From assembly GCA_044227985.1 (NCBI GenBank), contig JBGAVT010000005.1, positions 1-50,690 of the forward strand: 50,690 nucleotides of DNA, written 5' to 3'. A program made the position numbers and the translations under genes. This document shows positions 1 through 50,690 of the stretch, in pieces. This DNA comes from Candidatus Saccharimonadales bacterium (lineage in GTDB: Bacteria; Patescibacteriota; Saccharimonadia; Saccharimonadales; JAGPDM01). Position 1 is the stretch's first letter; every line of letters starts with the position of its first letter. The notes under the pieces are model-generated. The model did no database searches and was not told the DNA's origin. It saw only the letters and a program-made list of their open reading frames with translations.

Positions 1-838
1 CAAAGTTTCCAATAACTTCCGCAAGCCTGCTCTCAAAGCCCCTAAAACCGTGCGAGGCACCGTCTATGACGGCAATTTGCGTATTCTCGTTCTTGATTCT
101 CTCAACACGTCCTAACCATTCGTCCATTGTGCCGTCAATTTCGGTAATGCCGATGTCGGCTGTTCCGTAAGGAATAAGCATTGGCAAACTTACTTTGCCA
201 AGTAATGCGCCACCCTCACGCTCGCCATAAATATCTGCCGAACTGCCAGCCTCGCAAATAGTTGGGTAAGTTTGTGCTGAAATAGGTGTTTTATCTAGCC
301 AACACTCCGCACTCACTAATTCTTGACCTTTGCTCTCGGCAATAAGTTGTTTTGCCTTTGCCAAATACTCTTGATGTTTCGAGTCGGTATTTGCCCAGCC
401 AGCCATATCAGTCGGGGCTAGTAAAACAACTTTTTCAACGCCAGTAATGTCCTGCGTTAGCACAAAGTTCACAACTTTGGTGCAACCGAGTGAGTGTCCT
501 TGCAGAATAAAGCGAGTTTTGCCGAGTGTTTTCAGACAATTTATTGCGCCTTGTATGTCGTGGACACTTTCCTCAAAAATCTCAAAACAACTACCAGCGT
601 GTTTCCAACCGTCATTTTGCCGAAAATCACTGATAATGCCACGCCCTCTGCTGTCTATGGTAAAAAGTGAAATGCCTTTTTGCTTATACATCTCACGCAA
701 ATTGTCCAAAAAGTAGTTTTCATAGCCGTTGCCAGACATACCGTGCAAATGAACAACGGCAATATCGCTGTTTTCGTTATTGAGCCAGCCTTGCAGTTCT
801 ACATTATCTGTGGCGTTGAAACGGACAAAATCAAGCAT
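1..838 (-). CDS. Alpha/beta-fold hydrolase (DUF1749-like), 3' end runs off the window
   Basis: Not in the ORF track. Hand translation from ATG at 838 gives MLDFVRFNATDNVELQGWL...HLHGMSGN...QGHSLG (nucleophile elbow)...YGTAD...GASHGF, with no stop before position 1. The start overlaps the SGNH gene stop. Confidence 0.85.
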   Translation of the reverse strand, partial: MLDFVRFNATDNVELQGWLNNENSDIAVVHLHGMSGNGYENYFLDNLREMYKQKGISLFTIDSRGRGIISDFRQNDGWKHAGSCFEIFEESVHDIQGAINCLKTLGKTRFILQGHSLGCTKVVNFVLTQDITGVEKVVLLAPTDMAGWANTDSKHQEYLAKAKQLIAESKGQELVSAECWLDKTPISAQTYPTICEAGSSADIYGEREGGALLGKVSLPMLIPYGTADIGITEIDGTMDEWLGRVERIKNENTQIAVIDGASHGFRGFESRLAEVIGNF

Positions 839-1481
839 GTTGTATTAACTCCGCCAGTGGTTGTGCTAATGTTAGATGTGATTGCTCGTCAAAATGTATA
901 CCGTCAAGTCCGGCCTTTGCGACCGTGCTCGCATCAAAGAATAGCGAGCCAGTTTCACTGGCTACCCTTTGTATTTCAGTTGCCAGTTGTTTTGATTTTT
1001 CGGCAGACTGTTTATCGTATGTATCGTGATAGTATTCGTCAAATTTCGGAGCACTATCGTTTACATAAATTGGGCTTACTAATAAAATCTTTGTTTCTTG
1101 GGAAGTTTCTCGGACTGCGTCAATAAACGGTTTTAGTGCGTCAGCAATTTCGGTAACTGGTCGTGAATACTGAACTTTTAGATCATTTGTGCCTAACATA
1201 ATAACGACAATATCAGTCGGCGAGTGGCTAGTAAGGCAAGGTACAAAATATGTAAGTCCGTTGCGGGATGGCTTGTTGGGGTTGTAGTGTTCTAGGTCAG
1301 TTGTGCGTCCACCCAAGCCCTCCTCAATAACATAGTAGTTGTTACCCAAAAGTTCTTGTAGTTTCCCAGTCCAGCGAACATTTACAGGGTATCTGCTTCC
1401 TGTGTTTTTATCGTCATTTTGACCCCAAGTATTACTGTCGCCATAACATAAAACTACTTTTGCTTGTGGGTTCGTATTCAT
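831..1481 (-). CDS. SGNH/GDSL family hydrolase
   Basis: Blocks YGDSNTWG, EEGLGGRT, MLGTND and DGIH. Confidence 0.93.
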   Translation of the reverse strand: MNTNPQAKVVLCYGDSNTWGQNDDKNTGSRYPVNVRWTGKLQELLGNNYYVIEEGLGGRTTDLEHYNPNKPSRNGLTYFVPCLTSHSPTDIVVIMLGTNDLKVQYSRPVTEIADALKPFIDAVRETSQETKILLVSPIYVNDSAPKFDEYYHDTYDKQSAEKSKQLATEIQRVASETGSLFFDASTVAKAGLDGIHFDEQSHLTLAQPLAELIQHA

Positions 1482-1511
1482 ACGCTAATTATAACAGATT
1501 TTCATCTGTTT

Positions 1512-1700
1512 ACGCTCCGCTTGCGGAGCGTGTCGGTGTGCCGACCGAGCCACGCCGCCTCTGCCGCTTACGGCAGGCGCACCACCAGAAAAGCCTTTTC
1601 CACTCAAAAAGAAAAAATCGGCGGGGGAAATCTCAAAAAATGCAAAGGCTTTTTCTGGCGGGGCGCGTTCCAGCTTTGCTGGAACAGGCGGCGGGGCTTG
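1512..1700. other. GC-rich multi-hairpin structured element with a four-way junction (function unknown)
   Basis: Six abutting stems read from the sequence; details under findings. Confidence 0.75.
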
Positions 1701-1847
1701 CCTCGTTCAGCATTTTTCCTCAAAATAGGTTCTAGCGGAGTTGTAAAACCTCACCAACACATAATGTTAACTTTACATTAATTTTTTATTTTACTGTGTC
1801 CACTATTCTTAAAAATTCACTAGCTCTAAATGTCTATAGATAAAAAT

Positions 1848-2275
1848 TTAATTGTATTGAGCTAGTTCCAATATAATTCCTTCAGGCCCATGGAAGTAGC
1901 ATAATTTCTTATTCTTGCCATATTTATGTACGGTGCTAAAAAATTCAATACCTGCTAGCTGTAGTTTACTGTAAATTTGTTCAATGTCTGAAACTCGCAA
2001 GGCTAAATGCCTTAAACCAAGGTCGTTAGCATTATTAGAGTGGAGTGGTCTGCCTGTCGGATTCCGATAAGAAATCAACTCTAGTTTAGTTTCACTCTCA
2101 GCTAAACCTAATCGGATATATTCTGCCGACACACCAATAAGACCAACTACCCTTCCAATCGATTCACCGATTATATGATTATCGCGATTCAGGACTTTAA
2201 AGCCCAACATTTCCACAAAAAATTTTCTGCTGAGATGATATCTTCTACGACAATATTAATATGATCAATTACCAA
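1848..2275 (-). pseudogene. VOC/glyoxalase family protein, frameshifted near its 5' end
   Basis: C-terminal part (1848-2216) has GLRHLALRVSDIE and YFHGPEGIILEL. The N-terminal motif IDHINIVVED from TTG 2275 is in another frame; the shift falls in the homopolymer at 2217-2222. Confidence 0.75.
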
Positions 2276-2325
2276 ACACCCTAACAAAAATATATATTTT
2301 TTTAGGTAGAGAGAAAACTATCAAC

Positions 2326-4074
2326 TTATTTTGGAAGCTGCTTGTCGCTTTTGACTGACCAGTCTTGAACATTTCGATATCGACTAGAAATTGTGCCGAT
2401 TGTCTGATCCTCAACCATCGTTACACCAGGCTTGGAAACATACAATAATGATTGTTGAAATAGAGGAATCGCTGGTGCATCAACAAGCCATTGTTTCTGA
2501 AAAGCTGCATACTTGGCTTTGCGTAATTCAAGATCTTGACGAGTTCTTCCAGCTTCAAGCGATTCATCAACTCGCTTATTGCTGTAATTAGAAATGTTAA
2601 TTCCTTTTTTACCGACTTGTGAGCTATGCCAAAATGCAAATTGATCAGGATCAGCCCCAATTTCAAGCCCGTAGAGCAAAGTATCAAATTCTCGAGGAAT
2701 AATAATCTTTTGTTGTAGCTGACTAGAGTCGAGAGCTCTGACACTAGCACTGACACCTATTTCTTGCCATTGTTCCTGTAGTTCTTTAGCAAAATCTACC
2801 AAAATAGTATCTTTTTGGGTGAATATTACTGGTTCGAGCTTCTGACCATCTTTTTCCATGATTCCATTGGTATTTTTTTCCCAACCCGCTTGCTTGAGTG
2901 TATCTAATGCTTTTTCTTGTTGTGCGTACATTGGCTTATTAGCGACATAGCCAAGCTGTTCGCTTATGAGTGGTCCATCTATTTTTCTAAATGGTGCAGA
3001 TGTCTTTTGTTTGATTTCGGCTGGATCAGAAGCCTCTGTCAAGGCAGTTCGAACTTGTACATCGTCATATGGTGCTTTTGTAGTATTAAAAAATAAAAAA
3101 ATACTAGTATATTGTCTTAGGTTTCTAGTAATTACATCTTCTTTTTCAAATTTTTTGTAAGATTTCGGGTCAATATTTGATGCAGCAGTAAGCTGACCAT
3201 TACTAAAAGCTTTTTGAAGTTCATTTTTTGTTTTATAGCCAAGCAGTACAAAACGATCGAGCAAAGGCCTCTTTTTGAAATAATTCTTATTTGATTCGAG
3301 TTGGAGTTGCTGACCACCATTGCCCAGAGCAGCAAACCGAAATGGTCCAGTACCTACTGGGTGTTGATTAAAACTGGCAGTGCGTAAGTCAGATGGCTTA
3401 ACATCCTTCAAAATATGCTCAGGTAGTATTCCAGTAGTTAACGAATAAATAAACGGTGGGAAAGAGTTCGGCAGTGTGAATACCACTGTCGTATCATTTA
3501 CTGCTTTGCTAGTAACACCCTTCCAACTACTGAAAAGAGGAGAATCAACGTTCTCATCGGCAACCTGAGTGAATGTGTAGACAACGTCGCGGGCAGTTAA
3601 CGGCTTATCATCGTGCCAGTAGACGTCATCTCGAAGTTTGACTGTGTATTCAGTTCCCTCGTCATTCACTCTGATAGAAGATGCAACCTCAGGAACTAAT
3701 TCACCGTTTTTATCATATTGAAGCAGTCCATTAAAAATAAGCCCAACAGCAGAACGACTAGCTTCATTACTAGCAAATATTGGATTTATATTATCGACTC
3801 GGCCAATAACCCCCTCTTGATATACTCCACCGCGCGCAGGCTTTTCAACAAAAAATACTGAACGATTAAAACTGAACTGCGCCAGTAGTCCGATGATAAG
3901 TATAAGGACCAAACTGAGCCATCCAACAAAAAAACGTCGAACGGATTTCAACTTATGCCAAGGCTCTACAATATGATCACTAAACCATTGTTGAATTTCA
4001 CTAAGCTGAAAGCCGTTTTTAAGTCGCTGTTTGATGAAACGACGGACTTTAAATTTTTGGTAACTTGATAACAT
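2326..4074 (-). CDS. ABC transporter substrate-binding protein, family 5 (OppA/DppA-like), N-terminal membrane anchor
   Basis: YTVKLRDDVYWHDDKPLTARDVVYTF, PVGTGPF and DAPAIPLF motifs; one TM helix near aa 48-68. Confidence 0.92.
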   Translation of the reverse strand: MLSSYQKFKVRRFIKQRLKNGFQLSEIQQWFSDHIVEPWHKLKSVRRFFVGWLSLVLILIIGLLAQFSFNRSVFFVEKPARGGVYQEGVIGRVDNINPIFASNEASRSAVGLIFNGLLQYDKNGELVPEVASSIRVNDEGTEYTVKLRDDVYWHDDKPLTARDVVYTFTQVADENVDSPLFSSWKGVTSKAVNDTTVVFTLPNSFPPFIYSLTTGILPEHILKDVKPSDLRTASFNQHPVGTGPFRFAALGNGGQQLQLESNKNYFKKRPLLDRFVLLGYKTKNELQKAFSNGQLTAASNIDPKSYKKFEKEDVITRNLRQYTSIFLFFNTTKAPYDDVQVRTALTEASDPAEIKQKTSAPFRKIDGPLISEQLGYVANKPMYAQQEKALDTLKQAGWEKNTNGIMEKDGQKLEPVIFTQKDTILVDFAKELQEQWQEIGVSASVRALDSSQLQQKIIIPREFDTLLYGLEIGADPDQFAFWHSSQVGKKGINISNYSNKRVDESLEAGRTRQDLELRKAKYAAFQKQWLVDAPAIPLFQQSLLYVSKPGVTMVEDQTIGTISSRYRNVQDWSVKSDKQLPK

Positions 4075-4077
4075 AAC

Positions 4078-4296
4078 TTATCGGACGAATAGGACCAACA
4101 ATAGGCTTGTGGCAAACACAACTGCCAAGACAATAGTAATCTGATGTATTGATTTATCAACACCGCGACGTGAGGCGTGAATTTCACCTGATCCACCGAA
4201 ACCAGCACCAAGACTAGCACCCCTAGTTTGTATCAAAATAAAAATTATCAATAAAATAGCACTGACTACACTTGTTACTTCTAGGATTTGCTGCAT
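4078..4296 (-). CDS. secG: Preprotein translocase subunit SecG
   Basis: Two TM helices around LIQTRGASLGAGFGG; AGGAG Shine-Dalgarno upstream. Confidence 0.93.
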   Translation of the reverse strand: MQQILEVTSVVSAILLIIFILIQTRGASLGAGFGGSGEIHASRRGVDKSIHQITIVLAVVFATSLLLVLFVR

Positions 4297-4358
4297 ATAT
4301 CTCCTGATGGAATGATTATCACGGGTTATTTTAATTGTTGTTCTGTGACAACTCAGTT

Positions 4359-4724
4359 TTACTCATCTGAGTTATCAATGAACAAACTCACTATATAGTT
4401 TACCACTCCGATGACAATAGCTGCAAGCAAGGCCGCACCAAATGAACTAATTTCTAAGTCTGAATAGAATACACCAGTAAGGTAGACGACCAGACCATTT
4501 ACAACTAACATAAATAAGCCAAGCGTTACCATAATTGCCGGTAAGCTAAAAATAATGATGATCGGTTTTAGCGTTGCATTAATAATTGAGAATATTAGAC
4601 TGGCAAAAAAGAGAGTCCACAGTGAATGGTCGAAACTAACACCAGAGATAAAATAGGCTGCCGCCCAAAGCCCCAATGCATTAATAAACCATCTAATTAA
4701 GAATCGCCGAAAATCTTTTTTCAT
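4359..4724 (-). CDS. Phage holin family 4-TM membrane protein (YvlD/DUF360-like)
   Basis: INATLKPII...LPAIMVTLGLFMLVVNG motif. Confidence 0.85.
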   Translation of the reverse strand: MKKDFRRFLIRWFINALGLWAAAYFISGVSFDHSLWTLFFASLIFSIINATLKPIIIIFSLPAIMVTLGLFMLVVNGLVVYLTGVFYSDLEISSFGAALLAAIVIGVVNYIVSLFIDNSDE

Positions 4725-4734
4725 AGTTGGTACT

Positions 4735-5952
4735 CTAATCCCATCCTAGTCGGCTTGGCAAGCTTGCTGTTAATATTTCTGGTAATCCATCGGTGATACG
4801 AAGCATATCTTCGAGCCGCACGCCTATTTTTTCTTCTGGAATATAGATTCCTGGTTCAACCGTTACCACCATATTTGGTTGAAGCTTGTTACTGCGCGGC
4901 CCAACATCATGAACTTCTAGTCCGAGGTGATGACTAACAGCATGTGGGTAGTATTTGCGCAAATTATTACCATCACTTTTTAGACCGAGTTTTGTCAAAG
5001 CTTCTCGTGTCAACTCTTCAGTAATTTTCTCGATATCTTGGAGCGAGTTCTCGATTGTGAAGTGGTTAATGATGTCAGTATGTATACTTAAAACCGCTTC
5101 AAAAACTTCCTTCTGCCGTTTTGTTGGTTTACCTCGTGGAATTGTTCGAGTTATATCGGCGGCATATTGGCTGAACTGTGTAGCAGCATCAACCAAGACC
5201 AATTGGTTATCAGTTAAGTCGAAGCTGTCGGTATGATGAATCGTAGCCGCGTTTGCCCCACATCCAACAATCGTTGTGTAGGCAGGTTGCTCTCCACCAT
5301 TGAGGATGCATTGGTAGTCAAAAAATTGCGCGACCTGTCTTTCGCTATTAAGGCTTTGTATCTTTTCTGGTAATGCCAGAAAAGCTTGCATACTAATGTC
5401 GGCCGCCCTTTGAAGCGCCTGAATCTCTTCAGGCTTTTTGATACCACGGATTTTCTTAAAAATACCAGAGGAACTTTTTAGTGATATGGTCGGTTTATCA
5501 CGTCGTAGTCGATGCGCCAATCGACGTAACGATGGATTTTCAATCATTTCAGCTTCTGGTGTTGGTGCGGTGATATAAAGAGTATCGTAGGTTTCGAGTA
5601 TCTGCGAATAAGTGTGGGCCGCGTCTCCGCTTGAAATAACATGTTCGATACCACTGGTCTGTTGTATATCCTTGATACTGTTCTGGCCATTCCACTGGGC
5701 TGTAAACTCACTTCGGGGAGTAATGATTAAAATTGACTGTGGCGAACCATCTTTTTTCTTACCTAGGTAAAGTACTGCACCTGGCTCGTTTGGTAAGCCT
5801 GTCAAGTAATAAAAATTTGGTTCTTGCCAAAACGGAAAGGCTACATCACCGCGACCTTGTAGTTGGTCGTGCGAAGCGATAGCCGCCCAACTCCCATCAG
5901 GTAGCGCATTAATAAACTCTATTCGGTTGGCTTTATAAAATGTTTTTTTCAT
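4735..5952 (-). CDS. pepP: Xaa-Pro aminopeptidase (M24B)
   Basis: FWQEPNFYYLTG, YAADITRT, HHLGLEVHD, TVEPGIY and GVRLED motifs; start moved to MKKTFY to avoid overlap with uvrC. Confidence 0.9.
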   Translation of the reverse strand: MKKTFYKANRIEFINALPDGSWAAIASHDQLQGRGDVAFPFWQEPNFYYLTGLPNEPGAVLYLGKKKDGSPQSILIITPRSEFTAQWNGQNSIKDIQQTSGIEHVISSGDAAHTYSQILETYDTLYITAPTPEAEMIENPSLRRLAHRLRRDKPTISLKSSSGIFKKIRGIKKPEEIQALQRAADISMQAFLALPEKIQSLNSERQVAQFFDYQCILNGGEQPAYTTIVGCGANAATIHHTDSFDLTDNQLVLVDAATQFSQYAADITRTIPRGKPTKRQKEVFEAVLSIHTDIINHFTIENSLQDIEKITEELTREALTKLGLKSDGNNLRKYYPHAVSHHLGLEVHDVGPRSNKLQPNMVVTVEPGIYIPEEKIGVRLEDMLRITDGLPEILTASLPSRLGWD

Positions 5953-5995
5953 TATTTCTTTAACTGTTTTAGCTAGACGGATATTATAGCATGGA

Positions 5996-7441
5996 CTAGC
6001 GTAGATACTGCGATATTGTCTTAGCTCTTTTGATACCAACAACCTGACTGATTTCTTCATCACTAGCTTTTAAAATTCCGCCAAGACTTCCAAAACTTTT
6101 GATTAATTTTTTCCGAGTAGCTGGGCCAACACCGGGGATTTCGTCAAGTCGGCTAGCGGTTTGGTTTTTACGTTTGAGGCTTGTGTGATAACTAACCGCA
6201 AAACGATGACTTTCATCACGGATTCTTATTAATAATTTCAGTGCGTGCGAACGATTTTTGTCGAGCTGGATTTCGTCAAATTCTAGCTGACTTGTTGCTT
6301 GGTTACCATGGGCGAGAATTATTGTTTCGTACCTTTTCGCTAACCCAATAGCCGGAATTGAAACTTCTAGCTCTCTTAAGGCGTTAAGCGCAGCATGTAG
6401 CTGCCCCTTTCCACCGTCAATCAGTAGTAATTCAGGATCTCGCCACTTGTCTCGATTCTTTTTAGAAAAGCGCCGCGATATTACTTCATGCATATGAGCA
6501 AAGTCATCATTACCAAGAATCCTCATCTTGAATTTTCGATATTGTCCTTTATCGCTAACACCATTTGTAAACACAACCATACTTGCCACGTTATTTGTGC
6601 CTGACTGATGGCTGATATCATATCCTTCAATCCTAAGCGGCAATTTATTAATCCCAGCAATTGCTTGGAGCTCGCTAAGCGCACTGTCATTTTGACTATC
6701 AAATAACTCTTTGTCGCCGAATATAATTTGTTTATGAAGATTTTCTAAACCTTGTAACTGATCTCTTAGTCGAGCGGCATGCTCATAATTTTTCTGATTT
6801 GCAGCCAACTTCATCGATCGTCGCAGTCCAGCTTCTAAACGATTTCGATTTCCTAGTAGATATTCACTAAGATAGCGTAAATTTTGTCGATAATCGCTCA
6901 AGCTTGTCATGCCAGCTTCAACGCCTGGACTTAATCCAATATCACTATACAGCCTCGAACTGCGAGCACCCGATTTTTTTGGTTGTTTGTAGTCAAAAGG
7001 AAAAATTCGACGTAAATATTTTAGCGCCATTGTAATACTACCAACATAAGGACCGAAATAGTCTGCTTCATCATCAGCGGGCCTGCGGACAATCTCTATA
7101 ATGGGATGATCCGATTTAAAATCGATTCGGACATACTGGTAGTGCTTATCGTCACGTAGCAAGATATTGTAACGTGGCATATAGCGCTTGATCATTTCAC
7201 TCTCCAGGAACAAAGCCTGGATCTCGCTATCAACTTCAAGCCACGTCACGTCATCAATCTCACTAACTAATAGTTCAGTTTTCGGATCGCGGGCTCGACT
7301 CTGCTGAAAATATTGACGAACCCGATTGCGTAATACTGCCGCTTTACCAACATAGATAATTTCACCACTTGCACTTTTATGGAAATAGACTCCAGGTTTT
7401 TTAGGGAGGTTTTTTAGTTTTATCTCTAGTTTTTGATTCAT
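5996..7441 (-). CDS. uvrC: Excinuclease ABC subunit C
   Basis: GIY-YIG domain (PGVY..IYVGKA), RIEGYDISH, LIDGGKGQL, RDESHRFA and HhH; start MNQKL. Confidence 0.96.
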   Translation of the reverse strand: MNQKLEIKLKNLPKKPGVYFHKSASGEIIYVGKAAVLRNRVRQYFQQSRARDPKTELLVSEIDDVTWLEVDSEIQALFLESEMIKRYMPRYNILLRDDKHYQYVRIDFKSDHPIIEIVRRPADDEADYFGPYVGSITMALKYLRRIFPFDYKQPKKSGARSSRLYSDIGLSPGVEAGMTSLSDYRQNLRYLSEYLLGNRNRLEAGLRRSMKLAANQKNYEHAARLRDQLQGLENLHKQIIFGDKELFDSQNDSALSELQAIAGINKLPLRIEGYDISHQSGTNNVASMVVFTNGVSDKGQYRKFKMRILGNDDFAHMHEVISRRFSKKNRDKWRDPELLLIDGGKGQLHAALNALRELEVSIPAIGLAKRYETIILAHGNQATSQLEFDEIQLDKNRSHALKLLIRIRDESHRFAVSYHTSLKRKNQTASRLDEIPGVGPATRKKLIKSFGSLGGILKASDEEISQVVGIKRAKTISQYLR

Positions 7442-7998
7442 AGCTTTGGTAGATTCAAACGATCCATACGTCTTCGTTGTCGCCAACGTCGACCGAACAA
7501 AGAATCGTACCATTCAGGTGGACCAAAATCCTCTACAAGTAGCGTATGCATTCCGACGCTGTTGGCACCTAAAATATCTTGCCAAAGTCTATCGCCAATC
7601 ATAATAGATTCCTCCGCCGGCGCTTCGATCGTTTCGAGTAGTCGGTTGTAATATGACTTCATCGGTTTGCGTGAAAAAAGTGTTGCGTTCATCGTAGCAT
7701 CTGCGTTTAACTCTTTCGCGATAGCTTGAATGCCGCTATTCATTCGATTGGTTGCAATAACTAAACGACGTATATTATTACTTTTTCGTGCATCGTGTAG
7801 GTATTCTATGTATTCGCGACTAACAGACTTATCATAAATTCCTGAGACCAAGGTGCCGTCGATATCAATTGCTATATTCCGGATGTTTCGCTTTGCTAGT
7901 ACTTTAAAGTCAATATCGCTCACTCTTGGTGCACGATAATTTGGCAACCAGTAGTTACGCCTCGTTTTGCTGTCATGTAAATGCTTCATAGTGCTCAT
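7438..7998 (-). CDS. HAD-IIIA phosphatase (YqeG-like)
   Basis: DIDGTL, ATN, RKP and MIGDRLWQDILGAN motifs. Confidence 0.88.
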   Translation of the reverse strand: MSTMKHLHDSKTRRNYWLPNYRAPRVSDIDFKVLAKRNIRNIAIDIDGTLVSGIYDKSVSREYIEYLHDARKSNNIRRLVIATNRMNSGIQAIAKELNADATMNATLFSRKPMKSYYNRLLETIEAPAEESIMIGDRLWQDILGANSVGMHTLLVEDFGPPEWYDSLFGRRWRQRRRMDRLNLPKL

Positions 7999-8047
7999 CT
8001 ATTATTTATTATACCGTTTTTTATCGTTTCGTTGTACTATGACTAGC

Positions 8048-8932
8048 ATGTCAGGAATTACTTACGCTCTAATAATCAATGTCAAATCACGCAAATCACG
8101 TGACTGGCTAAAGACGATAATGGCTGCATTTGAACGCTATGGTATCGATTTAGCTCGAGTTCATGTGGTTAAAACAAAACAAGAGATTAAGGAAGTGCTT
8201 GAAGCTGAGGCAAGGGCTGAGCCAGATGTTTTGATAATTGGTGGTGGCGATGGCACCATTGTTAGCGCAATTAATCATATTATCGGGACGAATATTCGCT
8301 TGGCAGTATTGCCACTTGGTACAACTAATAACTTCGCTCGCTCACTCAATTTACCGACTATGAACATCGCAAAATCAGTCAAAATTATCGCTGATGGAAA
8401 ACGAAAAAAAATTGCATTAGGATGGGTCAATGGACATTACTTCACGAATCTTTCTGCCATAGGGCTCACTACACAAATGGCTGCAAACGTCTCAGACCGA
8501 AACAAGCGTTTTTTTGGACAAACAGCATACTATGTTCAAGGCTTTATAGAGCTACTGCGTCATCGACCCTTTGAGTGTACGATCACTGTCGACAGTCAGA
8601 AACCACTTCATCTAGTCACACATCAGCTTGTCGTAGCGAATGGTAAGTACCATGGTCCAGTTCGGATGCGGACTAAAACGTCGATCGACAAGGGCGAAAT
8701 AAGTGTAATTATTTTTGGGCGTAATAAAAAACGTTTAGTTGTTCTTAAAAACATAATTTACTTCGTCATCCCTAGTTGGGTTCGAATGCAGCCACTTGCC
8801 CTAGTTGGAAAAAATATCAAAATCACGACATCGCCAACTCGTTCTGTTGAAGTAGATGGGGAGGTTGTCAGCCAGACACCTGCTACTTTTAAGGTTAAAA
8901 ATAACGCCGTAGAAGTCTTTTATCGACCCTAG
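8048..8932 (+). CDS. Diacylglycerol/lipid kinase family protein (YegS/DgkB-like)
   Basis: GGGDGT, LPLGTTNNFARSL and VDGE motifs; start ATG 8048 (alternatively 8039). Confidence 0.9.
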   Translation: MSGITYALIINVKSRKSRDWLKTIMAAFERYGIDLARVHVVKTKQEIKEVLEAEARAEPDVLIIGGGDGTIVSAINHIIGTNIRLAVLPLGTTNNFARSLNLPTMNIAKSVKIIADGKRKKIALGWVNGHYFTNLSAIGLTTQMAANVSDRNKRFFGQTAYYVQGFIELLRHRPFECTITVDSQKPLHLVTHQLVVANGKYHGPVRMRTKTSIDKGEISVIIFGRNKKRLVVLKNIIYFVIPSWVRMQPLALVGKNIKITTSPTRSVEVDGEVVSQTPATFKVKNNAVEVFYRP

Positions 8933-9795
8933 TTAACGACTGATATTTTCTTACTACACTGCCGACAGTATTCCATCTCTACACAACTCTCACATCGTAA
9001 GACTCTTTTATTACATTTGGCATTCCTACAATTCATGTACGTACTTGTTGCCTTGTGGCAATAATCGCACTCGGCGATGTCTTTCGATTCGTCTGAAAAA
9101 GCGATACTCGTCCTGTCGTCGAATACATAACACTTACCATCCCAATAGCCTTTATCTGTGAACTGTTCTCCATATCGAACAATACCACCATCAAGATGGT
9201 ATACCTCATCAAAGCCTTTGTGCTTCATGTAGGCACTTAAATATTCACAGCGGACATCTCCTGTGCAATAGGTTAAAACTGGTTTATCTTTTGGCAATTT
9301 ATCAAGTTCTTTTTTTATCTCTTTAAAGCTGTTAATGTCTGGTGCGTACAAGTTTTGGGTATTAAAAACACCGATTTTACTTTCATAATTATTACGGGCA
9401 TCTAATACAGTCACATCAGGATGCTTTTCTAGATATTCATGCCATTTCGTTGGACTAAGAGCCGTGCTAGTGTCAAATACATCAAACGATTCATCGGGGT
9501 CTAATGTTACCAGTTCTTTTCGAACCTTTACACTCAGCTTTGGAAAATCATTGTGACCACCATTGCTCCACTTGTAATCTATCTCAGAAAAATCGGCCAA
9601 TGCCGTAATATTCATCTGTTCAATATAGTCTTCTAGCGCTTCAATATCACCACCAAATGTAGCATTGATTCCGTGCTCACTCACTATCACCCGACCATTC
9701 AAGCCTCGCTCAGCTGCCATGAAAGTTTGCCATCTACGCACTGCATCAGTGTCTTTAACTGGCGTAAATTTATAAAACAATATAATTTTCTGCAT
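8929..9795 (-). CDS. trhO: Rhodanese-domain tRNA uridine(34) hydroxylase (YceA/TrhO family)
   Basis: LFYKF, GINAT, DARNNYE, YCTGDVRCE, YHLDGGI, GKCYVFDDR and a Cys-rich tail. Confidence 0.88.
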   Translation of the reverse strand: MQKIILFYKFTPVKDTDAVRRWQTFMAAERGLNGRVIVSEHGINATFGGDIEALEDYIEQMNITALADFSEIDYKWSNGGHNDFPKLSVKVRKELVTLDPDESFDVFDTSTALSPTKWHEYLEKHPDVTVLDARNNYESKIGVFNTQNLYAPDINSFKEIKKELDKLPKDKPVLTYCTGDVRCEYLSAYMKHKGFDEVYHLDGGIVRYGEQFTDKGYWDGKCYVFDDRTSIAFSDESKDIAECDYCHKATSTYMNCRNAKCNKRVLRCESCVEMEYCRQCSKKISVVN

Positions 9796-9811
9796 AAATG
9801 CTATTTTAAAG

Positions 9812-11449
9812 TTATTTACCAATATTCTCAAGGTCTGCGTTGGCATCAAAAGAATCTCGTATCTGCGTAAAATTTTTCTCGAAATCATCTTTTTTATCGC
9901 TGTAACGATTGAATGATAGTACGTAGGAGTTTCCGCGCTGGTTATATATAATATAATATTCTAATATATCTGTCCGACCGTCTATTGATCCTTGGGCATT
10001 AATAAATAGAGCGGGTAAATCATCTAGTATTATTTCTTCACGTTTGATTTCTTCATAATCATCGTATGGTACGGCAGCTGCTCGTGCATAGCGTTGAAAT
10101 AAACTATTCTTAGCACTGTCAGAGTCGTTTATCTTTGGCCCGTTAAGTAGTGTTGCAACTCCAATGCTAGCTAGAGGATTCTTGTCATCAGCTTCTGGAC
10201 TATCGAAACGAGTTATACTCGAACTCTCAGTTGTGCTAGTGGTAGTCTTCCAATTATTAGGTTTATAAATAACATAATTATATTGATTGCTTACATATGG
10301 TTCGTAGTTAAATTTAAAAGAGGTACGGAAGTATATGAATCCTGAAAATGCAATCCCTATTATAGCAACTCCGAAACCAATTTTACCAAGGGTTGGGGAC
10401 TGATGTCGTAATAGAATGATTAGGAATAAACCGATCAAACCAATGCCAATACCAAGCAATGGAACAAAGTAGCCAATTCCTGATAAGAAAGCTAGGAATA
10501 CTGCAAAAACAAGAAGTAATATCTGAGAATCAGTTTTGTTAAGGGTCGTATTCGGAATATACTCCTGTTCTTTTTGTGTTACTTCTTTTTTTGCTTTTGG
10601 TGGTCTTTTTATCCTAGATTGCTTAGTGGCTCCTGCTGCTTGTGCGGCAGTAACGGGACCGTATGAAGGTTCTGGAGACTTGAGCGATGCAACCATAGGT
10701 TTGGCTGCGCTCAAAGAGAAATCAGTAGGTGTAGGCTCCGGCAACGCTTGAGCTGGAATCTGCTTTACTACTTGCTGTCGAGGATTCGTAGCTATTTCTG
10801 GTGGTGCCGTTTCCGCTGTGACTGGCTTTGGAGCTGAAGGAACCACCGTAGTTGCAACCGGCTTGAAACTTGCTGGAGGGTTGGGTTGTTGGACAGGCTG
10901 GCGTTCGACGACAGGAACAGAGACAGGTTGTTGCGGAGCGAGTGTGCGATCATGTAGATAATTAATCTCATTAGAGTTGCCTATTTGGTTGTTGTCGATA
11001 TTCTCAAATGGTGTAGGCTTCTGATTAAAATCTTGATTCTCTTCCGTAGTAGATGCTGGAGCATTGTCACCACCATGGAAAATTGGCTGGGGTATCGAAG
11101 CAGTGTGTTGAATTGGAGCTACATCATATCCTTGGCTTTTAGGTGCTGCGGTTGTGTCAACTACATCATAGCTCTGATAATTGGTTTTGTTAGCTGGCTG
11201 GAATGTTGGCTCACTATCTTTAACTGGCAAAGGTAGAGGAAGTGGCGGTGCTACAAATGTATCATCAGGTTGTTGTTTCGTGCTAGCGCCGGGTTTTCCT
11301 TGATTTGGCTCATTCATAAAGCCTGCAGATACTCTGTTTTTCATTGCACTTGGATCACGCTGAAAACTATTTAAAAAAGACGTATCACGAGGATCGTCAT
11401 GGCCATAGTCATCCTGTGTGTTGCTGCTTGAGTTATCGTCAGAATCCAT
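9812..11449 (-). CDS. Membrane protein: long Pro/Gln/Thr-rich disordered N-terminus, 2-3 TM helices, C-terminal PsbP/DcrB-like domain
   Basis: Low-complexity first ~310 aa, a hydrophobic block, then YVIYKPNNW...YVLSF...FTQIRDSF, a pattern resembling the PsbP-like fold. Confidence 0.7.
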   Translation of the reverse strand: MDSDDNSSSNTQDDYGHDDPRDTSFLNSFQRDPSAMKNRVSAGFMNEPNQGKPGASTKQQPDDTFVAPPLPLPLPVKDSEPTFQPANKTNYQSYDVVDTTAAPKSQGYDVAPIQHTASIPQPIFHGGDNAPASTTEENQDFNQKPTPFENIDNNQIGNSNEINYLHDRTLAPQQPVSVPVVERQPVQQPNPPASFKPVATTVVPSAPKPVTAETAPPEIATNPRQQVVKQIPAQALPEPTPTDFSLSAAKPMVASLKSPEPSYGPVTAAQAAGATKQSRIKRPPKAKKEVTQKEQEYIPNTTLNKTDSQILLLVFAVFLAFLSGIGYFVPLLGIGIGLIGLFLIILLRHQSPTLGKIGFGVAIIGIAFSGFIYFRTSFKFNYEPYVSNQYNYVIYKPNNWKTTTSTTESSSITRFDSPEADDKNPLASIGVATLLNGPKINDSDSAKNSLFQRYARAAAVPYDDYEEIKREEIILDDLPALFINAQGSIDGRTDILEYYIIYNQRGNSYVLSFNRYSDKKDDFEKNFTQIRDSFDANADLENIGK

Positions 11450-11527
11450 AGTCATATTGTAGTACAGCTATAAGCTATTAAGCCAGTCGACAAGCATGAC
11501 GTATGTAGCCTATAGTATTAACTACTA

Positions 11528-12217
11528 ATGAAGAATATGAAGAATATAAAAAACCTAAAGAATGATGTTGCTTTGGAAAAAGCCTATAAACAGCCATTAT
11601 TGGCACTACTTTGGTTGATTGCCCCACTTCGAAATATAATAAAAGCTGCCTATCGTTGGACGGTTGCCTGGTCTACAACAAAGTATGCTGCAGTAGCACT
11701 TGGGGTTGTCAGCTTCGCTGAATCTAGTTTCTTTCCAATCCCGCCCGATCCGCTACTGCTAGCTATGGTATTCACTAAACCAAAAAAATGGCTACATTTT
11801 GCAGCCCTAACAACGATCGCCTCAGTAATTGGCGGCATGTTTGGTTATTTTATTGGTGCAGTTTTATGGGATAGTTTCGGTGATTTTCTGCTTAGTTCAC
11901 TACATCTACGGGATAGTTTTTCAACCGTGGAGAGTCTTTACGAACAATATTCAGTGACAATTATACTCGTCGCTGCTTTCACCCCAATTCCATTTAAGGT
12001 CTTTACACTAGCTGGTGGAGTCTTCAGAGTTGCCTTTGCTCCTTTTGTTGCTGCAAGTATTGCTGGCCGTGGTGCACGTTTCTTTTTAGTTGCAGCTTTA
12101 GCTAATTTTCTCGGCAAAAAATATAAAGATAAAATCGAACGCTATGTTGATATTATCTCACTGGGCTTCTTGGCGATACTAATTATTGCCTTTATTATTT
12201 ATCGGTTACTAAAATAG
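11528..12217 (+). CDS. DedA/VTT family membrane protein (YqaA-like)
   Basis: SFAESSFFPIPPDPLL, FTPIPFKVFT and GRGARF motifs. Confidence 0.92.
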   Translation: MKNMKNIKNLKNDVALEKAYKQPLLALLWLIAPLRNIIKAAYRWTVAWSTTKYAAVALGVVSFAESSFFPIPPDPLLLAMVFTKPKKWLHFAALTTIASVIGGMFGYFIGAVLWDSFGDFLLSSLHLRDSFSTVESLYEQYSVTIILVAAFTPIPFKVFTLAGGVFRVAFAPFVAASIAGRGARFFLVAALANFLGKKYKDKIERYVDIISLGFLAILIIAFIIYRLLK

Positions 12218-12219
12218 AA

Positions 12220-15030
12220 TTATAAAACTTCTTTAAGATACATTGCTGTATATGATTTTTTCACCTTTGCCACCTGCTCTGGAGTCCCCGTAGCGATAAT
12301 TTGTCCGCCACCTTTTCCTCCCTCTGGACCAAGATCGATGAGATAATCAGCCGTTTTAATAACGTCCAGGTTGTGCTCAATCACAACAATCGTATTTCCA
12401 CCTTCGACAAGCTTGTTGAGAACTTCTAACAGACGCTTAACATCTGCGAAGTGTAGTCCTGTTGTTGGCTCATCAAGAATGTAAAGAGTTTTACCAGTGC
12501 TTCGTTTTGCTAATTCGCTAGCAAGCTTAATACGCTGAGCTTCACCACCGGATAATTGAGTAGCGGGTTGTCCTAGTTTTACATAGCCCAGCCCAACTTC
12601 CAACAAAGTCTGGAGCCTTCTATGAATAGAAGGAATATGCTCAAAAAAGTCAGTTGCCTGTTCAATGGTCAGGCTGAGTACATCAGAAATATTCTTACCT
12701 TTATAATGGATTTCAAGCGCTTCACGATTGTAGCGCGCACCATTACATTCCTCACATTGCACATAGACATCAGGCAGAAAGTGCATCTCAATCTTTATCA
12801 TTCCATCACCTGCGCAAGATTCACAACGGCCACCCTTTACATTGAAGCTGAACCGTCCAGGCTTATAGCCACGAATCTTAGATTCAGGAGTCTTAGCGAA
12901 CAACTCACGTATCGGCGTAAATAGACCAGTATAAGTTGCAGGATTCGATCGAGGGGTGCGACCAATTGCAGACTGGTCAATTACGATAACCTTATCAAGG
13001 TGCTCAATACCTTCAATCTCATCATGCTGTCCACCGACGTGGCGTGCTCTGTTAAGCTTGTTAGCTAATTCTTTAGCAAGTATGTTATTAATCAAACTCG
13101 ATTTTCCAGAACCGCTGACACCAGTTACACCAATCATGGTTCCAAGCGGAAAACTAGCATCAACATTTTGTAGATTATTTTCACGTGCTCCTTTGATGAC
13201 TAACGATTTTCCATTTCCCTTACGGCGTTTTTTGGGGGTCGCAATCGCAACCTTACCTGCTAGGTATTGGCCAGTTATACTTTTCTGATTCATTTCCACT
13301 TGTTTCGGCGTCCCTTGAGCAACAACTTCGCCACCATGCACACCAGCGCCCGGGCCAATATCGACCAGATAGTCAGCTATCCGCATGGTTTCCTCGTCAT
13401 GCTCAACTACCAAAACCGTATTACCAAGATCACGCAAACGAATAAGTGTTTTTATGAGACGATTATTATCGCGTTGATGAAGCCCTATACTTGGTTCATC
13501 GAGAACGTAGAGAACACCAGTCAGCCCAGAACCGATTTGTGTTGCCAACCGAATCCTTTGAGCTTCGCCGCCACTAAGCGTGTTAGCACTTCGTAATAAT
13601 GTGAGATATGACAATCCTACATCATTCAAAAAACCGATTCTTGAACGTACTTCTTTTAAAACTTGTTTGGCAATGTGCGCGTCACGAGGGCTTAGATTGA
13701 TTTGTTCGAAAAATTCCAAAGCATCGGATATCGATAGCTCGCAAACATCCATAATGGAATAATTGGCAATCGTCACTCCGAGCGCCTCTGGTTTTAGCCG
13801 GCGGCCCTTACAAGTGTGACATGGTTTATCAACCATATATTTATCAATCTCTGCACGCATAAATTCACTATCTGTATCACCATATCGTCGCTCAAGGTTT
13901 GGGATTACGCCTTCGTAGCTACTATTCCAACCACGCCCGTCACCCATTTGAACGAAATATGTTTCCTTGCCGGTACCATACAAAATCTTTTCTACTTGAT
14001 CGTCGGATAATTTTTCCCATGGTTGATTAATTGTGAAGCCATATTTCTCACCAACTGCCGCAACCTTTTTGATATTCCAAGAATCATCACGCATATTTGT
14101 CCAAACACGAATAGCTCCTTCAGAAATCGTTAACCGCTGGCTTGCCAATACTAAATTTGGATCAACTTCTTTGCGAAAACCAAGGCCAGAGCAAGTCGGA
14201 CAGGCACCATGTGGGCTATTAAAACTAAAGGTTCGAGGAGCTAATTCAGGAATTGCCACATTTGGATGATCAATACAGGCAAATTGTTCACTAAATAAAA
14301 ATTCTTCACTGCTATCAGCGTCAATTACCTTCAACACACCGTCTGCTAAATCAAGTGCAGCTTCTACTGATTCGCTGATTCGTTGGCGTGATTCAGGGTC
14401 GTTCAAAAGCCTATCAACAACAATCTCGATAGTATGTTTATATTTTTTATCAAGCATTGGCCACTCGTCAAGATCATATATAACACCATCAACTCGAGCA
14501 CGAGCAAACCCAGCTTTTTTAAACTCTGCTGGTATGTGTTGATATTCTCCTTTTTTATCAACTACAACCGGAGCCAATACAAGTAGTTTTTTCGCACCTG
14601 GTAAATTTAAAATGGCATCTACGATTTGAGCAGATGTTTGTCGAGAAACAACATTACCACATATTGGACAATGTGGAACTCCGATACGAGCAAACAGAAG
14701 CCGAAGGTAATCATATATTTCAGTAACAGTAGCCACAGTTGAACGAGGATTTCGACTAGTTGATTTCTGATCGATACTAATCGCCGGGCTTAGACCATCG
14801 ATCTGATCCACGTCTGGTTTTTCCATTAGTCCAAGAAACTGCCTTGCATAGCTAGACAGACTTTCGACGTAGCGCCGTTGTCCTTCGGCGTAAATTGTAT
14901 CAAATGCTAAGCTCGACTTGCCTGAACCACTTAAGCCAGTGATTACAACCAGCTTATTGCGCGGTATAGAAATATCAATATTCTTTAGGTTATGCTCTCT
15001 TGCACCACGAACGACGATTTCCTCTTGCAT
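12220..15030 (-). CDS. uvrA: Excinuclease ABC subunit A
   Basis: Two ABC ATPase sites ([18 protein letters not shown]), two LSGGEAQRI signatures, zinc fingers. Confidence 0.99.
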
Positions 15031-15131
15031 AACTGCGCATTATAGCAGTTTTTTAAGCATATTAGAAGACTATTGGCATAAAATAAACTAGATAAGTATA
15101 CTCAAATAATAGATATCTAAAAAGGAAATAT

Positions 15132-15812
15132 ATGAAAAAAACTAACGGAAATAAATCAGAAATAAATATAGAGTGTAAACATCGTAAGTTCCACGTAGCG
15201 GTAATCATTCTCATCATTTCCATGGCTATATTGTTCGGATCTTGGCTGTATTATTTAACCTTAAATCTGCAACTTAACAGTATGAGCGATTTTTCACAGA
15301 TAATGACAGATGCGAGGTCAACTGCTCATAATATTTTCATTTCTGAACCAAAAATTATTGATGAAGAATTGAAGGAAATTCGGCTGCCAAAGGTTAGCGC
15401 ATCAATCCCACTAAACGAAAAAACGATAAACTTTTTGATGAAGTCTCAGGTATATCAACTTGATGGAACAAAGTCGGGAACAAAAGAAGTTCAAATAACA
15501 ACTGAGAATATATTTTCCTCCGCTTATGAGCTAAAGAACATAAATGACAATGCTGCTTTCAGATTATTCGAAAATAATAGACATCCTCTACCTGTGCCAG
15601 GTAAAACACAGTGCGCTGCAATCAGTATCTATGTCGGAGAGACAGAAAAAACTATTTTCAGTGGGAGTCCTCAGAAAATAGAACTCAGCAACGGCGGTAC
15701 TATCACTATCGATACACCCACAAAAGAATGCAAAAAATTTTATAAAGCCAAGGGTCTCAATCTAGATATTGCAGAAATTTTGCAGCAAGCTAAAAGTATT
15801 AAAACCTACTAA
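15132..15812 (+). CDS. Hypothetical single-pass membrane protein
   Basis: 226-aa ORF filling the gap, AAAGGA SD upstream, N-terminal TM helix. Confidence 0.75.
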   Translation: MKKTNGNKSEINIECKHRKFHVAVIILIISMAILFGSWLYYLTLNLQLNSMSDFSQIMTDARSTAHNIFISEPKIIDEELKEIRLPKVSASIPLNEKTINFLMKSQVYQLDGTKSGTKEVQITTENIFSSAYELKNINDNAAFRLFENNRHPLPVPGKTQCAAISIYVGETEKTIFSGSPQKIELSNGGTITIDTPTKECKKFYKAKGLNLDIAEILQQAKSIKTY

Positions 15813-15836
15813 TCTTCACTCTGGTATAATAAACTT

Positions 15837-16673
15837 ATGACAAAAATTGCAATTCAAGGCCAAGCCGGCTCATTCCATGACGCAGCACGATTAAAACTTT
15901 TTCCAAACAGTCAACTTGTCGAAGCTGATAGCTTTTATGAAGTTTTTGAAAAAGTTCTCAACGATGAGGTCGATGGTGGCGTAGTCGCAATTGAGAACTC
16001 AATCTATGGATCAATTAACGAGGTCTACGATTTGTTAATCAACAATGGCGATATCTGGATCACAGGTGAAGCTTACATCCACGTTAAACTTTCTCTTTTA
16101 GCAAACAAAGGGACCAAGATAGAAGATGTTAATATCGTTCGCTCTCATTCAATTGCATTAGCTGAGTCTAAGGAATTCCTTCGTAGTAACTTACCTAATT
16201 GCAGAACAGTAGCCACTACCGACACTGCAGTTGCAGCAGAACAACTCTCTAATAAGCCCAACGGATCGGAGGCTGTTGTTGCTTCGGTTGAACTAGCAAA
16301 ACGATACAACCTTGAGGTACTTCAGGAGAATATAGAGCATGTCAGCGAAAACTACACGCGCTTTATTAGTATTGGTAAACAAAAAGATACAGCAAAAAAT
16401 CCAAATAAAACATCCATTGCTATGTCACTCCCTGAACGACCTGGTTCGTTATATGAAGCTCTCGGACTATTTGCCCAACGCGATATAAATCTAAGTAAAC
16501 TAACCTCTCGTCCTATTCCAGAAAAAGCTTGGCAATATGTTTTCTATATCGACTTCGAAGCATCACTTTCAAACGCGCTCGGAGTGCTAGACGACTTAGC
16601 AGTTCGTGGCAGCAGCATAACAGTTCTTGGCAGTTATAACTCAACTAAACAAAACCCATCAATTGATGAATAG
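15837..16673 (+). CDS. pheA: Prephenate dehydratase (PDT + ACT domains)
   Basis: IENSIYGSI, NYTRF, PGSLYEAL and INLSKLTSRP motifs. Confidence 0.93.
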   Translation: MTKIAIQGQAGSFHDAARLKLFPNSQLVEADSFYEVFEKVLNDEVDGGVVAIENSIYGSINEVYDLLINNGDIWITGEAYIHVKLSLLANKGTKIEDVNIVRSHSIALAESKEFLRSNLPNCRTVATTDTAVAAEQLSNKPNGSEAVVASVELAKRYNLEVLQENIEHVSENYTRFISIGKQKDTAKNPNKTSIAMSLPERPGSLYEALGLFAQRDINLSKLTSRPIPEKAWQYVFYIDFEASLSNALGVLDDLAVRGSSITVLGSYNSTKQNPSIDE

Positions 16674-16899
16674 TTCCCACAAGAAAAAAATCAACAGATC
16701 ACTGACTCTCATATTGGGATGGATGCTTATTGTCGGCGGCGGAGTGCTAGGTTTAATACCCTTTCTACAGGGTTGGGTGTTAGGTTTAGCTGGTGCAATT
16801 ATATTAATAAAGACATACGGTCATGAACACCATTACGTTAAAAAAATAATCAATATAATGCCGAAAGAAATTCAAAAACAACTATTGAAAAAAATTTGA
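16666..16899 (+). CDS. Small two-TM membrane protein
   Basis: ATG overlaps the pheA end; hydrophobic hairpin GLIPFLQGW. Confidence 0.65.
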   Translation: MNSSHKKKINRSLTLILGWMLIVGGGVLGLIPFLQGWVLGLAGAIILIKTYGHEHHYVKKIINIMPKEIQKQLLKKI

Positions 16900-16913
16900 A
16901 TTAATTCAATCAA

Positions 16914-17885
16914 TTAATTAACGCTCCTGAAAAATTCTAGCATGGTGACTGAACCATTACTTATATGGTTAGAAAAGCTAGTATAGCGTGCGCCCGGCCA
17001 TCGATGTGGTAAGTCACTATAGCTAATTCTTTTGATTGTTTTGCCTTCAGCGCATTTCCAGAACTTAACTGATGTACTACCTTGAACTGACTCATTAGAC
17101 TCTTCTACTGGTTTAGCACTCAAGCATTGATCTGCACTCAACCATAGCTTAACCTCATCATCGAATGAGCGCCATACAAACTCACCATCATTATTTTTTG
17201 ATCCTCCATTAAACGGTATGGTTGAATCTTTCTCACCGTGGACTAATAGCATCGAAACTGGATGAGTAGGCTGACCGATTTTTCCTTTTTCATTTTCAAT
17301 TGCACCACTGAATGCGGCTCCAGCAGCGAACGTGTCAGGATGTTCCATCATTAATTTCTGCGTCATCATAGCTCCATTTGAAAATCCAGTAATAAAACGA
17401 TTTTCGGCAGCTATTCCATGGTCATCAGCGATCTTTTTACTCAGGCTATCAATGAATCCACTATCATCGGCACCTTCGACCCAGCCACCTCCGCAACAAA
17501 TAGCTACATTCCAGCCTTTTGGGCCCATCTTTTTAGCACGTAGACCTTCTGGGACCAGTACAATAATATTCTCTTTTTTCGCTAGATTTATCATACCGGT
17601 GTAATAAGAGATGAGTCGACCAGCGTCCGAATAACCGTGCAGCAAAACTACCATTTCAGTAGGCTTCTGTTTGTTGTCTGGAATAAAAACCCGATATTCT
17701 CGGTTGAACTCTCCATATTTCATGCGTGATGGCGACGATAAATAAAATGCTCGTTCGGTCGAAGTTAAAAAACCAAATACGGCGAATAGCACGATGCTAA
17801 AAACAATAACGATAATGAGTATTAACATTCGTTTTAGTGTAGCAAAAATCCGGGCATGATTAGAATTATTTTTTATCGATTTCAT
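16914..17885 (-). CDS. PHB depolymerase / LpqC-family esterase, membrane-anchored
   Basis: VLLHG, WNVAICCG, TGFSNGAMM, HGEKD and HRWPG motifs; start uncertain. Confidence 0.85.
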   Translation of the reverse strand: MKSIKNNSNHARIFATLKRMLILIIVIVFSIVLFAVFGFLTSTERAFYLSSPSRMKYGEFNREYRVFIPDNKQKPTEMVVLLHGYSDAGRLISYYTGMINLAKKENIIVLVPEGLRAKKMGPKGWNVAICCGGGWVEGADDSGFIDSLSKKIADDHGIAAENRFITGFSNGAMMTQKLMMEHPDTFAAGAAFSGAIENEKGKIGQPTHPVSMLLVHGEKDSTIPFNGGSKNNDGEFVWRSFDDEVKLWLSADQCLSAKPVEESNESVQGSTSVKFWKCAEGKTIKRISYSDLPHRWPGARYTSFSNHISNGSVTMLEFFRSVN

Positions 17886-19041
17886 CCGGCAGAAAACCTT
17901 TCTCGGGTACAAAGCCAGCTTGCCATTGATAATCTTTTCCATAACCATTTGTACTCATCAGCTTCGTAGCCGCATTTCTCAGATGTAATGGGACTTCAGC
18001 ATCTGGGTAGTTTGAAGCCATCTGTTTTGATTCTTGCAGTTGTTCAGCAATATTGCGTGATTTTCCTGCCTGGCACATTGCCACAGTCGCGTGAGTTAAT
18101 GCATACTCAGCTTCAGGTAGACCAATTACCTCGATGGCATCCCGCGAAGCCATCGCAAGTGTCAGCGCATGGGGACTAGCCATACCAATGTCCTCGCTAG
18201 CAAAAATTATAATCCGACGAGCGATAAACATCGGATCCTCGCCAGCCTGCAGCATACGTTGCAAATAGTAGCATGCTGCAGTTTCGTCACACCCTCGCAT
18301 GCTTTTTATATATGCGCTGATAATGTCATAATGCATATCGGATTTCTTATCATAACGTGGGCTTATTTTCGGTAATAAGTCACGAACATTTTCTTCGGAT
18401 ATGCGATTGTTAGATAATTTAGCGACAGCTTCAAGATTATTCAGAGCCGTTCGAGCATCTCCTGATGCTGTTTCTGCCAGTAGTTTTAAAGCAGTAGAAT
18501 CAATCTTTCTATTGATATATCCTGTGGCACGCCTTAATAACTCTTGAATCGATGCTGAACTGAGTTGTTCTAAGCGAACAACCTGAACACGGCTTAAAAG
18601 TGCATTATTTACTTCAAAACTCGGATTTTCTGTGGTCGCACCAATCAATACAATCAAACCAGTCTCTACATGGGGTAAAAAAGCATCTTGCTGTGATTTA
18701 CTGAAACGATGAATTTCATCAACGAATAGTAACGTTCTCTGCCGTAATCTTTGGTTATCTTCAGCGCGTGTAATTACTTCTCTTACTCTCGCAAGGTTGC
18801 TACTTACGGCAGAGATTTCGATAAAATCTGCCTCCCAAGCTTTACCCAAAATTCGAGCCAGAGTGGTTTTACCAGTACCTGGAGGACCCCAGAAAATAAG
18901 ACTAGTAGGTATATTATTAGCTATAATTTTCTGAAGCAGTTTTCCTGAGCTTAAAACAGTATCTTGCCCAACAACATGCTCAATGTCGGTCGGTCTCATC
19001 AACTCAGCAAGCGGCTGAAAACTATTTTGAGCATCGTTCAT
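17866..19041 (-). CDS. rarA: Replication-associated recombination protein A (AAA+)
   Basis: [37 protein letters not shown] and VPLHLRNA; start MNDAQ. Confidence 0.96.
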
Positions 19042-19043
19042 AG

Positions 19044-19358
19044 TTAACGACTGTCTTGCAAGCTGAGTAAGACGATGATAAGGGTAGTAATACAGCCAAC
19101 GGTAAATAATACCGCAGACAAGATTGGAGAATAACGAATTAGGCCAATGCCTGCTATTAAATATAGCCCACATATTGTCTGGATCGTACCTACAATGCTG
19201 AATTGAAATAACTTAGTTAGTAGTAAATAAATAAAAAAACTAGTACCGATAATTAATACTGGCACTAAAAATGGAGTAGTTAAATAATGCTCAAGATTAC
19301 TAGTATCATCACTATGAAAGCTCTGATCATGTGCAAAATGAAAAAGAACCATACTCAT
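19044..19358 (-). CDS. Small 3-TM membrane protein
   Basis: ATGA overlap with the upstream stop; His-containing N-terminus followed by three hydrophobic segments. Confidence 0.65.
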   Translation of the reverse strand: MSMVLFHFAHDQSFHSDDTSNLEHYLTTPFLVPVLIIGTSFFIYLLLTKLFQFSIVGTIQTICGLYLIAGIGLIRYSPILSAVLFTVGCITTLIIVLLSLQDSR

Positions 19359-20545
19359 AATGACAAACAAGCTTCTGTAAATACGTCTGTCAGTCTCTCG
19401 ACTTCAGAACTATTTTGTAAAGCAGCAATATCAATCCGAAAGGTGCTGAGTAATATATGTTGTTTGAGAAATATTTGTTGTTGCACTTGGCTCATATCCT
19501 TACTACTAGCGAGGCAATACAAACCTTTACCACTACGAATATGCCCAACATCAATGTCAAATTTTTTCTGAATTGAATCTGCCAGTAACACCCGAATTTT
19601 ATTCATGTTTACGCGTTGTGTATCTATTTGTGTTTCAATGGAGGTGCAAATTTTTGAATCACTAAGCACACTGGAAGCCGCTTGGGCTACATTATAACTC
19701 GGGCTAGAATAATTAGCGCGAATATTGGATTTAAGCATTTCGATCATGTATTGATAATTTTGTTCGTTAAAATGAAAACCATAGGTAGCTGCCAATCTTT
19801 CGTTGTATAGTCCAAAATTCTTACTGTTCGTAGCGACTAGAAATGATTGATGCTCAACTAAAAGTAATGCTTCGAGCTTAGACCGGTCGGCTTCAATCCC
19901 ATCAGCAAAACCAAAGTAAGCTACATCATAAACAGCTATCATTGATTTTTTCTTGATAATTTCAGCAATTTCTTGTAACTGCTGAGTCGTCCGATCAAGT
20001 CCGTCATTATTGTATGCTAGTGGCTGTATGAGCGCAGTAGAGCCTTCGGGCATTGCATAAAGTTTCTCAAGATAAACCTCATGATCATAATATGGTTGAT
20101 TTTTTTTAGTTCGTGAGTAGCTCTTTACTTCGAACGATGAAAAAAGAGCTCGATGATTTGGCCAGCCTGGGTCTATTAGAATTTCATTGCTGTTTCGAAT
20201 CTGTTTCAGCAATTCAGCAACAATATGTAATCCACCTGTACCGCCAAATGATTGCAACGAAAAGTTCGGAGTTGGTGCCGCCGGAAACATCCAATGTGCG
20301 AGGGATTTAACGTAAGCTTGATTTCCAAACTGACTCTGTAGTGCATAGAACTTTTCTGTACGATTAATCTGCCATTGAGATATAACAGCTGATTCAATTT
20401 CTGGTGGTCTAAAAAGATGATTGCCGTCAACGACATAGCCAATATTTACATTAAGCGCATCCTTAAAATGCTGAATTTCTGTCCATTTTGCCTGTGCTGC
20501 GATAATCGGATCAAGTGTAACGTTTCGAAAAGGCTTCCAGTACAT
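19355..20545 (-). CDS. PLP-dependent class I aminotransferase (AspC/TyrB-like, divergent)
   Basis: QSFGGTGGL, PGWPNH, DVAYFGF, SKNFGLYNER (PLP lysine) and IRANYSSP. Confidence 0.88.
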   Translation of the reverse strand: MYWKPFRNVTLDPIIAAQAKWTEIQHFKDALNVNIGYVVDGNHLFRPPEIESAVISQWQINRTEKFYALQSQFGNQAYVKSLAHWMFPAAPTPNFSLQSFGGTGGLHIVAELLKQIRNSNEILIDPGWPNHRALFSSFEVKSYSRTKKNQPYYDHEVYLEKLYAMPEGSTALIQPLAYNNDGLDRTTQQLQEIAEIIKKKSMIAVYDVAYFGFADGIEADRSKLEALLLVEHQSFLVATNSKNFGLYNERLAATYGFHFNEQNYQYMIEMLKSNIRANYSSPSYNVAQAASSVLSDSKICTSIETQIDTQRVNMNKIRVLLADSIQKKFDIDVGHIRSGKGLYCLASSKDMSQVQQQIFLKQHILLSTFRIDIAALQNSSEVERLTDVFTEACLSL

Positions 20546-20590
20546 ATAACTATATTAGCAATATATACGAGTCAAGGCTATGAAGACATT

Positions 20591-22054
20591 CTACGATGGC
20601 TCTCCAGGATATATAGCCTCAGCCCATAGCTGAAGATCTTCAAGCAAATGTATCTTAGAAGAATCCTCTGACTCCGCTAGTCTTTTTAGATCCTCCAAAA
20701 ACTTTTCGAGTGGATAGAATGATTCTGGACCAAGAATACTCTGCAGTCTATGCTTTTGATAAACTTCGCGCTCACCATCGGTGAGCTGATTCTTAAAATT
20801 ACGAGCCTTATATAGGATCCATAATCTTTTTAGTCTCTCATCAATAAATTTAGGAGAAAAGGCAGCTATACTATCTGGATCAAGCCCTGTGACTTTATTG
20901 GCAATCTCTCGGTCTTGATGATCGATAAATCCATCATACAGCATTGAATCTGGCCTAATATCATCAGTATTTCTGACATGCATGGACGTACTTTTTTTCG
21001 CATTACTTTTCTTCGGATCAAATACTTGAGCCATTTTAATCTCGATATCTGTGATATGTTTTTTAGCTTTTTCTAAATTGGCTATCATCGTTTGGCTATC
21101 AAGCATAATCCTAGTGTACGCTTCATCATTGACAACTGAAATCGGTGCCAACGCTGGCGCATGTTTTGGGTTAATGCCTTTGATAGGTAATCGCTCTTCA
21201 CCATCTGATAAGTCTGATGATTTACTGAAAAGGTTTCTAATAATTTGCTCAGAACTTAAATCTAGAAGCATACTTGGATCAAATCGTAAGTCCCAGGCCT
21301 GGAATAAACCAAAAGCTGATTGATAGATCGGTAGAATTACAGCTGTACTCAATGTGTCGGAGCGATATTTATTACTCGAGTGGACTAGTGGCTGAGGCGA
21401 TGATTGTGATAGCATTGCGGAAACAGATTTCTTGTCACGATTATCTAACAAAAACTGCCATAATTTAGGTTGCTTATTTTTGATCAATTTAGCAATTTCT
21501 ATCGTAGCGTATACATCAGCCAAAGCATCATGAGCATTTCCATGCTCAATACCGTTCGCTACTGTAAGTAGTTCAAGCCTATTGCTAGGTTTTTTCGTAG
21601 TATCATCTATCGGCCAAGTAATACCGTCAGGTCGAAGCGCTCGTGTCATACGAACCATATCGACAATATCCCATTTACTAGTATTATTCTTCCATTCATG
21701 GGCATATGGGTCATAAAAATTTCGATAGAATAAGTAGCGTGTAAACTCATTATCAAACCGCATTGAATTATAACCAACATTGATTGTGCCTGGTGTAGCA
21801 AATAGCTTGAATATATCTTTTGCGAACATCGATTCGCTAACACCTTTTTCGAGAGCCTCTTGTGGGGTGATCCCTGTAATCATAACTGCTCCAGGCTCGG
21901 GTAAAAAATCATCACTAGGAGAGCAGTAGATCGTAACTGGCTCACCGATTAGTTCGAGATTCATATCTGTTCTCAATCCACCGAATTGGGCAGGTCGAGA
22001 ATATTTTGGACTAATTCCAAATGTTTCATAGTCATACCAAAGAAAACTTTGCAT
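20591..22054 (-). CDS. sbcB: Exodeoxyribonuclease I
   Basis: WYDYETFG, RPAQFGGLRTD, GYNSMRFD and AHDALADVYATI motifs. Confidence 0.95.
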   Translation of the reverse strand: MQSFLWYDYETFGISPKYSRPAQFGGLRTDMNLELIGEPVTIYCSPSDDFLPEPGAVMITGITPQEALEKGVSESMFAKDIFKLFATPGTINVGYNSMRFDNEFTRYLFYRNFYDPYAHEWKNNTSKWDIVDMVRMTRALRPDGITWPIDDTTKKPSNRLELLTVANGIEHGNAHDALADVYATIEIAKLIKNKQPKLWQFLLDNRDKKSVSAMLSQSSPQPLVHSSNKYRSDTLSTAVILPIYQSAFGLFQAWDLRFDPSMLLDLSSEQIIRNLFSKSSDLSDGEERLPIKGINPKHAPALAPISVVNDEAYTRIMLDSQTMIANLEKAKKHITDIEIKMAQVFDPKKSNAKKSTSMHVRNTDDIRPDSMLYDGFIDHQDREIANKVTGLDPDSIAAFSPKFIDERLKRLWILYKARNFKNQLTDGEREVYQKHRLQSILGPESFYPLEKFLEDLKRLAESEDSSKIHLLEDLQLWAEAIYPGEPS

Positions 22055-22156
22055 ACCTCAATCATAACATTTTTAAAGCTATTTATAGCCTGCTGAATCT
22101 ACAGAGTACATTTCAGACCGATCAAACTTAATGATTCTGTTTTTTCACGTTTGAGA

Positions 22157-23449
22157 CTATGAAATCTCAGGACCATCAGTTTGTTCGTACAGATGGATGG
22201 ACTGCCCAGCTATATGAATCACAGTGTCGAGCGGAACGCTATCATTCTCGAGTCGGCTGATAATTCCCATTTTCTGCAGAATATCTCGCATACGCTGACG
22301 CATGGGATATTCATTAAAATCCAGTCGAGAAGCAAATCGCTCGACCTTGACGCCTTGAAGACGAAGATTTGCTTCATCGATAGTCTCAATACTCCATTCA
22401 TTTTCATTTGGAGCTTCACTGACCACACCATCTATACCAATAACTGGGATTTCGTCCGTCATATCAACTTGAGTTCGTGCAACTTCTATTTCAGCAAAAA
22501 GCTCGGCAATACCTTCACTTGACTTAGCAGAGATTGGGAATATTTTATAGGGACATAATTTTCTTAATGGCTTAGAAGCTGACTCGATATCCTGCGGCGA
22601 AAGTCCTTCTACCTTAGTTAGAGCAACAATCCGAGGTTTATTCTTTAAAACTCCATTATCATAACTGGCCAACTCTTTATCAATAATTTTATAATCACGC
22701 GCAATATCATCAGAATATATATCAATACAATGCAGTAAAATTGAAGTTCGCTCTACGTGTCTTAAGAATTCGTCTCCGAGTCCTTTACCCTCGGCGGCAC
22801 CATCGATTAGACCAGGAATATCAACAAATAAACAGCCACTACTAGCCAGGTCAACTACACCGATATGAGGCTTAAGAGTAGTAAAAGCATAATCAGCAAC
22901 TTTAGGCTTGGCATTACTAACGGCGCCAAGCAACGTACTTTTGCCAGCGTTTGGCAGACCAACTAAACCAACTTCAGCGATTAGTTTTAACTCTAATCGT
23001 AATTTGAGAGATTCTCCTTTTTCACCCCTCTCAGCAACTTTTGGGGCCTGCCTGGTACTACTAGTAAAATGAGCGTTTCCGAAGCCACCATCACCACCTC
23101 GAGCAATGACTAACTGCTGGTTTTCTTCCGTAATATCAGCAACAAGCACGTCATTTGCAAAAACTTGTGTACCGACTGGAACATACATAAATGAGTCACC
23201 TCCAGAGCGGCCGTGTTTTCTTCGCTCATTACCAGATTGACCGTTTTCAGCTACAACTTTAATTCGAGATCTGTAATCAGAAAGTCCGTGTATGTTCTCT
23301 CGCCCAACAGCAATAACATCGCCACCACGACCACCGTCGCCACCGTCAGGTCCGCCGAATTCAACAAATTTTTCACGCCTAAAGCTAACTATACCATTAC
23401 CACCGTTACCGGCTTGGACTTCAATTTCTGCGTTATCACTAAAATTCAT
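22157..23449 (-). CDS. obgE: GTPase Obg
   Basis: Gly-rich Obg domain, GLPNAGKST, YAFTTL, DIPGLI. Confidence 0.97.
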   Translation of the reverse strand: MNFSDNAEIEVQAGNGGNGIVSFRREKFVEFGGPDGGDGGRGGDVIAVGRENIHGLSDYRSRIKVVAENGQSGNERRKHGRSGGDSFMYVPVGTQVFANDVLVADITEENQQLVIARGGDGGFGNAHFTSSTRQAPKVAERGEKGESLKLRLELKLIAEVGLVGLPNAGKSTLLGAVSNAKPKVADYAFTTLKPHIGVVDLASSGCLFVDIPGLIDGAAEGKGLGDEFLRHVERTSILLHCIDIYSDDIARDYKIIDKELASYDNGVLKNKPRIVALTKVEGLSPQDIESASKPLRKLCPYKIFPISAKSSEGIAELFAEIEVARTQVDMTDEIPVIGIDGVVSEAPNENEWSIETIDEANLRLQGVKVERFASRLDFNEYPMRQRMRDILQKMGIISRLENDSVPLDTVIHIAGQSIHLYEQTDGPEIS

Positions 23450-23491
23450 GTTGTTATGGTATGTTTGTTCTTAATTAATTGCAATCGATGG

Positions 23492-24679
23492 CTAGTAGAT
23501 GAAGCCACCATTAAAGAATGAGACGGGATAATCAGTTTCCATTGGTACACCGTTAGCTCTAAAGCCGTGCATTTCTTTGACATGAACCATGTTTCCACTG
23601 ACTGAGGTTACGTAAGCTACATGTCCGTAGCCACCAACATGGACACCAATAGACCCCACCTGAGGCTCGCTACTGACGGTGTAGCCATCTTTCCGAGCAT
23701 TATTACCCCACTGTCCACCATTGCCCCAGAAACTAGGCACAGGTTTACCAGCAGCAGCTCGTAGATTTGCTACATGCCAAGTACAATGGCCATATGCATA
23801 GCGGTTTCCAGCATACACTGGCCCACGGCTAGAAGATGGCTGGCTTTGACCGTAGCCTGCTCCTAAGCTAGTTTGATTAGCGACTCGACTCGAACCAATC
23901 TGCGAACGACTCGTAGCTGGCTTCTCGACAGGTACTTCTTGGATCTTTCCGTCTGGGACAATGATAGTTGCGCCAACCTGTAGTCCTGTAATCTCTGCAT
24001 CATTATATGACACAATACTATCTTTATCAGCATTAGTCTTAGTAGCAATCGACTCGGGCGTGTCCTCAGGCAGTACTTTATAGGTTAAGCCATCGACTGG
24101 TAGAATCATTAATTCTTTATCAACTGCAACATCTTCACTTGGAAGATTGTTTGCCCACATTATTGTCTCGGGCTTAAGACCGTAGTTTTCAGCAATTTTC
24201 TTAACGTCTTCGCCTTCGGCTACCTTGTGCGAGGTTATGTCCTTAGCTGTTTTTGTATCAATTGCTACTGCTCGAGGTTTACTAATTAAACTATCACCAT
24301 TACTAGCGACTTCTTGTTTACTGTCTTCTGCTTGAGCAACTTGGATTATATCTTCGACTTTTATCATGTCAGTCACTGTTGCAACTGCTGAAGCAGTCTG
24401 AGAAGCAGATAAACTATCTAATGGTGCTTCGATTGATGCAAATTGATTTGAATTGATGTTTGCTGAATAATCTTGCTGTGAACTAACACGGTTACCCACA
24501 AGAACTCCTGCAACGGCAATCGTTAGGAGTGCATAGGTAACCATATGATGTCTTTTTTGAACAGCACCCGTAAATGTACTTATTTTTTGATTTGCGAGCT
24601 TTGTCGCATCGGATCTGACTGATTTATTGATAACAAAATTCTTGATCGATTTTGTTTCATTTTGTTGAAATTTCTTAAT
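23492..24679 (-). CDS. Membrane-anchored LysM-repeat CHAP peptidoglycan hydrolase, probable ATT start (ATG alternative at 24544)
   Basis: Two LysM domains and a CHAP domain (YGHCTW, WGNGGQW, YGHVAYV); the frame stays open 45 codons upstream to an ATT 6 nt after AAGGAG. Confidence 0.85.
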   Translation of the reverse strand: MKKFQQNETKSIKNFVINKSVRSDATKLANQKISTFTGAVQKRHHMVTYALLTIAVAGVLVGNRVSSQQDYSANINSNQFASIEAPLDSLSASQTASAVATVTDMIKVEDIIQVAQAEDSKQEVASNGDSLISKPRAVAIDTKTAKDITSHKVAEGEDVKKIAENYGLKPETIMWANNLPSEDVAVDKELMILPVDGLTYKVLPEDTPESIATKTNADKDSIVSYNDAEITGLQVGATIIVPDGKIQEVPVEKPATSRSQIGSSRVANQTSLGAGYGQSQPSSSRGPVYAGNRYAYGHCTWHVANLRAAAGKPVPSFWGNGGQWGNNARKDGYTVSSEPQVGSIGVHVGGYGHVAYVTSVSGNMVHVKEMHGFRANGVPMETDYPVSFFNGGFIY

Positions 24680-24690
24680 TCTAATCTCCT

Positions 24691-24878
24691 TGAGAATAGT
24701 GTCTCCACTATCTCACTACCACTACGTATCTACTTGTCTTGTTCTTTATTGATAAATTAATATTTATTTTTGAGGAACGACCGTTGACCTCGTACGAATT
24801 GGTAGGCTACTGATGAAATGCTTTGTATCATCAGCAATTTGCTTCTGATTCCCACTTCACACTCATCAATAAACGTAG
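24691..24878 (-). ncRNA. Candidate structured 5' leader (cis-regulatory RNA) of the LysM-CHAP gene
   Basis: Several nested stems, a possible pseudoknot and a GAGA-tetraloop hairpin abutting the SD. Confidence 0.55.
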
Positions 24879-24880
24879 CT

Positions 24881-24909
24881 ATAATACCAAAGCATTAATC
24901 AAAGGTCAA
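24881..24909 (-). promoter_or_regulatory. Sigma70-type promoter
   Basis: TTGACC (24909-24904), 17-bp spacer ending TGG, TATTAT (24886-24881). Confidence 0.75.
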
Positions 24910-24972
24910 GCGTTTTTTACTACTGTTAAATTGTTTTTCTTTAAATAATGAGGCTATAAACGTTTATAAATG

Positions 24973-26088
24973 TCAATTTACTATTGCACCGCACGATTTC
25001 TTACAGTAATTAGCAACATTTTGTTCGTGCTCCTCGAGAGTACGAGCAAAATAGACTGAACCATCATCGCCTGCCACAAAATAGACGTAATCGCCCGAAG
25101 CTGGATCGACAACTGCTTCTAAGGCAGAAAAGTTAAAGTTAGCTATTGGTGTTGGCGGTAAACCACTATGTATTCTCGTATTGTATAAGCTGTCGAGATA
25201 TGGAGTGGCTATCAAATTGTTTTCCTTGGCTGCATAAATGAAGGTTACATCTGACCCTAAGTTCATGCCGTCATTCAGACGCTTCAAGAATACTTGGGCA
25301 ACGGCTGGCTGGATGTCAGCATTGGCCACTTCTAACTGCACAATTGAGGCCAGAGTTATGCCTTGGTAGAGTGTCAAATTCTTGTTTGCCAATCCTGTGA
25401 TTACTTTATCTGTAATCGCTTTATCATAAAGCTTGAAGCTTTCATTTACCAACGACTCCGGACTATCACTGAGCTTCAGTTTATATGTTTCAGGATAAAT
25501 TAGCCCCTCAAGACTTGCCTCTTTTGGTTTTGAGCGATATACAACTGAATCGTACTTGGCAGAGAATGCCTTATCTACTGATTCTGATGAGTAGCCTTTT
25601 TCGGTTAGAATTTTAGCAATCTGCGACAGGCGTAACCCTGGCGGGATAGTGATATCAACCGTGGCAACTTTACCGAGTACAAGAGTTTCTGCTGTTTGTT
25701 GAGCTGACAATGATGGGCTGAGTGAGTAACTTCCTGCCTGTAGACGGTCGAGATATTTATGTTGTCTCAAATAGATACGAAAGGCTGTTTCATTCTTTAT
25801 CAATCCTTCAGACTTAAGGTTTAGGATAATTTTATCTGCTCCTGTCCCAGGTTCAATGTCAAACTGGACTAATTTTTCCTTATCAGTAACTGGTCGTAAT
25901 TGCTGTTGATACCAACCATAGCCACCTAGCAACACACCAACAGTCAAAAAGACTACTAACAAAATAAACAGTAAAACACCACGTTTTCTTGATTTCTTCG
26001 ATGTATTAGGCTTAATGTTTTCTGTAGCTCTAGACTGCTCTTCAAGTGATGTAACCGCTTGAGATTCTCTCATATCAGGTTCAATCAT
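24973..26088 (-). CDS. mltG: Endolytic transglycosylase MltG
   Basis: TM anchor, LEGLIYPETY, LASIVQLE, YNTR...GLPPTPIAN and FARTLEEH. Confidence 0.95.
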   Translation of the reverse strand: MIEPDMRESQAVTSLEEQSRATENIKPNTSKKSRKRGVLLFILLVVFLTVGVLLGGYGWYQQQLRPVTDKEKLVQFDIEPGTGADKIILNLKSEGLIKNETAFRIYLRQHKYLDRLQAGSYSLSPSLSAQQTAETLVLGKVATVDITIPPGLRLSQIAKILTEKGYSSESVDKAFSAKYDSVVYRSKPKEASLEGLIYPETYKLKLSDSPESLVNESFKLYDKAITDKVITGLANKNLTLYQGITLASIVQLEVANADIQPAVAQVFLKRLNDGMNLGSDVTFIYAAKENNLIATPYLDSLYNTRIHSGLPPTPIANFNFSALEAVVDPASGDYVYFVAGDDGSVYFARTLEEHEQNVANYCKKSCGAIVN

Positions 26089-26491
26089 AATTTTCTCCTA
26101 AATAGTCTTCCAAAATGTAGCTTGCCGCTAAGCTATCAACTTGTAGATTCTTTCTTGATTTTATCTGCTTCATTTCGAAGTGAGCACGTGCACTTGTACC
26201 AGCTTCATCCTGCAAGGCAACTGGCACGCCGAGTAGTTCTAGCTGAGCCTGAAAGTCACGAATTATCTTAGTTTGAGCGGTATCCTCACCATCAAGGCTT
26301 CTTGGTAGACCGAGCACCAATTGAATAATATCCTCCTCGGCGATAATAACTTTGAACTCATCTAGTATTTTTTCGCTATTGGCAATTACCATATAAGGGT
26401 GAGCGATACGTGCTGCCTGTGAAGCAAGCGCTAGTCCAATCCTTACTTCACCGTAATCGATAGCGAGAATCGATCCACTGACACTTGACAT
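26081..26491 (-). CDS. ruvX: RuvX/YqgF nuclease
   Basis: LAIDYGEVRIGLA, LGLP, QDEAGTS and VDSLAASYIL; start MSSVSG. Confidence 0.93.
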   Translation of the reverse strand: MSSVSGSILAIDYGEVRIGLALASQAARIAHPYMVIANSEKILDEFKVIIAEEDIIQLVLGLPRSLDGEDTAQTKIIRDFQAQLELLGVPVALQDEAGTSARAHFEMKQIKSRKNLQVDSLAASYILEDYLGENYD

Positions 26492-26492
26492 G

Positions 26493-28181
26493 TTACGTTC
26501 CTTCGCCGGTAAGATTCTGCTTGATAGTGATTCGCGTAGCTTTGCTTGGCATCTTATTAACCCAAAACGGTGAAGTTTTGACCTCTGCCTTAGAGACACC
26601 ATTGATTGCTTCAACGATCGTAACCGTCTCATCAACTGGTTTTTTAACTACTTTTGCTGCTAGATCATCTGTAGCAATCTCGGGACCAACGATTAACTGT
26701 GTAGCTATACGATATCCACCATCTTGCTGCTCAATAGTCAGTTTTGCCAAGCCATAGTCCAAAATGACTTCCCCAGTTTTTAGGGTTTTAACTGAAGAAC
26801 TACTTGAATCTTTGCTATCACCCTTAGTTTGCTGTTTCCTAGAGTCGCTACTGTCTTGTTCTCGAGATTTTTTGATAAACTTTTGCAGGACATCTTCTTT
26901 GACCGCTAATTGTGTCGCACTAAATTCTGCCTCAACGCTACCAGTATCAACCGGCTCACCGACAACGGGGTTCGCAATTGGTGCTGTGTTAGTGACCTTC
27001 AAAGAACTACCTACAATCCGAGCGCCGGCCGGTACGCTAGCCTTTAACTCATCAGATGTTTGTTGTTTACCTTTTGCTAGTAAACTTTGTGTTGCTTGAT
27101 CAATATCAGACTGTTTAATAATTTTAACAACTTCATCAGTACCACCGCTCATTTGAGTGCCCTTGACAGTAAATAACCCAGCATCCTCGCCACTCAAGGC
27201 ACGAATAGTATAACTTTGAGGATTACTATTGTAAGCGGCACCAGACTTTTCACCGACTACATCAACTGAACCAGTGCCTGGCTTACATTTTCCAGATTTT
27301 AAGCCAGCGCCACTAACCGTTATGGACTCGGTTGAAAAGAAAACTTTACCATCTGAACCTACAAAAGCTGTGTTCGACTTAAAACCAACTGGATCACTCG
27401 TTGAACAATTGCTTATAGTCAAGGTACCTCCAGCTTGCGCGCCAACATTCTTTTCACCGGTAGCTGTAACTTTTTCACTGACTTGTTTCGATTTCTCTAA
27501 CTGGACTGAAGGAAGTACGGATTCTTTAGCATCAATTTCTTTTACTGCTGGGTCAAGCGTAACAACCTTGCTAAAATCATTTTTACTGGTTTTAGTTGTG
27601 ATAGTTACTGTTGCTCTAGGGGCGAAGAAAATCGCCCAGATTAAGAAGCCGGCAAATAAAATCAACCCAAGAGTAGCAAACACTAACCGTTTACGGAATT
27701 TATCAAATTGAGGAATATTTTTCTTTTTAGAAGACTTTTTGCCCTTACCTTTTTTCTTAGCTTTATCAGTAAGAGCAGTATCTGCCAAGGCATCTTCAGC
27801 GAGATCATCGTCAAGTGACGGTAGTGGGTCTTTTATCGTATCCTCTTTAACCAGGTTGTCGTCGGGCATAATCACATTTGACGGTATTTCTTCTTTTTCT
27901 GTTAGTGTCGGAACAACTGGTTGGCTCTGAAGATTCTCCGCCACAAACAGTCCTACTCCGGCTGCTAATCCTATTAATTGCTTATCCTGGGTAATTGCAA
28001 CTAGCCGCTTATTATTTGAATCAGCCGCTCGCTTCAATAGCCGCAGGTTTACTACGCTACCAAGCGCACCAATTCTCTTCGGAGGTACAAGCGCAATTAT
28101 TTTTTCTTGGGAATCTTTAACACGACCTATAATGTCGGTAATCTCGTCGTCGGTGTCGATGTATATAATGTCTTTGTTCAT
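26493..28181 (-). CDS. Single-pass membrane protein with a baseplate-J/gp47-like extracellular region
   Basis: N-terminal alpha/beta domain (IYIDTDDEIT), acidic then basic linker, TM helix, beta-rich region with AGGTLTISN, GAAYN and SGGTDE. Family call is from recognition, not a search. Confidence 0.7.
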   Translation of the reverse strand: MNKDIIYIDTDDEITDIIGRVKDSQEKIIALVPPKRIGALGSVVNLRLLKRAADSNNKRLVAITQDKQLIGLAAGVGLFVAENLQSQPVVPTLTEKEEIPSNVIMPDDNLVKEDTIKDPLPSLDDDLAEDALADTALTDKAKKKGKGKKSSKKKNIPQFDKFRKRLVFATLGLILFAGFLIWAIFFAPRATVTITTKTSKNDFSKVVTLDPAVKEIDAKESVLPSVQLEKSKQVSEKVTATGEKNVGAQAGGTLTISNCSTSDPVGFKSNTAFVGSDGKVFFSTESITVSGAGLKSGKCKPGTGSVDVVGEKSGAAYNSNPQSYTIRALSGEDAGLFTVKGTQMSGGTDEVVKIIKQSDIDQATQSLLAKGKQQTSDELKASVPAGARIVGSSLKVTNTAPIANPVVGEPVDTGSVEAEFSATQLAVKEDVLQKFIKKSREQDSSDSRKQQTKGDSKDSSSSSVKTLKTGEVILDYGLAKLTIEQQDGGYRIATQLIVGPEIATDDLAAKVVKKPVDETVTIVEAINGVSKAEVKTSPFWVNKMPSKATRITIKQNLTGEGT

Positions 28182-28195
28182 AGTTGCAAAATGTA

Positions 28196-29464
28196 TTATA
28201 TCTTAAGCATTTTATTTATGCGATCGCGAATTTTTTCTTTGCCTGCCCTATCGGTCTCAATTGTATCAAGCCCAGTGCGCAAAAGCCCCATAGCCGTGAT
28301 AAAAGTATGGTCTGAAATATGTTTAGTTTTATCAACAATATCAACCACCTGCTCGGGTTTAATATGTTTAATGACTGGTTTTTTGGTGAATGGCAAATCT
28401 TTTGGCCAATTGTGCGTCTTTAGTGCCTCAACCAATTGTGTCAAGCTTGAACCACCACCACACAACATAATTTGGTTTGGTAGATGGTCAATCGTGTCAA
28501 ACTCAGCTAGGGCTAATTCGACACCACCAAGCCAGATCTCAAGTGTTCGTTCAATACTTTTTTCGACCTCTGACTGGTGTGATTTTAGAGTGCCATCGCT
28601 AGCATGTATTTTATACTCTTCAGCAATATTAAACTCCATCCCAAGATCGCTACCAATTGCGTGAGTGAAACTCCGACCACCAATATTAAACATCTCCGCG
28701 CCCTCAACGCCGCCCTCATTAACGACAGCTATATCGGTAGTCCCACCACCAACATCAATCAGAATAGCGCTAAAATTAGTATCTTCATCGACGCTTGTAA
28801 CCCCTCGTGCAACTGCAAAAGGTTCAGCTGCTACAGCAACAAGATCAAGATCAAGCTCTTCGGCAACTTTCTCGAGCGCAGCAATATGGATTAACGGTGC
28901 GAAAGCAGTGAACAGGCTGATTACGACATCGCCACCAGAAAATCCAAGTGGGTTAGTTATCTTATAGCCATCAATTTCAATACTGACAACTGCGCTGTTA
29001 ACTAGCCGAACCTCAACATCATCGTTGCCGAGTTCCCACGATAATTCAGCCTTCGCTCTCGCCATAGCTCGATCTTGGATTTTTTGCATAATGTGCTCGA
29101 GCTCAAGCATTGTAATATTTTGCTTAGGATTTGGTCGTTTATAGGTTACAGTCGTGGTCTTTCCTTTGACCAATTCTCCGGCCAATCCGACAACTACCTG
29201 CCGAGCATTAACTCCCGCCATATCCTCTGCCACTTTTAGCGCTTCTTCACAGTTTCTGACTACACCACTGATATCTGAAATCGCACCATTCCCCATGTCA
29301 CTTAATCGCTGATGCTGTTTGCCTACACCACGAATTTCAAGTGTGCCGTTATTGTTCTTTGCAATCAGAGCCTTGATATTTTCGGTACCAATATCGAGCG
29401 CCGTCAAGGTCTTTCCCTCGATTGGCTTATTAATGATTTTTTTACTAAATCCTTTTATTTTCAT
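28196..29464 (-). CDS. FtsA-like actin-fold ATPase
   Basis: ALDIGTENIK, AEPFAVA, IDVGGGTTD, GGRSFT, AEEYK and LCGGGS motifs; no ftsZ nearby. Confidence 0.85.
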   Translation of the reverse strand: MKIKGFSKKIINKPIEGKTLTALDIGTENIKALIAKNNNGTLEIRGVGKQHQRLSDMGNGAISDISGVVRNCEEALKVAEDMAGVNARQVVVGLAGELVKGKTTTVTYKRPNPKQNITMLELEHIMQKIQDRAMARAKAELSWELGNDDVEVRLVNSAVVSIEIDGYKITNPLGFSGGDVVISLFTAFAPLIHIAALEKVAEELDLDLVAVAAEPFAVARGVTSVDEDTNFSAILIDVGGGTTDIAVVNEGGVEGAEMFNIGGRSFTHAIGSDLGMEFNIAEEYKIHASDGTLKSHQSEVEKSIERTLEIWLGGVELALAEFDTIDHLPNQIMLCGGGSSLTQLVEALKTHNWPKDLPFTKKPVIKHIKPEQVVDIVDKTKHISDHTFITAMGLLRTGLDTIETDRAGKEKIRDRINKMLKI

Positions 29465-29496
29465 AACCGCTACCAGTATACTCTATTTTAGCGTAT

Positions 29497-30174
29497 TTAT
29501 TTACCTTTAAAGGCGCCGTCATCGATGAGATTTGAGATTGCTTCGGCAACGTAATCTCTTTCGGCTTGTCTCACCATCTCAGAAATTTTATCGGGACTTG
29601 CATCGTTTGGTAACTCCACTTGTCTCTGATAGACAACCTCACCCGTATCAAAATCTTCTTCAACACGATGCAGACTAAAGCCACTGATTCTTTCTTTTGC
29701 TTCAGATACGGCTTTATGGACAGATTGACCATACATTCCTTTTCCGCCATATTTTGGCAACAAAGCTGGATGTAGGTTGATGCTTCTACCTCTGTATTCT
29801 TCAACAACTTCAATAGGTATTTTTTTTAGATAACCTAGTTCAACTATAACGTTTACATCGTGCTCTTCCAGGATTTGATTTATAAAATCACCATCGCGCC
29901 AACGATCACAGCATATAATTTCAACAGGTACGTTATAGTTACGCGCTATACTAAGTACTCCCGCCTGAGGATTGTTAGTTATGATGACCGCTACATCTTT
30001 AGTCTCATCAGGAGTGAATCTTTGTAAAACTGTTTCGGCGGTCGAACCTTTTCCGCTAGCGAAGATTGCCAACCGATATTCAGCCTTGGTTTCTTTGCTT
30101 GGATTCTTTACTCCAAACATAAATTGTTTGAATGTACGTTTCTTCTGCTGTTTTTTTGAGGAGTCGCTAGACAT
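29497..30174 (-). CDS. purN: Phosphoribosylglycinamide formyltransferase-like protein
   Basis: IFASGKGST, INLHPALLPKYGGKGMYG and HRVEEDFDTG; start overlaps the alaS stop. Confidence 0.85.
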   Translation of the reverse strand: MSSDSSKKQQKKRTFKQFMFGVKNPSKETKAEYRLAIFASGKGSTAETVLQRFTPDETKDVAVIITNNPQAGVLSIARNYNVPVEIICCDRWRDGDFINQILEEHDVNVIVELGYLKKIPIEVVEEYRGRSINLHPALLPKYGGKGMYGQSVHKAVSEAKERISGFSLHRVEEDFDTGEVVYQRQVELPNDASPDKISEMVRQAERDYVAEAISNLIDDGAFKGK

Positions 30175-32083
30175 CGACAAGCTTTGCTTTAATACGGCGA
30201 ATACCTGAACTACTAGCTTGTTCTTTCGCAATCTTGAATCGCTTACCGCCGTCCGCAAGTTCAGATGTATTTTCTACATGAGGTCCACCGCAAATCTCAA
30301 AGCTAAATGGCTTCTCACCATCTATGCCCATTGTGTAGACTTTAACAATTTCTCCGTATCGATCACCGAATTTACCGAGAACACCTTTATCGAGCGCATC
30401 TTGTAACGGATACTCTTTCCACGATATTGGTAATTTGAGATTAATCTGTTCATTAACCATGTCTTCAACCCGTTGTAGCTGATCTTTTGTGACCTTTTCA
30501 GGGTGACTGAAGTCAAAGCGTAGTCGTTCTTCCGTGATGTTACTACCATGTTGGACAACATGATCACCGAGTTCTCTTCGTAAACTCTCATACATGAGGT
30601 GCGTAGCAGTGTGATATTTCTTATGAATCAAACTGTCACCACCGAGTCCACCCTTAAACTGACCCTTCGTTGCTGTTCGACTGCGCTCTCGCTGTTCATT
30701 CATAGCCGTTTCAAGCTCTTGCTGCCAGGTGCTTGAAAGTTGTGCGCCCTTTTGTTCGACAAGTTCTTTTGTGAGCTCCTTAGGGTAGCCATAAGTATCA
30801 TAAAGCTTAAAGACATCTGCACCAGTGAGTACTTTTTTACCCTCATCATCTAGTTTTTCAGAATGTTCGAGTATTTTTTCAACTTCTTTCTCGCCTTTGC
30901 GCAGAGTTCCGCGAAAAACCTTCTCCTCTTTTGATAAGATTCTACTAACCTCATCAGCTCGTTCGATAACGTCTGACATATCCTCATAAACTTCTACAAT
31001 TTTTGGTAAAATCTGAATAACTAAGTCATGCTCAATGCCGAGATCAAATGCGAATCGAATGGCACGCCGCATAAGTCGTCGTGCGACATAACCCTGCTCA
31101 TTATTGCTCGGCACCACACCATCAACTGCCATAAACATAGCGCCCTTTAGGTGATCAGCGATAACACGCATTGCTGGCTTATGATCATCATATTTCTTGC
31201 CAGTAATCTTTTCAAGTTCTTCAATGATCGGCCAAAAAAGACTAATTTTAAATACATCAGGCGTATCGAGTACGGCTGCTGCAATTCGCTCTAACCCCGA
31301 ACCATGATCGATGTTCTTGTGCTCAAGTGGCTCCATTCCGTTTTCGGTGCGGCGGTAGGCCATAAAGACATTATTGCCAATCTCAAAGAATCGCGAGCTA
31401 TCGCTAGCAGGATGAGCTTTGCCCCATTTCGCTTCATCGTGGTATTGCTCACCAAAGTCAAAAAACATTTCGGAATCTGGACCACAAGGATCACCCATCG
31501 GGGTCTTGTCTTCAGCACCGCCGCGGCTCCACCAATTTTCATTACCATCATAGAGAAAAATTCGACCACCTTGCATTCCAACTTTGTCGCCATTTTCAGC
31601 AGTACCGATATCAACAACTTCAGCGTTAATCCCACGTTTACTAAATTCAGTTTTCCAAAGCTCAATCGCTGGGTTGTCTTTTGGAATGTCGAGCTCGTCA
31701 TTTCCGATATAACAAGTCGCATAAACACGGCTCGGATCTAGACCAACCACGTCAAATAAAAACTCAGCAATCCAAGGAATCTGCTCAGCCTGAAAATAAT
31801 CACCCAGGCTCCAATTACCAAGCATTTCGAAGCTCGTCGTATGCGAATCATCACCAACTTCTTCGATGTCTTCAACACGGATACAGAGCTGCGAATTAAC
31901 TAGCCGATTTCCCTCAGGATGTTCTTCGCCAAGCAAGAACGGCACCATCGGCTGCATACCAGAACCCGTGAAAAGCGTCGTTGCATCTTCGCTTGGTACG
32001 ACATTTGCGCGAGGAACGATCACATGACCTTTATCTCTAAAGAATTCGAGATATTTCTGACGGATTTCTTGGGCGTTTATCAT
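30167..32083 (-). CDS. alaS: Alanine--tRNA ligase (short form, no C-Ala domain)
   Basis: TLFTGSGMQP, FEMLGNWSLGDY, GLERI, IADH, YDTYGYP, HTATH, CGGPHV; ends right after GIRRIKA. Confidence 0.96.
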   Translation of the reverse strand: MINAQEIRQKYLEFFRDKGHVIVPRANVVPSEDATTLFTGSGMQPMVPFLLGEEHPEGNRLVNSQLCIRVEDIEEVGDDSHTTSFEMLGNWSLGDYFQAEQIPWIAEFLFDVVGLDPSRVYATCYIGNDELDIPKDNPAIELWKTEFSKRGINAEVVDIGTAENGDKVGMQGGRIFLYDGNENWWSRGGAEDKTPMGDPCGPDSEMFFDFGEQYHDEAKWGKAHPASDSSRFFEIGNNVFMAYRRTENGMEPLEHKNIDHGSGLERIAAAVLDTPDVFKISLFWPIIEELEKITGKKYDDHKPAMRVIADHLKGAMFMAVDGVVPSNNEQGYVARRLMRRAIRFAFDLGIEHDLVIQILPKIVEVYEDMSDVIERADEVSRILSKEEKVFRGTLRKGEKEVEKILEHSEKLDDEGKKVLTGADVFKLYDTYGYPKELTKELVEQKGAQLSSTWQQELETAMNEQRERSRTATKGQFKGGLGGDSLIHKKYHTATHLMYESLRRELGDHVVQHGSNITEERLRFDFSHPEKVTKDQLQRVEDMVNEQINLKLPISWKEYPLQDALDKGVLGKFGDRYGEIVKVYTMGIDGEKPFSFEICGGPHVENTSELADGGKRFKIAKEQASSSGIRRIKAKLVDV

Positions 32084-32121
32084 CCCTCTATCTTAAACTA
32101 AATAAAAATTGTCTTCTAGTC

Positions 32122-32150
32122 TTGACAAATGATGAAGATAATGATAAATT
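32122..32150 (+). promoter_or_regulatory. Sigma70-type promoter of the orphan gene
   Basis: TTGACA (32122-32127), 17-bp spacer ending TGA, TAAATT (32145-32150). Confidence 0.65.
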
Positions 32151-32187
32151 ATTTATACATATTTTATAAATTTAAGGAAAATAATTC

Positions 32188-32634
32188 ATGCCAGACACAT
32201 CAGACGCAGCACAAGACCCTGAGGATCAAGGCGCAACAGCTAGAGACGTAGCAATGGCGGAAAGTTTTGGTGGTCATGAGGGCGGCATACTATCTGCAGA
32301 GGATATTGAAGACTTGGACCTTGTTGGACAAGCCGCTGTAGCCGTGTGGGACGAACCAGAAGGCACCGATATAGGCGAACCTAGACATATAGTAGCTAGG
32401 CCTGAACTAGATGATTTTTTGGAAAGATCCGGTGGTGTTTTAGATGAGGCTGGTGCGGTAGGCTACTACAGTTCTGACGCACATCGTCCTCAACAGCCAC
32501 ATCGTCTAAGAACTTACCACGAAATTTTATATTTAGTGATTAGTGAATGGAGGAGAGCGAGAATTCTGGAAGAACTTGGCCGGCCCACAGAACGACCAAA
32601 TTTAGAGGATCCTCCTCGTCAATCTTTAGACTAG
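32188..32634 (+). CDS. Hypothetical acidic, lysine-free protein
   Basis: Fills the alaS-mnmA gap; promoter and AAGGA SD upstream; stop overlaps the mnmA stop. Confidence 0.7.
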   Translation: MPDTSDAAQDPEDQGATARDVAMAESFGGHEGGILSAEDIEDLDLVGQAAVAVWDEPEGTDIGEPRHIVARPELDDFLERSGGVLDEAGAVGYYSSDAHRPQQPHRLRTYHEILYLVISEWRRARILEELGRPTERPNLEDPPRQSLD

Positions 32635-33677
32635 GAAATTACTAGTGCGCCTAGACAATGCGCCTGACTATAAATCACAGCAGATTGACCGGGCGCTAAA
32701 GCTCGCTTGTCTTTAGCTAACTTAATTTCGTAATTATACTTATCGATTTTTATGAGCTTGCAATCGGTCAGACTACCGAGATGACGTGTTCGCACCTGGT
32801 AGGTTTTACCATCTTCTGGTGGCTGATTTATCCAATGGGCTTCACTGCCTTTGATAGTTGATGACCAAAGGTCGTTATCTGACGGATCGGTCGTGACATA
32901 GACGATATTTTTATCCATATCTTTATGGGTGACATAGTATGGCAGTCCACCACCAACACCCAAGCCTTGTCGCTGTCCAATCGTATAGAAAATCGCACCT
33001 TCGTGTTGTCCGATAATTTCTCCATGATTGTCTATAATATCTCCCGGCTCAATATCATCAACATATTCACGCAGAAATTCACGGATGCCGACTTGTCCAA
33101 CGAAGCAAATCCCGACTGAATCTTTTTTATTGGCGGTTATGAGATCACGTTTTTTTGCTTCTTCTCGAACTAGGCTTTTCTTCATTTCTCCAAGCGGAAA
33201 CAAGGTCTTTTCAAGCGCTTCGCTCGATACTCGAGCCAAGAAATAGCTTTGGTCTTTGCTGGTGTCAACCGCCATGTGAAGTTCACTGCCATTGACTATC
33301 CGAGCATAATGACCAGTCGCGATTTTTTCGGCGCCATCTTTTAATGCAGTCTCTAGAAACAACTTAAATTTAATTTCTTGGTTGCACATAATATCAGGAT
33401 TCGGTGTATTACCGGCTTTATATTCGTCGAGTAAATAGTCAACGACAGCTTGTTTATACTCTGCTTGAAAATCATATAACTTTAGCTCAATTCCTAGCTG
33501 GGCAGCAACACGCTTGGCATCCAGGTAATCATCCTGCCACGAGCATCTCCAACCACCTATATCCTTCGACCAGTTTTTCATAAATACACCAGTCACGTCG
33601 TGCCCAGCCTCAACCATCAGCGCGGCAGTCAAACTACTATCAACACCGCCACTCATGCCAACAAATATACGTGACAT
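32631..33677 (-). CDS. mnmA: tRNA 2-thiouridine(34) synthase
   Basis: SGGVDS, TPNPDIMCN, ATGHYA, KDQSYFL, GICF and TIGQRQG. Confidence 0.97.
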   Translation of the reverse strand: MSRIFVGMSGGVDSSLTAALMVEAGHDVTGVFMKNWSKDIGGWRCSWQDDYLDAKRVAAQLGIELKLYDFQAEYKQAVVDYLLDEYKAGNTPNPDIMCNQEIKFKLFLETALKDGAEKIATGHYARIVNGSELHMAVDTSKDQSYFLARVSSEALEKTLFPLGEMKKSLVREEAKKRDLITANKKDSVGICFVGQVGIREFLREYVDDIEPGDIIDNHGEIIGQHEGAIFYTIGQRQGLGVGGGLPYYVTHKDMDKNIVYVTTDPSDNDLWSSTIKGSEAHWINQPPEDGKTYQVRTRHLGSLTDCKLIKIDKYNYEIKLAKDKRALAPGQSAVIYSQAHCLGALVIS

Positions 33678-34247
33678 TTAACTACCATTCACCTTTAAAA
33701 AAATAAGTTTTACGGACTCACTAATAGTTAGATACCAACCTTTTGGTGTTATCCACCAAAGGCTACGGCGCCAAGTCTGGTCAAAGGCGGAGTGATTAAT
33801 AATCTCGGTATCAGGCAAAACTTTCTCAAATTCGAATGAGGCACGTCGCTGGTGATATGGTGATGTTACTAAAATAACCTTAGCTGGCTTTTCGGCAAAT
33901 AGCTCTGCAACCTTGTTAGCATTTTCATTAGTATCACGAGAATAATCCTCAACAGTTATAGCGCTTTCTGGGACTCCCTGTGATACTGCAATTCGTCGCA
34001 TGACAGTGGCGTTACTTGGGCTTTCAGGATCACTAGCTGCGCCAGCAACAATCAAACGTGGTGCCCAACCTCTAAGATAGAGACTAGATGCTTCATCAGT
34101 TCTGGCTTTCGTATCTCCTCCGCTGATGGCTATGATTGCATCAGCCTGCTGTAATTCATCATTGGGTGCGAGATACCAGCCAACCAGCCCAAGGCCGCCG
34201 AAAAAAACAAGAAATAATAAAACTAGGATAAATGATACTTTACGCAC
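33678..34247 (-). CDS. YdcF/ElyC/SanA (DUF218) family protein
   Basis: N-terminal TM, DAIIAISGG, SRDTNENA and LVTSPYHQRRA; GTG start. Confidence 0.88.
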   Translation of the reverse strand: MRKVSFILVLLFLVFFGGLGLVGWYLAPNDELQQADAIIAISGGDTKARTDEASSLYLRGWAPRLIVAGAASDPESPSNATVMRRIAVSQGVPESAITVEDYSRDTNENANKVAELFAEKPAKVILVTSPYHQRRASFEFEKVLPDTEIINHSAFDQTWRRSLWWITPKGWYLTISESVKLIFLKVNGS

Positions 34248-34319
34248 ATCTCTAGTATAGCAATTTCTACCATGGTTGCGGCTACGCATAACAAATCCTA
34301 ACGATTTAAGGCACTGCAC

Positions 34320-35405
34320 CTACGTAATATCGACGAAAGCTTCGACAATTTTATCAACCTGTTTAGTAGACATTTGGCTACTAAAACTAAAACGTAAGGT
34401 GGCATTTGCCTGTTTCTCTGATAAACCTACAGCTAAAAGCACGTGACTAGGCAGGTCATCACTGGCGGTACACGCCGAACCAGTCGCAACAATGATACCG
34501 TGAGCATCAAGTTCCAGTAATAGCCTCTCGCCATCATGGTCTGGGAATTGAAGCGATACTATATGTGGCGAAGTCTTAGTGTTTGCATTGTCTATGAAAG
34601 GGATCGACTTTTGGCGTAGTTGTTCCAGAAAATAATCACGTAGCTCAAATAACTTTTGGTTAGTTTGAACAGCTTTATTTTGAGTAATCTCAAGCGCTTT
34701 ACTAAATCCAACAATTGCCGGAACATTTTCAGTTGCTGGACGACGACCTTGCTCCTGCGAGCCGCCAAACCAAAGACTGCTGAATGGTGAACCATTACGA
34801 ACCGCCAAACAACCTGAACCCTTTGGTCCACCAATCTTTCCGCCATTAAGGCTAAGATAGTCGCAATGTCGCATGATTGATGCCAGAGGCTGGCACAGTA
34901 CAGCTTGTGAGGCATCTGTATGAAGATAGCAATCAACTGGTAATGCTTGTTTTATCCGACGTAAATTCTGAATCGTACCTAGCTCATGATTAACAGCTGC
35001 CACTGAAAAAGCCTTTAGTTGTTCATCACCAATTATTGGTTGTACTTTTTCATCAACAGGAAATTCAGTACCGCCGTGAGCTCGGCTAGGCTCAAGAATT
35101 GATGGATGTTCGATAGCCGCAACACCAAAATTACCAATCTGATAAAACGTGTTTATAACTAAATTGTTTGACTCAGTTGCTCCTGAAGTGAATATTATTT
35201 CATTTGATTTTACCTGTAAAATCTTAGCTACAGTGGCACGGCATGATTCGATAACCTCTCTGATTGATCTTGATTGTCTGCTCAAGCCACTCGGATTATA
35301 AAACTGATTTTGCCAATATGGCTGCATGGCTTTTAATACCTCTTCATAAACAGGTGAAGCAGCCGCGTAGTCCGCATATATTAGTTCGTCGCTAGGTTCA
35401 ATCAT
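34320..35405 (-). CDS. iscS: Cysteine desulfurase (IscS/NifS type)
   Basis: YADYAA, FTSGATESNN, HTDASQA, GKIGGPKG and ATGSAC; clustered with mnmA. Confidence 0.9.
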   Translation of the reverse strand: MIEPSDELIYADYAAASPVYEEVLKAMQPYWQNQFYNPSGLSRQSRSIREVIESCRATVAKILQVKSNEIIFTSGATESNNLVINTFYQIGNFGVAAIEHPSILEPSRAHGGTEFPVDEKVQPIIGDEQLKAFSVAAVNHELGTIQNLRRIKQALPVDCYLHTDASQAVLCQPLASIMRHCDYLSLNGGKIGGPKGSGCLAVRNGSPFSSLWFGGSQEQGRRPATENVPAIVGFSKALEITQNKAVQTNQKLFELRDYFLEQLRQKSIPFIDNANTKTSPHIVSLQFPDHDGERLLLELDAHGIIVATGSACTASDDLPSHVLLAVGLSEKQANATLRFSFSSQMSTKQVDKIVEAFVDIT

Positions 35406-35434
35406 AGTTATAACTGTATCTTAAATAGAAACAC

Positions 35435-35803
35435 TCAAGCAAAGTTTTTATACATTGCCTTCTCGACCTTAGTAACATAAAGCTCCATAGCATGAACAAC
35501 ATTTTGCATCTCTTGGAGAGTCATCGGAATAATTTTATTATTTTGAATCTTTTCTATCGTATCTTCATAGATTCGATATCGAGTATTTACGACGAGCGTT
35601 TCACCATCAGTTCCCGGGAACGTCTCATACCACACCCAAGTATTCTGGTTAAGGCAGAAAAAGGAGCGCGTATGATTTTTAGGGATTTTCCCAAATAACC
35701 GACCGCCGATCTCACTCTCACGTCGCAGTAGTGCCCTACGTTGATCTTTTTTAGAGGAAAGATTATGTTTTTTTTGCCGCCAAAGAACACTTGTTTGTCT
35801 CAT
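35435..35803 (-). CDS. Hypothetical protein
   Basis: Globular-looking ORF (ESEIGGRLFG..FFCL..TWVWYE) with ATGA coupling to the upstream ORF. Confidence 0.75.
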   Translation of the reverse strand: MRQTSVLWRQKKHNLSSKKDQRRALLRRESEIGGRLFGKIPKNHTRSFFCLNQNTWVWYETFPGTDGETLVVNTRYRIYEDTIEKIQNNKIIPMTLQEMQNVVHAMELYVTKVEKAMYKNFA

Positions 35804-36018
35804 ACTGACACCATTTCTTTTTTGATAGGCGAAGTGAATTGATCGTCGTCTGTCCGTTTTGCACTCTTAATCATCTCAGATATAACAGGTTCGACTGCTG
35901 CTAGCCTCATTACTTCAAGCTTTCTTGCGATTACTAAAGCCTTCTGTGCTTTTTCATGCGCAAATGCTGCGATTTGCTGTTGGCTCGGTTGCGTTACCTG
36001 ATTTTCGTTCAAAACCAC
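35800..36018 (-). CDS. Small hypothetical protein
   Basis: GAGGT SD-like sequence upstream; fills the gap and overlaps the next start. Confidence 0.55.
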   Translation of the reverse strand: MVLNENQVTQPSQQQIAAFAHEKAQKALVIARKLEVMRLAAVEPVISEMIKSAKRTDDDQFTSPIKKEMVSV

Positions 36019-36030
36019 ACCTCGTGATCA

Positions 36031-36828
36031 TTAATAAAATATTCGTCGAATATTCTCTTGGCTACACCTACTCAAGTGCTCAACTGATTGATTGCGCTTT
36101 TGTGCAATCTGCTCAGCCACCAATCGAACATACGATGGTTTGTTTACTTTACCACGATGTGGTTTTGGCGTCAAGTATGGTGCATCAGTTTCAAAAACAA
36201 TCTGATCATCGTCTATATCTTTGAGCATCATTAATTGAGACTCATCTTTAGAGAAAGTTAAGATTCCGTTAACTCCAATTAGAAGTTTCCGTTTTTTTGC
36301 CGCCGATAATTGAATGGTATTGGCCGTGAAGCTATGTAGAACTCCTCGTATTTTTGGAAAATCACTAAGTATAGCCCAAAAATCTTCGAACACTTGGTCT
36401 GGATGATCTCGATTACCGCGCACATGAAACGAGCATGGCAGTCTATATCTTTCAGCTAGCTCAAGCTGAGCTAGCAAAACTGCTTGTTGTTTTTTTATTT
36501 CACTAAAACCGTAAAAATAATCTAGCCCAATTTCACCAACTGCAACAATCTTTTTATGGTTCTGAATTATTAACCTAGCGAGCAGACCAGCTGATGTATC
36601 ATCAAAATGCTTAGCTTCATGTGGGTGTATACCCACTATTGCGAAGATATGCTCATGGAGATTGGCAAACTCCACAGCCTCAACACTATTCGCAATAGTC
36701 GTACCAACCATAAAGATATCGCTTATGCCATTTTTGTGCGCCTCTTCTACTAAACCACTAGCATCCAAGTTATATTCCTTAGCGTGGACATGACAATGAC
36801 TGTCGGTCAGTGGACACAGCTTAGCCAT
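36031..36828 (-). CDS. tatD: TatD family nuclease
   Basis: DSHCH, GIHPH, GEIGLD, HSF and ETDAPYL; start MAKLC. Confidence 0.94.
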   Translation of the reverse strand: MAKLCPLTDSHCHVHAKEYNLDASGLVEEAHKNGISDIFMVGTTIANSVEAVEFANLHEHIFAIVGIHPHEAKHFDDTSAGLLARLIIQNHKKIVAVGEIGLDYFYGFSEIKKQQAVLLAQLELAERYRLPCSFHVRGNRDHPDQVFEDFWAILSDFPKIRGVLHSFTANTIQLSAAKKRKLLIGVNGILTFSKDESQLMMLKDIDDDQIVFETDAPYLTPKPHRGKVNKPSYVRLVAEQIAQKRNQSVEHLSRCSQENIRRIFY

Positions 36829-38341
36829 TTCGTTTTGGCGAAGTATAATAGTACTGCTTTGGAAATAGACTGACGTTAGTGTCGGCTTGGACCACTCCAT
36901 CAACAAACATATTAATGATTTGCTCGGCAGTTTGTGGCATAAATGGCATCAGCAAATGACCAATCTGATCAATCGATGAGACAATATAGGATAGAACTTC
37001 TTGGAGATGGCTCTTGTCGGTTTTCTTAGCAATCTGCCATGGTTTTTGATCCTCAATATATATATTAATGCCATGAACCATTCCCCAAACAACATCAAGT
37101 GCTTTGTCAAATTCAAAATTATTCATAGCTTGATGATACATAGCGGCATCATGTTCAGCCTCAGAAATTTCACCGATCACACCCTCCTGATAGCGCAGGA
37201 TCATACTAGCAGTTCGCTGAACTAAGTTACCAAGGCTGTCGGCTAACTCACTATTATAAGCTGTTTCAAATTTCTTCCAACTAAAATCACCATCTTGACC
37301 ACTAGGTATGTGGCGCATGAAATAATATCGAAATGCGTCTGTTCCATATTTTTCGACAATCTCAAATGGGTCAATAACATTACCGAGGGTTTTACTCATC
37401 TTCTTACCATCACTGCTGACGTGACCGTGCACTACAAGATTCTTTGGTAGAGGTTGGTTGATACCAATGAGCATTGCAGGCCAGATAGCAGCGTGATGTC
37501 GTAAGATATCTTTGCCGATAACCTGTACATCTGCTGGCCAATATTTAGCAAAGTCAGGGCCATCTGGATAACCAAGTACCGAAATATAATTAATCAAAGC
37601 ATCAAACCAGACGTACATAACATGTGTTGGATCATCGGGTACTTCGATACCCCACGGAAGTTTTGTTTTCGGACGGCTGACACTTATATCATCAAGTCCA
37701 CTATCCAGAACTTGTAAGATTTCGTTCTTTCGAGATACCGGTGTGACTTTATATGTATCAGATTCGATTGCATCATGAATCGCCTGAGTATAATTACTGA
37801 GTCTAAAAAAGTAATTTTCTTCTTGAGTCTCTTCGAACGGTTGGTTGTGCAAAGGGCATACACCATTATTTTTCTTAACCTCAATCTCGGGATAAAATGT
37901 CTCACAACCAACACAATACCAGCCATGATAATCTTTTTTATAAATATCACGATTTGCAGCTAGCTGCCGCCAAACATACTGAGCCGAACGTTTATGTTCA
38001 GGACTCGAAGTTGCTATGAAGCGATCATAGCTAATGTTGAGCAGTTGATGAATTTTTATAAAATCAGCAGTTATTTCATCGACGAAAGTTTGTGTATCCT
38101 TACCAAGCTCAAGAGCTGTTTTATAGTTCTTTAAACCGTGTTGATCTGCTCCATGCTCCTGCAGAACATCCTCACCTTTGATACGATGATACCGTGAGAT
38201 TGTATCAGCGATGATAAAATCAATTGCATTTCCAATATGCCCGTGTCCATTTACATAGGGGATGGCGGTGGCTACATAGTAGGTAGGCTTTGGCTCTGGG
38301 CTTTGATTTTCTTGGTTGACTGTTTTGTTTTGTTCATCCAT
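36821..38341 (-). CDS. metG: Methionine--tRNA ligase
   Basis: HIGN, CVGCE, YVWFDAL, GKDILRHH and KMSKT; start MDEQN. Confidence 0.97.
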   Translation of the reverse strand: MDEQNKTVNQENQSPEPKPTYYVATAIPYVNGHGHIGNAIDFIIADTISRYHRIKGEDVLQEHGADQHGLKNYKTALELGKDTQTFVDEITADFIKIHQLLNISYDRFIATSSPEHKRSAQYVWRQLAANRDIYKKDYHGWYCVGCETFYPEIEVKKNNGVCPLHNQPFEETQEENYFFRLSNYTQAIHDAIESDTYKVTPVSRKNEILQVLDSGLDDISVSRPKTKLPWGIEVPDDPTHVMYVWFDALINYISVLGYPDGPDFAKYWPADVQVIGKDILRHHAAIWPAMLIGINQPLPKNLVVHGHVSSDGKKMSKTLGNVIDPFEIVEKYGTDAFRYYFMRHIPSGQDGDFSWKKFETAYNSELADSLGNLVQRTASMILRYQEGVIGEISEAEHDAAMYHQAMNNFEFDKALDVVWGMVHGINIYIEDQKPWQIAKKTDKSHLQEVLSYIVSSIDQIGHLLMPFMPQTAEQIINMFVDGVVQADTNVSLFPKQYYYTSPKRNG

Positions 38342-38408
38342 ATAATATAACCAGTATAACAAATCAATGATTCGATTGCTCTAACGTTAACTCCAAATTG
38401 TGATTTGG

Positions 38409-40244
38409 TTATTTCTTTTTCTTAACTGGAATCGTTATCTTTGTGCCTTTAACATCGAGCAAGTCGCTATCTTCAACTCGTTCAATATTTCTATCTTTTG
38501 GATACAATCGGATATCATCGTGATTCGCACGCTTGCGAAGAGCCAATAAAAGCCAGGCAAGAACAACTACAAAGGCGAAAGTTACAATCATAGTCCAATA
38601 GACTACCGACGTTTTTGATTCGACAAAAACTTCTGAAAATTCACCATCAATACCGACGCCTAATGTAGTCTTGCTAGCATCGAAGGCATCACCGCCAAGA
38701 CTTAATTGGTAGCTGTGGAACCGTTGAAGCGGCGCTAGCGATCCTAGCTGGCGAAAACCAGATGAGGTTTCGAGCACCATTGCATCGACCACTTGACCGC
38801 TTGGCATATTGACCTTGCTGTACAGAATCGAGATACCCGGCAAAATCATGTATTTTTTTGAACTAAAATTATCTTTCTCAAACTTCGATGATTCAAGTTT
38901 TAAAGATTTGTATTCGATATCCCATTCAGCAGAATTATCAAAAATTGGCTCAACATCATTAGCACCCCATATTATGTTTGCAACATGGTCGAATAGAACA
39001 ACACCAAATGGAACTTCACCAGCTTTCATAAGCCCCGGATCGAAGGCTAGCCAACCATCATCGGGTGGGATAAATGCTTCAACCCATGCATGGGGAGATT
39101 TTTTCCCCATTGGGTCAACCTTCCAACCTGCTACCACTCGAGCTGGGATTCCTGCCTCTCGAAGTGCTGCGACTGTTTGATCGGCGTAATCAATACTTGT
39201 TGATGGCTTTTGTTTAGCACGTTCTTTTCTGGCTGAGAAATCTGCTTCGGGATTATATGCCTCTCCATCAGCAACTATGTTACTCGTAATTTTTTCAACT
39301 GCATTAACGACAGATCCTTTTCGTAGTTCTTCGCCGCTTAAACCAAGTTTTTTAAGTTGACCTTCACGCCAGATATCAGTGTTCTTTGTATAATCAGCCA
39401 CTATTTCTGAAGGTAATTGAGAGATTTGACCTTCAGATTCAGGATCAACAAATCCTTGTGTAATGTCTAGATCAACTTGTGTTTTTGTTGAAAAGTCTTG
39501 TTTTGGGAATAATCGATGAATCGCTTGAATATTACCATCTTTATCGATACGCATAGAGTTGGTATTAGGATCTATGCTCTTTACAAAAGATGCCTGCATG
39601 CTTGTATCGAGAGGTAGGATAGTTGTAATATTTTTCCACCAAAAAGAATCATTTTCGAGCCTTGATTCGAGTTTAAGAGTTGCCTGAACAGCCGACCCTT
39701 TCAGTAAAATAATTGGTTCTAGCTTATCGCTAGCCTGTTTGTAATTAAAAAACTGCCTATCGCCTTCGTAATCAGTTTCCGTTGGCTTTGAACCAATTGG
39801 ATTCATAATTTCATCGCCGGCAAGTAATATTTTTGTATCAACATTGCCGGAAAACGAAACAGGCGCTGCTACTACGATCTGTACTACTTCTTTAGTAAAT
39901 TCACGCCAGATGCCTTCTGATTGATATTCAATTACAATTTTTTCCTGTCCAGCAGTCGGCACTATTAACTGTCCATCCTTTTGCTCGGTATTAACTACAG
40001 GTGTTGTTCCAATCTCACCTTGAACTAAACCTAAAACTGGAAGACTAATGGTTTTTTCTGTTGTAATCCCAGTAATTGTTTGTGTGACTGTACTAGTTTT
40101 TTTGTCAATATCAATCGTCTGATTTAAATTTAGCGCAGGCTGAGACTGATTATTCTGTTTTCTTGATGCTTGAGCCTGTGTAGTAGACGGGAACAAAGCT
40201 AGTAATCCAACTGCTAAAAATAATAGACATAAGAATTTTTTCAT
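38409..40244 (-). CDS. Surface-anchored transglutaminase-like protein
   Basis: Signal peptide, LREAGIPARVVAG, HAWVE, WLAFDP and a C-terminal TM; Ser at the usual catalytic Cys position. Confidence 0.82.
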   Translation of the reverse strand: MKKFLCLLFLAVGLLALFPSTTQAQASRKQNNQSQPALNLNQTIDIDKKTSTVTQTITGITTEKTISLPVLGLVQGEIGTTPVVNTEQKDGQLIVPTAGQEKIVIEYQSEGIWREFTKEVVQIVVAAPVSFSGNVDTKILLAGDEIMNPIGSKPTETDYEGDRQFFNYKQASDKLEPIILLKGSAVQATLKLESRLENDSFWWKNITTILPLDTSMQASFVKSIDPNTNSMRIDKDGNIQAIHRLFPKQDFSTKTQVDLDITQGFVDPESEGQISQLPSEIVADYTKNTDIWREGQLKKLGLSGEELRKGSVVNAVEKITSNIVADGEAYNPEADFSARKERAKQKPSTSIDYADQTVAALREAGIPARVVAGWKVDPMGKKSPHAWVEAFIPPDDGWLAFDPGLMKAGEVPFGVVLFDHVANIIWGANDVEPIFDNSAEWDIEYKSLKLESSKFEKDNFSSKKYMILPGISILYSKVNMPSGQVVDAMVLETSSGFRQLGSLAPLQRFHSYQLSLGGDAFDASKTTLGVGIDGEFSEVFVESKTSVVYWTMIVTFAFVVVLAWLLLALRKRANHDDIRLYPKDRNIERVEDSDLLDVKGTKITIPVKKKK

Positions 40245-40249
40245 TCTTT

Positions 40250-40993
40250 TTATGATAGCAAAGCTATCGCCATGTTGCGACCTGTTTTTCCGTTATCGGC
40301 GCGGTAACTATAAAATTCATCCGATTCGTAACTACAAATATCAAGTGATTCAACCGTCGTAATTCCAGCATAACTAAGTTGTTTTCGGTTTATAGCTGCC
40401 AGATCAGCATGGTATGTTTCGCTGCCAATAGTATCTAGTCCGCTTGTAGCTCGGAGCAATCGCGCAGCATTACCACGAACCTCAAAATGGTTCTGGCAGA
40501 TGCAAGGACCAAGCACAGCTACTGCATTTTCTGATTTAAACCCGATAGAAACCATTTTTTCGACTGATTTATTAGTGATTCCCTTAACGCTTCCACGCCA
40601 ACCGGCATGAATAACTGATAGAACCTCCCCATCGCTGATAATAATTGGTAAACAATCTGCTACAGACAGAGCAATCGCCACATTCTTCTGTTTCGTCACA
40701 AGTCCGTCAACACCTTCGATTGTATCTGGTGAATCATTGGCAACCACTGAGATATCAGCACTATGTACTAAAGGTGCGAATCGGACTTTATCAACCCCAA
40801 AAATAGAAAGTATTTTTTGTCGATTTGATGCTACATTTGAGTCTAAATCATCAATATCGAATTTAACATTTAAACTATCAAAAGGAGCAGGGCTAGCTCC
40901 GCCGATGCTAGTAAAAAACCCATGTTTCACTCCAAGCTGGGATAACGATTCGCTCTCATACCATTTTAATCCATTTTTTTGCTTGGCAATCAT
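40250..40993 (-). CDS. pgeF: PgeF/YfiH family protein
   Basis: HGFFT, VHS, DGLVT, VADCLP, HAGWRG and FYSYR. Confidence 0.93.
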   Translation of the reverse strand: MIAKQKNGLKWYESESLSQLGVKHGFFTSIGGASPAPFDSLNVKFDIDDLDSNVASNRQKILSIFGVDKVRFAPLVHSADISVVANDSPDTIEGVDGLVTKQKNVAIALSVADCLPIIISDGEVLSVIHAGWRGSVKGITNKSVEKMVSIGFKSENAVAVLGPCICQNHFEVRGNAARLLRATSGLDTIGSETYHADLAAINRKQLSYAGITTVESLDICSYESDEFYSYRADNGKTGRNMAIALLS

Positions 40994-41010
40994 CGCTTCT
41001 ATGGTACACT
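40983..41010 (+). promoter_or_regulatory. Candidate promoter for the minihelix RNA, overlapping the divergent pgeF -10
   Basis: TTGGCA (40983-40988), 16-bp spacer ending TGG, TACACT (41005-41010). Confidence 0.5.
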
Positions 41011-41021
41011 ATATTTCGCAT

Positions 41022-41058
41022 GGGGCTTGAGATGGGTTCGCCCGTCTCAGCTCCACCA
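41022..41058 (+). ncRNA. tRNA-Ala/tmRNA-like minihelix RNA ending in ACCA
   Basis: GGGGCT-T-GAGATGGG-TTCG-CCCGTCTC-AGCTCC-ACCA: 14-bp hairpin with G.U at pair 3, discriminator A and encoded CCA. Confidence 0.6.
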
Positions 41059-41062
41059 GAAA

Positions 41063-41845
41063 TTATTTATTTTCGATTATTATTTTATACAATTCATACC
41101 ACTGCGCAAGGCTAAGCTCCTGCGCTCTTGCGTTTTCGTCAATATCTGTCAGCTCAAGTATCTGATCAATCTGTTGTTTTGGTATCTGCAAACCACCGCT
41201 CAAACTAGATCGAAGCTTTTTACGACGTGCTGAAAAACCAGCTCGTACAACTTGAAAGAATTGTTTTGTATCAACTCGTTGGAACCGAGGTTTCTCAAGA
41301 CGATTCAAAACAATAATTTGGCTATCAACTTTAGGAATGGGGTCGAAATGATCGGCGGGCACAACCTGCTTTAGCTCTGTGTCCGTGTAAAATTGGGCGC
41401 TGACACTTAGCATGCTCATAGCACCCGGTTTAGCTGCAATTCGCTCGGCAACCTCTTTTTGCATCAACAGAACCATCATCGATGGTGGATTTAGTGACTC
41501 CAGTAGCGTTCGAATTAGATGCGACGTCAAATAATACGGAATATTTGCGACAACCTTATAATTTTTTGGTAGTATTGTCGTGTCAAATTTTAAAATATCT
41601 TCATAAATAATTTCAAGATTGTTGGCACGGACTCGTTTCGGTAAAAGTCGGACCAGGTCTTCGTCGAGTTCAACCGCTATAACCCTAGAAGCTCTGTTGC
41701 AAAGTGGTTTTGTTAAAACACCTTCACCAGGTCCAACTTCAAGAACGACATCGTTCTTTGAAAGATTTCCAGCATCAACAACAGCCTGCAAACTGTTACG
41801 ATTAATTAACCAGTGTTGTCCAAGTGATTTCTTAGCCACGATCAA
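41063..41845 (-). CDS. rsmA: 16S rRNA adenine dimethyltransferase
   Basis: KKSLGQHWL, LEVGPGEG, VANIPYY, QKEVAER and PKVDS. Confidence 0.96.
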   Translation of the reverse strand: MIVAKKSLGQHWLINRNSLQAVVDAGNLSKNDVVLEVGPGEGVLTKPLCNRASRVIAVELDEDLVRLLPKRVRANNLEIIYEDILKFDTTILPKNYKVVANIPYYLTSHLIRTLLESLNPPSMMVLLMQKEVAERIAAKPGAMSMLSVSAQFYTDTELKQVVPADHFDPIPKVDSQIIVLNRLEKPRFQRVDTKQFFQVVRAGFSARRKKLRSSLSGGLQIPKQQIDQILELTDIDENARAQELSLAQWYELYKIIIENK

Positions 41846-42287
41846 ATACTTCTAAAGCTTTTTTAACAATTGTGCCCTCTTGTTTCGGCATCCGAGCAAG
41901 CAATTTGATCGCTTTATCACACGGCACGAATTTGCGCGAATCATGCTCCTCGTCAAGAATGCCACTATCACGTATTGGACGTGCTAGAAAATAATGAACG
42001 GTTTTTCGGCAATGCGTGCCATCAGGGTTAGTAAACTCATTGCAAATTGCATCAAGATAGAAATAGGCTTCAACTCTCCATCCACTCTCTTCCTCGGTTT
42101 CACGTTCTGCAGTTTGTACGAGTGTTTCGCTGGGCTCGAGCGTCCCTTTTGGTAGATGAAACCCACCTGGACTGCCATCCGGCTCAGTTTCACGAACGAG
42201 CAATAGCACTTCTCTTTGCTGATTAATCACAACACAACCAGCGCTAATATGAGCTGGCCATTCAAATCGTGAACGATAATTAATCAT
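41832..42287 (-). CDS. NUDIX hydrolase
   Basis: Nudix box GTLEPSETLVQTAERETEEESG. Confidence 0.92.
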   Translation of the reverse strand: MINYRSRFEWPAHISAGCVVINQQREVLLLVRETEPDGSPGGFHLPKGTLEPSETLVQTAERETEEESGWRVEAYFYLDAICNEFTNPDGTHCRKTVHYFLARPIRDSGILDEEHDSRKFVPCDKAIKLLARMPKQEGTIVKKALEVFDRG

Positions 42288-42700
42288 ACGTCGAGTAGCG
42301 GCAGACCAGCTTCGGCGTCTGGGGTGCGTATTAATTCGTCACTTAAAATAATCCTAACCTCAACAGTAGCTCCAACAATAATATTTTTAACATGTCCGCC
42401 GTAGGCTTTATTTTGCATATTTGTGATAACTGCATGCATGTGAATAATTGGCTGCGTCTCAAACCAAGCAATATTCCCTTGAAGGCTAACCAGTTCAACC
42501 GCATTCTTGACGGCTCGAAAGATATATTTTTTTCGTTTAAGATTGTAGTAACCTACTGTGGCTTTTTGGACACCGCCAATCCCTTGAATAAATGCACCAC
42601 GAATTTCTTTGTCAACAATAAACTGCTCAAGTTGATCATTAACATTCTCACCAGTCTCTAAACGCAACAGGTAACCATCTTTAATTTCTTTATACTTCAT
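42284..42700 (-). CDS. PPC-domain protein (DUF296)
   Basis: GIGG, ELVSLQGNI, HMH and GGHV motifs. Confidence 0.9.
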   Translation of the reverse strand: MKYKEIKDGYLLRLETGENVNDQLEQFIVDKEIRGAFIQGIGGVQKATVGYYNLKRKKYIFRAVKNAVELVSLQGNIAWFETQPIIHMHAVITNMQNKAYGGHVKNIIVGATVEVRIILSDELIRTPDAEAGLPLLDV

Positions 42701-42738
42701 ATAGGTTTAGTATAGCCTTAATATCCTAAAATGTATTT

Positions 42739-43851
42739 TTATCGATAAATATCTTGCAAACCAAGGCTACGGCTACATGACGGCCATGGTGACCAACCAC
42801 GTCGATTGTATGTTTCTATGGCTTTTTGATCTTGTACTGCTGGAGGCGCGGCTGAAGCTGTTGGATAACCACCATAGCCACCCCAGGTCCCGACATCAAA
42901 CTGATAAGCCCCATGGTATCCATTACCCGTATTACTAGTATACGAACCTTCGCAGCTTCGCAATTTCGCCAACGCTCCACTAATTGGACCATCAAATCCT
43001 TTATTTCCTTTTCTGATAATTTTATCGACTGACTTGGTTTTTACTACTGTCTGAATCGACTCTCTGCCAATCTCTTGCCCATCATGTCGTGTAATTCTAT
43101 AGGTAACCATGTTGATACCGGCTACACCCTCTTGTTGGGTTTCATTAAAACTAACTGGCTCGGAATCAACATAGACTGTTTGCGTTTTGAATGCGACATT
43201 TTCTTCAACAGTAACAGTTTCGACTCCTACGCGTGTGACTATGATATCCATGTTTCGTTCAATATTGGCAGCTAAATCTTGGTTAACAATGTCATTTTCG
43301 CCGATTTTAACACCGGCTTCTTCAAGAGCATCTTTAACGGTTTGTCCAGTAGTACGAGATTCAACGACATTGCCATCAACCTGAATCTTGAATGGGATCG
43401 AGCGAGTAATCTGGAGCTTTAGTCCGATAAAGTTATCATTAGTAAAGTCTTCAATTCTATCTAATTTTGTTTTGTCTTCGTCGTAAAGCTTAAGTCCGGC
43501 ATCCTTAGCTATCAGTTCAGCGCTTTGATACGGCGTTACAACCCGATGCTGCTGGTTTTGATCAACAATGATGACTGGTCGAGCACGGAAAACATTAACA
43601 TGAAAGCCAGAACTGTTGATAGTCGTATCGACCGGTGGTTCAACGAGGTCGCTATCGCCAACTTCAATATCTTCTTCTTTCAGTAAAGATGCAACGTTAT
43701 TCGCATCAGTACTAACGACCTCTTCTTTACCATCAACATAAATTCTTACAACATTTTTATCGCTTGCGATTGCTGGTACAGTCAGGATCGTAATTACAGC
43801 AACAGCTGCAGAAATTTTATAGATTAAACCTCGAGAATTTCGAGCAACCAC
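42739..43851 (-). CDS. RpfB-like protein (DUF348 repeats, G5, Rpf transglycosylase domain)
   Basis: Three ubiquitin-like repeats, a G5 domain, then LRSCE..NTGNGYHGAYQF..TW..Q..GWSPWPSC. Confidence 0.9.
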   Translation of the reverse strand: MVARNSRGLIYKISAAVAVITILTVPAIASDKNVVRIYVDGKEEVVSTDANNVASLLKEEDIEVGDSDLVEPPVDTTINSSGFHVNVFRARPVIIVDQNQQHRVVTPYQSAELIAKDAGLKLYDEDKTKLDRIEDFTNDNFIGLKLQITRSIPFKIQVDGNVVESRTTGQTVKDALEEAGVKIGENDIVNQDLAANIERNMDIIVTRVGVETVTVEENVAFKTQTVYVDSEPVSFNETQQEGVAGINMVTYRITRHDGQEIGRESIQTVVKTKSVDKIIRKGNKGFDGPISGALAKLRSCEGSYTSNTGNGYHGAYQFDVGTWGGYGGYPTASAAPPAVQDQKAIETYNRRGWSPWPSCSRSLGLQDIYR

Positions 43852-43930
43852 CCCTTGGATTCGATACGCTATTGTGTCAAAAATATACGGTTCCCCTTAG
43901 CTATAGCAATCTACTTTACATGAACTTTTA

Positions 43931-46900
43931 TTACGATGCAAGTGTACTCCCATTATCGCCCGGCTCGTCATCATTACGTCTCCAGAGGAAATAGATGCCC
44001 GCCCCCAATAGTGATATCCCGACAATAAAGCCTAGTAGAATGCGCGGAATAGCAAAAATTGCTCCACCGAATTGATATAGTGACTGTAGAACCAAAACTG
44101 AAATGCCCCAACGCCAGAAAATATCTCGACGTAAGCTTGCTCCTAACATAACCAAACCAACCGACTCTACAAAAAGCATCAGAACATGCCAATCGAGGGG
44201 ATTGATTAATGTCTGATAAAAAAGAGGAACAGTTAGAACTACCAATCCGATAGCTTGCCATAAATTACTTGCCTGTAGTCGCTTAACACGCTCCATCGTG
44301 ATAACAACAATCAAACTATAGACAGACCAGCTGACGGCGTAAACCTGGAACTCAGTAATATCAAGCTGTATAAATGTTCTCGTCAAAGAGTAGAACATCC
44401 CAGCAATTGCTAGTAACTTTATGTCGAGCTTGTTTTGGTAGCCTCCAGACAATCCTTCTAAGAAAATCATAATTGACAAAGATATCGTAGCAGCAATAAT
44501 CGCCCAGCTTACTGGGAAAAAGACGAAAAAAGATAGAGGTATAATCGCACCCAAGCGGAATATACGGCTGACTGGATTTTTACCAATAAAACTAGCCAAC
44601 CAACCGATTGCACTATAAAAAAGGCTAGTCATCATCACAATGATAGTGAATTGATTCAAAGTAATGCTATGATCGAGTAGCTTGCTTACTACGCTTATGG
44701 CAGTAAAGTAGCCCAGAGCCATACCAACGGAAAAGAAGGTGTGCTTCATTATGTATAACCAACCAGTCATAAACAAAGCTAGCGTTGTAAATATGGCTGT
44801 AATCGGAAGACTCCAACTTGTACTGAAACTCTGGGAAAGCATGTAAATCCCGATAACTGAGCAACCAATCAATGCATAACCTCTACCCCAACCTACAGTA
44901 CGATTCGGTATCACTTTACCAGCTACGATTAAACCGGCTACCTCAGACAACAGAAGCCAAGCGTGCCAGTCGAATTGATACATAAAACTTTGGACCAATA
45001 AAATTGGCAATAAAATTAGCAAACCAATTATTTGCCAAACAACACTCGAAGACTTACGCTGTTTTTGTTCCATAACTACTGCAACTCCAAAGCTGTAAAT
45101 CACCCATAACGCGACGTAGGCTTGTAGTTCACGAACATCGAATTGCCAAAATATCCTAGATAAAGCAAAGATTAAAAACCCAATTGCCAGTAATCGAATG
45201 TTAAGCCTTGCCTTGAATACTGATAAGTAGCTCTCCAAGAAAAGTTGTAGTGCCAAAATGATAATCCCAAAAATTACAGCAAAGTTATTTGGAAAAATTA
45301 GCATAATCAGCAACGGAATCATCGAACCATAACGTGATATAAGTCCGATTCGGCTGGCAAACATAGCATTTTGAATGACTCCAATCACAGTAAAGAAAAT
45401 GCTTAGAGCGACTACACTTAATGTCGATTGTTCAAAAGTTAACGGAGAAATTGTTATTTTATTAAGAAAAATTAGCAATGCTGGATAGCTAAACGCCATA
45501 CCAAAACCATAGAAAAACCAGAGATCTCTGTACTGCCAACTAGCATAAAATAAACCTGCAACAAGTGCTAATAAGCTCCATATTGGAATCCAGCCATTGG
45601 ACGATAACGTATAGAAGATATGTGAAACTAAGTAGTTTAATAGTAGCGTACCAATACCAATGACTGCAGCGTACAACTGTGCTGGTTTTTGATGATACAG
45701 TCTGCCCGACAATAGACGTAAAAAGCCTAGTGATAGAAGAATATAATTGATATTGATTTGTCTAATCCATGATGGACCAAAGCTACCAAAGATCATCCAA
45801 GCTAAGGTCATTGTGATAGCGCTTATAACCAGCAGTGGCGATTGTTTGTGCCGCACTACGCGCCAAAGCAAAGCTAAACTCAGGACACTGCTAGCGACGA
45901 AAAATATAGATGCACTTTGACTAAACATTGAAGTAATATACGAAATAATTAGATATGCCCACGCACAAACTAGTAATGCACGCTGTACTTTTATGCGAAA
46001 TTCTGACGGTGAGCGTACGTTAATCGTCAGTCGCGCTACTGCTAAGACTATAGCGGTTAATAATAAACAAACTGTAAAAAAAACTGTTAAGTTCGTTTTC
46101 GGAGGAACAACATTAGCTGCGTAGACAGAATCGACTAAAAATAATAGAAAAATGCTAAGGCTAGAGTATATCAAGACCTGACTTTGTCGTATAACGCTAT
46201 GGACCAAATATAATGCGCACAGGACAATAAGCGATATAGCTAGACTACGGCTATCACTAAGCTGTGCGACTGTAGAAATTACTCCTGTAGCAACACCAGA
46301 TAGATATAAACTACTGAAAATAAACTTTGATTTTTCTCTGGCAAATTTAGAAAACATCGAGCTTGACGAGATAAATACACTTAATCCAAACAACAATTGA
46401 CTTGTCATGAGAAAGTTATCATTAAACTCGAAAATAAAAGTTCCAACAGATAGCCATGATAGAAAAACCGCAGTAAAAATATTTGCTTCTTTTTGCATCT
46501 CATTCTGGCCTGGGTGGACGAACCACCAGGTAAGCAAGTAAATGACTCCAAGTAATAGACTGATACCAACTTGGTAGACCTCAAAATAGAAGAGCCCAAA
46601 AATATTAGCAAAAGTTGTAGTAATAAAAATCAGCAAACTAAGGATATGAAGAGGATCTTTTAAGCTTTTAATATATCGTGATCCAAATTCATACAAAATA
46701 GCCAAAATATAGAAGGTGAAAAATCCAATTGGAATTCCGATTGGCAGCAATATGACTGAAGATAAAGCACTAATCGCAAGACTAGTTAAACCGATAAATT
46801 TCATCGATTTCCATTTAGTCACGAACCCCGTTAGAAAACTTATAGCAACCATGGAGAGGCTTAGCAGTAGCCACAAACTACTTAAACTAATATCTGTTGC

Positions 46901-47842
46901 GACATAGCTTCGGAATGCAATCAGAGCGAATGGAATTGTGATTACACCAATTATAGTGAAGGCGACACCTGCTGGCTTAAGCTTTTTATAGCGAATGAAC
47001 AGGACTAAACCCGACAGATAAAATATCAGACCAAAAATTGCTACCACAATGACTTTTTGCCAACCGCTTAATGCTGCAAAACTAGAAATAACAAAAATAA
47101 TAACTGTCAAGATAACTAAGAATGCTCCTGTGAATAATAGGATGTTTATATTTCTAAGTAACTCAAATGGGTTAACTTTTTCTCGTGGCACCGCAGCTAT
47201 TTGGGGTGTAGCTACAGCTGGGATAACTGCTTGCTGAAGGGTTTTAGCCTGCGGTACTTGTTCGGTTACCATACTACTCGATCTCGCGACATAGTCGCTA
47301 TCATTCGGCTCGGTAATGGGACGGAACAATGGATCACGTCTCTGTTCGATCGAGTTTGCCAACTCAAGTAAGAAGAATTTTATGTATGATTTTTCTGCTG
47401 TTGAAGCATAGTAACGCAAACCTGAAATAATTTTTTTCGCGGGTATAAAATCAGCTTTATCGATTAAATGTTGATTTGGTATATTCAATGGTGATTTAGA
47501 TTCGTGAAGCATATATATATTTAAATTTGGATCACGTTGCTCAACAATGCTATTAGCAATCTCAGTCAAAGCCCCCCGATAAGATTGAAAGCTTGCCTGC
47601 TTGGCATAATAGTAAATTCCCGAAACAATTCTGGATGGCTCATTTCGATTACTGTTTGAAGAAAGTTGTACATGTGTAGCATTCACGGATATTTGAGTCT
47701 GTACCTGTTTTTTTGATTCAGTAGATGTCTCAACAATAGTTTTCCGGTTGCTAAGTTCGCTATGTGCCTGCACTCTACCGTCACGCTTCCCCAAGTAGTA
47801 AGCGAGTATAGCAATACCTGCTACTATTAATATTCCTACCAT
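43931..47842 (-). CDS. Very large polytopic membrane protein (DUF2157-like) with internal duplications
   Basis: 1303 aa, about 30 or more hydrophobic segments, NILLFTGAFLV start of the TM region. Confidence 0.8.
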   Translation of the reverse strand: MVGILIVAGIAILAYYLGKRDGRVQAHSELSNRKTIVETSTESKKQVQTQISVNATHVQLSSNSNRNEPSRIVSGIYYYAKQASFQSYRGALTEIANSIVEQRDPNLNIYMLHESKSPLNIPNQHLIDKADFIPAKKIISGLRYYASTAEKSYIKFFLLELANSIEQRRDPLFRPITEPNDSDYVARSSSMVTEQVPQAKTLQQAVIPAVATPQIAAVPREKVNPFELLRNINILLFTGAFLVILTVIIFVISSFAALSGWQKVIVVAIFGLIFYLSGLVLFIRYKKLKPAGVAFTIIGVITIPFALIAFRSYVATDISLSSLWLLLSLSMVAISFLTGFVTKWKSMKFIGLTSLAISALSSVILLPIGIPIGFFTFYILAILYEFGSRYIKSLKDPLHILSLLIFITTTFANIFGLFYFEVYQVGISLLLGVIYLLTWWFVHPGQNEMQKEANIFTAVFLSWLSVGTFIFEFNDNFLMTSQLLFGLSVFISSSSMFSKFAREKSKFIFSSLYLSGVATGVISTVAQLSDSRSLAISLIVLCALYLVHSVIRQSQVLIYSSLSIFLLFLVDSVYAANVVPPKTNLTVFFTVCLLLTAIVLAVARLTINVRSPSEFRIKVQRALLVCAWAYLIISYITSMFSQSASIFFVASSVLSLALLWRVVRHKQSPLLVISAITMTLAWMIFGSFGPSWIRQININYILLSLGFLRLLSGRLYHQKPAQLYAAVIGIGTLLLNYLVSHIFYTLSSNGWIPIWSLLALVAGLFYASWQYRDLWFFYGFGMAFSYPALLIFLNKITISPLTFEQSTLSVVALSIFFTVIGVIQNAMFASRIGLISRYGSMIPLLIMLIFPNNFAVIFGIIILALQLFLESYLSVFKARLNIRLLAIGFLIFALSRIFWQFDVRELQAYVALWVIYSFGVAVVMEQKQRKSSSVVWQIIGLLILLPILLVQSFMYQFDWHAWLLLSEVAGLIVAGKVIPNRTVGWGRGYALIGCSVIGIYMLSQSFSTSWSLPITAIFTTLALFMTGWLYIMKHTFFSVGMALGYFTAISVVSKLLDHSITLNQFTIIVMMTSLFYSAIGWLASFIGKNPVSRIFRLGAIIPLSFFVFFPVSWAIIAATISLSIMIFLEGLSGGYQNKLDIKLLAIAGMFYSLTRTFIQLDITEFQVYAVSWSVYSLIVVITMERVKRLQASNLWQAIGLVVLTVPLFYQTLINPLDWHVLMLFVESVGLVMLGASLRRDIFWRWGISVLVLQSLYQFGGAIFAIPRILLGFIVGISLLGAGIYFLWRRNDDEPGDNGSTLAS

Positions 47843-47878
47843 ATTACTTGGAAGTATAGCATAAGCAACTTATAATTT

Positions 47879-50029
47879 TTAGATTTTTTCCAGAGGTGCA
47901 AATGCCATATTAAGACTCTTGCGTCCTCCCTTCGCGAATGAAACAGTTGCCATCATCTCATCAACTTCAATGATTACGCCAATCCCAAAAACAGGATGGC
48001 GGACTCGTTGACCTTCGCTAACTTCGATCTTCGGAACATCGACAAACTCTTCTCTAGAGATTGAAGGCGCACCAAAGCTCTGAACACTCTTATCGGTATA
48101 GCTTTCATCTATCTCTGCCAAGAATCGGCTAGGTGGGTTGGACTGCGTGCTGCCAAACAGCATTCTGCTTGTAGCGTGTAGCATATACAGCTCTTCGCGG
48201 GCTCTAGTCATTCCAACGTAACATAACCGCCTTTCTTCCTCCAATTGAGCATGGTCAAGGAAACTATTACTGTGTGGAAATATTCCTTCTTCCAATCCAA
48301 TCATAAATACTACTGGGAACTCGAGACCTTTGGCGGCGTGCATTGTCATAAGCGTCACGGCTGATACGGATTCATCATAACCATCTATATCCGAAATCAA
48401 CGAAACCTCTTCCAGGAACCCAGCTAGACCAAGCTCGGCCTGCTGTTCAGCTACAGAAATTAATTCTTTGACATTATCCTGTCTGTCTTCAGCCTGTGGA
48501 CTCCCATCGTCTAAGAAACGCTCGTAATTAGTTCGTGCTAAGACCGCCCGAATTAATTCCGCTACACTCGCTCCTTCAAAGTAAAGATCACGAAGTTGTG
48601 ACAGCATCATCGAAACATTTTTAATCCCTTTTTTAGCCTGCGGGCTAACACCTGAAATCATCTCAACCTGCGCCATTAATTCCGGTAGTTGGGCTGAGCC
48701 AGTAAGAGACAATTGGCCATCTCCATCTACTGCAAGCTTATCCAAAAAGCTCTGTAGTGACTTAGCCCCAACTCCCCGTGGCGGCGTATTAATAATTCGA
48801 TTGAAGCTAACGATATCGTTTGGCTGGAATATTAAGCGCAGATAAGCGATCACATCTTTTATTTCTTTACGATCATAAAACCGTGTGCCTCCGACGATTC
48901 GATACGGGATATTGTAACGGATAAAACTTTCTTCTAATACTCTTGACTGTGCGTTTGTTCGATACAAGATGGCAGCATCTCTCATCGTTCTACCTCTTGC
49001 TTTAAATGTCTTCAAAACGCTTATAATCCGTTCCGCTTCATCCTTCTCAGTAAAAGTTTGGATAATAGAAATAGGCTGGCCGTCGTCATTCTCGGTTCTC
49101 ATAATCTTTTCTGAACGTTTAGTATTTTTTTCAATAACTTTAGAAGCACCATTTACAATGGCTTTGGTTGATCGGTAATTTTGTTCGAGTTTTATAGTGA
49201 TAACATTTGGATAATCACGATGAAAATTAAGAATATTTCGAAAATCAGCACCACGCCATGAATAGATACTCTGCCAATCATCACCGACTACGCACAAGTT
49301 TTGGTGATCTGCTGCAAGTATTTTTGCCAATGTATATTGTGAATTATTAGTGTCTTGATACTCATCAATCAAAATGTAGCGAAATTGTTGTTGCCATTTT
49401 TTGCGAACTGTTTCATCGCGTTGGAACATATGCACTGTCTTCATGAGTAAATCGTCAAAATCTAAAGCCTTGGCTTCACTTAATAACTTTTGATATCGAG
49501 GATAGACCTCAGCAGCAATCTTTTGGGCTTGTCCATTAGCAGTTCCCGCATATTCTTCGGCAGTAATCAGTTGGTTTTTAGCCCCACTTATCAGTCCAGC
49601 GATTCGACGAGGATTATACTGCTTTGGATCAATTTTTAATTGTTTCATTACTTGCTTAACAGCGCCACGAGAATCATCCGAATCGAAAATAATAAACGAC
49701 TTGGGGATACCGATGGACTCACCATCAATCCGTACAAGTCGTACACAAATACCGTGAAATGTGCCCATAAACGGCATAAAGTTTCTTCCTGGATTCTGTA
49801 CTGCTAGTAATTCAGCGATTCGGCTACGCATTTCCTTCGCAGCTTTGTTGGTAAAAGTTACAGCCAAGATTTGCTCTGGTTCAGCTTTTTTTTCTGCAAT
49901 TATGTTCGCAATTCGGTGAACTAAAGTCTTGGTCTTGCCTGAACCAGCCCCAGCTAATACTAGAAGTGGTCCATCAGTTGTCTCGACCGCCCTCGACTGA
50001 GCGTCATTTAATCCTTGAAGTAAATCCAT
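47879..50029 (-). CDS. pcrA: ATP-dependent DNA helicase PcrA/UvrD
   Basis: AGAGSGKT, TFTNKAA, DEYQDTN, VGDDWQSIY, HAAKGLEF, EERRLCYVGMTRA and a C-terminal Tudor-like domain. Confidence 0.97.
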   Translation of the reverse strand: MDLLQGLNDAQSRAVETTDGPLLVLAGAGSGKTKTLVHRIANIIAEKKAEPEQILAVTFTNKAAKEMRSRIAELLAVQNPGRNFMPFMGTFHGICVRLVRIDGESIGIPKSFIIFDSDDSRGAVKQVMKQLKIDPKQYNPRRIAGLISGAKNQLITAEEYAGTANGQAQKIAAEVYPRYQKLLSEAKALDFDDLLMKTVHMFQRDETVRKKWQQQFRYILIDEYQDTNNSQYTLAKILAADHQNLCVVGDDWQSIYSWRGADFRNILNFHRDYPNVITIKLEQNYRSTKAIVNGASKVIEKNTKRSEKIMRTENDDGQPISIIQTFTEKDEAERIISVLKTFKARGRTMRDAAILYRTNAQSRVLEESFIRYNIPYRIVGGTRFYDRKEIKDVIAYLRLIFQPNDIVSFNRIINTPPRGVGAKSLQSFLDKLAVDGDGQLSLTGSAQLPELMAQVEMISGVSPQAKKGIKNVSMMLSQLRDLYFEGASVAELIRAVLARTNYERFLDDGSPQAEDRQDNVKELISVAEQQAELGLAGFLEEVSLISDIDGYDESVSAVTLMTMHAAKGLEFPVVFMIGLEEGIFPHSNSFLDHAQLEEERRLCYVGMTRAREELYMLHATSRMLFGSTQSNPPSRFLAEIDESYTDKSVQSFGAPSISREEFVDVPKIEVSEGQRVRHPVFGIGVIIEVDEMMATVSFAKGGRKSLNMAFAPLEKI

Positions 50030-50117
50030 AGCTTATTAGTATAGAACATTTGCTACTTTCTTCTAAATAAACCGGCTATGCTTTTGTTGTAATTTATATA
50101 TATGGAAATAATTTAGT

Positions 50118-50624
50118 TCACAACATAAAATATGCAAAAAGTCCGAGAAAGACTACTGTAACTGTAGCTACAACTAGGCCAATGATAGCCGCAGTTGGAA
50201 CCGATTTAGTACTCTTGCGTCGGTAAGTTTTATCTAATTTTTTGGCCTCTTTGGATATAGGGATATGCCATTCACCGGTATCGATGACAGCAGCAGAGTC
50301 GCCTAGTTCAAGATTTTCTTGATCACTATTAATTGGCTTATTAATAACTTCTTTTGCTGACTCTACCGAGTTACTAGTAGTGATATTTGTTTTATCTTCG
50401 GAGTCTTGCGTTTTATTGCTATCCATTGGAGTAGCATTAGATGGATTCTGGATTGTCTTATTTGGCTCACTATCTGATTCTGCAGCAATAGGTCCAGATA
50501 TATTTGGAATAATCTTTTTAGTATGCTGGCCATATCGATTCGATTTTTGAGCCTGCTTATCATGACTAAATGGCGCTCCAGAAACTGTCTCTTCTTGGTT
50601 ATCGTCGTTAGTTGGGTTATCCAT
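50118..50624 (-). CDS. Hypothetical protein, disordered, with a C-terminal TM anchor
   Basis: Polar low-complexity sequence, a basic patch and a terminal hydrophobic helix. Confidence 0.65.
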   Translation of the reverse strand: MDNPTNDDNQEETVSGAPFSHDKQAQKSNRYGQHTKKIIPNISGPIAAESDSEPNKTIQNPSNATPMDSNKTQDSEDKTNITTSNSVESAKEVINKPINSDQENLELGDSAAVIDTGEWHIPISKEAKKLDKTYRRKSTKSVPTAAIIGLVVATVTVVFLGLFAYFML

Positions 50625-50690
50625 GTCTAGTTTTCAGGTAAATTATGCGCTTTTTCAATCATAGCAACAAATTGATCAACTTTGAGACTG

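Follow-up and report, generated by a model that had tools for sequence, protein, structure and literature searches.

Serine recombinases act on double-stranded sites and without folded intermediates. Those of the phage type (phiC31, Bxb1, A118) use simple attP and attB sites with a short shared core, and we know of no phage-type system that has a conserved four-way module beside attP, a second, inverted attP, or cargo enclosed in inverted arms of 200-300 bp. In integrons, a tyrosine recombinase acts on a folded single strand, with single imperfect hairpins as sites, direct arrays and a Pc promoter. Saccharibacteria and other Patescibacteria have tiny genomes in which few mobile elements have been recognised. 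Titles and abstract openings from the literature on Patescibacteria, Saccharibacteria and CPR bacteria contained no description of elements or of a module like those reported here. The nearest described system found, as far as the consulted portions of the published account go, is that of the ssrA-specific genomic islands of Dehalococcoides, which are moved by the large serine recombinase (LSR) DsiB (McMurdie et al. 2011, PMC3146451). A further parallel is the integration-dependent immunity of mycobacteriophage BPs, in which a gene of the element contains the attachment site and has its 3' end altered by integration (PMC4557955).

The locus compared with these systems lies in a stretch of 50,690 nucleotides (the window), which represents the first 50.7 kb of contig C34 of a Candidatus Saccharimonadales genome; the element is 1.5 kb from the contig end. 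The G+C-rich sequence at 1512-1700 contains a structured module (~160-190 nt), the inner portion of the long inverted repeats that form the arms of a saccharibacterial, tRNA-targeting LSR integrative element. An unclassified non-coding RNA was one of the options raised by the first-pass annotation. A conserved, structured module without a known family is indeed present, but it is a built-in part of the arms of a mobile element and not an independent RNA gene.

The module proper is a four-way junction of the helices P1-P4 at 1546-1700. P1 (1546-1560/1686-1700; 13 Watson-Crick pairs, one G-T pair and one mismatch) encloses P2 (1561-1566/1571-1576), P3 (1577-1598/1644-1666) and P4 (1667-1674/1678-1685), and P3 carries a conserved, purine-rich loop of 45 nt (1599-1643) containing GGCGGGGG. 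As read from the sequence, the helices abut with zero unpaired bases between them. On the side of P1 lie hairpin A (1512-1520/1523-1531, 9 bp), whose place is taken in relatives by hairpins of other sequence, and hairpin B (1532-1536/1541-1545, 5 bp), instead of which relatives have other hairpins. The minimum-energy fold of 1500-1720 yields P1-P4 and hairpin A on the plus strand (-102.7 kcal/mol, z -5.23), and P1-P4 with both hairpins on the minus strand (-110.7 kcal/mol, z -7.53); on each strand 0 of 200 shuffles were as good. The six helices of the first-pass annotation and their gapless junction were thereby confirmed in the sequence, and the folds of the two strands reproduced them except for hairpin B on the plus strand. 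One strand of the module also carries three G-rich repeats (GGCGGGG).

At gathering thresholds, 0 Rfam covariance models matched anywhere in the window, in agreement with the earlier view that no described family applies. In a permissive scan of 1400-1900 the hits with the best E-values reached 12-18 bits against cut-offs of 40-176, which is chance level, and ARAGORN returned 0 tRNA and 0 tmRNA genes in the window. None of P1-P4 or hairpins A and B is a G+C-rich hairpin directly before a T run in the terminator scan, and since no U tract stands behind any of its helices, the module is not a canonical intrinsic terminator. The scan reported only an alternative hairpin at 1690-1707 on the plus strand, in which the 3' strand of P1 pairs instead with 1701-1707 to give seven pairs followed by a T run. 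With three of its pairs being G-T, this hairpin, which would compete with P1, is weak.

The four-way fold goes far beyond chance and is strongly conserved. In an alignment of 26 homologues from other genomes, RNAalifold predicted 34 pairs, 23 of them with compensatory double changes. When the fold of the window was projected on the same alignment, 81.5% of cells could pair compared to 71.5% in shuffles, and changes on both sides occurred in 29 of the 48 pairs, so that the compensatory changes by which the first-pass annotation had proposed to judge the element are present. The covariation score of 0.292 was reached by 0 of 500 shuffles (0.127) and dropped to 0.05-0.12 when the partners were slid by 1-3 columns as a control. 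Helices P2 and P4 have had their sequence wholly replaced among the 26 copies while the hairpins were kept, and P1 and P3 show paired substitutions. Conservation of sequence is concentrated in the loop and the base of P3, with 17 invariant columns in the alignment.

A covariance model built from this alignment (R1) scored the window with 174 bits on the plus strand and 73 bits on the minus strand, the plus orientation being far higher because of the conserved purine-rich loop. The model found 68 places in 43 sources, representing 66 distinct sequences, and matched 12 of 150 further genomes sampled across the phylum. By DNA search, relatives were found in 9 of 61 sampled genomes, the own genome included (of the other 60, 57 represent different families within the same order), and within the order in 68 of 401 genomes, a count that includes the own genome and one unpublished genome (G280); 39 of the 68 had at least two matches. 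A 20-nt motif of the P3 loop occurred in 117 stretches of a species-level genome collection, nearly all of them named Candidatus Saccharibacteria or Saccharimonas, and the few under other names that hold the whole module are mostly short contigs. In a viral collection the motif was hit four times, and the whole module was present only in one 45-kb IMG/VR contig (L074, 2937-3099, 72.5 bits), which may be a phage or a misfiled Saccharibacteria fragment. By tblastn, no LSR was found in the 6 kb examined of this viral contig or within ~3.5 kb at eight phylum-level loci, several of which stop at contig ends.

The surroundings of the module in relatives place it in the arms of an LSR element. Among 25 loci that were read, 21 have inverted module pairs 1.2-5 kb apart that flank unrelated accessory genes, although 20 of the 25 had been picked for two nearby DNA matches and the proportion is not an unbiased rate. 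The genes between the arms differ by genome and include acetyltransferases, NUDIX and SET proteins, methyltransferases, racemases, peptidases, kinases, glyoxalases and CdiA_C-domain proteins. At 14 of the 25 loci an LSR of 520-600 aa, with the Pfam domains Resolvase, Recombinase and Zn_ribbon_recom, lies just outside the pair and is transcribed away from it. In 11 relatives among these 14 loci, the LSR sequence departs from the family consensus at about residue 505-514, the point at which the frame runs into the 3' end of a convergently oriented tRNA gene; target tRNAs in relatives are those for Leu, Gly, Gln, Thr, Met and Glu. The attachment site is thus inside the 3' end of the LSR gene, and when the element enters a tRNA 3' end, the final ~16 codons are consequently separated from the gene, along with module and cargo. 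Beside the LSR promoter there is normally a further, inverted copy of tail and module, here termed the spare copy; it was present in 12 relatives and leaves the cargo between inverted arms. It retains ~50-60 LSR codons and ends past two embedded terminators, just before the LSR promoter.

The window represents the recombinase-distal end of such an integrated element, the middle of which is missing from the assembly. It reads, in order, chromosome, CACCA core, split-off LSR tail on the minus strand, module, leaderless cargo promoter, GDSL lipase and alpha/beta hydrolase. The tail (last 16 codons LVRFYNSARTYFEEKC plus stop; 1707-1757, minus strand) was recognised by its match to the LSR C-terminus, with the translation of minus-strand 1710-1766 identical to residues 512-527 of a 529-aa LSR at 11 of 16 positions (E 2e-6 in a single comparison). 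Within it lies a conserved box, AAAATAGGTTCTAGC at 1722-1736, a putative recombinase half-site that resembles the T-loop region of a tRNA and makes up the distal portion of the attachment-site arm on the side of the element. Homology switches at the shared core CACCA (1752-1756), which marks the junction of element and chromosome. A ~35-codon ORF ending in 'ARTYF' at 1722-1736, considered as a small conserved protein, is the tail of the LSR gene. Just beyond the core, an AT-rich hairpin with a T run (1762-1792, plus strand), read from the sequence and with too few G-C pairs for the terminator scan, is presumably the trailer terminator of the target tRNA-Leu gene, now located at the other end of the element. 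The G+C content is ~0.41-0.48 in the cargo, 0.58 in the module and 0.31-0.37 just right of the junction, and this step fits a foreign origin of the element. Right of the junction, a glyoxalase-family ORF (1848-2216, minus strand, and 2217-2325) covers only Pfam model positions 22-121 and has a GTG start; it may be truncated or frameshifted.

The first-pass annotation had placed the structure at the edge of an accessory region, directly upstream of a two-hydrolase unit. This holds, as both hydrolases are cargo of the element and the flanking genes differ among genomes. The first cargo gene encodes a GDSL/SGNH lipase-acylhydrolase (831-1481, minus strand; Pfam Lipase_GDSL_2, E 2.3e-20) and the second an alpha/beta hydrolase that runs off the contig start (2-838, minus strand; Pfam Hydrolase_4, DUF1749, Abhydrolase_1). 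The predicted cargo promoter is a TG-extended -10 box, TGTTATAAT at 1488-1496 on the minus strand, without a -35 box and hence unlisted by the consensus promoter scan. It is located 6 nt before the ATG at 1481-1479, which implies a leaderless cargo mRNA. A small hairpin with a CAGA/TCTG stem (1495-1508) overlaps the promoter spacer and recurs in the start arms, described below, of five relatives (G294, G102, G248, G204, G014).

The other end of the element can be recognised in the same genome. Contig C13 begins, at its edge, with an LSR from residue 39 onward that is 69% identical to the enzyme of relative G102 and is fused to tRNA-Leu(CAG), and this junction and that of the window share only TGGTG on the LSR strand (CACCA on the plus strand). 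The own genome, represented by C13 and the window, thus has the LSR split at about residue 513 with its tail at the other end, as in a tRNA-targeting LSR element. The congener G001 has the counterparts of both flanks, that of tRNA-Leu(CAG) on C13 and the right one of the window, on a single contig, separated by 1.5 kb; other genes lie between them, and G001 was therefore rejected as an empty site, as it offers no clean attB. The own assembly (1.07 Mb, 38 contigs, 90% complete) contains one assembled copy of the module, and the spare copy is absent from it. Contigs from the DNA runs X2 and X12, however, run on past 1756 into the own LSR 3' coding sequence in reverse complement, with tail, core and LSR unsplit, as expected of a spare copy or a circle. 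As to the copy number and flanks that the first-pass annotation proposed to check, a single copy is assembled here, with a second implied by reads, and the flanks do vary among genomes.

In a contig of a further DNA run, X3, 227 nt of LSR 3' coding sequence up to the core are joined to window position 1727 onward on the plus strand. The LSR would then end in LVRF-stop abutting the chromosome, without module or cargo; a 25-nt segment of the tail has inverted ends, and the junction may be a deletion or a recombinase product. The own genome probably holds a second element of the LSR family, as contig C19 starts with a more distant LSR 3' fragment (L067, 3-590), which is 39% identical over its C-terminal region and joined to tRNA-Leu(GAG). 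At the locus of relative G102 (L047), the LSR keeps a complete tail of its own followed by a different GC-rich hairpin (7140-7260), and distal and spare copies are present as well; three tails in one locus do not fit a simple model of one integration. The same locus (5480-5614) and its equivalents have an LSR 5' leader in which a -10 box of the TGGTAAAAT type is followed by two interleaved long inverted repeats (A5'-B5'-A3'-B3') and a G-rich Shine-Dalgarno sequence. These repeats could possibly form a pseudoknot or alternative structures and represent a separate regulatory element.

Repeated between the arms are P3, P4 and the 3' strand of P1, with the LSR tail and the core behind them. Towards the cargo, the arms end in non-repeated sequence, of which there are two kinds. 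In 'start' ends, as in the window, the 5' strand of P1 and P2 are accompanied by two more hairpins, and the first cargo ATG follows 6-7 nt behind a TG-extended -10 box, a layout recognised in the window and in some further start arms. At 'stop' ends the P1 5' strand is short, and a small hairpin starts only a few bases from the stop codon of the last cargo gene. Among 64 copies, the inner ORF reads into the module in 30, with its stop mostly -30 to +45 nt away, and away from the module in 21, while 13 have no ORF within 250 nt. Start and stop ends both occur at the arm next to the LSR as well as at the distal one, which means that the sequence enclosed by the arms has been inverted during evolution. 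Truncated copies of the module occur, and arms are often identical within one genome (two copies in G013 are 100% identical). In the relative G097, the inner P3 and its loop are inverted relative to the surrounding module in both copies (L059, 3031-3182 and 6806-6957), a naturally occurring flip of the segment between two hairpin arms.

Canonical terminators lie beyond the module on the outward side, at stop arms tens to ~130 nt past its 3' end. At the distal arm this is presumably the tRNA trailer terminator at 1762-1792, and at the spare copy it is a pair of hairpin-plus-T-run sites that the LSR 3' coding region contains in antisense. These two sites are located just downstream of the fused tRNA 3' end (1310-1403 on the minus strand of locus L066 on C13, 5374-5467 at the G102 locus, and at other loci), and their stems covary while the encoded residues change. 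They look like built-in terminators of tRNA read-through after integration. A 'KIARMG' motif that had been considered turned out to be a hairpin of the LSR coding region whose sequence covaries. Two candidates within the P3 loop were also rejected: a promoter, as neither strand has acceptable hexamers, and an ORF start, as the ATG is missing from many aligned copies. No promoter for the plus orientation was found at start arms by sequence reading or promoter scan.

Whether RNA or DNA is the folded molecule was approached from several sides. The statement of the first-pass annotation that wobble pairs favour neither strand holds, with 142 G-T against 110 A-C cells in the model-fitted alignment and, in per-copy folds, a surplus of G-U pairs in the plus orientation in 18 copies against 17; register shifts in P3 blur this comparison in part. 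With RNA parameters the plus orientation was more stable in 23 of 39 copies, and with DNA parameters in 35 of 39. Contigs of the RNA library X16 match 1495-1606, 1577-1666 and 1637-1748 exactly; they carry no strand or end information and may include DNA. They do not cover 1877-4000 and cover the cargo at a low level, which, as these are contigs, is not evidence on expression.

The favoured, though tentative, explanation is that the module is a two-way boundary piece, made of folded RNA, of a platform for cargo expression. The module would fold as RNA in either orientation. At a start arm it would stand directly upstream of the leaderless cargo promoter of the element and shield promoter and cargo from read-in transcription, and at a stop arm, just behind the last cargo stop codon, it would give the transcripts a stable or processable 3' domain. 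Since the arms are inverted copies of one sequence, this sequence meets RNA polymerase both ways and must fold on both strands, which would account both for the perfect helices and for the absence of a strand bias. A role in transcription is further argued for by the module being set against a promoter or a stop codon with terminators beyond. Several observations count against it. No U tract stands behind the helices; loop and base of P3 are conserved in sequence, which a purely structural barrier would not need; the start arm beside the LSR promoter has no known promoter to transcribe it; the 35 of 39 copies with the more stable plus orientation under DNA parameters and the lack of an LSR near the phylum-level loci searched do not favour it; and the flipped loop of G097 is more easily tolerated by a role at the level of DNA.

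Such a role, in which the palindromes and P1 would fold as hairpins or cruciforms in single-stranded or supercoiled DNA, has some appeal and is on the whole unlikely, even when its variants (flip-flop of the cargo between inverted arms, synapsis, second-strand priming after DNA uptake, or a mark for host proteins) are taken together. Wobble pairs and fold energies without strand bias, the junction without a single unpaired base, and the three GGCGGGG repeats on one strand would all fit DNA, as would the proximity of the module to the recombination core (~60-110 nt among copies). The recombined P3 arms of G097, in which the loop was flipped in DNA while the element otherwise seems intact, and the past inversion recorded by start and stop ends at either arm point the same way. 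The recombinase, on the other hand, belongs to a class that uses duplex sites and no folded intermediates, the module lies outside the ~50-bp span expected of its site, and neither an HUH enzyme nor an integron integrase is nearby. Four separate covarying helices are also hard to explain by a protein binding duplex DNA, and the fixed position relative to stop codons and promoters is a better fit to transcription. The folded single-stranded DNA substrate suggested by the first-pass annotation is for the same reason unsupported, as the associated enzyme is an LSR. More speculative, and improbable at present, is an antisense control of the recombinase. Outward transcripts from the arms would carry the module at their 5' end, followed by antisense to the LSR tail and, from the spare copy, also to LSR codons ~466-513, and would keep LSR levels low; the module would stabilise this RNA, with its loops starting the pairing with the complementary module in the 3' region of the LSR mRNA. 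The ~50-60 LSR codons of the spare copy far exceed what a half-site needs, the copy ends after two embedded terminators and before the LSR promoter, the arms are perfectly complementary by construction (as in the identical copies of G013), and stop arms orient cargo transcripts in exactly this way. Yet in the integrated state the LSR mRNA lacks tail and module, and only one of the two cargo orientations is then antisense to the remaining LSR. Known antisense systems have short loops, unlike the 45-nt loop found here.

Slightly more doubtful again is a self-standing structured RNA, or a recombinase cofactor, encoded in the arms and acting in trans, for which the conserved P3 loop would be the recognition surface. 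The concentration of conservation in the loop and base of P3, the higher score of the plus orientation in the window (174 vs 73 bits), the RNA-library contigs over the module and a downstream terminator in both arm contexts (the LSR antisense sites and the AT-rich hairpin at 1762-1792) are consistent with it. The plus orientation nevertheless has no promoter that could be found at start arms, the module always abuts cargo or promoter and leaves no room for a transcription unit of its own, some spare copies (G102, G327, G358, G308) have lost the P1 5' arm and P2, and the loop is flipped in G097. A distinctly remote idea is that a structured strand from both arms, RNA or single-stranded DNA, partners the LSR and licenses or directs capture, exchange or inversion of cargo. 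Least probable of all would be a module without any function, a recombination relic carried along and homogenised between the arms. Identical arms within a genome and truncated copies would agree with this, but the covariation already disfavours it: the helices survive full replacement of their sequence (P4 and hairpins A and B) as well as paired substitutions, across families and in the sample of the phylum. The unique, non-repeated inner ends moreover still hold a strand complementary to the P1 3' arm.

If the two-way boundary in cargo expression proposed above is correct, it would explain how unrelated cargo without promoters or leaders is both expressed and insulated at any landing site. 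The LSR family appears to be a main route by which Saccharibacteria and other Patescibacteria gain accessory genes, here two hydrolases, and the module is the most conserved non-coding part of the element. Its covariation is of a quality usual for functional RNA, yet it belongs to no known family and shows no strand preference. Some Saccharibacteria can now be grown and transformed, and the module is a compact, portable and testable part. Should it instead act with the recombinase, a serine recombinase would have a requirement of a new kind.

Compared with described repeat and site classes, the module proved to be something else. The first-pass annotation had seen a cassette boundary of the attC, REPIN or MITE kind. 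The module does mark the edge of swappable cargo, whereas the assignment to these classes falls away: there is one assembled copy, its neighbours in relatives are LSR genes, and the arrangement is in inverted pairs and not in direct arrays. For attC sites, an IntI-type neighbour, a direct array and a single imperfect, strand-specific hairpin with extrahelical bases are all lacking; for REP, REPIN or MITE sequences, copies in relatives occur only in recombinase elements, and no RAYT or Y1 HUH enzyme was found. The HUH transposase model PF01797 gave 0 matches in the genome, compared to matches in 6 of 14 control genomes, and of the tyrosine recombinases for which the first-pass annotation proposed to look, the genome has only two Phage_integrase genes, on contigs C35 and C36. 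The module is also distinct from the attachment site. The attP or attL site proper is expected to span ~40-50 bp around the core at 1752-1756, the module ends at 1700, and the spacing between module and box varies from ~20 to 110 nt in relatives; this makes the module a neighbour of the site and not the site.

In mycobacteriophage BPs, the split gene is said to be a repressor and the integrase is reportedly of another kind. The element described here shares with BPs an attachment site within a gene of the element itself and differs in its arms, the consulted portions of the BPs account describing no structured arm module (PMC4557955). The likeness to the Dehalococcoides islands goes further. 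Both integrate at the 3' end of a tRNA-like gene, carry variable cargo and have no transfer genes; in both, the recombinase gene reaches with its 3' end into the attachment site, and for the islands the authors considered that it may be complete only on the circular form; and both have a conserved locus, of the cloverleaf (tRNA-like) type within the integration module of the islands (PMC3146451). There, according to the same portions of the text, the integration module consists of six genes (dsiA, parB, mom and others), the repeats are direct and 20 bp long, ssrA is the only target, and the tRNA-like locus is a true cloverleaf of 76 bp located 4.4 kb from attL (PMC3146451). Here, the LSR is the only constant gene, many tRNAs are targets, the shared core has 5 nt, and a spare inverted site is present; the module of ~160 nt is not tRNA-like by ARAGORN and lies in both arms beside the site.

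With the phage-type serine integrases, the LSR shares the domains Resolvase, Recombinase and Zn_ribbon_recom as well as simple sites with a short shared core, and, as read from the sequences, an element-side arm motif that lies a few bases further from the core than that of the tRNA side. The organisation as a platform is rather that of an integron, with swappable cargo lacking promoters, a promoter supplied by the platform, folded boundary elements and a recombinase gene divergent from the cargo. The differences from integrons are the serine recombinase, the four-way junction, the inverted pairs and the absence of strand bias. Were a folded strand from the arms to prove a partner of the recombinase, the element would resemble an integron or a bridge-RNA system, yet be based on a serine recombinase, a class thought to need only duplex sites.

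Follow-up and report, generated by a model that had tools for sequence, protein, structure and literature searches.

A predicted anticodon-less alanine minihelix RNA gene between pgeF and rsmA in a Saccharimonadales bacterium

The hairpin and its neighborhood

The window (the whole stretch of 50,690 nt analyzed here, from the Candidatus Saccharimonadales genome that we call G000) contains a gap of 69 nt (40994–41062) between two protein-coding genes, and within this gap lies a small hairpin. On one side is a gene of the YfiH/PgeF family (Pfam Cu-oxidase_4; 40250–40993, − strand), and on the other is rsmA/ksgA (Pfam RrnaAD; 41063–41845, − strand). The hairpin, which occupies 41022–41058 on the + strand, is divergent from pgeF, in the head-to-head arrangement given in a preliminary description of this DNA, and convergent with rsmA.

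The hairpin is 37 nt long (GGGGCTTGAGATGGGTTCGCCCGTCTCAGCTCCACCA). RNAfold predicts 14 pairs for the + strand, six in an outer stem that includes the wobble pair G41024.U41052 and eight in an inner stem that includes U41033.G41044, with U41028 bulged between the two stems, a UUCG loop, and an unpaired ACCA tail; this is the same pairing, bulge, loop and free tail that the preliminary description had drawn. The structure had also been said to belong to one strand, and the energies agree, with −24.2 kcal/mol on the + strand (z = −4.96; none of 200 shuffles as stable) versus −15.2 kcal/mol on the − strand (z = −2.2; 7 of 200 shuffles equally good). In sequence and predicted fold, the outer end of the helix carries the identity set by which AlaRS recognizes tRNA-Ala, namely G3.U70, the discriminator A73, G1-C72, G2-C71, and an encoded 3′ CCA, joined to the 8-bp inner stem. 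Both the pattern search and a covariance model found one copy in this genome, and one each in the genomes G001 and G002. A REP or MITE-like repeat, a class that needs many copies per genome, is thereby ruled out.

Upstream, a consensus scan returned a promoter-like site (40983–41010, + strand) made up of TTGGCA (40983–40988), a 16-nt spacer, and TACACT (41005–41010) preceded by TG, the same elements, extended −10 included, that had been picked out earlier by eye. The candidate −35 lies inside the first pgeF codons on the opposite strand, and the candidate −10 stands 11 nt from G41022; in the relatives' hairpins, the −10 box is found 11–12 nt 5′ of G1. Transcription from this putative promoter would give a short 5′ leader (41011–41021, + strand) that ends in CAT, with a U at position −1, and that is presumably removed by RNase P. 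The leaders of close relatives also end in CAT, mostly in ACAT. On the 3′ side follows a U-rich trailer (41059–41075, + strand), in which GAAAT pairs with ATTTC of the leader and lengthens the helix, with a U-rich run next to it; the fold of 41010–41075 reaches −28.2 kcal/mol (z = −6.1). The trailer is possibly the unit's own terminator, and the + strand unit as a whole is possibly self-terminating. On the other hand, we rejected the hairpin as an ordinary intrinsic terminator: a terminator scan flagged nothing at 41022–41075 on either strand, no U-run follows the hairpin on the − strand, and on the + strand ACCAGAAA stands between the hairpin stem and the U-rich stretch.

Does the hairpin belong to a known RNA class? 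ARAGORN reported no tRNA or tmRNA gene in the window, although it also missed the real tmRNA of this genome, which Rfam detects. An Rfam search of 40700–41400 at E ≤ 10 returned nothing relevant, with no tRNA, tmRNA or leader match. A cloverleaf tRNA (RF00005) is ruled out, as the predicted fold is one hairpin closed by a loop of 4 nt, without a D, anticodon or T arm. A tmRNA in one or two pieces (RF00023) is ruled out as well, there being no match at the locus and a complete, standard tmRNA elsewhere in the genome (C3:29160–29591, 432 nt, 88.6 bits, model positions 1–374). Since this tmRNA is in one piece and is accompanied by an SmpB gene (on C11), the suggestion that the hairpin is the acceptor half of a split tmRNA had to be dropped. 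The genome also has two tRNA-Ala genes. The acceptor end of the tmRNA is the same as that of the hairpin (5′ GGGGCT, 3′ CAGCTCCACCA), and the first six and last eleven bases of the hairpin are the ends of the tmRNA.

Conservation in relatives and a family across the order

The preliminary description proposed looking for covariation beside rsmA and pgeF in related genomes, and this comparison was fruitful. The hairpin of the rsmA–pgeF spacer is conserved in other genera, in either orientation and with compensatory changes, and it neighbors rsmA also in G001, G002 and the loci L365 and L380. The G001 hairpin at this locus is identical to that of the window. G002 and the metagenome locus L380 share a variant in which U33.G44 has become C-G, G35-C42 has become G.U, and the loop UUCG has become CUUG. 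The L365 hairpin shows four base differences from that of the window, which make up two compensatory exchanges, one from A-U to G-C and the other from G-C to U-A. Around these conserved hairpins the flanking DNA is unalignable, and the RsmA proteins are only 49–56% identical. Relative to rsmA, the unit in G000 and G001 is inverted with respect to G002, L365 and L380. The same hairpin sequence type is also carried by three murF-like loci (L390, L457 and L458). On the other hand, the special tie to pgeF that had been proposed did not hold, since a pgeF neighbor is limited to the closest relatives and most family members are located elsewhere.

In alignment A1, which comprises seven sequences, all 98 cells are paired and 7 of the 14 pairs are changed on both sides; because these sequences were chosen as good hairpins, the complete pairing is partly due to selection, and the independent evidence for conservation is the syntenic comparison at the rsmA locus (window, G002/L380 and L365). 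Pair counts were taken from A1 only. The covariance-model alignments A2 and A3, in which low-scoring members fell into insert columns and tRNA fragments were picked up, were left out.

Across the order, a pattern search (GGGGM-N14-32-KCTCCACCA) of 401 Saccharimonadales genomes yielded 37 similar hairpins in 36 genomes. The pattern replaced a looser one that was swamped by the T-arm and acceptor ends of tRNA-Ala and tmRNA. Of the 136 matches, 134 were folded in a forced end register; two pattern rows from unpublished genomes (G035 and G280) were left out of the counts. At or below −14 kcal/mol we found 41 of the 134 matches, compared with 8.5 expected from interior shuffles, and at or below −18 kcal/mol there were 22, compared with 1.45 expected. 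The 37 curated members are what remained of 47 candidates after 10 had been discarded by eye as long or irregular and as lying in a G+C-rich, coding-like context (L079, L097, L110, L111, L121, L153, L164, L175, L188 and L189). Four register-shifted borderline cases (L076, L092, L093 and L194) were left out of the membership. A metagenome scan gave at least 120 stretches, 80 of which were made into loci, and for 76 of these 80 the match was background or an irregular hairpin of a G+C-rich contig; among the matches listed were the relatives L365, L380 and L390, as well as L333, a well-folding hairpin in G+C-rich surroundings that was not counted.

The members carry gene-like signals. A −10 box lies 5–14 nt upstream of 22 of the 37 members, compared with 10 of 73 non-hairpin matches, and a terminator accompanies 14 of the members compared with 2 of the 73. 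Similarly, a same-strand tRNA neighbor was found for 8 of 37 versus 1 of 73, and a U at position −1 for 30 of 37 versus 29 of 73. At three loci (L080, L088 and L135), the hairpin is placed between tRNA-Ile and tRNA-Ala genes or beside them, with a same-strand 16S gene upstream in L080 and L135 and a same-strand 23S gene downstream in L088 and L135. We annotate 41022–41058 as a minihelix RNA gene from its fold, strand asymmetry, single copy, and conservation with covariation in relatives, and we consider it quite probable that this is a real gene under selection.

How specific is the wobble pair? The family pattern itself fixes GGGG...CUCC-ACCA, so that family-wide conservation of G3.U70, A73 and CCA has to be judged from two control patterns rather than counted from the family. 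With N set to 16–24, 36 of 82 matches to the G3.U70 pattern folded at or below −14 kcal/mol. With the G3-C70 control, 5 of 27 did so, such hairpins being several-fold rarer, and with the G2.U71 control, none of 30 did so and none was seen by eye among the other 31. Across the family, position 3 is the specific site of the wobble pair. There are also some five to seven tidy hairpins that combine G3-C70 with ACCA; two of them (L218 and L236) are followed by terminator-like hairpins, and not every such RNA need therefore be alanine-specific. The central proposal of the preliminary description, a stand-alone, strand-specific, tRNA-Ala-like helix gene with an encoded CCA and no ability to decode, is thus supported by the conservation across genera, the order-wide set, and the position-3 wobble.

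The charging enzyme and the linkage to FemAB genes

The presumed charging enzyme is encoded in the window itself. The alanyl-tRNA synthetase (30170–32083, − strand) has 638 aa, with a catalytic domain and a tRNA_SAD domain and without C-Ala (DHHA1). Among its best 120 homologues, PF01411 was present in 120, PF07973 in 119 and DHHA1 in none, and 119 of them are 626–684 aa long. As it lacks the C-Ala domain, this AlaRS would have to read mainly the acceptor end.

In ten loci, the hairpin precedes a cluster of genes for a murF-like ligase, a hydrolase and a DegT aminotransferase, and in nine of the ten a FemAB-type transferase gene comes next. Of 16 loci that were extended, nine have the FemAB gene about 3.2 kb downstream of the hairpin, and these are 48–55% identical to the G000 gene at C36 (21343–22368). 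G000 has three FemAB-family genes; its murF-like/FemAB cluster (C36:18120–22368) is located away from the hairpin, and the murF-like gene there has only 23 nt in front of it. When whole genomes were compared, FemAB occurred in 8 of the 9 genomes with a hairpin and in 2 of the 7 hairpin-less ones (Fisher two-sided p = 0.035 for 16 genomes, which as relatives are not independent), where "hairpin-less" means that the restricted pattern returned nothing. The hairpin-bearing genome G390, which is 98% complete, gave no FemAB match. Of the uses suggested in the preliminary description, the Fem-type one is favored by the nine loci in which the hairpin heads a FemAB cluster and by the genome comparison, and the MprF-type one (lipid alanylation) was set aside because PF09924 has no match in this genome, which is only 90% complete.

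A carrier RNA and its alternatives

Could the hairpin be a natural counterpart of the alanine minihelix? We give about an even chance (a probability of roughly 0.5) to the reading that it is a natural minihelix-Ala, the gene of an anticodon-less alanine carrier RNA belonging to a family of the Saccharimonadales (Candidatus Saccharibacteria). Alanylation of the RNA is predicted with somewhat better odds, and its role as a Fem-type donor is put forward tentatively. We infer that the RNA is transcribed, processed and charged and that its alanine is transferred. It would be transcribed from its own promoter, with equivalents elsewhere lying within tRNA or rRNA operons; RNase P would remove the leader of a few nucleotides 5′ of G1, and the 3′ end would be trimmed back to the encoded CCA. 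The AlaRS of the lineage would then alanylate the RNA via G3.U70 and A73. As an RNA with no anticodon cannot decode, its alanine would be held outside translation, to be handed to a FemAB-family aminoacyl-transferase, the gene of which sits in a cell-envelope cluster (murF-like ligase, alpha/beta hydrolase, DegT aminotransferase, FemAB and polysaccharide deacetylase). Against the carrier reading, the hairpins are closed by tetraloops and not by T-loops, and thus do not offer the elbow contacts that RNase P uses. A wider scheme, which we regard as rather doubtful, would have the Saccharimonadales use an "operational-code" adaptor, in which genome-encoded, anticodon-less Ala minihelices are matured by tRNA-processing enzymes, charged by the C-Ala-less AlaRS, and spent by FemAB-type transferases on the envelope, having been repeatedly gained, moved and inverted within the order.

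mascRNA and the Bacillus cereus pseudo-tRNA "tRNA-Other" are small non-decoding RNAs that arise from tRNA-processing enzymes; they have a cloverleaf-like fold, whereas the element described here is a plain hairpin with the complete alanine identity set. Minihelices charged by AlaRS are a classic laboratory model of how tRNA arose and of the acceptor stem's "second genetic code", and the acceptor half of tRNA has long been proposed as its oldest half. Minihelix-Ala and microhelix-Ala, as substrates of AlaRS, are reportedly constructs of the Schimmel laboratory, and to our knowledge alanine minihelices have so far been known only as laboratory constructs. In the available passages of two reports (PMC11392972, PMC11229368), these synthetic substrates are, like the hairpin, single hairpins with the tRNA-Ala acceptor end only (G3.U70, A73 and CCA). 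The hairpin's 12–14 pairs are close in length to the stacked acceptor and T stems. However, the synthetic minihelices are made in the laboratory and have a T-arm with a 7-nt T-loop, whereas the hairpin is a genome-encoded element, conserved in nature, that has a tetraloop and carries its bulged U at position 7. The tRNA-like domain of tmRNA (RF00023) has the acceptor end and alanine identity in common with the hairpin, and in one relative a tmRNA gene occupies the same rsmA-adjacent place; the hairpin, at 37 nt compared with 432 nt, lacks the mRNA-like domain, the pseudoknots and the D-loop analogue.

For the proposed function, the nearest likeness that we draw is to Staphylococcus aureus, which, according to the accessible part of the source (PMC7826273), maintains "non-proteogenic" tRNA-Gly species to supply its Fem enzymes FmhB, FemA and FemB, that is, extra aminoacyl carriers apart from translation for cell-wall peptide synthesis. 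By analogy, the hairpin RNA would most likely work as these carriers do. The S. aureus species are, on the same partial source, full cloverleaves with an anticodon, discriminated via their D and T arms, whereas the hairpin lacks the D, anticodon and T arms, and its identity is that of alanine, not glycine. Being no complete tRNA, it is not a member of the non-proteogenic tRNA class, and the claim is one of functional likeness, supported by the FemAB linkage in relatives. Furthermore, FemXWv can transfer L-Ala from RNA helices that are acylated and imitate tRNA-Ala's acceptor arm, with G2-C71 as the main determinant in the portion of the report available (PMC2655667), and this pair is also present in the hairpin. 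FemXWv is an in vitro Weissella system, for which that portion proposes no natural helix donor (PMC2655667), whereas the FemAB proteins of Saccharibacteria are known here from their genes alone.

The structural and comparative evidence would equally suit a tRNA-Ala-like RNA acting as a regulator or decoy, which titrates AlaRS, EF-Tu, RNase P or the CCA-adding enzyme, or reports on one of them, or, in a variant, sequesters factors whose targets are the acceptor ends of tRNA-Ala or tmRNA. The acceptor end shared with the genome's own tmRNA and the hairpin-bearing genome G390 with no FemAB match speak for such a role. However, no particular target is indicated, and a general decoy does not predict the linkage to the murF-like/DegT/FemAB cluster in ten loci, nine of them with FemAB; we hold this reading, in either form, to be unlikely. 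Less likely again is a cis-acting element rather than a free RNA: in relatives it would serve the murF-like/FemAB operon as a 5′ leader or attenuator, and here it would be an intergenic stability or termination hairpin with no more than a resemblance to an acceptor arm. At least eight loci do show the order promoter-like box, hairpin, intrinsic terminator and same-strand murF-like gene, and the hairpin of G002, L365 and L380 lies beyond the stop codon of rsmA and on its strand, with the "−10 box" overlapping that codon. On the other hand, the unit is inverted with respect to its neighbors in G000/G001 and in G361 (L136/L456) with its sequence kept, it is also found among the tRNA genes of rRNA operons, and in the window the rsmA-sense strand folds much more weakly, has no U-run after it and, like the other strand, was not flagged by the terminator scan. 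A plain hairpin would leave the position-specific G.U and the ACCA tail unexplained. A riboswitch or T-box leader was rejected, as Rfam gave no leader match and the window hairpin faces the 3′ end of rsmA and not the start of a gene.

The tmRNA-like ends raise the alternative of a functionless remnant, left by an ssrA or tRNA-Ala gene after internal deletion or by a mobile element as an attachment-site scar. In another Saccharimonadales genome (L203), a full tmRNA gene lies convergent to rsmA and about 75 nt after it, which is the place and orientation of the window hairpin, and in L202 the tmRNA is 1.3 kb downstream of rsmA. However, a scar would copy the 3′ part only, whereas the hairpin has its 5′ strand as well and its 3′ identity to ssrA, which the preliminary description had feared might span the whole 3′ half, is limited to 11 bases; the 8-bp inner stem and the UUCG loop match no part of tmRNA. 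Between genera with RsmA proteins about 50% identical, the hairpin has been retained and all its changes preserve pairing, and its sequence type recurs at the murF-like locus. The five flanking ORFs checked with Pfam are ordinary genes, none of them an integrase. An att scar is ruled out on these grounds, and a remnant of any kind is improbable. Most improbable of all is a minimal tmRNA-like rescue RNA that is alanylated, enters stalled ribosomes, accepts the nascent chain and supplies no tag. The common acceptor end would fit it, as would the tmRNAs of jakobid mitochondria, which are said to be without an mRNA-like part. However, the genome already has a complete tmRNA and SmpB, and SmpB binds the D-loop/T-loop elbow, which the hairpin does not have; moreover, the acceptor sequences of most family members are unlike that of tmRNA.

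Searches of Rfam and of the full-text literature returned no description of such minihelix genes and no earlier report of cells that encode minihelices. If the RNAs are made and charged, anticodon-less adaptors would exist in living bacteria, and a gene class currently missed by tRNA finders and Rfam would be added. On the same condition, these ultra-small episymbionts would possess a simple way of keeping envelope chemistry from competing with translation for Ala-tRNA, and the FemAB-type enzymes and C-Ala-less AlaRS of Saccharibacteria would be provided with a defined, testable substrate. The wider scheme, if true, would make the part of tRNA proposed as its oldest half the basis of a non-ribosomal aminoacyl-carrier system.

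A transcription look-up covered four public runs, all as Logan contigs. The sole true metatranscriptome contig covers 40432–40612, within pgeF, and the hairpin is outside its span. Two "RNA?" runs look like DNA, and two of their contigs are from a G002-like organism.

The minihelix and its host genome

The hairpin at 41022-41058 of the window (+ strand; GGGGCTTGAGATGGGTTCGCCCGTCTCAGCTCCACCA) folds exactly as the preliminary description had it. Six outer pairs, including the G3.U70 wobble (G41024.U41052), are followed by a bulged U41028, eight inner pairs including U41033.G41044, a UUCG loop and an unpaired ACCA. Folding energies are -24.2 kcal/mol for the + strand (z = -4.96; none of 200 shuffles was as good) and only -15.2 kcal/mol for the complement (z = -2.2). 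The stand-alone position also holds: the hairpin occupies most of the 69-nt spacer between a YfiH/PgeF-family gene (40250-40993, - strand), from which it diverges, and rsmA/ksgA (41063-41845, - strand), with which it converges. A candidate promoter from a consensus scan (TTGGCA, 16-nt spacer, TG-n-TACACT; + strand) ends 11 nt before G1. Neither ARAGORN nor Rfam gave a match at the locus, and by pattern search and covariance model the hairpin is single-copy in the source genome, G000. The neighborhood also holds genes for a 611-aa transglutaminase-core protein (38409-40244, -), whose N-terminal stretch looks signal-peptide-like by eye, and a PCC-domain protein (42284-42700, -), and a NUDIX gene overlapping the rsmA start.

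The G000 assembly comprises 1.07 Mb in 38 contigs (41.5% G+C, 90% complete), and its DNA is present in wastewater and sludge metagenomes. ARAGORN found 41 tRNA genes, 40 with encoded CCA; the exception is a tRNA-Asn gene (C38:43734-43807). Two tRNA-Lys(UUU) genes of identical sequence are located on separate contigs (C10:14998-15074 and C31:2679-2755). A genome-wide check for ssrA, smpB and tRNA-Ala recovered all three: G000 carries tRNA-Ala(UGC) and tRNA-Ala(GGC), SmpB, and a standard tmRNA (C3:29160-29591; 88.6 bits over the whole Rfam model). Therefore, the hairpin does not replace a tmRNA or tRNA-Ala that the genome lacks, and the earlier suggestion that it is half of a split tmRNA has to be dropped.

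Conservation and an order-wide family

Hairpins beside rsmA and pgeF were sought in relatives and found, with compensatory changes. G001, a genome of the same genus, has an identical hairpin. G002, from another genus, and the metagenome locus L380 have one common variant with four changes from the window (U33.G44 to C-G, G35-C42 to G.U, and loop UUCG to CUUG). The four base differences in locus L365 make up two compensatory pairs; the eight in locus L390 alter both bases of three pairs and turn two G-C pairs into G.U. In G002, L365 and L380, the hairpin lies just after rsmA and in its orientation, with pgeF downstream, although RsmA identity is only 49–56% and the flanking DNA is no longer alignable. 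Relative to these three, G000 and G001 have the entire unit, with its tail, inverted. All five relatives have a -10-like box 11–12 nt upstream and a leader ending CAT, and G002, L365, L380 and L390 additionally have an intrinsic terminator downstream of the hairpin. The box may be fortuitous in G002, L365 and L380, as it overlaps the rsmA stop codon. G003 (81% complete), the collection's fourth genome from this family, gave no match by pattern or covariance model. In G002, the hairpin and pgeF are separated by an inserted gene for a PepE-like dipeptidase (235 aa; L013 748-1455, -), and a gap of comparable size occurs at the equivalent place in L365 (between 7544 and 8766).

The pattern GGGGM-N14-32-KCTCCACCA matched 136 rows in 112 of 401 genomes of the order Saccharimonadales; 134 rows were analyzed, two from unpublished genomes being left out. 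With the four end pairs imposed, folds of -14 kcal/mol or below were reached by 41 of the 134 (8.5 expected when the interior is shuffled), and folds of -18 kcal/mol or below by 22 (1.45 expected). Curation of the 47 single hairpins at -13 kcal/mol or below removed 10 irregular ones by eye and left 37 members in 36 genomes, with lengths of 30–38 nt and 10–14 pairs. Loops of four bases occur in 31 of the 37 (UUCG 8, UUUA 5, GCAA 4, UUAC 4, CUUG 2, and others), and several members share the window's shape (six pairs, one bulge, eight pairs) with different sequences.

The members also look more gene-like than the 73 pattern matches that do not fold. A -10 box lies 5–14 nt upstream in 22/37 compared with 10/73, an intrinsic terminator within ~60 nt in 14/37 compared with 2/73, a same-strand tRNA gene within 150 nt in 8/37 compared with 1/73, and a U at position -1 in 30/37 compared with 29/73. 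Seven members sit in tRNA-Ile/tRNA-Ala clusters, with rRNA genes on the same strand in three loci: 16S, tRNA-Ile, hairpin, tRNA-Ala, 23S (L135); 16S, tRNA-Ala, hairpin, tRNA-Ile (L080); and tRNA-Ala, hairpin, tRNA-Ile, second hairpin, 23S (L088). In these loci, the rRNA precursor must include the hairpin, in a tRNA's usual place. The two L088 minihelices differ (1151-1187 and 1271-1306, -) and lie upstream of the same-strand 23S gene. In two further loci, the tRNA-Ala/hairpin/tRNA-Ile segment is on the strand opposite to the flanking 16S and 23S genes (L058) or to 23S (L047). In three members of one subtype (L094, L156, L192), the leader contains another small hairpin immediately ahead of G1, its arms resembling CGTTC...GAACG or CGCTTT...AAAGCG.

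The pattern gave about 60 matches in a sample of 301 Patescibacteria genomes, of which 286 do not belong to the order. Two of the 31 matches folded (30 loci) reached -14 kcal/mol (L318, L325), and L317 is one further candidate, U-rich downstream. As far as the pattern can tell, the family is mainly a Saccharimonadales feature.

Proposed alanine identity and the synthetase

Because the search pattern fixed the acceptor end, two control patterns were run on the same 401 genomes (counts for N 16–24). With G3.U70, 36 of 82 matches fold at -14 kcal/mol or below, compared with 5 of 27 for G3-C70. For G2.U71, which has the same base composition, none of the 30 folded among 61 matches reached this value (best -13.8), and none was seen by eye in the remaining 31 rows. 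Thus, by these counts, the wobble is favored over the more stable G-C pair, and only at position 3, a preference predicted by recognition by alanyl-tRNA synthetase (AlaRS) and not by a plain structural hairpin. The class may not be purely alanine-specific, since a small number of ACCA-tailed hairpins with G3-C70 are tidy, those of L218 and L236 being followed by terminator-like hairpins. Genome G093 has three ACCA-tailed hairpins without G3.U70 (two G3-C70 and one G2.U71; L218, L245, L276), which may be minihelices of other identity or decayed copies.

The window encodes a 638-aa AlaRS (30170-32083, - strand) that has a class II catalytic domain and a tRNA_SAD domain but lacks C-Ala/DHHA1. The same two domains make up 119 of the best 120 homologues (626–684 aa), the named ones being almost all from Saccharibacteria. 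C-Ala is described, in the relevant passages of PMC8887476 and PMC10036535, as the module responsible for binding L-shaped tRNA-Ala at its elbow; judging from its domains, the polypeptide by itself should therefore rely on the acceptor arm, the one part that the hairpin has to offer. G000 also encodes an unusual 680-aa fusion (C12:~15037-17076; L449 130-2169, +) of a class II Asp/Lys/Asn-type synthetase core (PF00152) with a segment resembling AlaRS (PF01411, positions 478-551) and a domain of the tRNA_SAD editing type.

Possible use and origin

Could such a bare acceptor arm carry alanine to the cell envelope? Flanking-ORF clustering placed a divergent murF-like Mur ligase directly downstream of the hairpin in 12 loci and an unknown ORF upstream in 8. 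Extended stretches were examined for 16 loci. In nine genomes of four families (L450-L458), an unknown ORF and then the hairpin are followed in turn by genes for a murF-like ligase, an alpha/beta hydrolase, a DegT-family aminotransferase and a FemAB-family transferase, with a polysaccharide deacetylase next in 7 of the 9; the hairpin of one (G361, L456) is inverted within the otherwise collinear cluster. The contig of a tenth locus with the murF-like cluster (L461) stops before the FemAB position. Across 16 genomes picked by completeness and family before FemAB was inspected, FemAB occurred in 8 of the 9 that carry the hairpin and 2 of the 7 in which the pattern found none (Fisher two-sided p = 0.035, from a small sample of non-independent relatives). 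Contrasts within families f8, f10 and f21 were concordant; f50 was mixed (G374 hairpin and FemAB, G052 neither, G390 hairpin without FemAB).

G000 itself has the orthologous cluster (C36:18120-22368; 37–49% identity to the proteins of genome G012) and two further FemAB paralogues. The murF-like gene of this cluster has just 23 nt ahead of it, and the one hairpin of G000 is at the rsmA locus instead. Of the uses proposed in the preliminary description, Fem-type alanine transfer gains from the clusters in which FemAB follows the hairpin but not from the window, where the hairpin stands apart; MprF-type lipid alanylation is disfavored, as no MprF C-domain was found in this 90% complete assembly.

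The best-supported account is a chain of five steps, each biochemical one of which we infer: the hairpin would be transcribed, cleaved by RNase P before G1, trimmed at its 3' end to the encoded CCA, and alanylated through G3.U70 and A73, and its alanine would be used by the FemAB-type transferase of the envelope cluster. The last step is supported in principle, by analogy, by two published reports: acylated helices that resemble the tRNA-Ala acceptor arm serve FemXWv as L-Ala donors, G2-C71 being the determinant (PMC2655667), and S. aureus keeps non-proteogenic tRNA-Gly species for Fem enzymes (PMC7826273). The class would then consist of aminoacyl-carrier RNAs for non-ribosomal use, reduced to a bare acceptor arm. 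No Rfam family matches the hairpin, and the papers found by full-text search outside subscription journals and supplements deal with synthetic minihelices, Fem enzymes and Patescibacteria, none of them describing natural minihelix genes. If the account is true, a textbook model substrate becomes a natural gene class, testable by simple assays.

Other readings have to be set against this alanine-carrier account. The RNA could be a decoy or regulator, which would leave the FemAB association to one side. A cis-acting leader or hairpin would suit the position just after rsmA in G002, L365 and L380, but a role in the rsmA message is hard to reconcile with the inversion in G000 and G001, and a purely structural element would not call for the position-3 wobble. 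Two rivals, an ssrA remnant and a minimal rescue RNA, look to tmRNA. The first six and last eleven bases of the hairpin are those of the tmRNA ends in G000, unlike both tRNA-Ala, and locus L203 has a full tmRNA gene beside rsmA, at the same place as the window's hairpin. These two likenesses suggest that the window's subtype may derive from a copy of ssrA, although such an origin leaves unexplained the same subtype at the murF-like locus (L390, L457, L458). A rescue role would have to coexist with the complete tmRNA system of G000.

ARAGORN reported no tmRNA in G000, L203 or L202, whereas the Rfam model gave full-length genes in all; in L203 (3340-3745) and L202 (4606-4999), the tmRNA adjoins rsmA.
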